64,000 nt of DNA, taken from a virus (taxonomy: Duplodnaviria; Caudoviricetes). The notes beneath the pieces are model-generated. The model saw nothing but the letters and a program-made list of their open reading frames with translations, searched no databases and was not told the DNA's origin. The stretch lies in IMG/VR virus record IMGVR_UViG_3300021400_000063; one strand, given 5' to 3'. A program made the translations under genes and the position numbers. Positions 1-64,000 of the stretch are shown one piece after another (position 1 is the first letter of the stretch; every line of letters begins with the position of its first letter).

Positions 1-109
1 TGCCAAGATCAGGATTCAATCCTTTGATCTTACAGATCAAATCGTCGGAAATCAAATCTTGCGCAAGGATCTGATTACCTCCAAAGTCCATTGGTTCCTC
101 AATAGTCAT
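1..109 (-). CDS. 5' part of a hypothetical protein running off the window edge (MTIEEPMDFGGNQILAQDL...)
   Basis: ATG at 109 preceded by GGAGG SD on the minus strand; frame open to position 1. Confidence 0.7.
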   Translation of the reverse strand, partial: MTIEEPMDFGGNQILAQDLISDDLICKIKGLNPDLG

Positions 110-215
110 GAGATTCCTCCACATACGTATATGAAATTAGTAAGTTTAACCCTACTTGTTAATATTAAATTATATAAATTTAATCTTTTTTAAAAAACGG
201 TAATATTATATACAT

Positions 216-1295
216 TTATACCTTCGTGTTTAAAATATTATTAATTTCTTCTTGAGAGAATTCCATATGATAATCATCTTTAGCGATTTTCTGAGTTATT
301 TGTATAAAATTCATATTTTCGAAACCTTTCATTTTATTATGAAGTTGTTCCTGCTGTTCTTTAATATCTGCAGTAATTTCTTCTTGTTTTTCAATAACTC
401 GTTTAGATTTCATACGTAAAACACAACAGTTTTTATGATTTTTAACAAATCCTTCGATTGTATTACGTTTATTATCATCGTCGATATCTAATTTAATTCT
501 TAAGAAATCATTTGATTCTTGATATCCTCTAAGCATATTTAAAAGAGGATCAATATCATTTGGTAATTTAGATGCTAATATAGTTGTAAAGGTCATAGCG
601 TCTGGATTTTTCATAAAAGTCCATTTAGATTTATCACCTTTAACTTCTACTTCAATCCAACCTTTATCTTCTTCTTCACCAAAATTTAATCTTCCATAAG
701 AACCACAATAAATAATATTCTTATAACAACTATGGGTATGAATATGACCACCTATAACAAAATGTTTAATATTATCTTTAAACATTTTCCAATCAAAATT
801 ATAAGCATGTCTTACAATTTCATCAGACACATAACCATTGATACCAACATGTGTAAACATTCCATGAAAGAATGCAAAATCATAATTATCATTAAGATAA
901 TCTTTATAATAATCATCATTTATTACATATTCTTCAGGAAGTAATAATAATTTCAATCCACAGACATTCAATTTAGTTACAGTATTAACAATAAAGAATT
1001 TATCAGATGAATAATGTAATAAACCATTTATTTGATGCCTATCGTGTGATTCTGTGCCTTCAATAACAATAATTGCAGCGCCAGTTGCTATACAATCGTC
1101 TATGAATTTTCCATAATAAATATTAGCGGGAGATCCGATTCCTTGTCTAGAATCAAATGAATCTCCTGGTATTACTATAAGATCAGGATGAACTTCGTTG
1201 CAATGTTTTATGAAATGGTTTTTTAAAGATTCATAAAACTTTTCTTCATTACCAGTTCTTCCAAAATGTAAATCCGCAATAGCTTCAATAATCAT
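216..1295 (-). CDS. SbcD/Mre11-like metallophosphoesterase nuclease
   Basis: Calcineurin-like motifs ADLH, PGDSFD, GTESHD, FHG, GHIH, YCGS. Confidence 0.85.
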   Translation of the reverse strand: MIIEAIADLHFGRTGNEEKFYESLKNHFIKHCNEVHPDLIVIPGDSFDSRQGIGSPANIYYGKFIDDCIATGAAIIVIEGTESHDRHQINGLLHYSSDKFFIVNTVTKLNVCGLKLLLLPEEYVINDDYYKDYLNDNYDFAFFHGMFTHVGINGYVSDEIVRHAYNFDWKMFKDNIKHFVIGGHIHTHSCYKNIIYCGSYGRLNFGEEEDKGWIEVEVKGDKSKWTFMKNPDAMTFTTILASKLPNDIDPLLNMLRGYQESNDFLRIKLDIDDDNKRNTIEGFVKNHKNCCVLRMKSKRVIEKQEEITADIKEQQEQLHNKMKGFENMNFIQITQKIAKDDYHMEFSQEEINNILNTKV

Positions 1296-1513
1296 ATAAT
1301 ACCTACAATTTTAAAAATAGACGATAATATCAAACATATCATAGCTGTAGATAATACATCACCAAAGGTAATAGGATGCTGTTTCATCGTAATTTTTCCT
1401 TTAGATATAAACTTGATAAATTTAGCATAGAAATATACTATGTAATAAGCCATATATCTTGTAAATAATAAAGCTATAGTTAAAGTTAATATAGTAAAAA
1501 GCAAATCAACCAT
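1292..1513 (-). CDS. small membrane protein (2 TM)
   Basis: Two hydrophobic segments; overlaps both neighbours; SD AAGGAG. Confidence 0.7.
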   Translation of the reverse strand: MVDLLFTILTLTIALLFTRYMAYYIVYFYAKFIKFISKGKITMKQHPITFGDVLSTAMICLILSSIFKIVGII

Positions 1514-2090
1514 GTCTCATATTCTCCTTAATATTTAATAATGTAACTTCATGATTTTCAAAAGTTTTCTTCATATCAATTAATCTCTGATTTGAAGAAC
1601 CTCTAAAAGCAAGGTTTAAATCTTTATTTTCTTCAACAAATGGACCATCGACTAAAACATCGATATTATTTAAAATATATTCCAAGTCATCAATATACCA
1701 ACATTCTGGACCATATCGCATAGAATCGCTCAACAATTGAATTAATAAATTTTCAAAAGTTGAACCGGTCCATAACCAAATATTTAATGGTTTATTACAT
1801 GTTTGTTCATAATAACGACTGCACTGTTCAATAATATATTTTACCTGATGTATATTTTCTTTTTCTAAAGGATCCCCACCTAATATAGATAACCCTTCAA
1901 CATAGTCTTTTGTTAAAGCAACTTGTAATTGAGCTAAACATTTTTCGGTAAATTCTTCACCGGCTTCAAAATTCCAATATTCTGAACTATGACAACCTTT
2001 ACATTTATGTGTACAACCTGAGACATACAATCCTACTCTAATTCCAGGACCATCTGCTGAATCAAATTCGTCAATTTTAAAAAAGTTCAT
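1506..2090 (-). CDS. nrdG: anaerobic ribonucleotide reductase activating enzyme (radical SAM)
   Basis: DGPGIR..YVSGCTHKCKGC (CxxxCxxC), LSILGGDPL, DVLVDGPF, FRGSSNQR. Confidence 0.95.
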   Translation of the reverse strand: MNFFKIDEFDSADGPGIRVGLYVSGCTHKCKGCHSSEYWNFEAGEEFTEKCLAQLQVALTKDYVEGLSILGGDPLEKENIHQVKYIIEQCSRYYEQTCNKPLNIWLWTGSTFENLLIQLLSDSMRYGPECWYIDDLEYILNNIDVLVDGPFVEENKDLNLAFRGSSNQRLIDMKKTFENHEVTLLNIKENMRHG

Positions 2091-2136
2091 ATTAAAGTAC
2101 CTCTCATATATTTATCTTCTTATTATTATATAAAAG

Positions 2137-2176
2137 AAAAAAAAAGAGAAGAAATATCAACGATACTTCTTCTCTT
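2137..2176 (-). terminator. intrinsic terminator for a short minus-strand transcript
   Basis: AAGAGAAGAA/TTCTTCTCTT stem with an A-run on its left side. Confidence 0.75.
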
Positions 2177-2199
2177 ATAATTAAAGGAGATTATCTTAT

Positions 2200-2316
2200 A
2201 TGAGTATTTTTAAAAATACTATAAAAGAAGGTGAAGCCATAACTTTGAGATACTCGAATGGGTGGGAGGGGAATATCGAATACCCCTTAGTTACAGCTCA
2301 AGAATATAATATATAA
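2200..2316 (+). CDS. possible 38-aa peptide (MSIFKNTIKEGEAITLRYSNGWEGNIEYPLVTAQEYNI)
   Basis: AAGGAGA SD upstream of ATG 2200, TAA at 2314-2316; antisense to a promoter/terminator unit. Confidence 0.4.
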   Translation: MSIFKNTIKEGEAITLRYSNGWEGNIEYPLVTAQEYNI

Positions 2317-2369
2317 AGTATTTATTTTTTATTAACTCGACATTTTTATATAACTTAAGGAGTAATTTT

Positions 2370-3050
2370 ATGAAACTCGAGATAAACAAGTCATACATTC
2401 TTTTTACAAATTCAGATTATATTCTTAATAAAAAAATTAGAGTACTTTCATATATGAATTATGATCGTGCTTCAGAATATGCTTCATTTACTGAAAATGT
2501 TGCCATTAATGAAAAATTCATAGATTCTTCTGGAGACGCAGATTATCTTAAAAAACAAACATTCTACGATTGTGGTGTAATTAAACTTGAAGATGGTGAA
2601 TGGAAACTCACTGGTGAAACTGTAATTGTTTGGGATGATATCATTGATACTGATCGTACTCAACGCCTTTATGAAGATTATGTTTATAAACTTAATTTTA
2701 AATTTAAAGATGTTTCTGATACTGATATTATATCTTATGAAGATGTAGTGAAAACAATCACAGATGCTATAAATAACACATATAATATTAGTAAAACTAA
2801 AGTTGAATTCGAATTGGAAAAAATAAATTCTTCCGATTTAAATGATGCTGAAGCAGAATTAACAAATGTGAAAAATGTATTAAATGACGCAAAGAATACA
2901 TTAAATGCATTTATAAGTTTAGAAGATTCCGCAAAAGCTATAAACTCAGAATTCTCAGACAATGATATTTTGACTAAAGTGAATACACTTTCTTCAAATG
3001 TTAATACTATTCTTAAGAATACCAATACAATCATCGCTCAAACATCATAG
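2370..3050 (+). CDS. hypothetical protein with C-terminal coiled coil, possibly virion-associated
   Basis: SD AAGGAG; preceded by GACA-N6-TATAA motif at 2339. Confidence 0.7.
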   Translation: MKLEINKSYILFTNSDYILNKKIRVLSYMNYDRASEYASFTENVAINEKFIDSSGDADYLKKQTFYDCGVIKLEDGEWKLTGETVIVWDDIIDTDRTQRLYEDYVYKLNFKFKDVSDTDIISYEDVVKTITDAINNTYNISKTKVEFELEKINSSDLNDAEAELTNVKNVLNDAKNTLNAFISLEDSAKAINSEFSDNDILTKVNTLSSNVNTILKNTNTIIAQTS

Positions 3051-3051
3051 C

Positions 3052-3083
3052 AAAAAAAGAAGGGAGATTTTTCTCCCTTCTTT
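3052..3083. terminator. bidirectional intrinsic terminator between convergent genes
   Basis: AAAGAAGGGAGA/TCTCCCTTCTTT hairpin. Confidence 0.8.
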
Positions 3084-3087
3084 AATT

Positions 3088-4071
3088 TCATTTTTTCTCC
3101 TGTGCTTTTAACCAATTATTCTTACGTTTCTTATCGTTTCGTTTTCTAGCAAAACGTTTATAAGCACGAACAATATTTGGAGCTGTTTTATCTGTTAAGA
3201 AACCAAATATCTGATCAATCGAAACAAAGTTAAGTACCAAATCTTTAACACCTGATACTATAGTTTTAATACCTTCTTTCTTTCGTTCTTTTATTTCATT
3301 TCTAACATAGCCATTGTAAGATCTAGTTTGACCTTCTCTTACCATAGCTATAAATGGTGTAGTTAAACCTTCACGTACATCATTACGATAATAAGCAGCA
3401 TTAGGTTTACTATTAAACATAAGATAACCCGTTAATGGTGAAATCATGAATGGTATAGGTCCAACATCGATTCCATTATCATTAACCCAAAATGATTTAA
3501 TAAAGACATTTCCATTTTCAGAAATAATATCAAAAATTAATCTTTCCGATTTTACATCATGATGTTTAGATTTAATGTCTTCATACTTAATATATTCTAT
3601 AAGAATATTATTAAGTTCATTGTTTTCATTAGATCCATGGACCAATTTTATTTTTTCATTATGATCCAGATATCTAATCTCCATAGCATTAATATTATCC
3701 AATTGCGAATCAAACTCACTATAGGAATATAATCCAGAATTAATACCATTAGATTTTGTTCTATAACAGTCAGTTTCATGCATATTTATTTGGATTCCAT
3801 TCTGAATCATCAAGTCCTGATTCTCTGGCTCTTCCATCATAGCAACACCTGTTATAGCATCTTCTTCAGTTTCAAACAGAACTGTATTAAGTTCTGGTAT
3901 AACTGTAAGATTTTTACAAATAGGATAATTTGTAATATGATCATCTTTTATTATCTGAATTTGTTCAGCATCAGAATACACATTTTGAATATATCCTATT
4001 TTACCTTCTTCATCTATATACCATAATGGTTTTCTAGACAAAATTTTAATTTGATTAACATTTGTGAACAA
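3088..4071 (-). CDS. hypothetical protein (probable TTG start at 4071)
   Basis: Long ORF; AAGGAGG SD upstream of TTG 4071. Confidence 0.7.
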   Translation of the reverse strand: MFTNVNQIKILSRKPLWYIDEEGKIGYIQNVYSDAEQIQIIKDDHITNYPICKNLTVIPELNTVLFETEEDAITGVAMMEEPENQDLMIQNGIQINMHETDCYRTKSNGINSGLYSYSEFDSQLDNINAMEIRYLDHNEKIKLVHGSNENNELNNILIEYIKYEDIKSKHHDVKSERLIFDIISENGNVFIKSFWVNDNGIDVGPIPFMISPLTGYLMFNSKPNAAYYRNDVREGLTTPFIAMVREGQTRSYNGYVRNEIKERKKEGIKTIVSGVKDLVLNFVSIDQIFGFLTDKTAPNIVRAYKRFARKRNDKKRKNNWLKAQEKK

Positions 4072-4231
4072 TTGACTTTGCCTCCTTACTTCCTGCAACT
4101 ATAGTTGTTTTAGATTTCCATTCTTCAAAAGAATTTTGAATCTGTATAGCACAAGATGTTGGAATAATTCCTTCCATAGCTTTAGTTGTTACTTCATCCA
4201 CCAATGTTTGAAATTTTTCATAATAAGTCAT
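4055..4231 (-). CDS. hypothetical 58-aa protein (not in ORF track)
   Basis: GAGGAGGT SD, ATG 4231, TAA 4055-4057; early promoter motif upstream. Confidence 0.7.
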   Translation of the reverse strand: MTYYEKFQTLVDEVTTKAMEGIIPTSCAIQIQNSFEEWKSKTTIVAGSKEAKSIVHKC

Positions 4232-4348
4232 ATTTACTTACCTCCTCAAATATTTCTTATTCATAAATATAATATATTAAGAAAAAATAAATAAAAAGAG
4301 GCGGATTTATTCCGCCTCTTTTCTCAAAACATTGTTACAAATTACAGC

Positions 4349-4555
4349 TTAGTTAGCAGCTTTTGGAGCTACCTTAGCAGCTTTTGGAGCTTTCTTTGTA
4401 ACTCTTCCGAGTAAGAAAGATCCTACTGTAAGAATTCCAGCTCCACCAGCAACTACAACTTTTGTTGTTTTGCTACTTGCTTTTACATCCTTTGATACTT
4501 TTGAAGGGATGCTCTTGATTGTTGTAACGAACTTGTTTTCTTTTGTGTCTGCCAT
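4349..4555 (-). CDS. small membrane protein with Lys/Ala/Pro-rich tail
   Basis: AGGAGG SD; Gly-rich TM segment; KKAPKAAKVAPKAAN tail; own terminator near 4290-4324. Confidence 0.75.
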   Translation of the reverse strand: MADTKENKFVTTIKSIPSKVSKDVKASSKTTKVVVAGGAGILTVGSFLLGRVTKKAPKAAKVAPKAAN

Positions 4556-4747
4556 AATTGGAGACCTCCTAGATAATTATTTTTGAACCTTGGCGCCAAG
4601 TTGCTTATGGTTCATATTGTTAAGGTAATTATGTCATACGACTTTTTCCTTAATCATCAATAAAATATATAATTCAAAAAAAAGATAAATTTACACTTAT
4701 ATCTTTCAATAAATTATGATACTTTTATGTTATATTATTGTAAAAAA

Positions 4748-5578
4748 TTATAAAACATCATTACCAGGAGCAGGAATTATAAAGATATGATTACCATCTT
4801 TTTTAACTTCGGCACAATTTAAATCTTTTAATGTTTTTATAAGATCATTAAAATCTGTATAATCTTTATCAACGATCTTAATAAAATTAAATTTATCCAA
4901 TTTAATAACAGCTTCTTCTTTCATAGCCATCTTAGCTTTAGAATCAAGAGGATATTTAGACCCATCTTTAATCTCTATAGCAAGATTTAATGAAGGTATC
5001 CAGAAATCAGGAATATAAAAACGTTCTACATTAGTAAATTTATCAAGATATTTAATAGCCATATTTGTAGGGAATGGTATTACATCAGAACTTGTAAAAT
5101 GAAGAGTATTTTCACAGTATTGTAAAAAGTCCAATTCATACTTGCCTACATAGATAATTTGTACACCATCTTGCCAAGTATATTTACCAGAGATCTTTCT
5201 GTTAGCAAGCATTTCTGCCTGATGTTCAGGATCATTAAGTAAGTTATCTGTTCCATAAATACGTTTCATATTTTTCTGAAACATTTCCCTTGCTTTCTTT
5301 TTACATTCGGGATTTGTACAATATCTAGCATATTTATGCTTAACAGGATTCCATTCACAAGTATTTTTCTTACAAATTACACAGAGTTTAATTCCAGGAT
5401 TTCGTTTATCAAAAAGATATTTATAAGGATCTTCATTACCTATAAGATCAGCATGTATTTTAGTAGCATGTTTAAATAACTGATCGAATGTACCAAAACG
5501 TTGTCCACAATCTTCACATTTAAATCTACGACGTCCGGTTACTTCTCGTTTATTATTTTTAGAGTATTTTTTAGCCAT
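4748..5578 (-). CDS. C2H2 zinc finger plus PD-(D/E)xK (TnsA-like) nuclease
   Basis: CEDC..H....H, second Cys cluster CVIC..C....C, YIPDF...AIEIK. Confidence 0.7.
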   Translation of the reverse strand: MAKKYSKNNKREVTGRRRFKCEDCGQRFGTFDQLFKHATKIHADLIGNEDPYKYLFDKRNPGIKLCVICKKNTCEWNPVKHKYARYCTNPECKKKAREMFQKNMKRIYGTDNLLNDPEHQAEMLANRKISGKYTWQDGVQIIYVGKYELDFLQYCENTLHFTSSDVIPFPTNMAIKYLDKFTNVERFYIPDFWIPSLNLAIEIKDGSKYPLDSKAKMAMKEEAVIKLDKFNFIKIVDKDYTDFNDLIKTLKDLNCAEVKKDGNHIFIIPAPGNDVL

Positions 5579-5716
5579 AATATTCTACCCTTTATTTTAT
5601 GATATATCAAATTGTCATTCTTCGCAAAATAAAAAAAGAAGGAACTATTAAAGTTCCTTCTTACGATTTAATTAAAATTTCAACTAAGATCTACCCCAAG
5701 TAGGATATCCCGATCC

Positions 5717-6295
5717 CTATGGTGATTGTCCTGACATCGGTCCTGTTGATGCTCTAAGTTTTGTAGCCATGATATGAATGAAATTCATTACATTAGGATC
5801 CATCATTTTATCATCAGCTATAAAAGTAAATAACTTTGAAATAAGACCATCGTTCATTTTGTTATTAGGAGCGTGTATTTGAAGATTGATACTACCATCT
5901 TCCTCAATATTTAAATTGAATTTAAATTCATCTCCATCTTTGGCACAATTGCCTATTGTAGCTCCTATAGCATTGACCAATAATGAATTGAGAGGGATTG
6001 TATCAGAAGAATGAATTACTTTACCATTTTCCCTTGTAATGGAAAGATCTATTCTCCGTTTTACAATGCGTCCATTATTAGATTCATTTGAATCGATAGT
6101 AGGATCATTGATGTGATCATCAATTTCATCAGCAAAATCTTTATAAGCTTTTGCGGTTGGATCATTTTCGTTATTCAATACGTTGTTAGCAAAATTTTTA
6201 TCTTTGCATGTATTACAATAACCCTGTTCGATCGGATCATCCGGTCTTTCTAACTCTCTCAATTTGTCAGCAATCTGATCATCTTTCATATTCAC
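5717..6295 (-). CDS. hypothetical protein (early cassette)
   Basis: ORF with SD; leader and terminator related to those of 6420-6782. Confidence 0.7.
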   Translation of the reverse strand: MNMKDDQIADKLRELERPDDPIEQGYCNTCKDKNFANNVLNNENDPTAKAYKDFADEIDDHINDPTIDSNESNNGRIVKRRIDLSITRENGKVIHSSDTIPLNSLLVNAIGATIGNCAKDGDEFKFNLNIEEDGSINLQIHAPNNKMNDGLISKLFTFIADDKMMDPNVMNFIHIMATKLRASTGPMSGQSP

Positions 6296-6419
6296 TTACC
6301 CTTCCTTTATAAAAGTATTATTTTCGTAGAGATTAAGTTTAACAAACTTATTTATTCCTACATTATTTAAATATATAAATAAAAAAAGAAGGAACTTTAA
6401 TAGTTCCTTCTTTTAATTA

Positions 6420-6782
6420 TTAACCAACTGATTGTTGATTATTAATTGTAGGTTGTTCTACTATAGGGTTTGATTCATCAAATCCATTAATAGTATTACA
6501 AACAATAGTAACAGCATTAGCCACATCACTGATCGTTTGTAATTTTGTAACTTTTGTACCAGATTCTGTACATCTAACTTGTAAAATTTCTTTTTGAGTT
6601 TTATTACGATCTAATTCAATTTCTTTTAAATTATTATCATGATGTATTTCAATCTCTTTAATAGATTGAATTAAATCATTAAATGATTTCAACATTTCTT
6701 TAGCCAATTCTTCAGAAATCTTTTTTTCTGATAATAATTTAGAAACATTTTCTAAATATTCACAATAATTTGTATTATCCAT
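6420..6782 (-). CDS. hypothetical coiled-coil protein (early cassette)
   Basis: AAGGAG SD, promoter motif and terminator. Confidence 0.75.
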   Translation of the reverse strand: MDNTNYCEYLENVSKLLSEKKISEELAKEMLKSFNDLIQSIKEIEIHHDNNLKEIELDRNKTQKEILQVRCTESGTKVTKLQTISDVANAVTIVCNTINGFDESNPIVEQPTINNQQSVG

Positions 6783-6926
6783 GATATTTAATCTCCTTAA
6801 TATTTTTCGTAAAAATCAAGTTTAACAAACTTATTTATTCCTACATTATTAAAATATATAAGACAAAAATTATCATATTGTATATAAAAACAAATCGATA
6901 TAATATATTTTTCTAAGGAATATTTT

Positions 6927-7337
6927 ATGGATAAAGTAATAGTAAATCCAACTTTTCGATCAGATATAGATGGTAAACTTTTCAAAAATAAAGATACCAA
7001 TAAAGATATTCAGGAAACTGTTATATTTAATGCTTTGACAACTAGATTATCTATTTATAAAGGTGATTTAGCTTTATTTCCTAATTTAGGTTTAAAACAA
7101 CACTTATTTAATTTTTCATTCGAAGATGAATCTGGCGTAGCTGAAGCAGCAAGTAATATGGAAACTGATATTGAACAACAATTGAATAAATCATGTACTG
7201 TTCAATATGAGTTAAATCCTGATACAAAAATTATAAAACTATCGATTCATATTACAGGTATAGAATATGCTTACGAATATGAATTTACTAATATTAATAA
7301 TTCTATACGAATTATAAACAACACCATTACTAATTAA
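6927..7337 (+). CDS. probable gp25/GPW-like baseplate wedge protein
   Basis: Size and motif RLSIYKGDLALFPNLG..LF resemble gp25 family (T.xGER..P.FG..L.F); AACA-N6-TATAA upstream. Confidence 0.5.
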   Translation: MDKVIVNPTFRSDIDGKLFKNKDTNKDIQETVIFNALTTRLSIYKGDLALFPNLGLKQHLFNFSFEDESGVAEAASNMETDIEQQLNKSCTVQYELNPDTKIIKLSIHITGIEYAYEYEFTNINNSIRIINNTITN

Positions 7338-7351
7338 TGGAGGAATTTATT

Positions 7352-8074
7352 ATGGTACAAAGTAACGAAAATAAACAACCAAATTATACTTCTAAATTCG
7401 GTTTAGTAAATATTATGTCTGCTGAAGAAAAATCAGATTATAAAAAATTCAACGATCGTCTTTTAAGCATGAGCTATGGAGATCTTGAAAAATTAATTTC
7501 TGGTTCAGCGGGAGATATCTTAACTAGTGAACAACGTGATCTTGTAGCTTGGCAATTTAAAATCCGTGAACTTGATGAAATGAAACGTCGTGGTGTAAAC
7601 ATGGCTGAAACTTACAATGTAAACAATGTTAAAAATGTTGATTATGATCCTGAAACACCTAATTTGGTAAATTGGCAAATTGCTGAAAGAAATAGAATTG
7701 AAGGCATGTCTCTAGAAGCTCTGGAACGAGCTAAAAAATTAGTAGATGATACACCAGTTGTTATTTCAAAAGATCAGATGCATAACATGAATGGTGGCGG
7801 TATTAATGTAGCTTGTAATAAATATGTAGTTGTTGATGAGAATGGAGATGAAGTTCTTGTTAATAATAGAAACATTCAGGAAATGTTTAGAAAACGCTAT
7901 ATTAAAGCTATGTCTGATGTTACAGGATTCGATTTTACTAAATATAATCTTGATGGTAATATGGATGAACCAGATTTAGATTATACTGCGATGGTCGATG
8001 GTCATGAACCTCTTCCACAAGAAGATAGTTTTAACAATATTAAGTTGAATACAGATGATTATGAAGATGACTAA
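7352..8074 (+). CDS. hypothetical protein with acidic C-terminus
   Basis: GGAGG SD at 7339 favours ATG 7352. Confidence 0.75.
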   Translation: MVQSNENKQPNYTSKFGLVNIMSAEEKSDYKKFNDRLLSMSYGDLEKLISGSAGDILTSEQRDLVAWQFKIRELDEMKRRGVNMAETYNVNNVKNVDYDPETPNLVNWQIAERNRIEGMSLEALERAKKLVDDTPVVISKDQMHNMNGGGINVACNKYVVVDENGDEVLVNNRNIQEMFRKRYIKAMSDVTGFDFTKYNLDGNMDEPDLDYTAMVDGHEPLPQEDSFNNIKLNTDDYEDD

Positions 8075-8422
8075 TATTAAATGAATCCTGGATTTTATTC
8101 CAGGATTTTATATTTTCTATTTTTTATACCCTGTAAATCAAAAAAATTTTCATTTATTTATTGTGTATCGAAATAATTGATTTTATTGTTTATTATGATT
8201 TCAAATTATCCTATTAGCTTAGTTTTCAATCATTTCGACTTTTCGTTGAAAAGTCGATCATTGGAAACTATTATGATTTATATAACGAAAGTTCAGATTA
8301 ATTAAGGGGAATATTTTCTTATTAAAGAAATAATATAGTTTAACTTTCAAATATTTATTTTTTTTTCTATATCTATATTTTTGACATTTAGATATAATAC
8401 AATTATTTGGAGAAATACTTTT

Positions 8423-9445
8423 ATGAATAGAATATCTGATACAAAATTTTTCAATTTCGTAAATAAAAAATATAATTATAATAGTAAACTTTCAAAAATC
8501 AATTTTAAAGACTATTATATTCCATCTGATCTTATAAATGATAAATTAAATAATTTCAAAGGATATAAATATCCTTTAGTAACTGAAATTATTGAAGCTG
8601 TTAAATCTGGTAAAATTATACCTTGTAATTTCTCAGAATCTAATAATCCTAAAAAAGTTAATGTTAATTTACACACTGATCTTAAATGGCCACATGCTAT
8701 ATTTAATTTAACTGGAATGAATGAAAAAGGTAATTTAATTGTAATGTGTGACCTTTCAACTAAAGGAAAATATCAATATGCTCCAACTGGAGAATTAATA
8801 TTCTTCAATATTCCAGATATTATTTTATTCCATATGTTAATGGGAGCTTATATTACATATAAACTTGAATCTCAACCAGAATTATCTTCAAATCCATCTT
8901 TAGTAACTAAAGTAGCAGAATGTTATGCATTAATCAATTCTAAAATCATTGATAATATGTTCCCTATTATTCAGACATCTAGAACAGATTGGAATAAACT
9001 TCAAATGATTCTTCAAACATATTGTATGGAAGTTATGTTTGATATTTCTCATGATGATGCTATTAAATACGCATTAAAATCAAGATTAATTCAAGATAAA
9101 AATGCTGTTATGAGTGAATCTAACTTCATTATGACTAATAAAGATTTTACATCATCTGCTAATTATAATGATAAATTCCCTATTGATATTTTATGTGATA
9201 TTCTTTGTGAAGAATTCCCCAACTTTATTAAACCTACAGAATTTAATGCAAATATCTTTAATATGAAATTTACTCAAAGAATGAATAAAAATAGTGCATT
9301 TTGTTTGGATCATTCTATTAGTTTTATCATTATGTTACTATTTGGAAAAGCTTCAATTGGTATTTATAATGATATGCTTATTAAAGATTATTTAAGTTTA
9401 GCATCTTTTGATATAACAAAAGAATTAGCTATTCTTTGCAAATGA
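8423..9445 (+). CDS. hypothetical protein, possibly virion structural
   Basis: GGAG SD favours ATG 8423; GACA-N6-TATAA at 8383. Confidence 0.7.
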   Translation: MNRISDTKFFNFVNKKYNYNSKLSKINFKDYYIPSDLINDKLNNFKGYKYPLVTEIIEAVKSGKIIPCNFSESNNPKKVNVNLHTDLKWPHAIFNLTGMNEKGNLIVMCDLSTKGKYQYAPTGELIFFNIPDIILFHMLMGAYITYKLESQPELSSNPSLVTKVAECYALINSKIIDNMFPIIQTSRTDWNKLQMILQTYCMEVMFDISHDDAIKYALKSRLIQDKNAVMSESNFIMTNKDFTSSANYNDKFPIDILCDILCEEFPNFIKPTEFNANIFNMKFTQRMNKNSAFCLDHSISFIIMLLFGKASIGIYNDMLIKDYLSLASFDITKELAILCK

Positions 9446-9566
9446 TTCCCGATGTTTTCTAATTGACGGTGGAGCTTAGGCGGCTCCACCAGTTTTATAT
9501 TTTTATAAATATTAACGCATATTTAAATATATCACTTATACTTAATATTATGGAGGTTAAATTAAA

Positions 9567-10175
9567 ATGTTTAGTAATAAAAGTGAACAATGTGCTAAGA
9601 ATTTTTACATTTTTTGTATTTTAAGTATTGTATTATGTATATCTACTTTATGTCTTACTATTTTCATTTGTAAACGTAATTTGAAACCTGAAACTAAATA
9701 TGTAGAAATTGAAAAAATTGTAGAAAAAGAAGTAATTGTTGAAAAAACTATTGATGAATATTTTAACGATTATTATAAATCTCCTATGAATGAACCTGTA
9801 TGGGTTTCATCTCCAGTTGGTCCTAGAAATTTAGAAATTACATCTGAAACTTTTCATAGAGGTGATGATTTTGTAGGTATTTCTAAAAATACAGAAATTA
9901 AAGCTGCTGCTGATGGAATTGTTGTAGAACATTGGCCAGCTCCTAATGGATATTATAAAGGTCATCCTGTTTATGGTGGATATATTGTAATACAACATGA
10001 TAATGGAACTTATACTGTTTATGCTCATATGAGTGATACAACTGTACATACAGGTGAAAAGGTTAAACAAGGTCAAAAAATAGGTGTAATTGGAGATACC
10101 GGTCTAGCCACAGGTGTCCATTTACATTTTGAAATAGTTCTCACACCACATAATTTTATAAAAATTACAACTTAA
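9567..10175 (+). CDS. membrane-anchored M23 family peptidoglycan endopeptidase
   Basis: N-terminal TM; HRGDD (HxxxD), YAHM, HLHFE (HxH). Confidence 0.9.
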   Translation: MFSNKSEQCAKNFYIFCILSIVLCISTLCLTIFICKRNLKPETKYVEIEKIVEKEVIVEKTIDEYFNDYYKSPMNEPVWVSSPVGPRNLEITSETFHRGDDFVGISKNTEIKAAADGIVVEHWPAPNGYYKGHPVYGGYIVIQHDNGTYTVYAHMSDTTVHTGEKVKQGQKIGVIGDTGLATGVHLHFEIVLTPHNFIKITT

Positions 10176-10193
10176 TTTTAAGGAGAAACATAA

Positions 10194-19843: not shown

Positions 19844-20077
19844 ATGAGTTACTTTTTAATGAAAAGGATTATTGATGCAATTAAAAGTGGTAAACCTATT
19901 ATGTATTATAATATTGAAACCACTGAAGAAGAAATGCAGAAACGTATTTCTGATGCACTTCATAATGATCAAAAAAGTGTATTAAGTAAGCAAACTTTAA
20001 AGTACTGTGGTTATAAAATTAAAGATGGAAAATTGGTTCATACTAAATATGAATCAAATCCAAATAAGGAGAACTAA
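19844..20077 (+). CDS. hypothetical protein
   Basis: AAGGAGG SD, early promoter motif near 19793. Confidence 0.7.
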   Translation: MSYFLMKRIIDAIKSGKPIMYYNIETTEEEMQKRISDALHNDQKSVLSKQTLKYCGYKIKDGKLVHTKYESNPNKEN

Positions 20078-20078
20078 T

Positions 20079-20648
20079 ATGGAATATTGGAAATTAAAAG
20101 ATGAATCGTTTGTTGTAATTGATGATTTCTTTGATTTGAAAGATGAGGAAAATCAAACTGTTATTCGTTTAACAGATGATAAAGTCGAAGAAATAAATTT
20201 AACTAGAGATGAAGAAAAACATAATCCTGGAAGAATAGACACTGCTGAAATTCGTTTGAATGATAAGTTTGGTGTAAAGCATCGATATCGTAATTTGGAA
20301 GAAAATCGTCAATATCATTTTACAAGAGATGAAATGACAAACATATTCAAAGAAGTATTCCCATTAAATTCTCAGGCATGGGATTGGGACGATGTTTGGT
20401 GTTGTGATTTTAGAGATACAAATTCATTTCATGCATTTAGAGATGAAAGTGAATTTTATATCTTGCACAAACCTAGTGGAACTATGATAAATTGGTATAA
20501 GCATATGGGTAGAACCAATACTTGTAACAAAGATTTATCATTGGATGAATTAAAATTATTTTTACTTCTATTAAGAAAAGAATTAGTAGAAGAGAGAATA
20601 ATTGAACCTAGAGAGCCATATAAAGCAACTAAAGGATTAATGTTTTAA
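20079..20648 (+). CDS. hypothetical protein (start revised to MEYWK)
   Basis: AAGGAG SD before ATG 20079. Confidence 0.75.
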   Translation: MEYWKLKDESFVVIDDFFDLKDEENQTVIRLTDDKVEEINLTRDEEKHNPGRIDTAEIRLNDKFGVKHRYRNLEENRQYHFTRDEMTNIFKEVFPLNSQAWDWDDVWCCDFRDTNSFHAFRDESEFYILHKPSGTMINWYKHMGRTNTCNKDLSLDELKLFLLLLRKELVEERIIEPREPYKATKGLMF

Positions 20649-20666
20649 TTTAAAGGAGGAAAACAT

Positions 20667-21059
20667 ATGTATAAAAATAATCCACTTGTATCGTATAGAA
20701 CACCTAGAGTGTTAAGCGCATCTGAAATAATTAATTGTCAATTTTATATTGAATCTCAGATAAATGAATATTTGAATACCACAAATGCTAAATCTTTTAC
20801 AGTAAAAGATATTTTCGGTTATGAAAATTGGGATTGGTATGAAAGTCATGAACCTATTCAATGTATTTATCATGCATGGGTTAACCGTTATACCAAGACT
20901 CATCCTGAATGGACATGGGATGAAATTTATACCGAAGCTTATAAACAAGCTGCAATCAGTTTAGGACATCTTGTTAAACAAGTAGCAGGAATCATGCCAA
21001 ACAAAACTTTTGTTATAAGTAATCCTTCTGGTTGGAACATTGTTTATAAAGTAGTGTGA
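20667..21059 (+). CDS. hypothetical protein
   Basis: AAGGAGG SD; operon context. Confidence 0.75.
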   Translation: MYKNNPLVSYRTPRVLSASEIINCQFYIESQINEYLNTTNAKSFTVKDIFGYENWDWYESHEPIQCIYHAWVNRYTKTHPEWTWDEIYTEAYKQAAISLGHLVKQVAGIMPNKTFVISNPSGWNIVYKVV

Positions 21060-21067
21060 GGTGATAT

Positions 21068-21433
21068 ATGGACAATATAGAAATTAAGAATTTCTTACGT
21101 TCTATTAAACAAATTGAAATTGGTAGAAGTGAAACATGTAAACATATTCCTTTGAAATATATAAATTTTATGTTTAAAGATTTCGGATATGTTCCAAGTA
21201 ATCGATTTATACAATCTAAGAAATTCAAACCAAGTGTATTTGGAATGGATTTAGATGGTGACGTTATAACTGCTACATCTAGAAATCCTTTTAAATCAAA
21301 ATATGTTTACGAACTCGTAGTTGATGTTGAAAGAAAATATTTTACGATTGTTCGTATAGTTCATTACATAAATAATTTTTGTTATAACGATTACCTTGCA
21401 AAAAGACCATGTGAAGTAGCTAAAACAATGTAA
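21068..21433 (+). CDS. hypothetical protein
   Basis: GAGGTG SD; followed by bidirectional terminator 21432-21470. Confidence 0.7.
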   Translation: MDNIEIKNFLRSIKQIEIGRSETCKHIPLKYINFMFKDFGYVPSNRFIQSKKFKPSVFGMDLDGDVITATSRNPFKSKYVYELVVDVERKYFTIVRIVHYINNFCYNDYLAKRPCEVAKTM

Positions 21434-21468
21434 AAAAATAAGGGGGATATGATTCCCCCTTATTTTTT

Positions 21469-22154
21469 TTAAAGATCATAGATTTTTGTAGCAATCATAT
21501 CAGCATGATGGAGAAGTAAAACTTCAGGATATCGTTCACTCATCGTACTAAAATTCTGCATTTCAGTATTAGAAACACCGAATACACCTCATATGATAAG
21601 CGATAGCAATTTGCCAAGGTTCCGGTATTAATTCACCAACACCTTCAATATTTAATAAACGTCTTAAGCTTTCAGCACCATGTTCAATTCCATTATACCC
21701 ATTATTATAAGCATATTTAAATGAATCGTCGCCTTTTTTATCATCTTTTACAAGTTTGTATTTGCCAACTTTACAGATATCATGGAACAAACATGCTATT
21801 GGATTAACGTCAGAAGCTTGTATTCCATAATGAATTGAAGTTCTTATAGCTGCTAAATATACAGCTAATGAATGGTCTATTAAGCCTCCTTTGTAAGCAC
21901 CATGATATTTAGTAGAAGCTGGTTCATTAAAGAAAGTGCAATATTTAGTTAAGATTTTAGATATAGCCTTTTTAATTAATTTATCTTCTTCAGCATTTAA
22001 TGAATAAAATAAATCGTTTTTCAATAATGTTAAGATTTTACCATTAGAATCATTGTTTCTTTCTTCATTAGATAAATGCTTACAAATCTTTATTTCATTT
22101 TGAATCCGAAATTCTTTAGATCGTCCTTTTTTTTGATTCTAAAAAGTTTTTCAT
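21469..22154 (-). CDS. HD-domain phosphohydrolase requiring two +1 shifts (AGG at 22125-22127 and 21587-21589); about 227 aa when repaired
   Basis: PASTKYHG..GGLIDHS, LFHDICK, HGAES, then YHM-[A]-GVFG...LLHHADMIAT in the +1 frame; ATG 22154 has an AAGGAG SD and joins via KK-[A]-GRS. Confidence 0.8.
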
Positions 22155-22158
22155 ATTT

Positions 22159-22803
22159 TTACTCCTTAAATATATCTATTTGATGTTTTCGATAAAGTTT
22201 AGATTCATCTCTTGTTCCAGTTTTCATTTCTGCTACACACTGTAATAATTTAGGATATTTGCGTGTAATTTCTTCATTATCCGAAAGACTAGATTTTAAT
22301 TTATAAAATGGTTTATTTGTAAATGCTATTGGATATGACTCATTACGTGATGGATAAGAAATCGTAATTATGTATGTTTTCCTCCATCCTATACGTTTAT
22401 CCGGTTTCTCATCATAACACCAAGTGTTTAAATAATCCCAGTTAAATTCTTTATCCCAATAAGCCCATTTTTTATATACCCATTCTGCAAATTGCTTAAG
22501 ATTTTTAAGTTTAGCAGATTGTTCCATTGCTTCTGTTACAGTCATCATGCTTGCAGCTGGTCTGATTGTTACAGTATTAATGTGTAGTGAAATAAAATCT
22601 AAAATTTTCGATCCGGTGGTTGTGAAGATATTTTTAATAGATAAAAATATATTTTTAAAGAATAATATTATTTTTGGAGTTTTAATATCATGTATAAGAT
22701 ATTTTAATATACATTTATTCGCACTCATAACCATATATTCTCCCATTATACGTCGTTGATATTCATCCCATGATTCTTTTTCTGGATTATATTCTTCGTT
22801 CAT
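22159..22803 (-). CDS. hypothetical protein
   Basis: AAGGAGG SD; operon context. Confidence 0.75.
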   Translation of the reverse strand: MNEEYNPEKESWDEYQRRIMGEYMVMSANKCILKYLIHDIKTPKIILFFKNIFLSIKNIFTTTGSKILDFISLHINTVTIRPAASMMTVTEAMEQSAKLKNLKQFAEWVYKKWAYWDKEFNWDYLNTWCYDEKPDKRIGWRKTYIITISYPSRNESYPIAFTNKPFYKLKSSLSDNEEITRKYPKLLQCVAEMKTGTRDESKLYRKHQIDIFKE

Positions 22804-22815
22804 AAAGTTTCCTCC

Positions 22816-23133
22816 TTATTTTAAACAAAGTTTTTCATACCAAGTTTTTCTATTTTCTCTATCATAAATATAAATAGAGTATAAATAATCTTTAGGATTA
22901 TCAACAATGTTATTTTTTATTATTAATTGTGCTGCTTTATAAGCAGCTTCCCATGAGCATTTAATTGTATAATAATACCTATTATCGATTCCATTTCTAT
23001 GATAAGAGATATCTCCGAATATTTGATATAATTTTCCAAGGTCTCTTTTACTTTCTCTAAGTAAATAGTTTACTTTATTGTAAAAACCTGATGGATTACG
23101 GTGATGTTCACCATTTCTAAATTTTACAGCCAT
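22816..23133 (-). CDS. hypothetical protein
   Basis: AAGGAGG SD; operon context. Confidence 0.7.
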   Translation of the reverse strand: MAVKFRNGEHHRNPSGFYNKVNYLLRESKRDLGKLYQIFGDISYHRNGIDNRYYYTIKCSWEAAYKAAQLIIKNNIVDNPKDYLYSIYIYDRENRKTWYEKLCLK

Positions 23134-23136
23134 AAT

Positions 23137-23700
23137 TTAAATCCTCCTTAAAAATCCTCTTTTAGGATAATGATCTATTTTAATTATATTATCTATAAGA
23201 GGATTTATTTGTTTTAATAAAAATTTTTCACAAATTTTATATTCTGTTTCAGATAGTCTGATATCAGTGAAAGTTTTTTCACAAAACGTATCTCGATAAA
23301 CTATTAATTCTGGTAATCTTTGTATAAATTTAATTTTTTGAAAATTATCGTATACTGAACAATATTCATTTATTATTTCATTCATATTGGAATAACTATA
23401 GTTTCGATATCCGAAACATAAATGATAATATATTATGAATAAATTATTCTCTAACTGTCTACGATCTTTTCCAAAGAATATCATAGTTTCTTTTAATTCA
23501 TTTAAGAATTCTGAATGAAATCTGATTAAATAAAACCCTTCAAATTTACAATAATTAAAAAGTTGCATTTTATTTTTAATCATATTAGATGGTTGATCAT
23601 ATACAGGTTTTATTAGTTGTAATGTAGTTACATCTTCATTAAAACCATAATATTTATATTTTTCATATAATTCATCATTGTGCTGTTCTTCGTACATCAT
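23137..23700 (-). CDS. hypothetical protein
   Basis: Long ORF in a tightly packed minus-strand operon. Confidence 0.65.
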   Translation of the reverse strand: MMYEEQHNDELYEKYKYYGFNEDVTTLQLIKPVYDQPSNMIKNKMQLFNYCKFEGFYLIRFHSEFLNELKETMIFFGKDRRQLENNLFIIYYHLCFGYRNYSYSNMNEIINEYCSVYDNFQKIKFIQRLPELIVYRDTFCEKTFTDIRLSETEYKICEKFLLKQINPLIDNIIKIDHYPKRGFLRRI

Positions 23701-24013
23701 CCCAAAACTTCCTCAAATTGTCAGTTGTATCAAGATCATAAAGCATTCTGGCTACATTTGATACATGTCCTTCTGTAGAGTTTTCCATAATTCTTGTAAC
23801 AGTTGATAATTGTGTCACTGTAATATAATCTAAGGAATTATGTGCATTCGCAATATCTGCTAAATTTTTATAAATAGATTTATTATTAGTTATATGACGA
23901 GCTACAAAAATTTTAGCTTCTTTTTCATTCTTAGCTTTAGTTATAAATACCATTTCTGTTAATCTTATAGATACTAGATAAATTTTATTTTCTTCATTAA
24001 TCTTTTCGTTCAT
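23675..24013 (-). CDS. hypothetical protein
   Basis: Overlaps both neighbours in the operon. Confidence 0.65.
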   Translation of the reverse strand: MNEKINEENKIYLVSIRLTEMVFITKAKNEKEAKIFVARHITNNKSIYKNLADIANAHNSLDYITVTQLSTVTRIMENSTEGHVSNVARMLYDLDTTDNLRKFWDDVRRTAQ

Positions 24014-24383
24014 AATAGTTTACCTTCTTTCCTTTAAATAATTTATTTAAATCTTTTTCTAGTCTATCTGGATTTAAATACATTGTTTCCATCCCACAAG
24101 AAAAAGCTCCACCACGTCTTGTTAATATAATTTCATAAACAGTATCATCTTTTCTATTGAAAATTACATTAGCACAAGTATAACCAGGAATTCTTAAATA
24201 CCAAAAATAATATTTTTCACTATCTTTATTATCAAGATAAGTTCCTATAATAGGTTCACCATCTTTTGCGAAAATATATGTATTCATATATTCTAAATTA
24301 CATTGTTTAGGATCTCTAAATTTATCCATATATTCTGTAATTTCACATACTAAATCGTTACACATAAGTATTAAATCCTCCAT
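23997..24383 (-). CDS. hypothetical protein
   Basis: First gene of the minus-strand operon. Confidence 0.65.
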   Translation of the reverse strand: MEDLILMCNDLVCEITEYMDKFRDPKQCNLEYMNTYIFAKDGEPIIGTYLDNKDSEKYYFWYLRIPGYTCANVIFNRKDDTVYEIILTRRGGAFSCGMETMYLNPDRLEKDLNKLFKGKKVNYYERKD

Positions 24384-24765
24384 AAATTTAAAGAGTAATA
24401 TATAAATTTATATGAATTAAAATAACTATTTATAGATTTTTAAGATATCTATTTTTAAAAATTAAATATTTATTTTACAATGTAGTAAAGTACAATAGTT
24501 TAAAAATAATTGATTTTTGATTTTAGATATTATAAAAATGATTAAATTATTTAAAAATATGTTTAAAAATGTGCATTTTTTATAAAAATATTATAACATA
24601 TAGATATACTTGTGAGAAAATAACGCGTTTTTAATTAAGTATATTAAATTCACAATCTTATTCCGAATTTCAGCATTTTTATGATAGCAATTGATTGAAA
24701 TTGTATGCTTTCGGAATAATAATTTTTTACATACATTACCACAAAGTAATGTATTAAACATATAT

Positions 24766-24855
24766 GGGTGAGCAGACTGTGTTTGGTGTGCAGTGTTTCA
24801 GATTGTGCTTATGCTAGTCTGATTTCGGCGTGCGGTTCAAATCCCACCTCACCCG
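24766..24855 (+). tRNA. atypical tRNA-His(GTG)-like RNA with an enlarged anticodon loop
   Basis: GGGTGAG/CTCACCC acceptor stem, GGTTCAAATCC T-loop, TCAGA-TTGTG-CTTATGCTAG-TCTGA anticodon arm. Confidence 0.5.
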
Positions 24856-24865
24856 CTTTATTTAT

Positions 24866-24938
24866 GTCTCTTTACTTCAGTTGGTAGAAGGGTAGACTGT
24901 TAATCTATTGGTCCTAGGTTCGAGTCCTAGAAGAGACG
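24866..24938 (+). tRNA. tRNA-Asn(GTT), CCA not encoded
   Basis: Canonical cloverleaf: GTCTCTT/AAGAGAC, CTTC/GAAG, GTAGA-CTGTTAA-TCTAT, CTAGG-TTCGAGT-CCTAG. Confidence 0.93.
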
Positions 24939-25109
24939 TATTAATTTGGAATCTCGTATTCGTCTCAACAAATTATAGGGCGTGTGATGATGGATATGAA
25001 TAAAATACATTAAAAAAAAATAATTAGTGTATAATAGTTATCGTATTATCGACACTAAATAAAATCTACTCCGAAGATGCATCGGAAAATGTAAGATTTC
25101 AAATTATTT

Positions 25110-25198
25110 GGAGCGTTCGCATAGTCCGGTCGAGTGCAGTAGTCTTGAAAACTACCGATTCCGCAAGGTTTCCGAAAGTTCGAATCTTTCACGCTCCG
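25110..25198 (+). tRNA. tRNA-Ser(TGA) with long variable arm
   Basis: GGAGCGT/ACGCTCC, GTAGT-CTTGAAA-ACTAC, variable arm, GAAAG-TTCGAAT-CTTTC, G73. Confidence 0.93.
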
Positions 25199-25369
25199 TC
25201 CAAGTTGTTACATATAACACTCTGGTCTAGTTGACAAAAGATTATATTAATCTTTGTAATTTTACATAAACCTCTCTTATATAAACATTAAATTCTCCAG
25301 CACTAATGTCGTACATTGTGCATTTATTTTTCTTCCATCTAATTATAGATGTTTATTATATATTTCTTA

Positions 25370-25439
25370 GGTGAGTAAATTATTAGGATATAGATTTACT
25401 TATCTATATAAGTTGTAGGTTCGAATCCTACTCTCACCA
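25370..25439 (+). tRNA. degenerate tRNA-like RNA (no D stem, 8-nt anticodon loop)
   Basis: GGTGAG/CTCACC, GTAGG-TTCGAAT-CCTAC T arm, TATAGA-TTTACTTA-TCTATA. Confidence 0.5.
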
Positions 25440-25444
25440 ATCTC

Positions 25445-25562
25445 GGGTTGCCTTTTACGGATTTATATCCGTTGTGATCCGGCACGTGTGGTTACCGACG
25501 TGAGGAAACGGTAAAATAGTAAATCTCGTACGAGTGGAACCCTGGGTTATTCCCAGGGTTCC
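25445..25562 (+). ncRNA. candidate structured RNA (hairpin plus H-type pseudoknot) ending in a strong hairpin
   Basis: GC-rich island; stems listed in findings. Confidence 0.45.
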
Positions 25563-25670
25563 TATATTTTGCAAAAGGTCTATGATAGTTGATATATTAT
25601 AATAATGAATAAGGAGAATGTAAAAAGTTAAAATAAATCAAATCTCCTTATAATCGAGGAGAAAATTATT

Positions 25671-25937
25671 ATGATTATCGATCTTACAAAAACTATAAAT
25701 AATCTTCATATTGAGGAGAATGAACTTGATAATGAAAAGATTATTAGTTGGTTCTTTATGAATAAAAAATTCATAGAGAAATTAGTTAGTAGCTATATCC
25801 AAAATTTTGGATGGGCATTTGGAGGTGCATCTGAAATGTATCTCGATATTAAGCAGCTTTATAAGGAGCATCCTTATAATTTGGAAGATAAGTATGGTGA
25901 AGAATCACCATCAATTTATATTCCAATTGCTGCTTAA
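25671..25937 (+). CDS. hypothetical protein (early cassette)
   Basis: Promoter motif, GAGGAG SD, terminator. Confidence 0.75.
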   Translation: MIIDLTKTINNLHIEENELDNEKIISWFFMNKKFIEKLVSSYIQNFGWAFGGASEMYLDIKQLYKEHPYNLEDKYGEESPSIYIPIAA

Positions 25938-26005
25938 ATAAGGGAGAATAAAAATCTCCCTTATTTTTTTTCTTATATATTATATTTATAGGAGGTAAGT
26001 GTAAT

Positions 26006-26329
26006 ATGCTTACATTAATATTTGGTAATAAAAGTAAAGAAGATGCTCTTGCTATGAGAGATCTATTCTGTTCAAGTGCAACAGGAATTCCAGGATTTAT
26101 TGAGAATGAAATTTTGATTTCATCTCAATTGACAAAATCTGACGGAACAGTATTTGAAGATGGTGAATCTGAATACAATGTTTGTGGTAAAGATTACAAA
26201 CATGTTGTTATGGTTTGTTTATCTAGTGATAATCAACCGGAAGGAACACCAGAATTTGATTTTGGAATCGATTGTTCAGATCAGGATATGACTAAATATC
26301 TCGATTTGCTTAAAAACTTGAAAGGATAA
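26006..26329 (+). CDS. hypothetical acidic protein (early cassette)
   Basis: Promoter motif, AGGAGG SD, terminator. Confidence 0.75.
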   Translation: MLTLIFGNKSKEDALAMRDLFCSSATGIPGFIENEILISSQLTKSDGTVFEDGESEYNVCGKDYKHVVMVCLSSDNQPEGTPEFDFGIDCSDQDMTKYLDLLKNLKG

Positions 26330-26424
26330 CAATCGATTTTATCTATAGAAAGAGAATGCATTAGTATTCTCTTTCTTTTTTTATTACTATTGATATATTT
26401 AAATATATTAAGTGAGGTGAAACT

Positions 26425-27120
26425 ATGGTAAATAAATATTCATTAGATAAAAAATTAAAAGACAGAGAAAATGCTGCTGTTTTAAATGAAATTGAAGATG
26501 CTAGACGATTTGTAAGATATTTTGTAAATCTTATGGAAGGTATTTTAAATTATGAATATGACGAATTAAAGTCATATTTTGAAGAAGATAAAACTGAAGT
26601 CGATATACGGATAGTTGAAAATCGATATGAATTAGTAACTGCTGGTATGAAAAGTTGCTGGATATCAGCATGTGTTAAATTATGTCATGAAGATTATACA
26701 TATCCTAAGTTAAAAGTTGTTGAATTTAAAGTTTATGATAAATTTTTCAATTATACGATGAATATTGATCGGTTTATTTATGGTTCTATAGATGATGAAG
26801 AATTTGTTACCGATTATTTGCAAATTATAAAAAGTGAGATATTTAAAGATTTTAAATATAAATGGTCTTATAATAAAGATAAAATCTTTAAACGTTATAT
26901 TATGGATAAGAATATTACTCCTTCTGAGTATATTATTGGATGTATAAATAAATATATTTATGATTGTATTATTAAGCCTAAATCTAAAACAATGACTTAT
27001 GACGAATTTATAAATTCAGAATTTAAATTCGATGTTGATAAAAAGACTCAACGAATATTCAATAGATATTTCTTTGAAAATATTCCAAATATAAAAAGGA
27101 GAATAATAACACATGCATAA
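26425..27120 (+). CDS. hypothetical protein
   Basis: GAGGTG SD; long ORF. Confidence 0.7.
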   Translation: MVNKYSLDKKLKDRENAAVLNEIEDARRFVRYFVNLMEGILNYEYDELKSYFEEDKTEVDIRIVENRYELVTAGMKSCWISACVKLCHEDYTYPKLKVVEFKVYDKFFNYTMNIDRFIYGSIDDEEFVTDYLQIIKSEIFKDFKYKWSYNKDKIFKRYIMDKNITPSEYIIGCINKYIYDCIIKPKSKTMTYDEFINSEFKFDVDKKTQRIFNRYFFENIPNIKRRIITHA

Positions 27121-27586
27121 ACGTAAATATGAAAGATTTCTACTGAATTTATTGATTGAAAGAACGTTATTTATTTATAATATAGTTCTTTCTACTCAAT
27201 TTAATATAACGAAAAAATATAAGAATAAATGTATACGTTTATTAGTAGATATCCAAAAATATTTCAAAAATATAAGATATCAAAATTTTGATGTAAAATC
27301 TGTAAAATATGAATTTAATCAATATAAAATTTTAATGAATAAAACTGATTATTTGTTGAAAACATTTGATAAAATTGATAAAAATAAAAATATCAGAAAT
27401 ATTTGGTGTATAAATTTCAGCAAATATAATACTGAAGGACAATTTCCAATGTTTTATAATCCTAATTATGATAAAAATTATATTAGAGATTTTGTTAAAT
27501 ATTTCATAAATTTAACTAATATAAAATCTTTGATAGATGAAGAAATGAAAATTATTTATTATACTAATAAGTTTTATTTATTATAA
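27113..27586 (+). CDS. hypothetical basic protein
   Basis: AAGGAG SD, overlap with the upstream gene. Confidence 0.6.
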   Translation: MHKRKYERFLLNLLIERTLFIYNIVLSTQFNITKKYKNKCIRLLVDIQKYFKNIRYQNFDVKSVKYEFNQYKILMNKTDYLLKTFDKIDKNKNIRNIWCINFSKYNTEGQFPMFYNPNYDKNYIRDFVKYFINLTNIKSLIDEEMKIIYYTNKFYLL

Positions 27587-27618
27587 AAATAGGGAGAAAA
27601 ACTCCCTATTTTTTTATA

Positions 27619-28828
27619 TTATTCTAAAAATGCTACTGTTACAGCTTTTTTCGACCTAGTTATAGCAGTGTAAGTCCATTTGTTATAGAAGTCTAGAGTT
27701 TTTCCATGTATATCCATTACTACTAACGGATGTTCATATTCAGAACCTTGACTTTTATGTACTGTGAATGCGTAACCAAAATCAATCATACCAACTTCAC
27801 CGAGAGCATCATCTTCAAGTTCATTATTATATAATTCTTCAATAAATGCTTCTTTACTAGGATCTTTTTGATACTGTTCAAATATTTCTCTAAAACATAC
27901 AGAATTAAAAACCATATTAGGATCTCCACAATCCATTAAGAAATCTGGAGTAAATTTAAGATTTAATAATTCCATATCGTTTTTATCTTCTATATAAGAA
28001 TCTTCTTTAACGTAACCTGTTAATCCATTAATAAGATAAATAGGAACGTCATTATATTCTAATTCGTAATTATAATTGTTTAAAAGACATAAAACTTTTT
28101 CACCTTTTTGAGGATAAATAGATTTATAACCTTTTTGTTCTCTAACCATTTGATTTAATATACGGCGTGTTTTATTAGCATAACATAAGATAACCGAATA
28201 ATCTCCAAGATGATCTTGAACTTTATCAAATGTAGTTACTAATGAGTTTTTACAATATCCCATAGGGAGTGGTTCACCATTACGAGCTTTCATAGCAAGA
28301 TCAAGAATTCCAGATTCATCAGACTGTCTCATAACTTGTGTTAAGAAAACATCCAGATTATTTGGATCTTCAACATACTTATTTGTACCGAAAACAGGTG
28401 GAACCTGACCAGGATCCATAAGTAACATAGTCGGTAAACCAAATGAAAGTATATCATTAAGCATAGCTTCATTAACCATTGAAGCTTCATCTATTACAAT
28501 TAATCTTATATTTGAAGGAACTCTATGCTTTTTATTAAATAAAAACGAATTTCCTTTTTTATAAACTGTATAAAATGTTTTATGAATAGTATTAGAGGGG
28601 TTTCCTTTAAGACGTAGAACCAACGATGCTTTAGCTGTTAAAGTTGCAAATATTACATCATTAATTGGTATACCTAACATCTTAATTATGGTATTTACTG
28701 TTGTTGATTTTCCTGTGCCTGGCTAAGCCACCAAGAGCAAATACCTGTTGGTTAAAACTATCAACAAAGTACCATTTGATTGCTTTCTTAATGGCTTGAA
28801 GCTGTCCGTCATTAAATTGGATAGCCAT
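27619..28828 (-). CDS. RecD/Dda-like SF1B helicase requiring a +1 shift at AGG 28718-28720
   Basis: ATG 28828 with AAGGAGGTG SD encodes FNDGQLQA..FALGGLA, then [A]-GTGKS Walker A in the +1 frame; TIHK, IDEASM, QVMRQ, YAFTVHKSQGSEY, YTAITRSK. Confidence 0.9.
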
Positions 28829-28985
28829 AATTAAATATCACCTCCTTTTTTTTATTTAAGATTTATATTCAAGTGTCAAAGTGTAAATTTCTTATATATT
28901 ATAATAATGAATAGAACTCGTATGAGTTCTTAAATACTATTAAAGATAGAAAGAATACTATCTATAAATAAACTAGGGGTAAAAT

Positions 28986-29660
28986 ATGTTAGGATACGAT
29001 GATATGATTAAGTGTGGGCAGAAATATGACCTTGAAAAGAAACAGATGTATTTGCAAAAATATAAAGCATTTGTTGAATATTTTAAAAAAGTTATCCATA
29101 TAACTTTCAAAGATGATGAGAAGCAAATCGCTTCTTATTTAAAAGAAACACATGATCAATCTTTCTTATTAGATTGGTGTGTTGGTGGCATCCATTATGA
29201 TGGATTCCATATTAGTAGATTAACAGATGAATCAATCGATGTCGTTTCATTGCGAGCTCATGACTCTTACTATGATCCAGTTCTAAAATTAGAATCAAAT
29301 ATAGATGACGAAGAGCTTTTATCATTCTTCAATAAAGAATATAAATATTTCGTAGAATTATTTGTACCAAATTATTATTTGGAAGAATATGAAAACAAGC
29401 TTATTGATGAACGATATAGCTTGGTTTGTAAAATAGCAGAAAAATTTAATGAAGAATGTTACAGTGCTTTTCGACCATATTTTGAAACACTTGGTATAAA
29501 TGAAACACGTTCATTTAACGATTCAAAGTTTGCATTAAGTTTTACAGATGAACGAAGAAAGGAACTTGATAAAGAGGTTCTTGATGAATACAATTTGTTC
29601 CATGAAAAAATTGTTGAAATGACAAAAAAGTTTGATGAATCTGTTAAAGATTTGAAATAA
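28986..29660 (+). CDS. hypothetical protein (early cassette sharing the tas leader)
   Basis: Leader 28891-28985 nearly identical to 18463-18559; terminator 29681-29713. Confidence 0.75.
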   Translation: MLGYDDMIKCGQKYDLEKKQMYLQKYKAFVEYFKKVIHITFKDDEKQIASYLKETHDQSFLLDWCVGGIHYDGFHISRLTDESIDVVSLRAHDSYYDPVLKLESNIDDEELLSFFNKEYKYFVELFVPNYYLEEYENKLIDERYSLVCKIAEKFNEECYSAFRPYFETLGINETRSFNDSKFALSFTDERRKELDKEVLDEYNLFHEKIVEMTKKFDESVKDLK

Positions 29661-29759
29661 CTGTTATTTGCTATTCTAAAAAAGAAGGAGAGAAATCTCC
29701 TTCTTTTTTTTTTAATTTATATATTAATCATAAAATAAATAATATAAGGAGTAACAATA

Positions 29760-31302
29760 ATGTCAGAAGAAATGTGTGTAGATGTAGCTATGAATGAAGA
29801 AGATAGTATGCCTAGAAAGATGTATTCGATTGAACAATCTGATGAACGAAAAGCTAGTGATGAGTTTGAAGATGAGTGTTGTGAAAAAGCATGTGATGTT
29901 GAAGTTTCTGAGAAATTGAAAACTGAAAAGCGTGGTTTATTAAAACAGTGTGATGAAATTAATAGACAAAACGATGTTAGTTTCATATCAAATATAAAGT
30001 TTGGATCTGATTATGAAATAAAATCTGAAGATAAATATAATATTATTAAACGATATTCACCGACAATGAAAATGGTTTTTAGACATAAAACTTCTCTTGA
30101 TGATCCGAAATTATTATTTACTATAAATATGATTAAGTCTAAACCTAATAAAGTTTTAAAAGAATTGGATTCTTTGGAAACGGTTAATAAATTATTTAAG
30201 TTTGGTAATTTAAATGATATTCGTATTATACATTTAAGTAAACGTACACTCGATCCAATGAATATCGGAAATTATAAAGAATTGAGATTACGTTCTGAAC
30301 ATGATGAAAAAACTAAACCTAATAATTGTACGTTTTTTAAAACTGGACAGTTAAGTTTAGATTATGATAATATTGGGTGTGATTATTCTAATTTTTACCC
30401 TGCAACTATAAACATCATATATTCTAATTTAAAACGATATTTTATGGATTTATGTAATACTTTACCTTTATATGATTATTCAAATGCTAAAGTTGTAGGA
30501 TTGTTATATAGTGGTGGTAAAGATTCTACTTGTAGATTATTAGAATTGTTGGAACAAGGTGAACATGTTGTACCTATTGTAAATACATTCAATTCTCATG
30601 ATAGTACAGATTTATTACTTCGCGACATAGCAACTGTTTATAATCTTTCTAAAGTGTACAAAACTAATAAATTTAAAGGTACATTATATAAACCTAAGTT
30701 TTTAACTTATTTGAGTTGGGGTTTTGATTCCGATTATCTTGGATTATGCCAACAACCATATAACATGATGTCGTTAACCGCATTAGGTAATTCATTTTTA
30801 AATAATTGTAAACGTATAGAATGTTGTTTGATTAATGGTGATATGGGAGTTTCTTATATTTCAGAAATGACAAAACTGTACAAAACTGTACAAAACTGCA
30901 ATGAAATTTAATTATAATGTTGTAAATGGTAATGTTAAATCTATACCGCCACTAGTTTTCCCATATATAAAAATGATTAAAGATAATATCATTGAAAATT
31001 TAGAAGTGCGACTTGGTAATATTATAGATGATAAATCATTTTATACAATAATACCAACCTGTCAAAAAATTACCGTTCGTTCTATAAAAATAGCTTTTAG
31101 TCAAAATAAATATTGGTTATACATTTCATTAGAAAATTGTGGAAACTGTTCATATTGTAAAACTCATGATAACAATTATTACTACACAATATGTATACCT
31201 CTTAGTGAAACTAAACCTATTGATAAGAACGATATAGTTTTATCAAGTGATGAAATATGTGATATAAATTCTAGATTTTCTAATATTTTTAGAGCTTACT
31301 AA
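29760..31302 (+). pseudogene. QueC-like PP-loop ATPase split by a 10-nt tandem duplication
   Basis: LLYSGGKDST in the first ORF; FPYIKMIK, TCQ and CGNCSYC in the second; deleting one CAAAACTGTA copy (30871-30890) fuses them as MTKLYKTAMKF. Confidence 0.7.
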
Positions 31303-31344
31303 AAAATAAATATTAATAGATGGGATTGTATCCCATCTATTTTT

Positions 31345-32322
31345 TTAATAGTTCATAAGAAGTTCTATATTAATTCGTTTATTTTTTGGAACGTTTAATA
31401 TTTCATTCACTTTATAAATACTATTATCTTTTATAACGTGTCTCCAGTTTCTCATAGTTACTTCTATCATATTCTTATAAATTAATGAGTTTAAATCACC
31501 CTCCAGTTTTTTTAATCTGTTTTCGATCTTTTTCATTTTTGTGAATTTTTTGATTATTAATAATTTGGTTTTTATATCATTAAAATCTTCGGTTCTATGT
31601 TTCTTTATAAAATCCATAATTATATTATCGACTTTAAATTTATTTGTCAATTGTAATTCATTTAAAGTTTCATATATGGTTAACAAATTTATTACAGTAT
31701 TCATGTATAATGGTTCTACATCTGATAAATTTTCTTCTTTAAAATTTTGAAAACCGTATAAATGTATTCCATCATTATTTATAAAGAAATAATAATTTTT
31801 TGTAAGTTTATAAATCAATTCATTCATATTGAATTTACAAAGATCGAAGAATAATATTTCTTTATTTGAATCGGAACGACTAATACAAATAGTTCGTATC
31901 AGATTATACTTCATGAAGAAACCTTGATTAAAGTTATCATAATAATAAATATAAATTCTAGGAATCATTGTTATTAAAGGAATTAACTTTTTAATTAAAG
32001 TTGCGATATTTTCATCAGATTTATATTTATTAACATTGATTCCTATATAAAAGAAACTCATAGCATCTAGATTATTATAAAAATATCTTTTATAATGTGC
32101 TATTAGATTTAAGAATTCTGTTATAAATTCATTAATATTTTGCTCTGTAAATTTAACATCTTTATCATAATCTATAGCATAAAGATATTTACCCATAATA
32201 TAATCAAAATCTAAACAAAAGTAAATAGTTTTTTCAACATCAGTTCGTTTAAAATATAAGTCTAATTCTGAATATTTTATTTTTTGTGAATTAAACATAA
32301 TACTTATTAATTCATTACTCAT
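31345..32322 (-). CDS. hypothetical protein
   Basis: Long ORF; GGAG SD favours ATG 32322. Confidence 0.7.
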   Translation of the reverse strand: MSNELISIMFNSQKIKYSELDLYFKRTDVEKTIYFCLDFDYIMGKYLYAIDYDKDVKFTEQNINEFITEFLNLIAHYKRYFYNNLDAMSFFYIGINVNKYKSDENIATLIKKLIPLITMIPRIYIYYYDNFNQGFFMKYNLIRTICISRSDSNKEILFFDLCKFNMNELIYKLTKNYYFFINNDGIHLYGFQNFKEENLSDVEPLYMNTVINLLTIYETLNELQLTNKFKVDNIIMDFIKKHRTEDFNDIKTKLLIIKKFTKMKKIENRLKKLEGDLNSLIYKNMIEVTMRNWRHVIKDNSIYKVNEILNVPKNKRINIELLMNY

Positions 32323-32404
32323 ATTTTCTCCATGTAACACTAAATGAATATATAATTATATTAAATTACACATATTAATATACATATTCGGAGGGCATTA
32401 AATT

Positions 32405-32626
32405 ATGTTATTGAAAATACTTCCCAGTAAGAAAAAGTTATTTGGAAAAGCAAAATACAGTGCAAATGTAACTATTTTAGAAAATAAAAATATTAAATGT
32501 ATTAATTGTAAACGAAATATTGAATCTGGTGAACCTGTATTTGAAACTGGAAGGTTTAATAAATATTATTTATGTGAAGCTTGTACAAAAGCTAAAGGAG
32601 TTTATAATGAAACAAATAGTAAATAA
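32405..32626 (+). CDS. small zinc-binding protein
   Basis: CINC...CEAC; GGAGG-like SD. Confidence 0.7.
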   Translation: MLLKILPSKKKLFGKAKYSANVTILENKNIKCINCKRNIESGEPVFETGRFNKYYLCEACTKAKGVYNETNSK

Positions 32627-32906
32627 ACATACTATTATTAGATTAATTAAACCAGAAAATAATAGTGTGGAAAGTATCAAAAAAGAAATCAATAAAAATA
32701 TTGATGATTTATTTAATCGTGTTATGGGAAATTCAGATAATGAAAATTTTCAAATATCTGAATTATCTATTAAACGTTTTGATGACAAATTAGTATTGGA
32801 TGATAATTTATATTATGTTCCTGAGTTAGAATCTTATAAAAAACTTGAAAAAGAGTATCGTATCGAGATAACAGCAAATGTTATACGAAATGATCCAGAT
32901 CAATAA
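32607..32906 (+). CDS. hypothetical protein (start revised)
   Basis: AAGGAG SD before ATG 32607. Confidence 0.7.
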   Translation: MKQIVNKHTIIRLIKPENNSVESIKKEINKNIDDLFNRVMGNSDNENFQISELSIKRFDDKLVLDDNLYYVPELESYKKLEKEYRIEITANVIRNDPDQ

Positions 32907-33015
32907 TTTTATAATAATTTTGTCTGTAGTCTTCGGGCTACAGATATTTTTATTTATATACTTATTTAATGATTTTGAAACAGTATAGTATAAATCTTAT
33001 TGGAGGAAAATTTAA

Positions 33016-33912
33016 ATGTATGAACCTTTAAAAGATACCAAAAAACTTATAGAAAAACTTAAGAAAGTTTGTACAGCTATGAGTAAATATAATTTAAACT
33101 CACCATGTTTATTACAAATGATAAGAATGAATGGTACTTATGAATTTATTCTTTCTCATAATCCGAAAAATGGTGATAATTTTGATTATTATAAAATTTT
33201 TAGCACTGTAACATTTGATGAATTTTATATTAGTGAAGAAGATCAGAAATTATTTGTAGACAATGATGAACGTGTTTCTATACCAATTGTAGTATCATCT
33301 TGTGATTTGTTAGGAATTAAATCTCTTATGAGTCACGATGACATTATAAAAACATTCTTAACTAAAACTTATGATGTGTGTTTGGATTCTTGGTATATTT
33401 TTCCAAAACTTATGTTACAAGCTATTAAGGAAGAAGTTATTTTAGGTTTTGAAGTTATGAATCTTCCTACACCTAGAAGAATAAATCAATATTTATTTCA
33501 AATAAATATTAAGTTTAACCCACTCGATAGATATAAACATACATTATTTATAGCAAATTCTGAAAGACTTGATAAGATATTTAATCTTAAAGTTCTTCCA
33601 TTAGAAAGAGAAAATGCGGTAACTGATATCCTTTTCAATTTGTATTTAGATTCAAATGTTTCTTATTTAACTTTAGAGCCTAAAGCTTGGGAAGAAGTAT
33701 TTGAAAAAAATAAATATATGAGCGGAATAAGATTAAATGGATTCAATAATCATCCATTATTAATCTATCATAATGATTTCATGCAAAAGAAAATAGTTTC
33801 GGGTTTTGTATCAAAAAGCTATGATGAACGAAATATTGTAACATTGAATTTTGATATAGAATTAACTGGTGGAATACATACATATTTTAAATACAAATAT
33901 TACGAAATATAA
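33016..33912 (+). CDS. hypothetical protein
   Basis: GGAGG SD; AACA-N6-TATAA at 32979. Confidence 0.75.
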   Translation: MYEPLKDTKKLIEKLKKVCTAMSKYNLNSPCLLQMIRMNGTYEFILSHNPKNGDNFDYYKIFSTVTFDEFYISEEDQKLFVDNDERVSIPIVVSSCDLLGIKSLMSHDDIIKTFLTKTYDVCLDSWYIFPKLMLQAIKEEVILGFEVMNLPTPRRINQYLFQINIKFNPLDRYKHTLFIANSERLDKIFNLKVLPLERENAVTDILFNLYLDSNVSYLTLEPKAWEEVFEKNKYMSGIRLNGFNNHPLLIYHNDFMQKKIVSGFVSKSYDERNIVTLNFDIELTGGIHTYFKYKYYEI

Positions 33913-33930
33913 TAAAAGGAGAAATTTAAA

Positions 33931-34095
33931 ATGGAACTTTTTGAAAGATTAGGTTTTAAATCTGAAGAAGATTTTAATAGATTTAAAGAAACATTTGGAA
34001 ATTATTGGGGTGTAATGCTGCTGATGATGGATCCAGCATATTATGGAAAACTAATATCTAGAGAATTTAATATTGAACGACCAACATTCGATTGA
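33931..34095 (+). CDS. hypothetical 54-aa protein (not in ORF track)
   Basis: AAGGAG SD, MELFERLGFK...RPTFD. Confidence 0.65.
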   Translation: MELFERLGFKSEEDFNRFKETFGNYWGVMLLMMDPAYYGKLISREFNIERPTFD

Positions 34096-34128
34096 ATTAT
34101 TAATTATAAACAAAATATAAAGGAGTAA

Positions 34129-34641
34129 TTGATGAAAAATTTAATTAATGATCGTCTTACTGAAGACGAAATTAATGAACTTAATAAAGTTTTAACTGAT
34201 AAGAATATCGATTTTGATGATGGTGATAAACGAATTGATGATAAGTTTATTCGATCTGTAGATTATTTCTTTAAACATCAGAAAACATTTAGTAAAATGT
34301 CTCTTGTTGATGTTTTTAAATGGTTTTATTATCTTGGAGTTAATACTGAACCTGATTCTAAAGAAATTTCTATGGAAGAAGTTATGAAAATGATCGACGA
34401 TCAAAATTTCATAGAAATGGTATCGAACTTTATTAAAAATCCGATGGCTAGCGAAAAATATACAGTCGATATCAATGCTGCAGATAATGTAGTACGCTTG
34501 ACACAAAATTGTATAGGATCGGAATGTTCTTGCTCTCCACAACGAGAAGATTGTTGTAAAAATAATTGTGGCGATAAATGCTCTATTATAATTCCGATGT
34601 CTAAATTTAATGAAATGATAAACTTTAAGGAGATCAATTAA
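34129..34641 (+). CDS. hypothetical protein with Cys-rich C-terminus
   Basis: AAGGAG SD. Confidence 0.7.
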   Translation: MMKNLINDRLTEDEINELNKVLTDKNIDFDDGDKRIDDKFIRSVDYFFKHQKTFSKMSLVDVFKWFYYLGVNTEPDSKEISMEEVMKMIDDQNFIEMVSNFIKNPMASEKYTVDINAADNVVRLTQNCIGSECSCSPQREDCCKNNCGDKCSIIIPMSKFNEMINFKEIN

Positions 34642-35325
34642 ATGAAAATTGAAAAAATATTAGATACGATAATGGATATGTATAAGAAAAATACATTAAA
34701 TAATAGAGATCATTTAACTATTAAAAGCAAAGATAAAACTTTTATTGGCGCTCGTTTTACTGATTTTTCCTATAATATTTGGTTTGATACATATCACTAT
34801 CTTGTTTTTGATATTATAAAAAATATTGATTTTGATATGAATATAACTTATCTAAATTCTGATGATTTGAATAAAACATGTGTAATGGATATTGACATGA
34901 AATTAAAAGACTATAAAAAACTTGTTCGTCTTTTACATTTATTAGATGATAGAATTAGATTTTTAAAACGTTTGGAATATTATAAACGGTGTATAATTTT
35001 TATGAATGATATTTCAAAAAGATATAATTATGATTTAAAAAATGATGATAAATTATTTAAACGTTATGGGTTTGTTTTCGATGGCTATATGTTTAATTCG
35101 AATCTTATTTCTAGACCATCCGATATTCAATCTATAACATATGAAAAATTATACAAAATGCCTAAATTATATAGAAAGCTTTTATTAAAGAATAAAAAAA
35201 TAATAAAATCTTTAATACATAAGTATTGGCCTAAGTATTTAAATCGTAAAGATATTAAACGACTTATATTTTCTGTAAATGATTATTATTTTAAATATAT
35301 TGAAACGGGATTAGTTTATAGATAA
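34642..35325 (+). CDS. hypothetical protein
   Basis: AAGGAG SD, abuts the upstream gene. Confidence 0.7.
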   Translation: MKIEKILDTIMDMYKKNTLNNRDHLTIKSKDKTFIGARFTDFSYNIWFDTYHYLVFDIIKNIDFDMNITYLNSDDLNKTCVMDIDMKLKDYKKLVRLLHLLDDRIRFLKRLEYYKRCIIFMNDISKRYNYDLKNDDKLFKRYGFVFDGYMFNSNLISRPSDIQSITYEKLYKMPKLYRKLLLKNKKIIKSLIHKYWPKYLNRKDIKRLIFSVNDYYFKYIETGLVYR

Positions 35326-35370
35326 AAAAATAAATTATTTATATAGTTTGAGTTAAAGGGGGATTTTAAA

Positions 35371-37161
35371 ATGGGTAAATATATTTTGAATTCCATGTAT
35401 TTGAAAGCTAGATGGAGAAAAGCTGATAAAATTAATCCTTTCTCGGATTTCAATATGGAAAAAATATCAGACGATTGTTTGATACAAATTATAAAAGATG
35501 ATGAAACTAATACATCAGAAATTCAAATTATAGAAAGACCAACGATTGAATATTATACAGTTATAGATGAACAAAATTGTAAACCTTACAATCAAATGTA
35601 TATTGATCGTGATTTGGTTGAACCACATACAGTTGAATATTCAAAACGTGAAGGAGATATTTGTAAATATCTAGGAATTTACGATGAATACAAACGTTTA
35701 AAAGCTGAAGCTAATAAATATCATACAGATCCTGAAATGGCTAAAATGGATAAGATGAACTTTAAGAAATTTATGAATAATAAAGTTTATATGAGTCCAC
35801 TTATCTATGAGGCAGATTTGGCTATTGAAGATTATTATAAAACTGCTTTTATGAAAAAACATGGTAGTAAACTTCCTCGTGTTCTCAATATAAGTTATTA
35901 TGATATCGAAACCTTTATCTATCGTTTTAAAGAGCAGGTAGATCAGAATAATCCATTGGCTCCAATTTCAATTATCACATATTACAATAATAAACAGAAT
36001 CATTTCTATGCACTTTGTTTATTCTTAGATGAAATTAGAGAAGTTCAGCAAGAAGTTCAGAAAGATATCGATGGATACATTAATGAATATATTCGTGAAG
36101 ATTTTGAAAAGATTCCTGATTGTAAAATCAATATTAAATTCTTTGAATCTGAACGAACTATGTTACAGGCATTCCACCAATTGATTCAACAGGATAAACC
36201 AGACTTTGCAATGGCTTGGAACAGTAATTATGATAATAAATACATGTTGGGTCGTGAAAAGATTCTTGGTTTGGATATTACAAATCTCTGGTGTCATCCT
36301 GATGTTCCAGAACAGTATAGACAATTCTCATTCAATGAAGATCCTCAGAGAAAAGAGAAAGTTTATAATGCTGGTGGAGATTCTGGAAATAAGAAACACT
36401 TCTCGAGATTGTGGGATTGGATTGTTGCTCCAGGTTATACAACTTACATAGACCAAATGTCGTTGTATAGTAATTTGCGTAAACGAAGTATTGAACGAAG
36501 CTACAAATTGGATGCTATAGCTGAAAAAGAAATTCATGCTAATAAAGTAGATCTTTCTGATTTTGGATATAACATTCGTAATGCTATCGTTAAAGATTTT
36601 AAAATATTCTTAAAATACTCTATGCGTGATACTGCATTACTTCATTTACTTGAAGAACGTAACCACGATTTGATCACTTATCTATCTCTTGCAGATAATA
36701 CAGATACAAAGAATGGTGTAAACGTTAGTATTATTATTAAGAATGCATTCTACAATAGATTCTTGGATAATAATCAAGTTATGGGTAACACTATTGATTA
36801 TGGTGTTAAAGAATCAATCGATGGTGCTTTAGTACAAGATCCATTATTATTGGAAGTTCCTCCAGTAGAAATTAATGGGCATAAAACTAAAATATTCCGA
36901 AATGTTGTAGATTGGGATGCCAAATCACTTTATCCATCTCTAATGTGTCAACATCAAATCGGTCGAGAAAATCAGAGATATAGAATTCTCAATATTACAG
37001 ATCAGTATGGTAATTTCATAATGACTGGCCAGGATTATAATCAATATCTTCAAACTAAAGATGTTAGTATTATTGATCTTTGTCATGAACTATACGATTT
37101 ACCAAATATCGAAGATATTCTTAGCGATGTTGAAAACCAATTAAAACGAGTTTGTGCTTAA
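35371..37161 (+). CDS. split family-B DNA polymerase, N-terminal part (3'-5' exonuclease plus motif A)
   Basis: ExoI YYDIET, ExoII AWNSNYD, SYKLDAIA, ExoIII YSMRD, DWDAKSLYPS; ends before motifs B and C. Confidence 0.85.
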   Translation: MGKYILNSMYLKARWRKADKINPFSDFNMEKISDDCLIQIIKDDETNTSEIQIIERPTIEYYTVIDEQNCKPYNQMYIDRDLVEPHTVEYSKREGDICKYLGIYDEYKRLKAEANKYHTDPEMAKMDKMNFKKFMNNKVYMSPLIYEADLAIEDYYKTAFMKKHGSKLPRVLNISYYDIETFIYRFKEQVDQNNPLAPISIITYYNNKQNHFYALCLFLDEIREVQQEVQKDIDGYINEYIREDFEKIPDCKINIKFFESERTMLQAFHQLIQQDKPDFAMAWNSNYDNKYMLGREKILGLDITNLWCHPDVPEQYRQFSFNEDPQRKEKVYNAGGDSGNKKHFSRLWDWIVAPGYTTYIDQMSLYSNLRKRSIERSYKLDAIAEKEIHANKVDLSDFGYNIRNAIVKDFKIFLKYSMRDTALLHLLEERNHDLITYLSLADNTDTKNGVNVSIIIKNAFYNRFLDNNQVMGNTIDYGVKESIDGALVQDPLLLEVPPVEINGHKTKIFRNVVDWDAKSLYPSLMCQHQIGRENQRYRILNITDQYGNFIMTGQDYNQYLQTKDVSIIDLCHELYDLPNIEDILSDVENQLKRVCA

Positions 37162-37223
37162 TTATAAAAGTGTGGATATTTATCCACACTTTTTTTATAT
37201 ATTATATTTTTGAAGAGGTATAT

Positions 37224-37394
37224 ATGGAAGAAATAAAAATTGATCCGAAAACTTGTTACACTAGTTATGCGGAACAAGAAATAGAGGATGATAACCCTCC
37301 AATTCCTGAAAAACTTTACAATAAAATAAAATCTAAAGGCTATGAGTCTCTTAGAGAATATGCTTTTTATGAGCATGGTGTAATAATGCCTTAG
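37224..37394 (+). CDS. hypothetical small protein (start revised to MEEIK)
   Basis: Promoter motif near 37196, GAGG SD, terminator. Confidence 0.65.
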   Translation: MEEIKIDPKTCYTSYAEQEIEDDNPPIPEKLYNKIKSKGYESLREYAFYEHGVIMP

Positions 37395-37537
37395 TTTTTA
37401 AAATAGGATCAATAGCGATCCTATTTTTTTGCAAATGGTTTATGATGCTTGATATATTATAATTATGGATAAAAGATAGAGAGGGGTGTTCATGCACCCC
37501 TCTCTAAATATAGCTTTTACCAAGGAGGTGAAAAACT

Positions 37538-37678
37538 ATGGAAGGTAAACAATTGTTTACATACCATTATAGTGTAAACTATAATGGTTTTCCAGTCACT
37601 AAGACCAAATTAGTGACAAGACAGGAATTTATTTCCGTTACAGGAATAGACCCTGTCACAAACAAATGTATATTTTAA
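37538..37678 (+). CDS. hypothetical 46-aa protein (not in ORF track)
   Basis: AAGGAGGTG SD, early promoter near 37451, GC-rich leader hairpin, terminator. Confidence 0.7.
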   Translation: MEGKQLFTYHYSVNYNGFPVTKTKLVTRQEFISVTGIDPVTNKCIF

Positions 37679-37842
37679 TTGTTAATATACATTTATTAAA
37701 TATAGAAGAGGGATTAATCTCTCTTCTTTTTTTGTAAAAGGTTTATATTATTTGATATATTATAATAATGAATAAAGGAAGTTAAAAATGTTAAATAAGT
37801 AAAAAGAATAAAACATTTCTCCTTTATTCAAGGAGAAAAATT

Positions 37843-38034
37843 ATGAATGAAGATATTATGAAGAAGTTTAAGGATGCTATGAATTCCTTAAACGATGAAG
37901 ATATGGAGATTGTATCAACCAATCTCCATAAAAACAATATGAGAATTGAAAGAGATATTCGATTTTCATATTTAACAAGAGAATCATCTCAACCAACTAA
38001 TAAAAGAAGTTATACTTCTATGAGAGTTGGCTGA
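37843..38034 (+). CDS. hypothetical small protein (early cassette)
   Basis: Promoter motif, AAGGAG SD, terminator. Confidence 0.7.
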   Translation: MNEDIMKKFKDAMNSLNDEDMEIVSTNLHKNNMRIERDIRFSYLTRESSQPTNKRSYTSMRVG

Positions 38035-38131
38035 GATTAAGAGATAGGAAATTAAGTTTCCTATCTTTTTTTTAATTATATATTTTCTCCTTAACAAGAA
38101 AGTGTACATATTCTTTGGAGGATTAAAAATA

Positions 38132-39745
38132 ATGGCTAAGTATTTACAAACAATTAGTGTAACTGAAGATGAGGTTAATAAAGCAAGGTTAGAACCTTTT
38201 GAAGAAAGAAATAAAAATATTGTTGTAGAATTTGATAAGATTTTTACAAATGAAAATTTTAATGTTTACAATAAGTTTGTTACAGGTATTGGTAAGAAAC
38301 GCGTTTATTCTTCCATGGCTACAGATATATGTAATGATAACAACATGATTCTTAATCAATGTGACCCACAATTGAAAATGAGAATTCTTTATTCTTATTT
38401 CACTATTAAGAAAGCAATCGATCTTAAGAAATTTGTTAAGGTTGATGATGAAAGTGCTTTACAACAGTATGGTGCTGAAGCACACAGAGACTTTGGTAAA
38501 TATGAAAACTTTATCAACTTCCTCATTTCAACTTTATTTACAGTTGATTTTATTGAAGCTATTAAATCTTATGTTGAAGAACATTATGAAGTTTCTGTAG
38601 ATGAAAAAGAATCTGCTAATTATGCTGAAGCTACAACATTTACAAATGAACATTTGAAACTTATCTATACAGCATCTTATATGACTAAATTTGCAATCCC
38701 ATTATGTACACATTATATCTTTATCAACTCTGATCTCAATATCGATGTATTCAATTTCATGTACACTATTTTTGATGCTATCTTTAAGATTATCGTTGTT
38801 GGTACAAATTGTTCTAATTTGATGAATAAACTCTATCAATATTGTGATAGAATTGTTTCTCGAACAGAATCTTCTAATAAACGTATTTGGGATAGTTTCC
38901 CTATGTTTAATAAAACTCGCGAATCAATTGTTGACGAATTGGTTATCAAAATTGTAACAACAATTATTCCTAAAGCCGATCTTAAGAAATCAGTTATTAA
39001 ACTTATTGCAGTTGTAGCTCGCATGAGTATTATGGAATTCCAGATCCGCGCAAACAATCCTTACGATTGTTATAGAATTAATGATAGTGATAATTCATCT
39101 GATGATGAAGATAAATTGTCAGAAAATGATATCTTCGATATGTTCTATCGTAATACTGATGAATCTATTGTTATTCTTAATAGATATGCTAATGATGATG
39201 CTATTGAATGTATCTGTAGAAGAAATAATGTTTACATTTCTCAGGAAGAATTTGAATTCTATAAAAAGAATTATCAGTTGCATTATTTCACAGTAAATAT
39301 TGTATCTACTGTATTTGCTAGATTCTTCTCTGGTGTAGATAATGTAAGATCTTGTACATTTGATCAGTTTGTTAAATTGGTAATCGTATTAATTCATAAG
39401 ATGAAAGATCTTGGTATTGAATATCTTCCACATTTCGTAACAGCAACACGTGCAAGCTATTCATTTACTAGAGCTCCATCTGTAAGTGTATTAAAACAAC
39501 TTAAGAATGATTATGATTACAATCAATTGATTGAAATCAAATATCGAAATATCAGAAGTGTATTTGAAATTAAAACAAGTACGTCTGATGAAAGAAATCC
39601 TATCAAAGATATGATTGTAAGCCTTATTCATAATGATTACATTTATAATGATTTTGGTGGAAAACACAATGGTGAAAAGATTCCTGTTGATGAATCCGCT
39701 ATTGTAAAAGATGTAATCAAAGTTTACAAACAAATGTTGATTTAG
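38132..39745 (+). CDS. probable sigma-like promoter-specificity subunit of the non-virion RNAP (phiKZ gp68/AR9 gp226-like)
   Basis: About 540 aa, helical; TTFTNEHLKLIYTASYMTKFAIPLCTHY recalls the gp68 family from memory; lies among nvRNAP and DNA polymerase genes. Confidence 0.5.
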   Translation: MAKYLQTISVTEDEVNKARLEPFEERNKNIVVEFDKIFTNENFNVYNKFVTGIGKKRVYSSMATDICNDNNMILNQCDPQLKMRILYSYFTIKKAIDLKKFVKVDDESALQQYGAEAHRDFGKYENFINFLISTLFTVDFIEAIKSYVEEHYEVSVDEKESANYAEATTFTNEHLKLIYTASYMTKFAIPLCTHYIFINSDLNIDVFNFMYTIFDAIFKIIVVGTNCSNLMNKLYQYCDRIVSRTESSNKRIWDSFPMFNKTRESIVDELVIKIVTTIIPKADLKKSVIKLIAVVARMSIMEFQIRANNPYDCYRINDSDNSSDDEDKLSENDIFDMFYRNTDESIVILNRYANDDAIECICRRNNVYISQEEFEFYKKNYQLHYFTVNIVSTVFARFFSGVDNVRSCTFDQFVKLVIVLIHKMKDLGIEYLPHFVTATRASYSFTRAPSVSVLKQLKNDYDYNQLIEIKYRNIRSVFEIKTSTSDERNPIKDMIVSLIHNDYIYNDFGGKHNGEKIPVDESAIVKDVIKVYKQMLI

Positions 39746-39848
39746 GTTATTCCAGAGCGTCGTTGACGAATTCTGTATAACATACTTTAAGCCATTGGAG
39801 GGAACGTTGTTAAGTGCGTTCCCTCCTTTTTTATTAAGGAGAATTAAA

Positions 39849-40010
39849 ATGGAATATAAACCTACAACGGAAATAGTTTTACCTAGAGGAAATGGTAAAT
39901 CTATGGAATGTCTTAAAGGATTATGCAAATTCTTTTATAAAAAATATTACGGTTTTGAAAAATATGAATATATTAAGAAACATGTTTATGAATTGGTTAA
40001 AAAAAAGTAA
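39849..40010 (+). CDS. hypothetical small protein (start revised)
   Basis: AAGGAG SD before ATG 39849. Confidence 0.55.
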   Translation: MEYKPTTEIVLPRGNGKSMECLKGLCKFFYKKYYGFEKYEYIKKHVYELVKKK

Positions 40011-40143
40011 ATAAATAGAATAGGGATTTGTATCCCTATTTTTTGTAAACCTATTATTCTTTTTTGTATATTATAACAATGAGTGTGGATGACTATAAAC
40101 TCTTAATAAAAATAAATTTAATTATAGTCAAGGGATAAGTTAT

Positions 40144-40530
40144 ATGAAAAAAGAACAGATTCTTAAAATGGCTGCTAAAACAGCTGAAGATTTTAATGAA
40201 GGAGATTTCTTCATTGGTTGCACTATTGAAGAAATTCTTCCTAATAAGAACAAGACTACACTTGTATGTGTAGACTGTTCTTGGTTAAAACCAGGTCAAC
40301 AAGCAATTGTTGATCGTAATGACCTCGATGAAATTGAAGAGAAAAATTTCTCTTCGATAAAAGTAGACACTGACTTTAATGAGTTAGTGTTTACAAAATG
40401 GTGTGATATGGTAGATGAAGATGGTGATACCCACCATTGTAAAATTGAAAGTTTTGCGGAGGTGTCCGATAATATCTATCAACCTGTGGAAACAGATGAG
40501 ATTGATTGGGTAGTTTATATCGAAATCTAA
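40144..40530 (+). CDS. hypothetical acidic protein
   Basis: Early promoter variant, SD, terminator. Confidence 0.7.
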   Translation: MKKEQILKMAAKTAEDFNEGDFFIGCTIEEILPNKNKTTLVCVDCSWLKPGQQAIVDRNDLDEIEEKNFSSIKVDTDFNELVFTKWCDMVDEDGDTHHCKIESFAEVSDNIYQPVETDEIDWVVYIEI

Positions 40531-40646
40531 ATCATCTCTCTTTTTAAAACAGAAAATTCGAAAGGGTTTTCTGTACCAGATTGCTCTGGTTTCTTTTTTT
40601 CATTTATATATTTTAACTATGAAACTAATAAGGAGGTATTCTAATT

Positions 40647-41318
40647 ATGACAATTAAGGAATACAATGAAGATGGTTCAGTATCAACTGAATTCAACGGA
40701 TCTCAGTATGAGTATGAACGTTGGCTTGAAAAAAGAGAGAAAGAAAAGGAATCTTCTTTTACAACCACTGTAAAAAGACCAAAGGTTGTTATTCAGGAAA
40801 ATGTTGAGAAAGTAACAAAATATGATGTTAAAAATGTTGTATTTTCAAAAGATGATGTGAAAGAAGCTTTCAAAAACAATCCTGAAAAATTACAGGAAAT
40901 CTTGAAAAATAAGCTTGAAGAAGGTGGAATTTCGAAGATGGATTATGATATTCCGATTACAGAAATCAAAGAAATCTTTAAGAAGAATCCTGAAAAATTG
41001 CAGGAAATTCTTGAAGCCGATATTTGTAACTATGGTAGATTCTATACAAAATTTACAGAAAAAGATATCAAAGATATTTTCCATGATGATCCAAACCGTT
41101 TACAGAAAGCAATTGAAACTATAAATGAAACACGTAGATTGGAAGCTGAAACTGAAAAAATGAGAGTCGCTTCAAATAGATCTATCATTAAAGGCATTTC
41201 AATTGGTGTTGGTGTAGGATTAGCAAGTATTGGTATTGGATGTACCATTTATGGTCTTGTTAAGAGAGACGTTATTCCATCTCCTAAAGAAGCTTGGTTA
41301 AAAGGAAAGAATTCCTAA
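40647..41318 (+). CDS. membrane-anchored protein with three internal KxxFKxNPEKLQ-type repeats
   Basis: Repeats visible in the translation; Gly-rich C-terminal TM; AAGGAGG SD. Confidence 0.75.
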   Translation: MTIKEYNEDGSVSTEFNGSQYEYERWLEKREKEKESSFTTTVKRPKVVIQENVEKVTKYDVKNVVFSKDDVKEAFKNNPEKLQEILKNKLEEGGISKMDYDIPITEIKEIFKKNPEKLQEILEADICNYGRFYTKFTEKDIKDIFHDDPNRLQKAIETINETRRLEAETEKMRVASNRSIIKGISIGVGVGLASIGIGCTIYGLVKRDVIPSPKEAWLKGKNS

Positions 41319-41467
41319 ATCAAGTTTTATTAGTAGCATAAAAGAAGGAGTTAAACTCCTTCTTTTTTTTATTTTTTTATTTACAGAGTTACAAACAAAT
41401 ATATTTATTTTCTTGTAAAATATCTTTAATTATATATTTTTCTTTTAACAAATAGGAGAATCTGCGT

Positions 41468-43435
41468 ATGGTAAATGAAGTTAAGAAACTCGTAGATGAA
41501 CTAAACGGTTATAGAATGAAATATTATAATGGTGAAGATACAGGTGTGACTGATGAGGAATTCGATTTTAAAGAAAGAAGATTAAAAGAATTGGATCCGA
41601 ATAACCAGTATTTTTATCAAGTTGGAGCGAAGACACAGACTAGAGATATTCCTGTCGAACATGAATATCCAATGCTATCCATGCAAAAAGAACAAACCGC
41701 TGAAGCTGTAGTAGATTGGTTTTTCGATATACAACAGAAATTTCCAAATCTTTATTTTGAAGATGGTATACCTTCATTATGGTATGAACCTAAGTTTGAT
41801 GGTATTTCTGGAAAAATCGTTTACGATCAAGATGGAAATTATAAATTAGCTTCAACACGTGGTGATGGAACTGTTGGTGCTCTTATACCATTTGGAATAA
41901 AGATTAAAGGAGTTATTCCTAAATATATTCCGAATTCAGAACTTCGTGGGGAATTTATAATTCCTAAACGATATGCTAGAGAATTCAGTGGACCGCTTAG
42001 AAATAGTTGTTCTGGTATTTTGAAAAGAAAAGAAGAATCAGATGAATTGAAATATGTTAACTTTGTAACATACGATGTTCATTATTATGATAATACTTAT
42101 CGACCAAATTTTAAAAATAGGTTAGATAAATTATTATCAATTATTAAAGTTTCTCAAGATTTAAATCATTTTGAACCCATTATGATTCTTCCGAAGAAAA
42201 CAGTTAATATTCCACAAGTTTATCAAGACTATGTTCAGAATCTTAGAGAAAAGTGGGAATATGAAACTGATGGAATTATCTTGACTATTGATGGTGGTCA
42301 GGATAATTATGATATGATAAATTCTAGATATTCTATTACAACTTGTAATAGATATAATATGGCTCTTAAACCGCCAGCAGAATTTGGTTCATCAGAAGTT
42401 ATTAATATCCATTCATCTGTAAATAGAATGAAAATTTCATTTGTTGCACAAATTAAACCTATTTACATTAATGGTGTATTAGTACAAAGAGCAACATTGG
42501 ATAATTATCAGAATATGAAACGAATGAAAATAGGAATAGGATCAACTGTTCTAATGAAACGTTCAAATGATGTTATTCCAAAAATAGTCGAATCGTATAA
42601 TGAAGAAGGTAAAGAAATTAAATTTATTGATATCGATAAATGTCCTTGTTGTGGAACCCCAGTTGTAAAAGTTTATCAAGATATCATGTGTCCTAATGAA
42701 TATGGATGTAAAGATATCTATGCATCTAAATTGGAAGATTTCTTAACAGGATTGAATGTTAAGAATATAGGTCCTTCTATAATAAACGGAATAGTAGATT
42801 ATATTCGTTACAAAGAATGGCCTTATACATTCTTCAGCTTCTTAAAGATGATGAATCTTATAGATTATAAACTTGAATTTGGAATGATGCATTTTAATGG
42901 CGGTAAACGAACTGTAAATTTTATTGATTCTGCTGATTATATTTTCAAGAATATGACAGAATTAAAACTATTAGCCAATTTTAATATTCCTTACATTGGT
43001 GAAGGAATGTTGATAAAAGCCGGATTAACAACTGTTGAAAAATTCTTGAAATATAAAGAAGAACTTGATAAGAAAATAGTTATAGAAGATGTTTTCGATT
43101 CAAGACTTGTCGCTTGGTTTAAAGATAAACGACATATTGAAGATTTGATACAGTGTTATGAACTTCTCAAGCCATATTTCAAAGAGGTTAAAGAAAATAC
43201 TGGTACAGAAATAACTTATTGTATTTCTGGAGAAGTTCCAGGATTTAAGAATAAACAGGAATTTATTAATAAGGTTTCCGAATTAAATTCAAACTTAACA
43301 TTTGTTTCTTCAGTGACATCATCTTTAGATTATTTAGTTTCAGTTGAAACTGGTACATCTAAAGTGTTGAAAGCTAAGAAATATAAAATTCCAGTATTAA
43401 GTCCTGAAGAATTTATAGCAAAATTTACAAAATAA
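41468..43435 (+). CDS. ligA: NAD-dependent DNA ligase
   Basis: YY..D.EFD, PMLSM, EPKFDG, TRGDG, ELRGE, DGII, Zn finger CPCC, C-terminal BRCT. Confidence 0.95.
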   Translation: MVNEVKKLVDELNGYRMKYYNGEDTGVTDEEFDFKERRLKELDPNNQYFYQVGAKTQTRDIPVEHEYPMLSMQKEQTAEAVVDWFFDIQQKFPNLYFEDGIPSLWYEPKFDGISGKIVYDQDGNYKLASTRGDGTVGALIPFGIKIKGVIPKYIPNSELRGEFIIPKRYAREFSGPLRNSCSGILKRKEESDELKYVNFVTYDVHYYDNTYRPNFKNRLDKLLSIIKVSQDLNHFEPIMILPKKTVNIPQVYQDYVQNLREKWEYETDGIILTIDGGQDNYDMINSRYSITTCNRYNMALKPPAEFGSSEVINIHSSVNRMKISFVAQIKPIYINGVLVQRATLDNYQNMKRMKIGIGSTVLMKRSNDVIPKIVESYNEEGKEIKFIDIDKCPCCGTPVVKVYQDIMCPNEYGCKDIYASKLEDFLTGLNVKNIGPSIINGIVDYIRYKEWPYTFFSFLKMMNLIDYKLEFGMMHFNGGKRTVNFIDSADYIFKNMTELKLLANFNIPYIGEGMLIKAGLTTVEKFLKYKEELDKKIVIEDVFDSRLVAWFKDKRHIEDLIQCYELLKPYFKEVKENTGTEITYCISGEVPGFKNKQEFINKVSELNSNLTFVSSVTSSLDYLVSVETGTSKVLKAKKYKIPVLSPEEFIAKFTK

Positions 43436-43496
43436 ATGTTTCTGGTGGGTTCATTAAAAACCCACCATTAATCCATAAGGGAGGTTAAAAGTAAAA

Positions 43497-45035
43497 ATGG
43501 CTTCAGCGTTAGAACTTGTTTCCGGTTTTTCATCTAAGAATGATGGAATGTTTAATGATAAATTGATTGTGGAGATCCGTAAAAAAGACGAGATGACTAA
43601 ATATATTGATGATGCTTGTAAAGCAGTTTGTCAATTGATTCCTGAATACGTTAAATATTTAGGATATCATTATCAGGATTCTCGTGGTAAAATGTTGGAA
43701 CGTGATAAAGATGATGAAGGTTCATTAAAGACTGCTAACAAAAATGAAATCAGAATCAATATTAATGATACATTTGCTAAGGAAGCTATATTTGATTTTG
43801 AATGTTCATTTGGAGGTACAACGCTTCATCAGTCATTCTCAATGTGGATTCCATTATTGATTGATAACTCTCACTTCTACATAAGAGGAAACAAGTATTC
43901 TTGTCCACTTCAGATTATTGATGCTATTACATTTACTAAGAAAAATGTATTAGTATTAAAAACAATGACTCGTGCTATAAAGTTCGAACGTCAAAAAACT
44001 ATCATTACTGATATTTTTGGAAAGAAGTATAACACTTCCAAAATCATGATTTATGTTACTCGTAAATGTATTCCAGTTCTTATCTATTTCTTCGCATATT
44101 TCGGTTTTTATAGAACTTTGGAATATTTCGGAGTAGATAAATGGATTAAGTTATATTCATTAAGTGAAAATGAAAAAACTCCAGATTTATCAGCTTTTCC
44201 AACAAATCAATACATATTTAAATTTGGTCAGGTTTATATGGGTGTTGACAAGCAAGCATTTGATGAAAACAATGTATTCCGTACATTTGTAGCTACAATC
44301 CTTGCTTCTCAAAAACGTTCAATGGATATGGATTATATCCGAAATGTTACACGTTGGACAATGCTTTTAGGAGAAAGTATTTCTATTCAGAAGTCAATGG
44401 AAAAAGGAATTGCTCTTCTTAAAACATTTAACAATTCTCTCGATTATCATACTCGTGAGATTATAAGTCAGTTAGTTCCAGGTACAGATAGATCAAATAT
44501 CTATGCTGTGGCAAGATGGATCTTCTGTAATTATGCATCTCTTACATCTAAAGACGATGGTCTTCAGAATAAACGTTTACGTCTTGGTGAATATTTGATT
44601 TCTCCATTTACAGTAATGTTTACAGAAAAGATTTATCGTTTTATGAACACTCCTGACAAACTTAAAACTATGGATGGATTGTTGGATGTATTTAAAATTA
44701 AATCTTCATTGATTCTTAATGCTATTATTGGTAAGATTTCACATCAGGTAACTGGTTTGACTATTGCTAAATTCAGTAGCGAATGTAATGATGATGCTTT
44801 AACAAATACATTGTTGATGGTAACTAAAACTGGTCCTGGATCTCCTTCAGCTAAATCAAAACGAGTTTCTACAGCACTTCGTCAATTCCCAATTGACTAC
44901 ATTGGCGCAATTAACTTTATTGAAGGTCAGTCTGCTGGTGCTCCTGGTTTGAGTCATTTTATCTGTCCATGTAATCAAACATTTGATATGGATAAGATGA
45001 CATTTGAAATTGATCCTGTTCTTATTAAGAAATAA
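43497..45035 (+). CDS. split multisubunit RNA polymerase, beta subunit N-terminal fragment
   Basis: IPLL...FYIRGNKY, LQNKRLRLGEY, TKTGPG, R....YIGAI......PG (beta regions A-D). Confidence 0.8.
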   Translation: MASALELVSGFSSKNDGMFNDKLIVEIRKKDEMTKYIDDACKAVCQLIPEYVKYLGYHYQDSRGKMLERDKDDEGSLKTANKNEIRININDTFAKEAIFDFECSFGGTTLHQSFSMWIPLLIDNSHFYIRGNKYSCPLQIIDAITFTKKNVLVLKTMTRAIKFERQKTIITDIFGKKYNTSKIMIYVTRKCIPVLIYFFAYFGFYRTLEYFGVDKWIKLYSLSENEKTPDLSAFPTNQYIFKFGQVYMGVDKQAFDENNVFRTFVATILASQKRSMDMDYIRNVTRWTMLLGESISIQKSMEKGIALLKTFNNSLDYHTREIISQLVPGTDRSNIYAVARWIFCNYASLTSKDDGLQNKRLRLGEYLISPFTVMFTEKIYRFMNTPDKLKTMDGLLDVFKIKSSLILNAIIGKISHQVTGLTIAKFSSECNDDALTNTLLMVTKTGPGSPSAKSKRVSTALRQFPIDYIGAINFIEGQSAGAPGLSHFICPCNQTFDMDKMTFEIDPVLIKK

Positions 45036-45051
45036 AAAAGGTGTGTATATC

Positions 45052-45417
45052 ATGAATAAAATAATTAAATTGTGTCATAAAATATTTAAAAGAACGTTAG
45101 GCATTTATTGTTTGGGTTCGGGAGAAAAGGTTGGAACTGTAATTAGTAAAGCTCTTATAAAAGATGTTTCTATTAATACAGTTGATGTCTTAGAAAATGG
45201 AAAATATTATTTCCATTCCCACATTGAAATCACTACAGTCGATGATCATGTGTATAAAGTAAATACTCATGAGAGTTATGTGAGATACATTCCGGATATT
45301 CCACATAAAATGGGACTGTTTAAATATAACAAATACATAATGAAATTAATAAAAAGTCCATTTTGTGATTATACACTTGAAAACAGATCAGATACTACAT
45401 TTGAGTCTAATTCTTAA
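45052..45417 (+). CDS. hypothetical protein (start revised)
   Basis: AAGGTG SD before ATG 45052. Confidence 0.6.
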   Translation: MNKIIKLCHKIFKRTLGIYCLGSGEKVGTVISKALIKDVSINTVDVLENGKYYFHSHIEITTVDDHVYKVNTHESYVRYIPDIPHKMGLFKYNKYIMKLIKSPFCDYTLENRSDTTFESNS

Positions 45418-45490
45418 ATAATATACACTGGAGGAATGAATCCTCCAGTGTATTTATATTATTTTTTCATTTATATATTTTATTTATGTC

Positions 45491-45627
45491 TAAGAAGAAT
45501 CATAGGTTTACAACCTAGTAGGAGAGAGTCTTGACGCAAGTCCCCGAAAGGGGCAACAGGACATGTAAACCGGTCACGTGAGTGCTCGATTACTAGGTAA
45601 ATGCATAAAATCCGAATGCGTTTCTTA
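45491..45627 (+). ncRNA. candidate pseudoknotted ncRNA
   Basis: Own promoter motif near 45471; two perfect crossing 8-bp helices; GNRA-capped hairpins. Confidence 0.6.
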
Positions 45628-45647
45628 TAATTCTGCTTCGATTTTTT

Positions 45648-47252
45648 TTATACGATCAAATGTTCTATACTGTTTTGGATTTCTTTTTTGTATTTTCCAA
45701 CAAAAACTTCTTTACATAAATCATCAATAGGTTTTAATATTTTTTCTTCAGTATCATGACTAACACCATTAATACGATCATCAATTAATCTATTATAAGC
45801 TTTTGTAAATAGAGACTTACTATTAGATTTACGATTTTGATAAACCTGTTCACTTATAGCAGTTAATTGATCAATTTGTAATTGAATTTGTTTTTTCTGA
45901 TCAGTAGTTAAATGTGTATTAGTTTGAATTTCGTGTACAAGATCAGTATACATATTTTGTAATCTTTGTTTATTTGTACCGTGTACATCATATTCACAAG
46001 TTTCCAAATATGTCTTATAAATATGATATTTATCGTACATACTCATACCATTATTTTTTTCCAAATAATCATCGACTATCGATGATAAGAAACTGTATGT
46101 TTCCGGTCCAAATCCGTATGATGTAGCGAAGATATCTGCGAAAAATTCCCATCGTTTGAAGAATGTTACTTTGGCATAAGTTTTATTTGTGAATCTAGAT
46201 AATGTTAATAATCTAACTAATCTAGTATCCATATTATCAAATTTACGAACCATTCTTTCCCAGAATTCTTTAAATTTACCACCTACTGGTTCTAAGTTTT
46301 TACAATTCTCCAAATATATTTTCCACTCATCTTTATTATTTTTTTCTAGATCTTTAATAAATTTATTACGATCATTATCTTTATTGATGTATGTTAATAT
46401 TTGTGTTGCTTGACTATTTTGTAAACTAGATCTAGTTTTATCATCACCATCATCAATTTTCTCAAGCTGATCTTTCATTCGTAGTGCTGTATTTTTATGT
46501 GCTAAGTTATTAGATAACTTTGCTAATTTTGCACCCAAACCAGAAAGTAAACCGGATGTGAATAAATATTGTGGGAAACATAAATAAGTGAAAATTATAA
46601 ATAAAAATCTGAAACCTACAATCTTAGTTAATCCTTGAATAAATTTAGGCATACTGTTTCTAAACATTTCTACAGCATGAGCACTAGCTGTCATCATTTG
46701 TGAAAATGTTATATCGGCTACATCTTTATAAACTCCAAAAATACCATCTTGGAAACAATGACCTAATTCATGTGCTATTACACCAGCAATAATTTCAGGT
46801 TCACATTTTTGAATTAAACCTTTATTAAGTTTTACACATAAAAGTTTATTTTTACTATTACGGTATTTATAACCTTCAGATGTAACAATGATATCTTCAA
46901 TATCAGCAATTTTATCCAAGTCAATGTTTACATTACCATACTTATCTTTTACAGTTGTGTTTGCTCTTATAAATATAGGATAAGCTGCAGCGTTTAATGT
47001 GTCATCTGGAATTAATAAAAATTTTACACTTTCTGCGTTAATATCTAATTTAACAGCTTCACCAAAATCAATAAGTATTGAATTTATCTTTTTCATAAAT
47101 TCTCTATTTTTGAATTTAGTATCGTCTACATTTTGTATTAGTTCCTTTAACTTATTAGCATAATTAATGAGATCTTGAGATAATGGAGAATCTAAACCAA
47201 AATATGCTTCATTTGATTTTTCCAAACTAGGGAAAAAATTAAAAAAATCCAT
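45648..47252 (-). CDS. zincin (M48-like) metallopeptidase-domain protein, probably virion-associated
   Basis: NAAA, IAHELGH, EFFADIFATSYGFG; AACA-N6-TATA upstream. Confidence 0.75.
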   Translation of the reverse strand: MDFFNFFPSLEKSNEAYFGLDSPLSQDLINYANKLKELIQNVDDTKFKNREFMKKINSILIDFGEAVKLDINAESVKFLLIPDDTLNAAAYPIFIRANTTVKDKYGNVNIDLDKIADIEDIIVTSEGYKYRNSKNKLLCVKLNKGLIQKCEPEIIAGVIAHELGHCFQDGIFGVYKDVADITFSQMMTASAHAVEMFRNSMPKFIQGLTKIVGFRFLFIIFTYLCFPQYLFTSGLLSGLGAKLAKLSNNLAHKNTALRMKDQLEKIDDGDDKTRSSLQNSQATQILTYINKDNDRNKFIKDLEKNNKDEWKIYLENCKNLEPVGGKFKEFWERMVRKFDNMDTRLVRLLTLSRFTNKTYAKVTFFKRWEFFADIFATSYGFGPETYSFLSSIVDDYLEKNNGMSMYDKYHIYKTYLETCEYDVHGTNKQRLQNMYTDLVHEIQTNTHLTTDQKKQIQLQIDQLTAISEQVYQNRKSNSKSLFTKAYNRLIDDRINGVSHDTEEKILKPIDDLCKEVFVGKYKKEIQNSIEHLIV

Positions 47253-47407
47253 AAAATTTCTCCTGTTTTAGTATATATAATGATGTTTTTTGCTTTAATT
47301 TGTTAAATTGTGTAATATATTAAAATATATTAAATTTGCAGTATAAGGATATTAAAGTAATTTTAATTTATATACTTTTATAAAAATTTAAGTGGAGGAA
47401 TCCTATT

Positions 47408-47827
47408 ATGGACAACAATGTACAATTTATTGCATCCGATCCTATGAAAGGAGCAAGAAGACCTAAAACTACAGGTGTCAGAGTGGATTCTAATGGGGTT
47501 CCATTAGATATTATTGCAAAGCAAAAAGAGAATAAAAAGACCGCACCAGATGATATTACAAATGATCCAGCATTTATGGAAATGTTTGGACACGCTGGTC
47601 AAGAACAAAAGGATCCTTGGAAACAAGGTGGAGATGAAGACAATTGGTTTTCTGGTTCACCTAAACCTGTTAAATTACAACCAACTCAGCAGAATACACA
47701 ACCTACTACAGAACCTGTTGATATGGGTTCTAATGATATTACAAATGATCCAGAATTTGAAAAAATGTTTGGTAAATCGGAGGTGGTTAATAATGAGTCA
47801 GATTCTTCTGACTCTCACATGAAATGA
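47408..47827 (+). CDS. low-complexity protein with duplicated DITNDPxFxxMFG motif
   Basis: GGAGG SD; motif occurs twice. Confidence 0.7.
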   Translation: MDNNVQFIASDPMKGARRPKTTGVRVDSNGVPLDIIAKQKENKKTAPDDITNDPAFMEMFGHAGQEQKDPWKQGGDEDNWFSGSPKPVKLQPTQQNTQPTTEPVDMGSNDITNDPEFEKMFGKSEVVNNESDSSDSHMK

Positions 47828-50631
47828 TTGTGAATGATCAACAAATAGAAGAGGAAATTGTAAAAACGCCAGATGAGGAGGTAGAAGAAATGGCAAAATC
47901 GTTTGATGACGATGATGATTTCGACAAAATTAAACCTGGAACAATCGATGTTGATGATTTGTTCGGGTCTTCAGATGAACCATTTGAAGAAAATGAAGTA
48001 GAAGTTGGTACAGTAAATGATGCTGAATCTACTGAAGATTATTCAGATTATACATTTGATTCTGATGATAAACCTGTAAAGGTTGAAAACGAGGAAGATA
48101 ATTCTGATGAACTATTTGACTTCAGTGAATCTGATGAAACACCAATAGTTGATGAAGAAGAACAAATAGATTCATTTGAAAAACCTGAAATCAATGATAG
48201 TTCTGAACTTACAGACGAAAAGATAGAAGATAAACCTTCTGAATCTGAAGAAAAAGAATCTTATGAAGGTGATACTGTTATAACCGAACAACTTGTTGAT
48301 GATGAAGAAGTTGTTAAAGAAGAAACTGAATCTAATGCTTTAGATGAAACTGTAAAAGATGAGACTGTAACATCTGATGAATCTGAAGAAAAAATTTTGG
48401 AAGATTTAGTTGATGATGGAATGAAAGCTGTTGAAAGTGCATCTATTCCTAAGGAGATTTCTGAACCAGTTGAAGAAAAAACTGAAGAAGTTGAAATTAA
48501 AGATGTCGGATTTGAAGAAGATACTGAAACTGAAATCGATGCTCCTAATACAGAACCTGTTAAGATTGAAGAGGAATCAATTAATATGACTCCTACCAAT
48601 GAAGAAATTCATGAAGAATCAATAGAAAAAGTTAAAGAAGAATCAAAAGAAGAAAAATTTGAAACTGAAAAACTTGAAAAAGCTGTTGAATCGATTGATA
48701 AACAGGAAACTGAACAGGAAAAACCTAATCTGTCACCTGAAGAAAAAGAATATTTTGAAACTGAATCAGATGGTAGTCTTGCAGATTTCATGAAGAAAGC
48801 ATTTAAGAAACGCGTTGCTGAAATTCAGAGTGCGTTTACAGAAAATGCCCTTATCAATTATCTTGAAGGTTATTCATCTAAAGAAGACAGAAAGCTTATT
48901 CAGGAACAGTATTGTTTCGAATATGGTAAATACTACAAGTATGTAGATTTTAAAAATCCTGCTGCTAAAGCTGCACTTTGGATTCTTGTAGCTGGTGAAT
49001 TTGCTGAACTCATTGAACAGAAAAAGTTCAATGGTGAAATCCAGCCAGTTGTTGAAACTTCAAATGTTGGGGATGATCCTAACAATATCGAAGATGAAAA
49101 CATTACAGCTATTAAAGAAAAGCGTCGTAAAGAAGCTGCAGAACAGTCTAAGTATGGAATTGATAGATGTGTTTGGGACATAGATGATAATATCGCTGAA
49201 GAAAATACTTCTATCTTTGATGAACAGAAAGATTTGTTCTCAGAATTCAAGAAAACTGAATTTTATGGAATTCTTACACAGGTAATGGAATCTACAAGAA
49301 TTGCTGATATGTCACAGGTAAGATGTAAAGTTTCTATTAAGGAATCTTGCGGATATTATCCGATCATCGACTTTAGCACAGGCGTTCGTGTAATTTGTAT
49401 TGATACAGAAGATTCTTCTCAGTACAACAATCATCCATTGTTGTTCAATAGAAAACTTCCATTCCAGTTCAAAGTTCCTAAGCATGGTATTAAGACACGT
49501 ATCATTTATAGTGATATTTGTCGTGAATGTGCTATTGCTACAGTTTTCGCTTTGAAGAAATTGATTGCATTTGATTACATTAAACCAAGATATAAGATTA
49601 ACATTGCTAATAACTATGTTATCAGTTACACAACTGAACAGATGTATCTTGATATGTTTGAAAAAGGTGATCCTGATTCTAAACGTCCTGGAAGTTCTAC
49701 TTATTATTCTCCAAAACCAGCAACAAACTTTGTTGGTGTTGTAGTTCTTGATAAGAAAACTGAAAAGGATATTAAATCTGTTCACAGAAATCAGATTTAT
49801 AAAGATCTTAACAGAATGCCTGATATTTCAGTAGATAATTATGATCCACAGTTCATCTTGTCTGCAAGATATATCAGAAATGATTTAAGATTACGCAATC
49901 CAACAATTCCTGCAAATCAGAGATTCGTTGAATATATTATCACACAGTATACAGAATGTAATTCTGTAATTGTTAATGATGGTATTCAGGTTATCTGTGC
50001 TTGTATTATTAAAGAGCATAGATTGAATTATGGTCCAGGAACACCATACTCTATCTCATTCGAATTTGATAGAGATAATCTGTTGACACCAGCAGTAGTA
50101 AGAATGCTTGATAATCATGATGGTTTCGAACTTTCTATGATTAAGAAATGTCAGCCACTTGAATGTATGCAGACATTCATACTTCCACCATCAAGAAGAA
50201 AATTGGATGGAGTTCTTCCATCAGAAAAAGGTCGTCTTGATGTAAGATATTTCTCACCTCAGGGAATTCAGAGTCGTTATCGTGAACAGAGAGATCTCTG
50301 GTCTAGATACGATTTGACAACTCAGCAGGGAAGAAATGAATTTATTAAGTCTCGTGGATTTGAAGTATTCATTTCTCCTAAGTATATGACATTTGATATC
50401 ATGCCTGATTGTTTGATGAATATCGAAAATGGAAACGTTATTAGAAATATTCAGAAAATTTCTATTACTGCTCTTTCTGACAGAAACTCTGATGATACAA
50501 TTAATCTCCTTAATAAGCAGAAAGAAATGGAATACTATAAGTCTCTTGATCAGTCAGAACTTGGTACATTCCAGAAATTCCTTATTAATGCGACTAACAT
50601 CATGTTGGATTTCTTAGGACAAAATAATTAA
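47824..50631 (+). CDS. large protein with a roughly 310-aa highly acidic disordered N-terminus and a globular C-terminus
   Basis: Composition of the translation. Confidence 0.8.
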   Translation: MIVNDQQIEEEIVKTPDEEVEEMAKSFDDDDDFDKIKPGTIDVDDLFGSSDEPFEENEVEVGTVNDAESTEDYSDYTFDSDDKPVKVENEEDNSDELFDFSESDETPIVDEEEQIDSFEKPEINDSSELTDEKIEDKPSESEEKESYEGDTVITEQLVDDEEVVKEETESNALDETVKDETVTSDESEEKILEDLVDDGMKAVESASIPKEISEPVEEKTEEVEIKDVGFEEDTETEIDAPNTEPVKIEEESINMTPTNEEIHEESIEKVKEESKEEKFETEKLEKAVESIDKQETEQEKPNLSPEEKEYFETESDGSLADFMKKAFKKRVAEIQSAFTENALINYLEGYSSKEDRKLIQEQYCFEYGKYYKYVDFKNPAAKAALWILVAGEFAELIEQKKFNGEIQPVVETSNVGDDPNNIEDENITAIKEKRRKEAAEQSKYGIDRCVWDIDDNIAEENTSIFDEQKDLFSEFKKTEFYGILTQVMESTRIADMSQVRCKVSIKESCGYYPIIDFSTGVRVICIDTEDSSQYNNHPLLFNRKLPFQFKVPKHGIKTRIIYSDICRECAIATVFALKKLIAFDYIKPRYKINIANNYVISYTTEQMYLDMFEKGDPDSKRPGSSTYYSPKPATNFVGVVVLDKKTEKDIKSVHRNQIYKDLNRMPDISVDNYDPQFILSARYIRNDLRLRNPTIPANQRFVEYIITQYTECNSVIVNDGIQVICACIIKEHRLNYGPGTPYSISFEFDRDNLLTPAVVRMLDNHDGFELSMIKKCQPLECMQTFILPPSRRKLDGVLPSEKGRLDVRYFSPQGIQSRYREQRDLWSRYDLTTQQGRNEFIKSRGFEVFISPKYMTFDIMPDCLMNIENGNVIRNIQKISITALSDRNSDDTINLLNKQKEMEYYKSLDQSELGTFQKFLINATNIMLDFLGQNN

Positions 50632-50666
50632 CGTTTATATAATTTAATTGTAAGGAGGCCTCGAAA

Positions 50667-51803
50667 ATGGCTATTAACGATGGTAATTCGATAGACCCAA
50701 GTAGAAGAATTCGTGCTGTACTTGGTGAAGAATTTACAGCTAATGTCGAGGCTGACGCTTTGAATAGAATCGTCAGCCAGGCAAATGTTGAAGGAAGTGT
50801 TAAATCTAACAACCCTACAGGTCCAGTTAGAAATGACAATTTTGACGCTTCAGAATATATGAATAGAATTGTACATTCTAATTCTACAAAAGTTGGGGTT
50901 AATGGTGTTAAACCACATCCAGTTACAAATGCATCTCGTAATGAAGCACTTAATAAAACATTCGCACAGTTTAAGTCAACCATTATGATGGAAGACAGAT
51001 CAAAAGTAGCAAAGGTTGTTATGAAACTTACAGGTTTTGATAAAGCAAAATCTCGTGCTGAAAATATTACAAATGCAGGATGTGCACTTGCTAACATCTC
51101 AACAGGTGCCGCACTCCAGTATCTTTCTGATTCTTATCTTCATAAATCGAAAAATTTCAATACTAAGAATATTCTTGGTGTTGGCGTTGTTGGATCAATG
51201 GTTGATTTCGCATCAGCTTATTGGTTCTCAGGAAACAAAGATACTGTAGAAGGTTTGTTTGATCCAAACAATATTTCATCAGCAGAAGCTGATCTTATTA
51301 ATAAAGCAATTAATAAAGAAAAGTTTAAGTATGCTGCTGAACATGTTGGTATCGGATTTGTTACTCCATTTGTAGCATCTAATGCTCTTAATAAATTCCT
51401 TCCAGAAAAAGCTAAGAATAATGATGTTGTAAAAGCATTAACATCATTTGGTACATTGTCTGCTGTAAGTAAAACTGTTCTTCAGAGTGTAAGAAACTTT
51501 AAGGATATTAAAGATCTTAAGTCTATTGATGGATGTTCATATTCTATCACTGAAGGTCAGCCTTGTGAAGCTTATGAAATTATTGCTAAGTATGCTACAA
51601 GAAAATCTATTAATGGACAGCTCGATGCTTCTGTTTATGGAAATATCGGTGGCGTAGCAGTAACTTCAATTTCAAACATGATTAAAAGTAAGAAAGTTGC
51701 TGGAAATACTGAGGTTGTAAAACCAGCAGCTTTACCAAAGCTCGAAGTAAAAGAGCTTCCAACAAAAAAAGAAACTATTAAAAATGAAAAGGCTACAGCC
51801 TAA
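50667..51803 (+). CDS. hypothetical Ala/Gly-rich amphipathic protein
   Basis: AAGGAGG SD. Confidence 0.8.
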   Translation: MAINDGNSIDPSRRIRAVLGEEFTANVEADALNRIVSQANVEGSVKSNNPTGPVRNDNFDASEYMNRIVHSNSTKVGVNGVKPHPVTNASRNEALNKTFAQFKSTIMMEDRSKVAKVVMKLTGFDKAKSRAENITNAGCALANISTGAALQYLSDSYLHKSKNFNTKNILGVGVVGSMVDFASAYWFSGNKDTVEGLFDPNNISSAEADLINKAINKEKFKYAAEHVGIGFVTPFVASNALNKFLPEKAKNNDVVKALTSFGTLSAVSKTVLQSVRNFKDIKDLKSIDGCSYSITEGQPCEAYEIIAKYATRKSINGQLDASVYGNIGGVAVTSISNMIKSKKVAGNTEVVKPAALPKLEVKELPTKKETIKNEKATA

Positions 51804-51823
51804 CAGAAGGGAGGAATTAGAAG

Positions 51824-52750
51824 ATGGAAACAATCAACGCATTCGACAACAAAGGTGATTCGGAAGAAATTAAATATGGTGACTTCAATGCTGAAACAGT
51901 ATATGAAGGTGCTGAAGCACAGCAGGAATCTGTAAATACTGGAGATTCTGATGCTAAAATTATCATGAATCGTAAAAAGAAAGCAGCATTAACATCTGCA
52001 ATTGTAACAACAGGTGTAAATGCTATTCCAGTAATTGCTGATGTATTTAAGCATCGAAAAGATCCTACACCATATCATGTTAACAAAAATGATTTACTTT
52101 GTTTGGGTATTGCTTCCGCATTACCAGTTTTCCAGGCAGTTGATACTATTGCTTTTGGTGGAAAATGCCAGGCTAAAATTGATGAAAAATTGAACGGTGT
52201 TGTGACATTTAATGATATTAGAAACATTGTCAATTTGGTAAATCTTTATACACCAGCACATGCTCTTATTAAGAAAACTATGGATCAGGCTACAGCCAAA
52301 GCTAATGGAATGCAGGTTATGCCTATTGATAGTTTTACAAAGACACGTGCAGCTATCGGTCTTACAACACTTGTTGCACCATTTGTTGCTGATAAATTGT
52401 CAGACGATTCTAAATCAATCGCTGCTAGAATCGGAAGTATTCTTCCTATTCCATTTATCGGTTCTATTGTTAGATCAGTTGTATCTAAATCGAATAATAC
52501 AAAGGTTCAGGGAGTATATCAGATTGCAAACGCTGCAATTAATGTAGCAAATAATGCAAATAGAACACTTACTCCAGCAGTTCGTGCTACATCTTATGGT
52601 AACACTGCTAACAAGATGTCTTCTGAACTTGATACTGCTCTTAGCCTTGCATCTCAGTTGCTTGGTTCTCCACGCGGTAATATTGGCGGTGGAATGTATA
52701 ATGGTGGTAACTACAATTATAACAATGGTTGGCAGAACATGAGCTTCTAA
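51824..52750 (+). CDS. hypothetical amphipathic protein with G/N/Y-rich tail
   Basis: GGAGG SD; terminator downstream. Confidence 0.8.
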   Translation: METINAFDNKGDSEEIKYGDFNAETVYEGAEAQQESVNTGDSDAKIIMNRKKKAALTSAIVTTGVNAIPVIADVFKHRKDPTPYHVNKNDLLCLGIASALPVFQAVDTIAFGGKCQAKIDEKLNGVVTFNDIRNIVNLVNLYTPAHALIKKTMDQATAKANGMQVMPIDSFTKTRAAIGLTTLVAPFVADKLSDDSKSIAARIGSILPIPFIGSIVRSVVSKSNNTKVQGVYQIANAAINVANNANRTLTPAVRATSYGNTANKMSSELDTALSLASQLLGSPRGNIGGGMYNGGNYNYNNGWQNMSF

Positions 52751-52826
52751 TTCAATACCAGATTAAATTTGAGGACTAGATTGAAATATATCTAGTCCTT
52801 TTATTTTTATTAATAGGAGAAATGAA

Positions 52827-54326
52827 ATGGGAACAAAATATCTAAGATATCAAAACCAAGAAGCTATTCATTTTGACCAGGTATTGAAAGGGGAAGCTGT
52901 GACTCTATCCAATAAAGATGGTATTAAATTTGTAAAGAAAAAGATTGTTCCTCAGGAAGGTGGACTTTATTCAAATAAAATGGGAAAACTTGTCGATGAT
53001 AATGTTGACCTTAGTGAATATTCTTGTGCACCTAACTGCGGCCATTATGTTGGAAGAATTTGGGAAGGAAAAGAATGTCCGATCTGTCATCAGATAGTAA
53101 AAAATAACTATGATGTTCTGTTTGATAAAAACGGATGGATTAATATCGGAACACATAAAGTAATTCAGCCATCAGCTTATGCCAAGATTAAAGATCTCAT
53201 AGGTCCTTCAACATTAGATGATATAATTTCATTTAACGATAACATTGACCTTCAGGGAAATCTGTTGATTGGTACATCTGAATTCGATAAAAAACATCCT
53301 TTCTCAAAAATTGGAATGACAGAATTCTATAAAAGATATGAAGAAATCATCGCTTATTATGGTAAAATTAAAAGAAAACCTAGAGAAGCTGAGTTTTTAA
53401 TTCATTTCAAAAACAGAATCTGGACATCTAAGATAAATGTATTGTCTCAGGAATTGAGACCGGCATTTATCAACTCTGCTGAAAAAACAATGAGGTATGA
53501 TAAAATAAATTCGACTTATTCGGTTATTATTAACAATGCCTCATTAATTGCTAAATCTGAGATTACAAATCAGTATATGAATATTAATAAGTATCTTTAT
53601 ACTATTCAGCAGTCTCTTTATAGTCTTTATGATATGATTATTCAGAAACTTGATGGAAAGAAAAAGTTACTTAGACGCAATATTCAAGGTACTAAGATGT
53701 CGTGGTCATCACGTTTGGTTATCGCTGCAAATACTGGTGAAACTTATGGTATTGATCAGATTGTTATTTCATATAAAGCATTCTTGGAATTGTATAAATA
53801 TGAAATCATCAACTGTTTGAAACGTGGAGTTACAACCAATGCATTTGTAGATAGAACTATTTATGAAATTACAGAATGGATGGATATTGAGAGATATTCT
53901 CATGAATTAAATCCGGTTCTGTATGAAACCATGAAATGGTTGATAGCCAATAATAAAGATGGATTATGGTGTCTTGTAAATAGACCGCCTACAATGGATC
54001 TTGGTTCTTTACAGATGCTTAGAGTTGTTGATGTTATTCCTAATGCAAGGGAAAATCATATGAAAGTTCCATTAACATCGCTTATTGCATGGAATGGTGA
54101 CTTCGATGGTGATACATTATCACTTTACAGTATTAAAGAACTTGGTGTGTGTGAAGCATTTAGAAATGCATTCTCACCTAGACATCTTATAGTAGATAAA
54201 GTTTCTGGATATAAAGTTTACAATGATGCTTTCGGTTTACCTAAAGATCTTTGTATGTTCTTGTTTGGATTCGTTCCACAGGAAAGTCACAACTTTAGAA
54301 ATCCTGAACTTAAAAAAGAAGCGTAA
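52827..54326 (+). CDS. split multisubunit RNA polymerase, beta' N-terminal fragment with catalytic loop
   Basis: GLYS, Zn site C..NCG...CPIC, GWI, LRPA, GKKKLLRRNIQG...SSRLVI, NRPPT, WNGDFDGD. Confidence 0.92.
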   Translation: MGTKYLRYQNQEAIHFDQVLKGEAVTLSNKDGIKFVKKKIVPQEGGLYSNKMGKLVDDNVDLSEYSCAPNCGHYVGRIWEGKECPICHQIVKNNYDVLFDKNGWINIGTHKVIQPSAYAKIKDLIGPSTLDDIISFNDNIDLQGNLLIGTSEFDKKHPFSKIGMTEFYKRYEEIIAYYGKIKRKPREAEFLIHFKNRIWTSKINVLSQELRPAFINSAEKTMRYDKINSTYSVIINNASLIAKSEITNQYMNINKYLYTIQQSLYSLYDMIIQKLDGKKKLLRRNIQGTKMSWSSRLVIAANTGETYGIDQIVISYKAFLELYKYEIINCLKRGVTTNAFVDRTIYEITEWMDIERYSHELNPVLYETMKWLIANNKDGLWCLVNRPPTMDLGSLQMLRVVDVIPNARENHMKVPLTSLIAWNGDFDGDTLSLYSIKELGVCEAFRNAFSPRHLIVDKVSGYKVYNDAFGLPKDLCMFLFGFVPQESHNFRNPELKKEA

Positions 54327-54344
54327 AAATGGAGGAACTCGAAA

Positions 54345-55022
54345 ATGAGTGAAATGACAATGGAAGATAAAATCTTCGTTAAACAGTGTTTGGATGAATA
54401 TAATTATCATACGTACAACAGCATTATTCCTTTTACAGTTATCAGACGTATTCCTGGTGCTGCTATGAAAGGCGATGAACTCAAAGAATTGTCTGTAATA
54501 ACAAGATCTAGTTTGATGAATTCATCATCTGACATTTATAAGCTTTTCAATGCTTATAAGAACAAATTCAAGCCAAATGCTTCAATTAAAGAAATTGCTG
54601 AAGAAATCGCTAAGGAACATCTTAAAACAATGAATCCTGAATATTCACGTAATGTTCCTGATCCATTCTCAAAAGCAATTTCTAGTGTAAACAGTGCACT
54701 TAGAACAATCAACAATCAGATTGAATTTATTCGTGCAAGCTATAAGGTTGCAGATTCAAACGATGAACGTTTCAATAAAGCAACTGTTAAATCAATTCTT
54801 AAAGAAGATACAGTTTCTTCTTACGATTCAAGTTGGTCGGAAATTGAAAGAATTGAAGCTGAACTCAATACTAAAAAGGTTGATCCTTATTCTCCAGAAT
54901 ATGGAAAACTTATTATTAAGCGATTAAATTCATTCAAAGCTGATATTATTTCAGCATTTAACAAATACTTTGGTAAAAACTCAGTATTTGCTGAATTTAA
55001 TCTTAGCGATATGCTTCGCTAG
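54345..55022 (+). CDS. hypothetical protein
   Basis: GGAGG SD. Confidence 0.75.
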   Translation: MSEMTMEDKIFVKQCLDEYNYHTYNSIIPFTVIRRIPGAAMKGDELKELSVITRSSLMNSSSDIYKLFNAYKNKFKPNASIKEIAEEIAKEHLKTMNPEYSRNVPDPFSKAISSVNSALRTINNQIEFIRASYKVADSNDERFNKATVKSILKEDTVSSYDSSWSEIERIEAELNTKKVDPYSPEYGKLIIKRLNSFKADIISAFNKYFGKNSVFAEFNLSDMLR

Positions 55023-55090
55023 AATTAAATTCTGAAATATAAAGAATGGTATCAAAATGATACCATTCTTTTTTAGGAGGATTATAAAAT

Positions 55091-56452
55091 ATGGCTTATA
55101 TTAATCCATTACTAGATGGTTTTGTAAATTATTCAAGAATTAAAGATGAAACTTTGTTAAATGAAACAATTTTACCTAAAACAGATAAAGAAGGTTATTT
55201 TAAATGGGAACAGGATAAAAAATGTTTTAAGAATAAGGATATAGAATTTTTTAAAAAAATATGTCTCGGTATTATTCATTATAATGATAACGTGAATGAA
55301 TTTGAATTTCCCGAACCAACCGATCCTGATGGACTTTTTGCAAGATTTGAACAGTTTATAGTACGTCGTGAAGTATCTAAATTTTTATTTAATAGTAACT
55401 TTTTAGAAAAATTTTATAAAACGTATGCTAAGATCTATTATTCAAAAATGGCCTCTACAGTTCGGAATTATACTGTAGAAGCTATTTCATTAAAATCTGC
55501 AATTTTTCCATTCGAAGCTGCTTTTACAGATTTTATAAATCAGTATAGCGAGTTCGATGATGCTATAAATGATATAACAACAAATGTTTTATATATTTGT
55601 ACAAAAAAATTTATACGTTTTCATCATTATTGTTATAATGTAAATAAACATAAAAGATGTAATATTTCGTTTTATGATTTATTTTTTAGACCAAATTATG
55701 CTTCTAAAAAACTTTGTAAAGCAATCTCCATTAATAATAAATTTAAATTTGATAAAGTACCATCATCTATTATAGTTGATGATATTAACTACAATGCTTT
55801 AAAATATTATATTAAACATGATGCTTTTGATGAAATTAATTTGAAAGATTGTAATATTAAAGCATCATCTTTAGTATATACTGTTATCAAACGTTCGATT
55901 AGATATGCATTTGTTATACAAATGAAACGATTATTCGGGTTGTATTTGGTTAATAATAAAGAAAAATATCCAGAAATCAAATCAATTATTTCTGATACAA
56001 ATCTTTATCATACACAAGATCTTATCAATGTTAAACAAAACATTAAGTATCTTAAAAACGTTATCACATTCTGCGATTCTATATTGAGTATTAAACGTAA
56101 AAGAAAAGCTATTATGAATAAAACTGATAATGTTAAAGATTTTGCACAATATGTTAAATCTATTGTTGAACATATGCGTTCATACAATAATGTAGCTATG
56201 AATATTATGGGAGATCTTAAAAATTTATACATGATGTGTTTTGATAAAAATCAATCGCAGTCAGTTGTATATAATACTGAAATGTATAAGACACTTAAAA
56301 CAATAAGTGAATATTTTTGTATTAGAAATGAAACAAAATTAACTAAAATGCAAAGGTATAATTTTAGTGATAAATGGTATATAACTGTAGAAGAAGATAT
56401 AATAATCGACCCTATCAATTATGTTGAATTTAGAATAATTAAGGAGTTTTAA
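55091..56452 (+). CDS. hypothetical protein
   Basis: AGGAGG SD; long ORF. Confidence 0.75.
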   Translation: MAYINPLLDGFVNYSRIKDETLLNETILPKTDKEGYFKWEQDKKCFKNKDIEFFKKICLGIIHYNDNVNEFEFPEPTDPDGLFARFEQFIVRREVSKFLFNSNFLEKFYKTYAKIYYSKMASTVRNYTVEAISLKSAIFPFEAAFTDFINQYSEFDDAINDITTNVLYICTKKFIRFHHYCYNVNKHKRCNISFYDLFFRPNYASKKLCKAISINNKFKFDKVPSSIIVDDINYNALKYYIKHDAFDEINLKDCNIKASSLVYTVIKRSIRYAFVIQMKRLFGLYLVNNKEKYPEIKSIISDTNLYHTQDLINVKQNIKYLKNVITFCDSILSIKRKRKAIMNKTDNVKDFAQYVKSIVEHMRSYNNVAMNIMGDLKNLYMMCFDKNQSQSVVYNTEMYKTLKTISEYFCIRNETKLTKMQRYNFSDKWYITVEEDIIIDPINYVEFRIIKEF

Positions 56453-56453
56453 A

Positions 56454-58211
56454 ATGGTAAAAGAAACTAGACAAATAATTTATAATTTTGTAAGTATCAT
56501 TAATGATAAACTATATGCTAAATCATTATATGAACGAGCAAACAAACATTTTTCGAATAAAACATCTGATGAAGAATATTTCGCTGGTACATTAAATAAT
56601 TGTGAATATTTTAAACTCAGTAAAAAATATAAGAAAAATAATATTGCTGTACTACCTGTGCATTATGATCAGGATATTGATGAATTCAATAACTCTAAAG
56701 ATTGGATAATTGATAAATTCTTAGTACCAATTGTTTCAAAATTAATGAGTATCGTATTTGATGATTATTTCAGCATCAATTTATACAATGCATTTAAATG
56801 TAAATATTTCATTCCTATTCTTGAAGCAGAATATTCTAGAATGACTAAAGAAGATTTGGATTATAATAATGAAAAACCGTTTATTATTTGTATCGAATCT
56901 GCAATTTCTAATTTCCTTTCTGATGAAGAATATGTAAAATCTATTTCTGATAAAGTTTTAACTAAACTGAAGAAATCTCTTAAGAACTTTAAATTTGTTC
57001 CAGTTACAACATCGAATACCGGAGCAAATTTAATCGGCGATTCTTTAAAATTGCTAGATTATTTTAGTATATATAACACTTCTTTAGGCGAATATAACAA
57101 AATAAATCGTAATGATCAGATTTTGGTTGATGTGTCTAATACTAGAGCAGCTGATCCTACAAAAGAATACTATATTAATCTCGAAATAACAAATTTTACA
57201 CTACCACATATTTTAGATTACATTTCAAGAATGTGTTACATCGAAATAATTAGAAAGTATTCTAAGTTAGATGTATCTGCAAGTGTTACAGATGATGTAA
57301 TTGAAAACATTAGAAATGAACTTTTCATTTATAATTCTAGAACCGCTAAAGTTATTAAAGATTATTTGATTAAGTTCAAATCAAATTATGGTTATTTCTT
57401 TTCTTTACAAACTGAACAATCATCTTATAAATTGATTACAGATATGCTTACTGATATCGAATCTGGTGAAAAACATTTATATAATGATGGTAATCCGATT
57501 AAAAAATATTTAATCAAAGATCCAGTATCTACAAGTATAACTGCTACAACCAAACTTTATTCAATGATTTCTACTATAGAATCTATGAATAGAGATTATA
57601 CAAGATCTAATAGTTTTATTGTAGATGCTAATGCTTTACATAGTGTTTTCGAAATGATATCTAAGAATATGAAAGATATTGTAGAACTCCGTAATGAATT
57701 CTTTAATTTGATTTATATGAATCCTGATATTTTCTTAAATAAATGGTATCCTGATAATAAACAATTTGAATCATATAAAATGACTAAAAACTTTTTCTAC
57801 CATTGTGTAAATTTAGCCTCAACGTATGGAAAAGTTGATACTGCGTTTAAAGAAAATATTATACATCATTTGGTTGAAGAATTTAAATGTCTTTATTTTA
57901 ATAAACAACAATTTTGTGATACAATAATTTATGATAAGGAAACTGGTTTCGACTCTTCAAAATATGATAAAACTATCGAACATGTATTTTCTATTATAGA
58001 AAAGTTATCTTCAGATATCAAAAATATTAGTTCGTTGTATCTCGAAAATATTTTACAGGATATTCAACATTGGTCAGCTACTATGGAAAATAATGTTAGA
58101 TATTATCAATTCTTCGACCCTGCAAATGAATTTGATCATTATAATTCTCGTATAATTGCAAGTAAAGAAGATTTTGATTTCTACACATATAATTTCTATA
58201 AAAGAGCTTAA
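56454..58211 (+). CDS. hypothetical helical protein
   Basis: AAGGAG SD; long ORF. Confidence 0.75.
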   Translation: MVKETRQIIYNFVSIINDKLYAKSLYERANKHFSNKTSDEEYFAGTLNNCEYFKLSKKYKKNNIAVLPVHYDQDIDEFNNSKDWIIDKFLVPIVSKLMSIVFDDYFSINLYNAFKCKYFIPILEAEYSRMTKEDLDYNNEKPFIICIESAISNFLSDEEYVKSISDKVLTKLKKSLKNFKFVPVTTSNTGANLIGDSLKLLDYFSIYNTSLGEYNKINRNDQILVDVSNTRAADPTKEYYINLEITNFTLPHILDYISRMCYIEIIRKYSKLDVSASVTDDVIENIRNELFIYNSRTAKVIKDYLIKFKSNYGYFFSLQTEQSSYKLITDMLTDIESGEKHLYNDGNPIKKYLIKDPVSTSITATTKLYSMISTIESMNRDYTRSNSFIVDANALHSVFEMISKNMKDIVELRNEFFNLIYMNPDIFLNKWYPDNKQFESYKMTKNFFYHCVNLASTYGKVDTAFKENIIHHLVEEFKCLYFNKQQFCDTIIYDKETGFDSSKYDKTIEHVFSIIEKLSSDIKNISSLYLENILQDIQHWSATMENNVRYYQFFDPANEFDHYNSRIIASKEDFDFYTYNFYKRA

Positions 58212-58314
58212 ATTTATTTGATAAAAATGATAAATAGACAGGGTTTTATACCCTGTCTATATTCTTATTCGAAGACATTAATATATAGTTTTTATTAATA
58301 AAAAGGGGTTATTT

Positions 58315-61300
58315 ATGAGTGTAATTCTTACAGAAAGTAACTATACCATACTCCGAAACAACGATCCCTCTTGGCAAGCAATGACTCGTGTATCAGATGC
58401 TAATAATGTATTTGATGTACGTCAAGAGTATGTAAAACGTGGTAATGTTAGAAACGATTTTAAAACCCAATTAAATTTATTTGATAATAACAAAGGTCTT
58501 CTTAATGACGGAACTTATATAGATTTAACTCAATTTTTTATGGATACTTCTAAAGTATCTGATAAAGAAATTCAATCTGTATCAGTTCCTTATTTTAAGT
58601 TTAAGACTAATGCTGTAATCAATAGTAAATATGTTAATTGTGGAACAGTTAGAACTAATGATAAAAGTTGTTATAAAAATGAAATTTCTGATACTTATAT
58701 CACTAAAAAACATTTTTATTCAGCTACTTCATTGAATTCTACAGTAGATCCAGAAACAAATACGGTAATTCAGCATTTTGGCGATAAAGAAATACTTGAA
58801 AAAGATATTAGCTCATTTCCATTACAACGAGTCGATAAACTTGTTGTAAATGAATTTGCTTCTCTTTTTATATATGTAAATGGTTTAAAAATACCGGATA
58901 ATGAAGTATTTGTTTATTCAAACAAAATGTATACAGATGTATTTATTCCTAAAAAATACATTCCTGGAAATATTTATGACGATAATTCTAATATAGATTG
59001 TGTATTTACGATCGATTATAGACAGTCTGGATCAGAATGTTTATACCATCGTGGTAAAATTAATGGTAGTTCTATAACTATTGATTTAACCGAAAGTCAA
59101 TATAAATATGATGATCATCGAAATTTAGAAATTATAAAAGAGAAAATATTAGCTTTTGTTAATGGTGAAGAATTCATTGTAGATTCTATTAGTAAAGATG
59201 GTAATTTATTGACTCTTAATTTCCCAGTATCTTTCGTTTCAGGTGATTTGGAATTTTATATTCTCAATGATGTAATTTACAGATATAAAGTTCCTACAAT
59301 TACACATGTTGATGAAGATACAAATAAATTACACTTTTATATCAACGACGATTATAAAGTTGATATTATTTCCGGTCCTATTACAAAATCTGCCCTTTCT
59401 TTTTTCTATGATGGTAAGAGGGTGGATGATTCGAAAATAATTCAAACGTCCAGATTTTCGTTTGAATATTCGATAACAGAAACTGATTTTGACGAAAATA
59501 AAGTAGATTTCTTTATTGAAGATATTGGTAAGAAAGTTGATGATGCAGCATATTCTTCTTATGGAGATGATTATTATCTTCTTAATATGCTTGGTGTAAA
59601 ACGATGTGTTGATAGAATGCGCGGTCATTATACATATTCAATTTTTGATGATACAAAATATCAAACTAGTTTTAAAGAAGTTTTGTCTAATAATGGTGAT
59701 TTATTTGATGTACAAAAAGCTATTAATAAATATGATAAACTTAAACTAGAAAGAAATACTGCTACATCTAGAGCTAAAGAATTGATTACTGAACGTCCTA
59801 CACTTTTAAGACGTCTCATGGAACAATGGAAAAATCCTAGTAAACGTTTCTTAGTTTACGGAAATGCTGAAGATGTAAAAGTTACATCAGTAAGTAAAAT
59901 TGAAAATATAAATCAAAATGTTTATTATAAAATTTACGTTAACCATCAATTAATTGATTTTACAAAATATACGACAGACCGTGAAACAGATATAGATTAT
60001 ATCACAATTGATAAATCTTGTTTTGATCCATTAGTACAAGATGAAACTGGTAAATATATTTCTGGTGTAAATACTGTAGAAATATTTCAGTTTGATTTAA
60101 CTTATCGTGAAAAATCGATTTATAGAACTAATCTGTCAGAATTTAGTGAACTTGGTTATGATGAAGAAGGTAATAAAGTTTATTCTAAACGATTTACCTA
60201 TGATCAACTTCCATTTGGTGAAACATTCCTGACGGATGATGTTTGTGCTATCGAACAAGTTTGTAAAAAATGGTATGATTCTACTCAAGATGAATATTAT
60301 TTAGTTTATCCAACAAAAGACAATATTGGTTATAGAATGGTTAAAAAATTCTATATAACTGATAGAGATGATACTGGATTAACAATTAATGTACAATTGT
60401 ATGAAGCTGAAAAAACAGAAGGATATTTCTTTATTCTCATTAAGCAATATAATGTAATTGAAGAATTAATTTATTCAAATATCGACCAGTCTTACATGTC
60501 TGATAACGATTTGATTATACCTATTTATTCTAAATACATTATTTATAATCATACTACAAAACTTAATAGTAATGGTAATTCATATGATGAATTAACAGGT
60601 GTTAATGAAGTAATTGATTTTATTCCTTATATCAATAACTCTGAACCTATTATTAGTAAAAACGGATATGAGTTGATTTATGGAAAAGATTATACATTTA
60701 TTAATCCTGAAAAAAATAAGGCCATTGCTTCATCATTTATTGTTTTGAAAGCTCAGCCTACTACAAATGATATTTTCACAGTTCAGTTCAACTCAACTAA
60801 GACAAACATTCTTATTGTCGGTTATGATGATCTTGTAATCAATAATAGATATGGTTTAGTTTATTTATCTGAATTAAAATATCCAGTTTCTACAGAATAT
60901 ATGAATATTTTTATCAATGGAAATAAAATGTCGGCTTACGATATTGATATTTTGTCTGATAAACTTATTCGTGTACATAATATTACAAGACCTATAAGAA
61001 CTATTCTGATTACTACTAATTTACAATATAAGGAATCGGAAATTCAAGACTATATAGATCTTTATCAACCTACAGCTTTCGAAAAACTTTTGGAAGAAAT
61101 ATTCTGGAACTGTGATCCTTCTAAACCTAACGAAGCCAATAGACCTAATATAGATTTCGTTTATAAAATGAATCCATATTATTCTGATTTTGTTGGCGAT
61201 GATGGAGAAAATTATTCTAATCAGTATTATAAAGAATATACCGATTATATAATTGCTCATGGCTATGATATTCTACCAACTGATAATTTTGAAGATATAA

Positions 61301-62280
61301 TTCAGAAACCTTCTAAATCTGAAGAAGAACAATACGAAGCTTGGCAAAAAGCTAAAGTTTTCTTTGAAGCTTATAAAGGAAATCACGGATTTGTTACAGA
61401 TGTAGACAGTGTTAAACAGATTGAAAATCCTGAAGAAACTGGAGAATCTGAAAATGCTTTTTCAGATACTTTAGAATTAATGTATATCAACTGGTTAGCT
61501 AATTCTGGAAAAACAAGAACTCAAGGTTTTAAAGATATTGATATAGACCCTATAGTTCTTAAATACTTCTCAGTATTTGAAAACGTAATCATTAATGATA
61601 GATTGGATATCGTTATAGATGCTAATCGTTTTTATGATGGTATGATGCCTGACGTTATAAATCCTATCAGAGAAGTAAATGTAGTTGATGGAACTGTAAA
61701 ACATATTTATCCTGGCTCAACAATAAATCTTAGAAGAAGTTTCTTCTATGCTATTTTACTCGATACTTTTGATAATTCTGAAGATGATCTATTTATCGAT
61801 TCTACAACAGGAGAAGATAAATTAGTTCAAGCCATGTGTCAAAATAAATTATCTAATATACTGTATCCTATAGATTTTCCATTAGCTCCTGATAAAAAAG
61901 GAATTAAATGGACTGGAACAGATGTAGATATTGTTAATTTTGATTATGGATGGAATTCAGAAATATTAGAAGATGCTTGTGAAAAAGTTCTTATGATAAA
62001 AGCTAAAAAATATGTTGAAGATTGTTCTATTCTCAAATATTTGGGAATTAGATATATACTTAATAAAATATATCCATTGAAGTATGTATACAATATGGAT
62101 TTCGATGCTGAAGATGGATACTATGCATCCATTGAAAATGCATTAATAAAATTCCTTTCATCAAAAGATGGATTAGGTGATAATTTGGACAACGTTCAAT
62201 ACGATATTTATAAAGCTTTAGCTAAACGTAAAGCTAAAGAGTTGATAAATATTATTTATCCTAATACATTTAAACTCTAA
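58315..62280 (+). CDS. large probable virion structural protein (beta-rich, repeated xVNG modules; baseplate-like)
   Basis: 1321 aa; IYVNG/AFVNG/FYDG/IYVNH/IFING repeats; GACA-N6-TATA at 58274. Confidence 0.6.
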   Translation: MSVILTESNYTILRNNDPSWQAMTRVSDANNVFDVRQEYVKRGNVRNDFKTQLNLFDNNKGLLNDGTYIDLTQFFMDTSKVSDKEIQSVSVPYFKFKTNAVINSKYVNCGTVRTNDKSCYKNEISDTYITKKHFYSATSLNSTVDPETNTVIQHFGDKEILEKDISSFPLQRVDKLVVNEFASLFIYVNGLKIPDNEVFVYSNKMYTDVFIPKKYIPGNIYDDNSNIDCVFTIDYRQSGSECLYHRGKINGSSITIDLTESQYKYDDHRNLEIIKEKILAFVNGEEFIVDSISKDGNLLTLNFPVSFVSGDLEFYILNDVIYRYKVPTITHVDEDTNKLHFYINDDYKVDIISGPITKSALSFFYDGKRVDDSKIIQTSRFSFEYSITETDFDENKVDFFIEDIGKKVDDAAYSSYGDDYYLLNMLGVKRCVDRMRGHYTYSIFDDTKYQTSFKEVLSNNGDLFDVQKAINKYDKLKLERNTATSRAKELITERPTLLRRLMEQWKNPSKRFLVYGNAEDVKVTSVSKIENINQNVYYKIYVNHQLIDFTKYTTDRETDIDYITIDKSCFDPLVQDETGKYISGVNTVEIFQFDLTYREKSIYRTNLSEFSELGYDEEGNKVYSKRFTYDQLPFGETFLTDDVCAIEQVCKKWYDSTQDEYYLVYPTKDNIGYRMVKKFYITDRDDTGLTINVQLYEAEKTEGYFFILIKQYNVIEELIYSNIDQSYMSDNDLIIPIYSKYIIYNHTTKLNSNGNSYDELTGVNEVIDFIPYINNSEPIISKNGYELIYGKDYTFINPEKNKAIASSFIVLKAQPTTNDIFTVQFNSTKTNILIVGYDDLVINNRYGLVYLSELKYPVSTEYMNIFINGNKMSAYDIDILSDKLIRVHNITRPIRTILITTNLQYKESEIQDYIDLYQPTAFEKLLEEIFWNCDPSKPNEANRPNIDFVYKMNPYYSDFVGDDGENYSNQYYKEYTDYIIAHGYDILPTDNFEDIIQKPSKSEEEQYEAWQKAKVFFEAYKGNHGFVTDVDSVKQIENPEETGESENAFSDTLELMYINWLANSGKTRTQGFKDIDIDPIVLKYFSVFENVIINDRLDIVIDANRFYDGMMPDVINPIREVNVVDGTVKHIYPGSTINLRRSFFYAILLDTFDNSEDDLFIDSTTGEDKLVQAMCQNKLSNILYPIDFPLAPDKKGIKWTGTDVDIVNFDYGWNSEILEDACEKVLMIKAKKYVEDCSILKYLGIRYILNKIYPLKYVYNMDFDAEDGYYASIENALIKFLSSKDGLGDNLDNVQYDIYKALAKRKAKELINIIYPNTFKL

Positions 62281-62314
62281 ATGATGAAATTAAATATAAC
62301 GTAAGGAGAACAAA

Positions 62315-64000
62315 ATGGCTGAAGAAATTTCAGATACAAGTCCTGATAGACAGGCTTATACACAGCTTTCTAGCGAAGGATATAAAGGACGTTTTGCAGC
62401 TAATATTGCTGATATTCGTTTATTTAAAGATAATCCATATATTGCAGATCTCGATCAAGCAGATCGTCTCGAATTAAATAAATCGTTATTAACACCATAT
62501 GATGGTGAGCAATTTTATGATGACGATAGATATGTTTATCTTTGTAAACTTGTTAAAGATGCTATTACTGGTGAAGAACGCTATGTTTATACATCTAAAG
62601 AAAAAGAAGTTAATGAACGTTTAGCTTATTATGAATCTCAGGGTGTATTAAATCAGTTAATGTCTGCTTATAATAATGGACGTATTTACACATTGTATAT
62701 CGACAGATCAAATCTTATGATGTATCCTAATACATCATTGACTTGGCCTGAAGATTATGCTTACTATACAGTAAAAGCTCAAAAGCTTAATGAAGATAAT
62801 AAACCTATTTATGTAGCAGGTATGATTCAAGATAATAATCTTGTTGGTAAAAATATCGGTATGGTTACACAGCGTGATGATGCTGTTGGAACAGCATATA
62901 CTCGTATGCTTCCTGCTAAGATTTTCGCTACAGAAGAAGTTGATCCTATTAGACAGACCGAAGTTATTAAAAATAATGAATTCTATCAGGTAGATTTCTT
63001 TAACAGTAATGGAACTTTACTTGGTACAAGATTATTCCAGGCTGTAGATTCTACTGTAACTGATACAGAAGTTCCTTCACAGTCTATTTCTGATATCAAT
63101 ATTACAGTTCTTCGTAATAATATTTCTCAATCTTCAGCTAACGGTGTTTATCCTGTACAAGCTGGAGAGGATGTTTCAAATACACTTTCATTCGTAGTTA
63201 GAGTTGTATTTAATGATGGAACTAATAAACTTGTTTCTCTTAATTCGCCTAATCTTGATATTGAAGGTCTTGATAACTGGAGTACAGAAAATAAAGCTCA
63301 AGGTGAAACTCATGACGTTGTAATTAGATATTACGCCAACGTTGATGAATTTAACCAACCTTATGGAACATATGTTGAAAAGACAATTAAGTTCCAGATC
63401 GTAGCTAATACTACAGAAACTATTTATAAGATCCTTCCAGTAATGTGGCAAGAACAAGGAACTAGTGTAGATTCTTCTATTAAGAATAGAATTTACAGAC
63501 TTAAAGTATTTACTATTAACAGTGATGGTGAAGTTGAAAATAAAACTAGAGCTTTCTTTAATACATTCAAGAAAATAGATAGTGACGGTTCATCTGTTGA
63601 ATTTACAGATTGTCCATATATTTTCGACACATATGACCAGTCAATGGTATTTACTTGTAAATCAGATTATACAGTTGGTAGCGATACTACATTTGGATTT
63701 ACTCTTTATACAAATGGTTCTTCTAAAGAATTCCGTTTCGTTGTTAAGTTCGGTGCAGATGCTAGTTCATTTAATGGTGCACTTATTACTAATTATGGAT
63801 CTGTTAGTTCATATGGATATGAAGATGGTGGTGCACTTACAACTCTTAAAGAAACATATGATAGATCATCTGTTAATTTAAGCAATATTGCAAAAATTTA
63901 TAGACTAGATAATACACTTACTATCCAGATTACAAATCCTCAAGGACTTATCGGAAAGACTAAATTTGTCGATAGATATAAGCGTAAGATTTCTGCAGAT
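62315..64000 (+). CDS. probable virion structural protein, truncated by the window end (MAEEISDTSPDRQ...)
   Basis: AAGGAG SD, ATG 62315, appears open to the window end; absent from the ORF track, consistent with no stop. Confidence 0.75.
   Translation, partial: MAEEISDTSPDRQAYTQLSSEGYKGRFAANIADIRLFKDNPYIADLDQADRLELNKSLLTPYDGEQFYDDDRYVYLCKLVKDAITGEERYVYTSKEKEVNERLAYYESQGVLNQLMSAYNNGRIYTLYIDRSNLMMYPNTSLTWPEDYAYYTVKAQKLNEDNKPIYVAGMIQDNNLVGKNIGMVTQRDDAVGTAYTRMLPAKIFATEEVDPIRQTEVIKNNEFYQVDFFNSNGTLLGTRLFQAVDSTVTDTEVPSQSISDINITVLRNNISQSSANGVYPVQAGEDVSNTLSFVVRVVFNDGTNKLVSLNSPNLDIEGLDNWSTENKAQGETHDVVIRYYANVDEFNQPYGTYVEKTIKFQIVANTTETIYKILPVMWQEQGTSVDSSIKNRIYRLKVFTINSDGEVENKTRAFFNTFKKIDSDGSSVEFTDCPYIFDTYDQSMVFTCKSDYTVGSDTTFGFTLYTNGSSKEFRFVVKFGADASSFNGALITNYGSVSSYGYEDGGALTTLKETYDRSSVNLSNIAKIYRLDNTLTIQITNPQGLIGKTKFVDRYKRKISAD

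Follow-up and report, generated by a model that had tools for sequence, protein, structure and literature searches.

How do two conserved genes of a large gut phage come to be broken three times in their reading frame, each time in such a way that omission of the A of an AGG codon repairs them? The locus that raises this question lies in a 64,000-nucleotide stretch of the IMG/VR record IMGVR_UViG_3300021400_000063 (Duplodnaviria; Caudoviricetes), referred to below as the window. Re-reading of the sequence bore out the three minus-strand positions reported by a first-pass annotation, and dropping the A of AGG mends an HD phosphohydrolase gene and a Dda-like helicase gene. We propose that +1 frameshifting at AGG, a codon that is decoded slowly, probably compensates for the breaks, which would make them the shortest form of bypassed coding gap; sequence comparison leads us to give this reading a probability of approximately 0.65.

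Three frame breaks in two genes

The gene at 21469..22154 (minus strand), identified by homology and alignment as that of an HD-domain metal-dependent phosphohydrolase, is divided into three frame pieces: codons 1-9, a 151-aa ORF (21569-22024) with its upstream extension, and the last 39 codons. It starts with the ATG at 22154, followed by TCA AAA AAA AGG ACG ATC TAA. Break 1 (22125..22134), AAA-AGG-A, is situated at the end of an A8 run (22134-22127, with AGG at 22127-22125); when the A is skipped, the reading GGA CGA TCT joins the 151-aa ORF, the +1 codon GGA being Gly10. At break 2, ATG-AGG-T (21587..21589, AGG at 21589-21587), the old frame reads CAT ATG AGG TGT ATT CGG TGT TTC TAA, and skipping the A gives GGT GTA TTC GGT, with GGT as Gly189, and continues to ...HHADMIATKIYDL and a stop at 21469. 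The restored product has 227 aa and can be aligned over its full length with the intact proteins (226 aa) of two related genomes (G001 and G002); it gives a match to PHROG 28876, metal-dependent phosphohydrolase, and a weak one to Pfam HD.

The helicase gene (27619..28828, minus strand; Dda-like, SF1, RecD-type) consists of a 48-aa ORF (28682-28828) and a 353-aa ORF (27619-28680), and was assigned through an intact orthologue, L037 (PHROG 325 Dda-like helicase, 2.6e-82; Pfam AAA_30 and UvrD_C_2). Break 3 (28712..28723) has the sequence GGT GGC TTA GCC AGG CAC AGG AAA, in which GCC (28723-28721), an infrequent P-site codon representing ~5% of Ala codons, is followed by AGG (28720-28718), CAC and a second AGG (28714-28712). 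Skipping the first A yields GGC ACA GGA AAA TCA and restores GLAGTGKS, and from the sequence a shift at either AGG would retain the GxxxxGKS loop.

At every break the old frame acquires a rare AGG, and the +1 frame reads Gly. The possibility of re-pairing one base forward differs among them: it is perfect for the tRNA-Lys on AAA at break 1, absent for AUG-A at break 2 and limited to two of three positions for GCC-A at break 3. Since P-site re-pairing is absent at break 2 and incomplete at break 3, these two would need a slippage-free shift of the Ty3 type.

Reality and placement of the inserted bases

Exactly the A in question is absent from relatives at 87-96% nucleotide identity, in which the genes are intact: at the two HD sites G001 has A7 and ATG-GGT, as does G002, and at the helicase site L037 reads GCC-GGG-ACA-GGA. 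The insertions are judged recent because the genes are intact in these close relatives. A programmed site of the prfB type finds no support, the HD and/or helicase sequence being intact at these codons in G001, G002, L037 and more distant homologues. Of the programmed +1 frameshifting suggested by the first-pass annotation, what stands is that the breaks are real, non-random and, in the helicase, in a gene under selection; a conserved regulatory site is not supported.

The extra bases recur in independent assemblies. The helicase break is found in 7 near-identical loci on 18 contigs (ENA, JGI, NCBI and Logan records), and all ten contigs read at the HD locus carry the 151-aa call, two loci having been aligned. 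The A8 of break 1, which the first-pass annotation had flagged as a homopolymer and which is A7 in the relatives, is also present in the independent contigs L023, L024, L073 and L075. At break 2, L023 and L024 have the A allele, and L073 and L075 a G allele (ATG-GGG-T). Because these last two otherwise equal the window across the coding sequence of a ~770-nt region and have G (ATG-GGG-TGT), not A, the extra base at break 2 is polymorphic. The broken HD lineage is otherwise without diversity, this A/G change of the inserted base being the sole in-gene difference among otherwise identical contigs.

When all 64 kb of the window were aligned with G002, a relative of 276 kb, 45 indel clusters had lengths that are not multiples of three; within genes, only the three AGG breaks disrupt the frame. 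A random one-base insertion would create an in-frame AGG with a removable A in 1.0-1.5% of events, and three such events would occur by chance with a probability of ~3e-6. The extra A's are real, fixed one-base insertions, not sequencing errors, and their placement is non-random.

Selection on the broken genes and a family of gaps

On the window branch, codons 1-370 of the helicase accumulated 16 synonymous changes and 1 non-synonymous change. The window's own +1 allele is known from near-identical copies only; the sequence GCC-A-GGC-ACA-GGA also occurs at 7 loci from another clade, L093-L099 (tree support 1.0), all of whose members have GCC-A-GGC. Over 370 codons, the window and L093 helicases differ by 53 synonymous and 8 non-synonymous changes. 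Among six full-length genes of this separate clade, 31 variable codons are synonymous only and 2 change the amino acid (P = 6.6e-17 against neutrality). The 39 nt past break 3 (28681..28719, minus strand), which encode GTGKSTTVNTIIK and precede the first available start codon, the ATG at 28680, were compared over 20 loci showing seven kinds of break, plus one intact gene: 13 nucleotide versions specify the identical 13 residues, and 8/8 variable positions are third codon positions. Judged by these substitution patterns, helicase genes bearing GCC-A-GGC are evidently kept under strong purifying selection, the start-less stretch included, as translational +1 compensation predicts. It should be noted that the flanks of a mobile gap could take synonymous variation from intact recipient genes. 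In the HD gene, synonymous and non-synonymous changes stand at 21:13 on the window branch, with no non-synonymous change past codon 120; this is similar to the 7:6 and 18:9 of the intact relatives.

The helicase break of the window is the shortest (1 nt) of a family of 1-to-45-nt coding gaps at the Ala36|Gly37 junction, of which the longer ones are mostly stop-led and need hopping. A second one-base type, ACG-A-GGC (L059), lies two codons past the position of GCC-A-GGC and represents a fourth, independent case; its product type comprises three protein clusters of 7, 11 and 2 member sequences. At the same P-loop junction, other relatives have gaps of 9, 9, 9, 13, 14, 43, 43 and 45 nt, which open with TAA, TAG or TGA except in the 14-nt variant (one contig) and in a TGA-to-TGG variant, and each is followed by an intact GTGKS frame. 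Read-through cannot account for the gaps because their lengths cover all three classes modulo 3. The stop directly follows the take-off codon in the 9-, 13-, 43- and 45-nt gaps, the place taken by AGG in the 1-nt gaps. Take-off and landing codons are matched in the 45-nt gap (GCT/GCC), in which no Shine-Dalgarno-like triplet was found 5-7 nt ahead of landing; in the other gaps the landing triplet is GTT, GTC or TCT, in each case with a pyrimidine in the second and third positions and no better than near-cognate for tRNA-Ala. Genes for HNH endonucleases border the helicase in several relatives, and none lies beside that of the window. By analogy with T4 gene 60 and mobA, the gaps may act as a DNA-level shield of a conserved target site.

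A candidate stimulator of the shift at break 3 is the GGT GGC (28727..28732, minus strand) that encodes the Gly-Gly lead-in to the P-loop and provides a Shine-Dalgarno-like GGUGG 4 nt before the P-site codon; the L093 clade has GGG GGT at this place. Its role would be comparable to that of the prfB element. Nothing resembling GGUGG was found at either HD site, and local RNA structure was not significant at any of the three breaks (z = -0.19, -1.73 and +1.03).

Probable compensatory frameshifting and its alternatives

AGG represents 24 of the 17,829 codons in the long ORFs of the window (1.35 per 1000, compared with 18.8 per 1000 for AGA), several of the 24 being located in ribosome-binding-site overlaps. 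Among in-frame AGG codons alignable with G002, 10 are common to both genomes and 6 are AGA in G002. As in-frame AGG swaps freely with AGA among relatives, it is decoded as Arg. A conserved in-frame copy of the seven bases of break 2, ATG-AGG-T, lies in a gene for an RNA polymerase subunit. Given that ordinary in-frame AGG is Arg, the shift must be partial or context-dependent, not near-complete without added context, as the first-pass annotation had cautioned.

We propose the following sequence of events. An A inserted directly 5' of a Gly codon turns the old-frame codon into the rare Arg codon AGG, at which the ribosome would stall while awaiting a scarce tRNA-Arg. During the pause, an abundant Gly-tRNA could enter the A site on the overlapping GGN, one base forward. 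On AAA-AGG-A the peptidyl-tRNA-Lys could slip forward one base beforehand, while on GCC-AGG-C and ATG-AGG-T the shift would occur without re-pairing, in a Ty3-like manner. A share of the ribosomes would thereby regain the frame and produce the normal protein. That the shift is ribosomal, occurs at AGG and is frequent enough to be useful is our inference. Compensation of this kind is highly likely at the helicase break; for the two HD breaks, where support is indirect, its odds are about even or slightly better. As two shifts in series are required, the HD yield would equal the product of two partial rates.

This need for two shifts is among the points in favour of recent pseudogenes, that is, of HD and helicase genes lately inactivated in escape from host defence or a homing nuclease, or as dispensable, with an AGG pattern that reflects mutational origin (slippage at A7 and GG(G), then G-to-A transitions) and not decoding. 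The relatives are intact, break 1 is a plain A7-to-A8 change of simple slippage origin, and the G allele of break 2 is consistent with slippage from G3 to G4. Frame breaks do happen in the group, as G001 has an unrelated 2-nt break in a neighbouring small gene; one singleton allele (P0157) has a P-loop wrecked by substitutions, and the window's own alleles lack internal variation. For the helicase, the proposition is nevertheless contradicted by the excess of synonymous variable codons in an all-broken clade and by the third-position-only variation in the start-less stretch. It also leaves unexplained why in all breaks, four with L059, the added base is an A placed between two codons of which the second specifies Gly, and why the sole in-gene difference of the ~770-nt HD region hits the inserted base. 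Neither gene has a non-synonymous excess on the window branch, and the restored frames contain no further breaks. We consider inactivation of both genes unlikely; a very recent inactivation of the HD gene is possible.

The remaining explanations would place the correction elsewhere or dispense with it. In one of them, a phage or host polymerase would slip on the template and produce some transcripts one base shorter. Polymerases are established to slip on runs of A or T (PMC5009743), break 1 lies in such a run, and the window encodes its own RNA polymerase subunits. Breaks 2 and 3 (GAGG and CAGG) and ACG-A-GGC have no slippage run, however, and the 9- to 45-nt gaps at the helicase junction would be left unexplained. 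An A8 run is, moreover, shorter than those usually reported to slip efficiently, and RNA-level correction is accordingly quite improbable. Still less credible is a dedicated tRNA that decodes AGGN as a four-base codon (Gly or Arg), or a reassignment of AGG in the host. An AGGN with the correct frame behind it is a valid way to parse all three sites as well as L059, odd tRNA-like RNAs are encoded in this phage group, and AGGU in mitochondrial cox1 of Perkinsus has been proposed to be read in a similar way (PMC5009743). ARAGORN and Rfam nonetheless detected a tRNA-Asn, a tRNA-Ser and one weak tRNA-like match in the window, and the genome of the 276-kb relative has six tRNAs, none suited to AGGN; neither yielded a tRNA that has an eight-base anticodon loop or an anticodon of the CCU type. 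The odd tRNA-like RNA has a shortened, not an enlarged, anticodon loop, and the alignment of in-frame AGG with AGA or AGG in relatives makes three-base Arg decoding the rule. The four-base decoding envisaged by the first-pass annotation thus finds no fitting tRNA in the window or in the genome of this relative. Sequencing or assembly error, suggested by the homopolymer at one site, can practically be set aside, the same three extra bases being present in contigs assembled independently from different samples and by different pipelines.

The proposed frameshifting at AGG has a close counterpart in an E. coli rpoB +1 insertion, for which CCC-AGG-C alone, without any further signal, gives ~5% suppression (Huseby et al. 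2020, PMC7022156). There, as proposed here, a one-base insertion in an important gene is mended by a +1 shift as a rare AGG enters the A site, and in rpoB a minimal seven bases are enough for a rate of a few percent (PMC7022156). The rpoB allele comes from a resistance mutant of laboratory or clinical origin, in which AGG stands three codons past the insertion and the P site holds a slippery CCC. In the phage the insertions are natural, the inserted base itself creates AGG, the P site holds AAA, AUG or GCC, and the broken state has been retained as lineages diverged. Ty1 (CUU-AGG-C), Ty3 (GCG-AGU-U) and yeast antizyme (GCG-UGA-C) likewise have an A-site codon that is decoded slowly (PMC5009743). 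GGC (Gly) is the +1 codon of Ty1, as it is at break 3, and AAA-AGG-A would permit re-pairing in the Ty1 manner; GCC-AGG-C and ACG-AGG-C resemble Ty3, with its Ala codon in the P site, in lacking re-pairing, and the stop-led gaps open with GCG-stop as in antizyme. Those eukaryotic sites are conserved and serve regulation or a second product, whereas here the purpose would be mere repair of a broken gene, and relatives do not have the sites. In Perkinsus mitochondrial cox1, ten breaks at AGGU are read as Gly, by frameshift or quadruplet (PMC5009743). The likeness lies in recurrent A-GGY breaks ahead of Gly codons in genes that are otherwise intact. AGG has no other known use in these mitochondria, in contrast to the phage, in which it is also a working Arg codon.

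The helicase gaps are an analogue of the T4 gene 60 bypass (50 nt), not a member of it. Published gene 60/MobA cassettes are all in topoisomerase genes, and in some a hungry AGG replaces the take-off stop (Manning and Atkins, bioRxiv 10.1101/2022.08.31.505936). Common features are a stop or hungry AGG straight after take-off, variable gap length and frame, adjoining HNH endonuclease genes in relatives, and a gene under selection. The differences are a Dda-like helicase instead of a topoisomerase, unrelated gap sequences, an Ala take-off codon, landing triplets that are mostly near-matches only (GTT, GTC, TCT) and, in the window, a single-base gap with no adjoining HNH gene.

It may tentatively be hypothesised, although we regard this extension as rather doubtful, that ribosomes of this gut jumbo phage group or of its host routinely skip stop- or AGG-led gaps of 1 to 45 nt, which would have spread as a DNA-level protection against HNH endonucleases. 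If so, a gap of one base at AGG would represent the least elaborate device by which conserved motifs are guarded against HNH homing endonucleases. The HD sites would then show an ability that is independent of one gene or nascent peptide, and gap skipping, possibly aided by a factor of the phage, for example its anticodon-less tRNA-like RNAs, would be a general property of decoding and not a single recoding signal.

Three frame breaks in two conserved phage genes

The first-pass annotation had placed three frame breaks on the minus strand, and all three are borne out at their exact coordinates. The first two lie in a gene for a metal-dependent HD phosphohydrolase, which starts at ATG 22154 behind AAGGAG and reads TCA AAA AAA AGG ACG ATC TAA. 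Dropping one A from the A8 run at 22134-22127 (break 1) gives GGA CGA TCT and connects to the 151-aa ORF. Towards the end of the gene, removal of the A at 21589 (break 2) turns CAT ATG AGG TGT ... TAA into ATG GGT GTA TTC GGT, and the restored frame continues to ...HHADMIATKIYDL. Break 3, the A at 28720, interrupts a Dda-like SF1 helicase within GGT GGC TTA GCC AGG CAC AGG AAA, which yields GLAGTGKS once the A is dropped. The predicted junction peptides are ...FALGGLAGTGK (shifted) versus ...GGLAR (unshifted) for the helicase, and ...AYHMGVFGVSNTEMQ versus ...AYHMR for break 2.

To judge from independent assemblies, the breaks are real rather than artefactual. Eighteen contigs, drawn from ENA, JGI, NCBI and Logan, have a call for the 353-aa helicase fragment, and the check for the extra A in independent data recovered GCC-AGG-CAC in all seven readable contigs with this fragment. 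The 151-aa HD fragment is called in 10/10 contigs read with the HD neighbour gene, and both A's are present in the two loci that were aligned. A 17.5-kb relative (G001), about 92% identical across the HD gene, carries A7 and ATG-GGT, so that exactly both A's are missing; the same holds for the relative G002. The helicase of L037, with 95% protein identity, has an intact P-loop, GCC-GGG-ACA-GGA. The absence of the breaks from these close relatives indicates recent insertions that are compensated, rather than old regulatory sites.

The window is part of a jumbo phage. It is AT-rich (28% G+C), makes strong use of Shine-Dalgarno sites and derives, with its relatives, from animal-gut contigs, sheep-rumen and pig-gut studies among their sources; a search of the phage GenBank collection returned no near match to it. 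G002, a 276-kb viral contig that is 99% complete, is colinear with its full length at 78-97% nucleotide identity. Directly after the HD gene, G001 and G002 have about 460-510 nt (L001:1040-1490) with two small genes, one for a membrane protein of 59 aa and one for a protein of 81 aa, where the window has a terminator hairpin only (21440-21468). In the orthologue of a 121-aa ORF, G001 (L001:689-1006 versus window 21068-21433) lacks 2 nt (AG, window 21125-21126), giving GGT AAG TGA, an apparent frame break of non-AGG type found in this single contig. Upstream of the G002 helicase gene, a G+C-richer insert (L008:2370-2774), absent from the window, holds a 108-134-aa ORF without a family match.

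The geometry of the breaks is more than chance. Across the whole alignment of the window with G002 there are 45 indel clusters whose length is not a multiple of three, and all are intergenic except the three breaks. AGG is rare (1.35 per 1000 codons), and a one-base insertion placed at random in the restored genes creates an in-frame AGG with a removable A in 1.0-1.5% of cases, which gives about 3e-6 for three such insertions; under a lenient test, accepting any in-frame AGG within 6 codons, the figure is about 7% per event. A fourth independent case is found among relatives (L059), where ACG-A-GGC precedes the second P-loop glycine, two codons downstream. The corresponding product ('...GGLAGTRQVNN...') heads three protein clusters of 7, 11 and 2 member sequences.

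Selection on the interrupted genes

Four lines of evidence indicate that the broken helicase is still a gene, kept under selection. With changes polarised by L037 and G002, and the last 30 codons set apart as a different allele, the window branch accumulated 16 synonymous changes and one non-synonymous change over codons 1-370. The junction GCC-A-GGC-ACA-GGA is also present in seven contigs, from several studies, of a different and well-supported clade (L093-L099) whose flanking synonymous sites differ from those of the window. Within this clade 31 codons vary synonymously and only two alter the encoded residue (P = 6.6e-17 against neutrality), and the window differs from L093 by 53 synonymous and 8 non-synonymous changes. 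The 39 nt from break 3 to the next ATG encode GTGKSTTVNTIIK, and the 20 loci show 13 nucleotide versions of them, all synonymous, with 8/8 variable positions being third positions. As the stretch lacks an internal start codon, it can be translated only by ribosomes coming from upstream in the shifted frame.

For the HD gene the support for a shift is indirect, and two points stand against it: two partial shifts in series would yield little product, and the step from A7 to A8 is the commonest kind of inactivating slip. On the window branch, 21 changes are synonymous and 13 non-synonymous, close to the proportions in the intact relatives (7:6 in G001, 18:9 in G002), with no non-synonymous change after codon 120 and five synonymous changes beyond break 2. 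In addition, contigs from some samples differ from the window in the HD gene only at break 2, where G is the extra base (ATG-GGG-TGT). It is unlikely that a second mutation fell by chance on exactly this base. The difference fits tuning of the shift site, by slippage in a G run followed by G-to-A or the reverse; a local mutational hotspot would also fit.

The last ~30 helicase codons of the window (27619-27710, minus strand) form a divergent allele, ...HGKTLDFYNKW...AFLE. In G002 (L008:4109-4891) and L037 (about 3610-4390) the gene ends ...QDRPVTELFYSKF...AFMHD and is directly followed by an HNH endonuclease gene that the window lacks. The divergent allele probably reflects recombination, or what looks like a homing tract.

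A family of interruptions at the helicase P-loop

The fourth line of evidence for the helicase comes from the Ala36|Gly37 junction of the P-loop, which is also interrupted in relatives, by GCG[TAACTTGTT], GCG[TAAAGGTCT], GCG[TAGGGTGTC], GCG[TGATTATATAGTT] and a 14-nt variant of the last, by two 43-nt gaps and by the 45-nt gap of G002 (L008:2916-2960). Gaps of 9, 13, 14, 43 and 45 nt are found in many gut-metagenome contigs (L056-L072, L078-L092), and the 36-aa N-terminal fragment that they produce is indexed in ~200 blocks of the assembly collection, pig-gut records included, so that gapped genes appear common. When IMG/VR was searched by pattern for additional variants of the junction, only the known relative came up. 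A stop codon stands first in all gaps except the 14-nt variant. As all three stops are in use and every frame class is represented among the lengths, neither read-through nor a changed code can account for the gaps, and stop reassignment was rejected for the longer ones. Four of the gap types take off from GCG, which accounts for just 2.8% of Ala codons. Folding of the 45-nt gap gives z = -3.2, and where the 43-nt versions differ by G or A the hairpin stays paired. An origin of the window's single A as a remnant of the 45-nt or 9-nt gap was dropped, as no simple deletion derives it.

Three further junction variants (P0154, P0155, P0157) are represented by N-terminal fragments only: one has a double break, GCC-A-GGC then GGG-T-AAG, leading to TAA in the shifted frame; another has a 43/45-type gap whose leading TGA is now TGG; the remaining one is a singleton with the P-loop altered to AETEK-stop. 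In G002, L037 and other contigs the helicase has HNH endonuclease genes as neighbours, with none beside it in the window, and synonymous changes cluster around the P-loop codons. These HNH neighbours and this clustering suggest that the variety at the junction may be driven by DNA-level escape from a nuclease.

Decoding at AGG

Judged from sequence, +1 ribosomal frameshifting at a hungry AGG is the best fit to the breaks. The first-pass annotation had put forward +1 recoding at AGG, a proposal that is partly supported, strongly for the helicase and moderately for the HD gene; its version with four-base AGGN decoding is unsupported, since no tRNA able to read AGGN was found in the window or the 276-kb relative. 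The odd tRNA-like gene of G002 (243277-243351; L033:10078-10150), ~10 kb before the window start in the colinear genome, scores 43 bits against the Rfam tRNA model, and its acceptor, D and T arms are normal. The anticodon arm can fold into a 5-bp stem closed by the 4-nt loop UCUA, or with a loop of 6 nt according to ARAGORN. It thus offers no usable anticodon, and the element was set aside as a decoding tRNA that could bring about the frameshift. A third tRNA-like element in the window (25370-25439, plus strand), beside tRNA-Asn and tRNA-Ser, scores 27.4 bits against the Rfam cut-off of 29 and has a weak D arm and no ARAGORN call.

In-frame AGG is read as ordinary Arg: of the window's aligned in-frame AGG codons, ten are AGG and six AGA in G002, with three changes in the opposite direction. 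The caveat that ATG-AGG-T also lies inside an intact gene holds, as the seven bases of break 2 also stand in frame, and are conserved, in a gene for an RNA polymerase subunit. It follows that any shift must be partial or context-dependent. The proposed tally of AGG contexts beyond the known sites added no other AGG-type split gene in the window or the 276-kb relative; a mechanical scan of both for AGG joining two open frames returned only ribosome-binding-site overlaps, antisense frames and gene boundaries, such as the ordinary one at 32552.

We propose that at break 1 (AAA-AGG-A) tRNA-Lys would re-pair forward in the style of Ty1, and that at GCC-AGG-C and ACG-AGG-C, with rare wobble-read P-site codons, the shift would occur without re-pairing, as in Ty3. 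The old-frame tails may give second chances: in the helicase AGG CAC AGG, a shift at either AGG would keep GxxxxGKS, and AGG ... CGG ... TAA could serve after break 2. The helicase P-site codon is preceded, at a distance of 4 nt, by GGUGG, which is reminiscent of the prfB stimulator but is not kept in the L093 clade; local RNA folding at the three sites gave no significant structure. In E. coli, a +1 insertion in rpoB is tolerated thanks to ~5% shifting on CCC-AGG-C, which needs no further signal (PMC7022156), and AGG replaces the stop after take-off in some gene 60-type bypass cassettes (bioRxiv 10.1101/2022.08.31.505936). Reading of AGGU as Gly has been described for Perkinsus mitochondria, in a review that also treats the 'savior indel' idea (PMC5009743).

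Compensation of frameshifts at a hungry AGG is already known from the laboratory rpoB mutant and from yeast retroelements; in the literature we found no described natural phage or bacterial case persisting over evolutionary time. The broken helicase, kept under selection, offers a candidate for such a case. For annotators, it is a warning that P-loop genes of phages that look 'split' may be whole. The system would be a natural variant of a known decoding trick, one that connects frameshifts of one base with longer ribosome hops at one and the same codon, and its graded natural series of 1, 9, 13, 14, 43 and 45 nt provides material to ask what separates a frameshift from a bypass.
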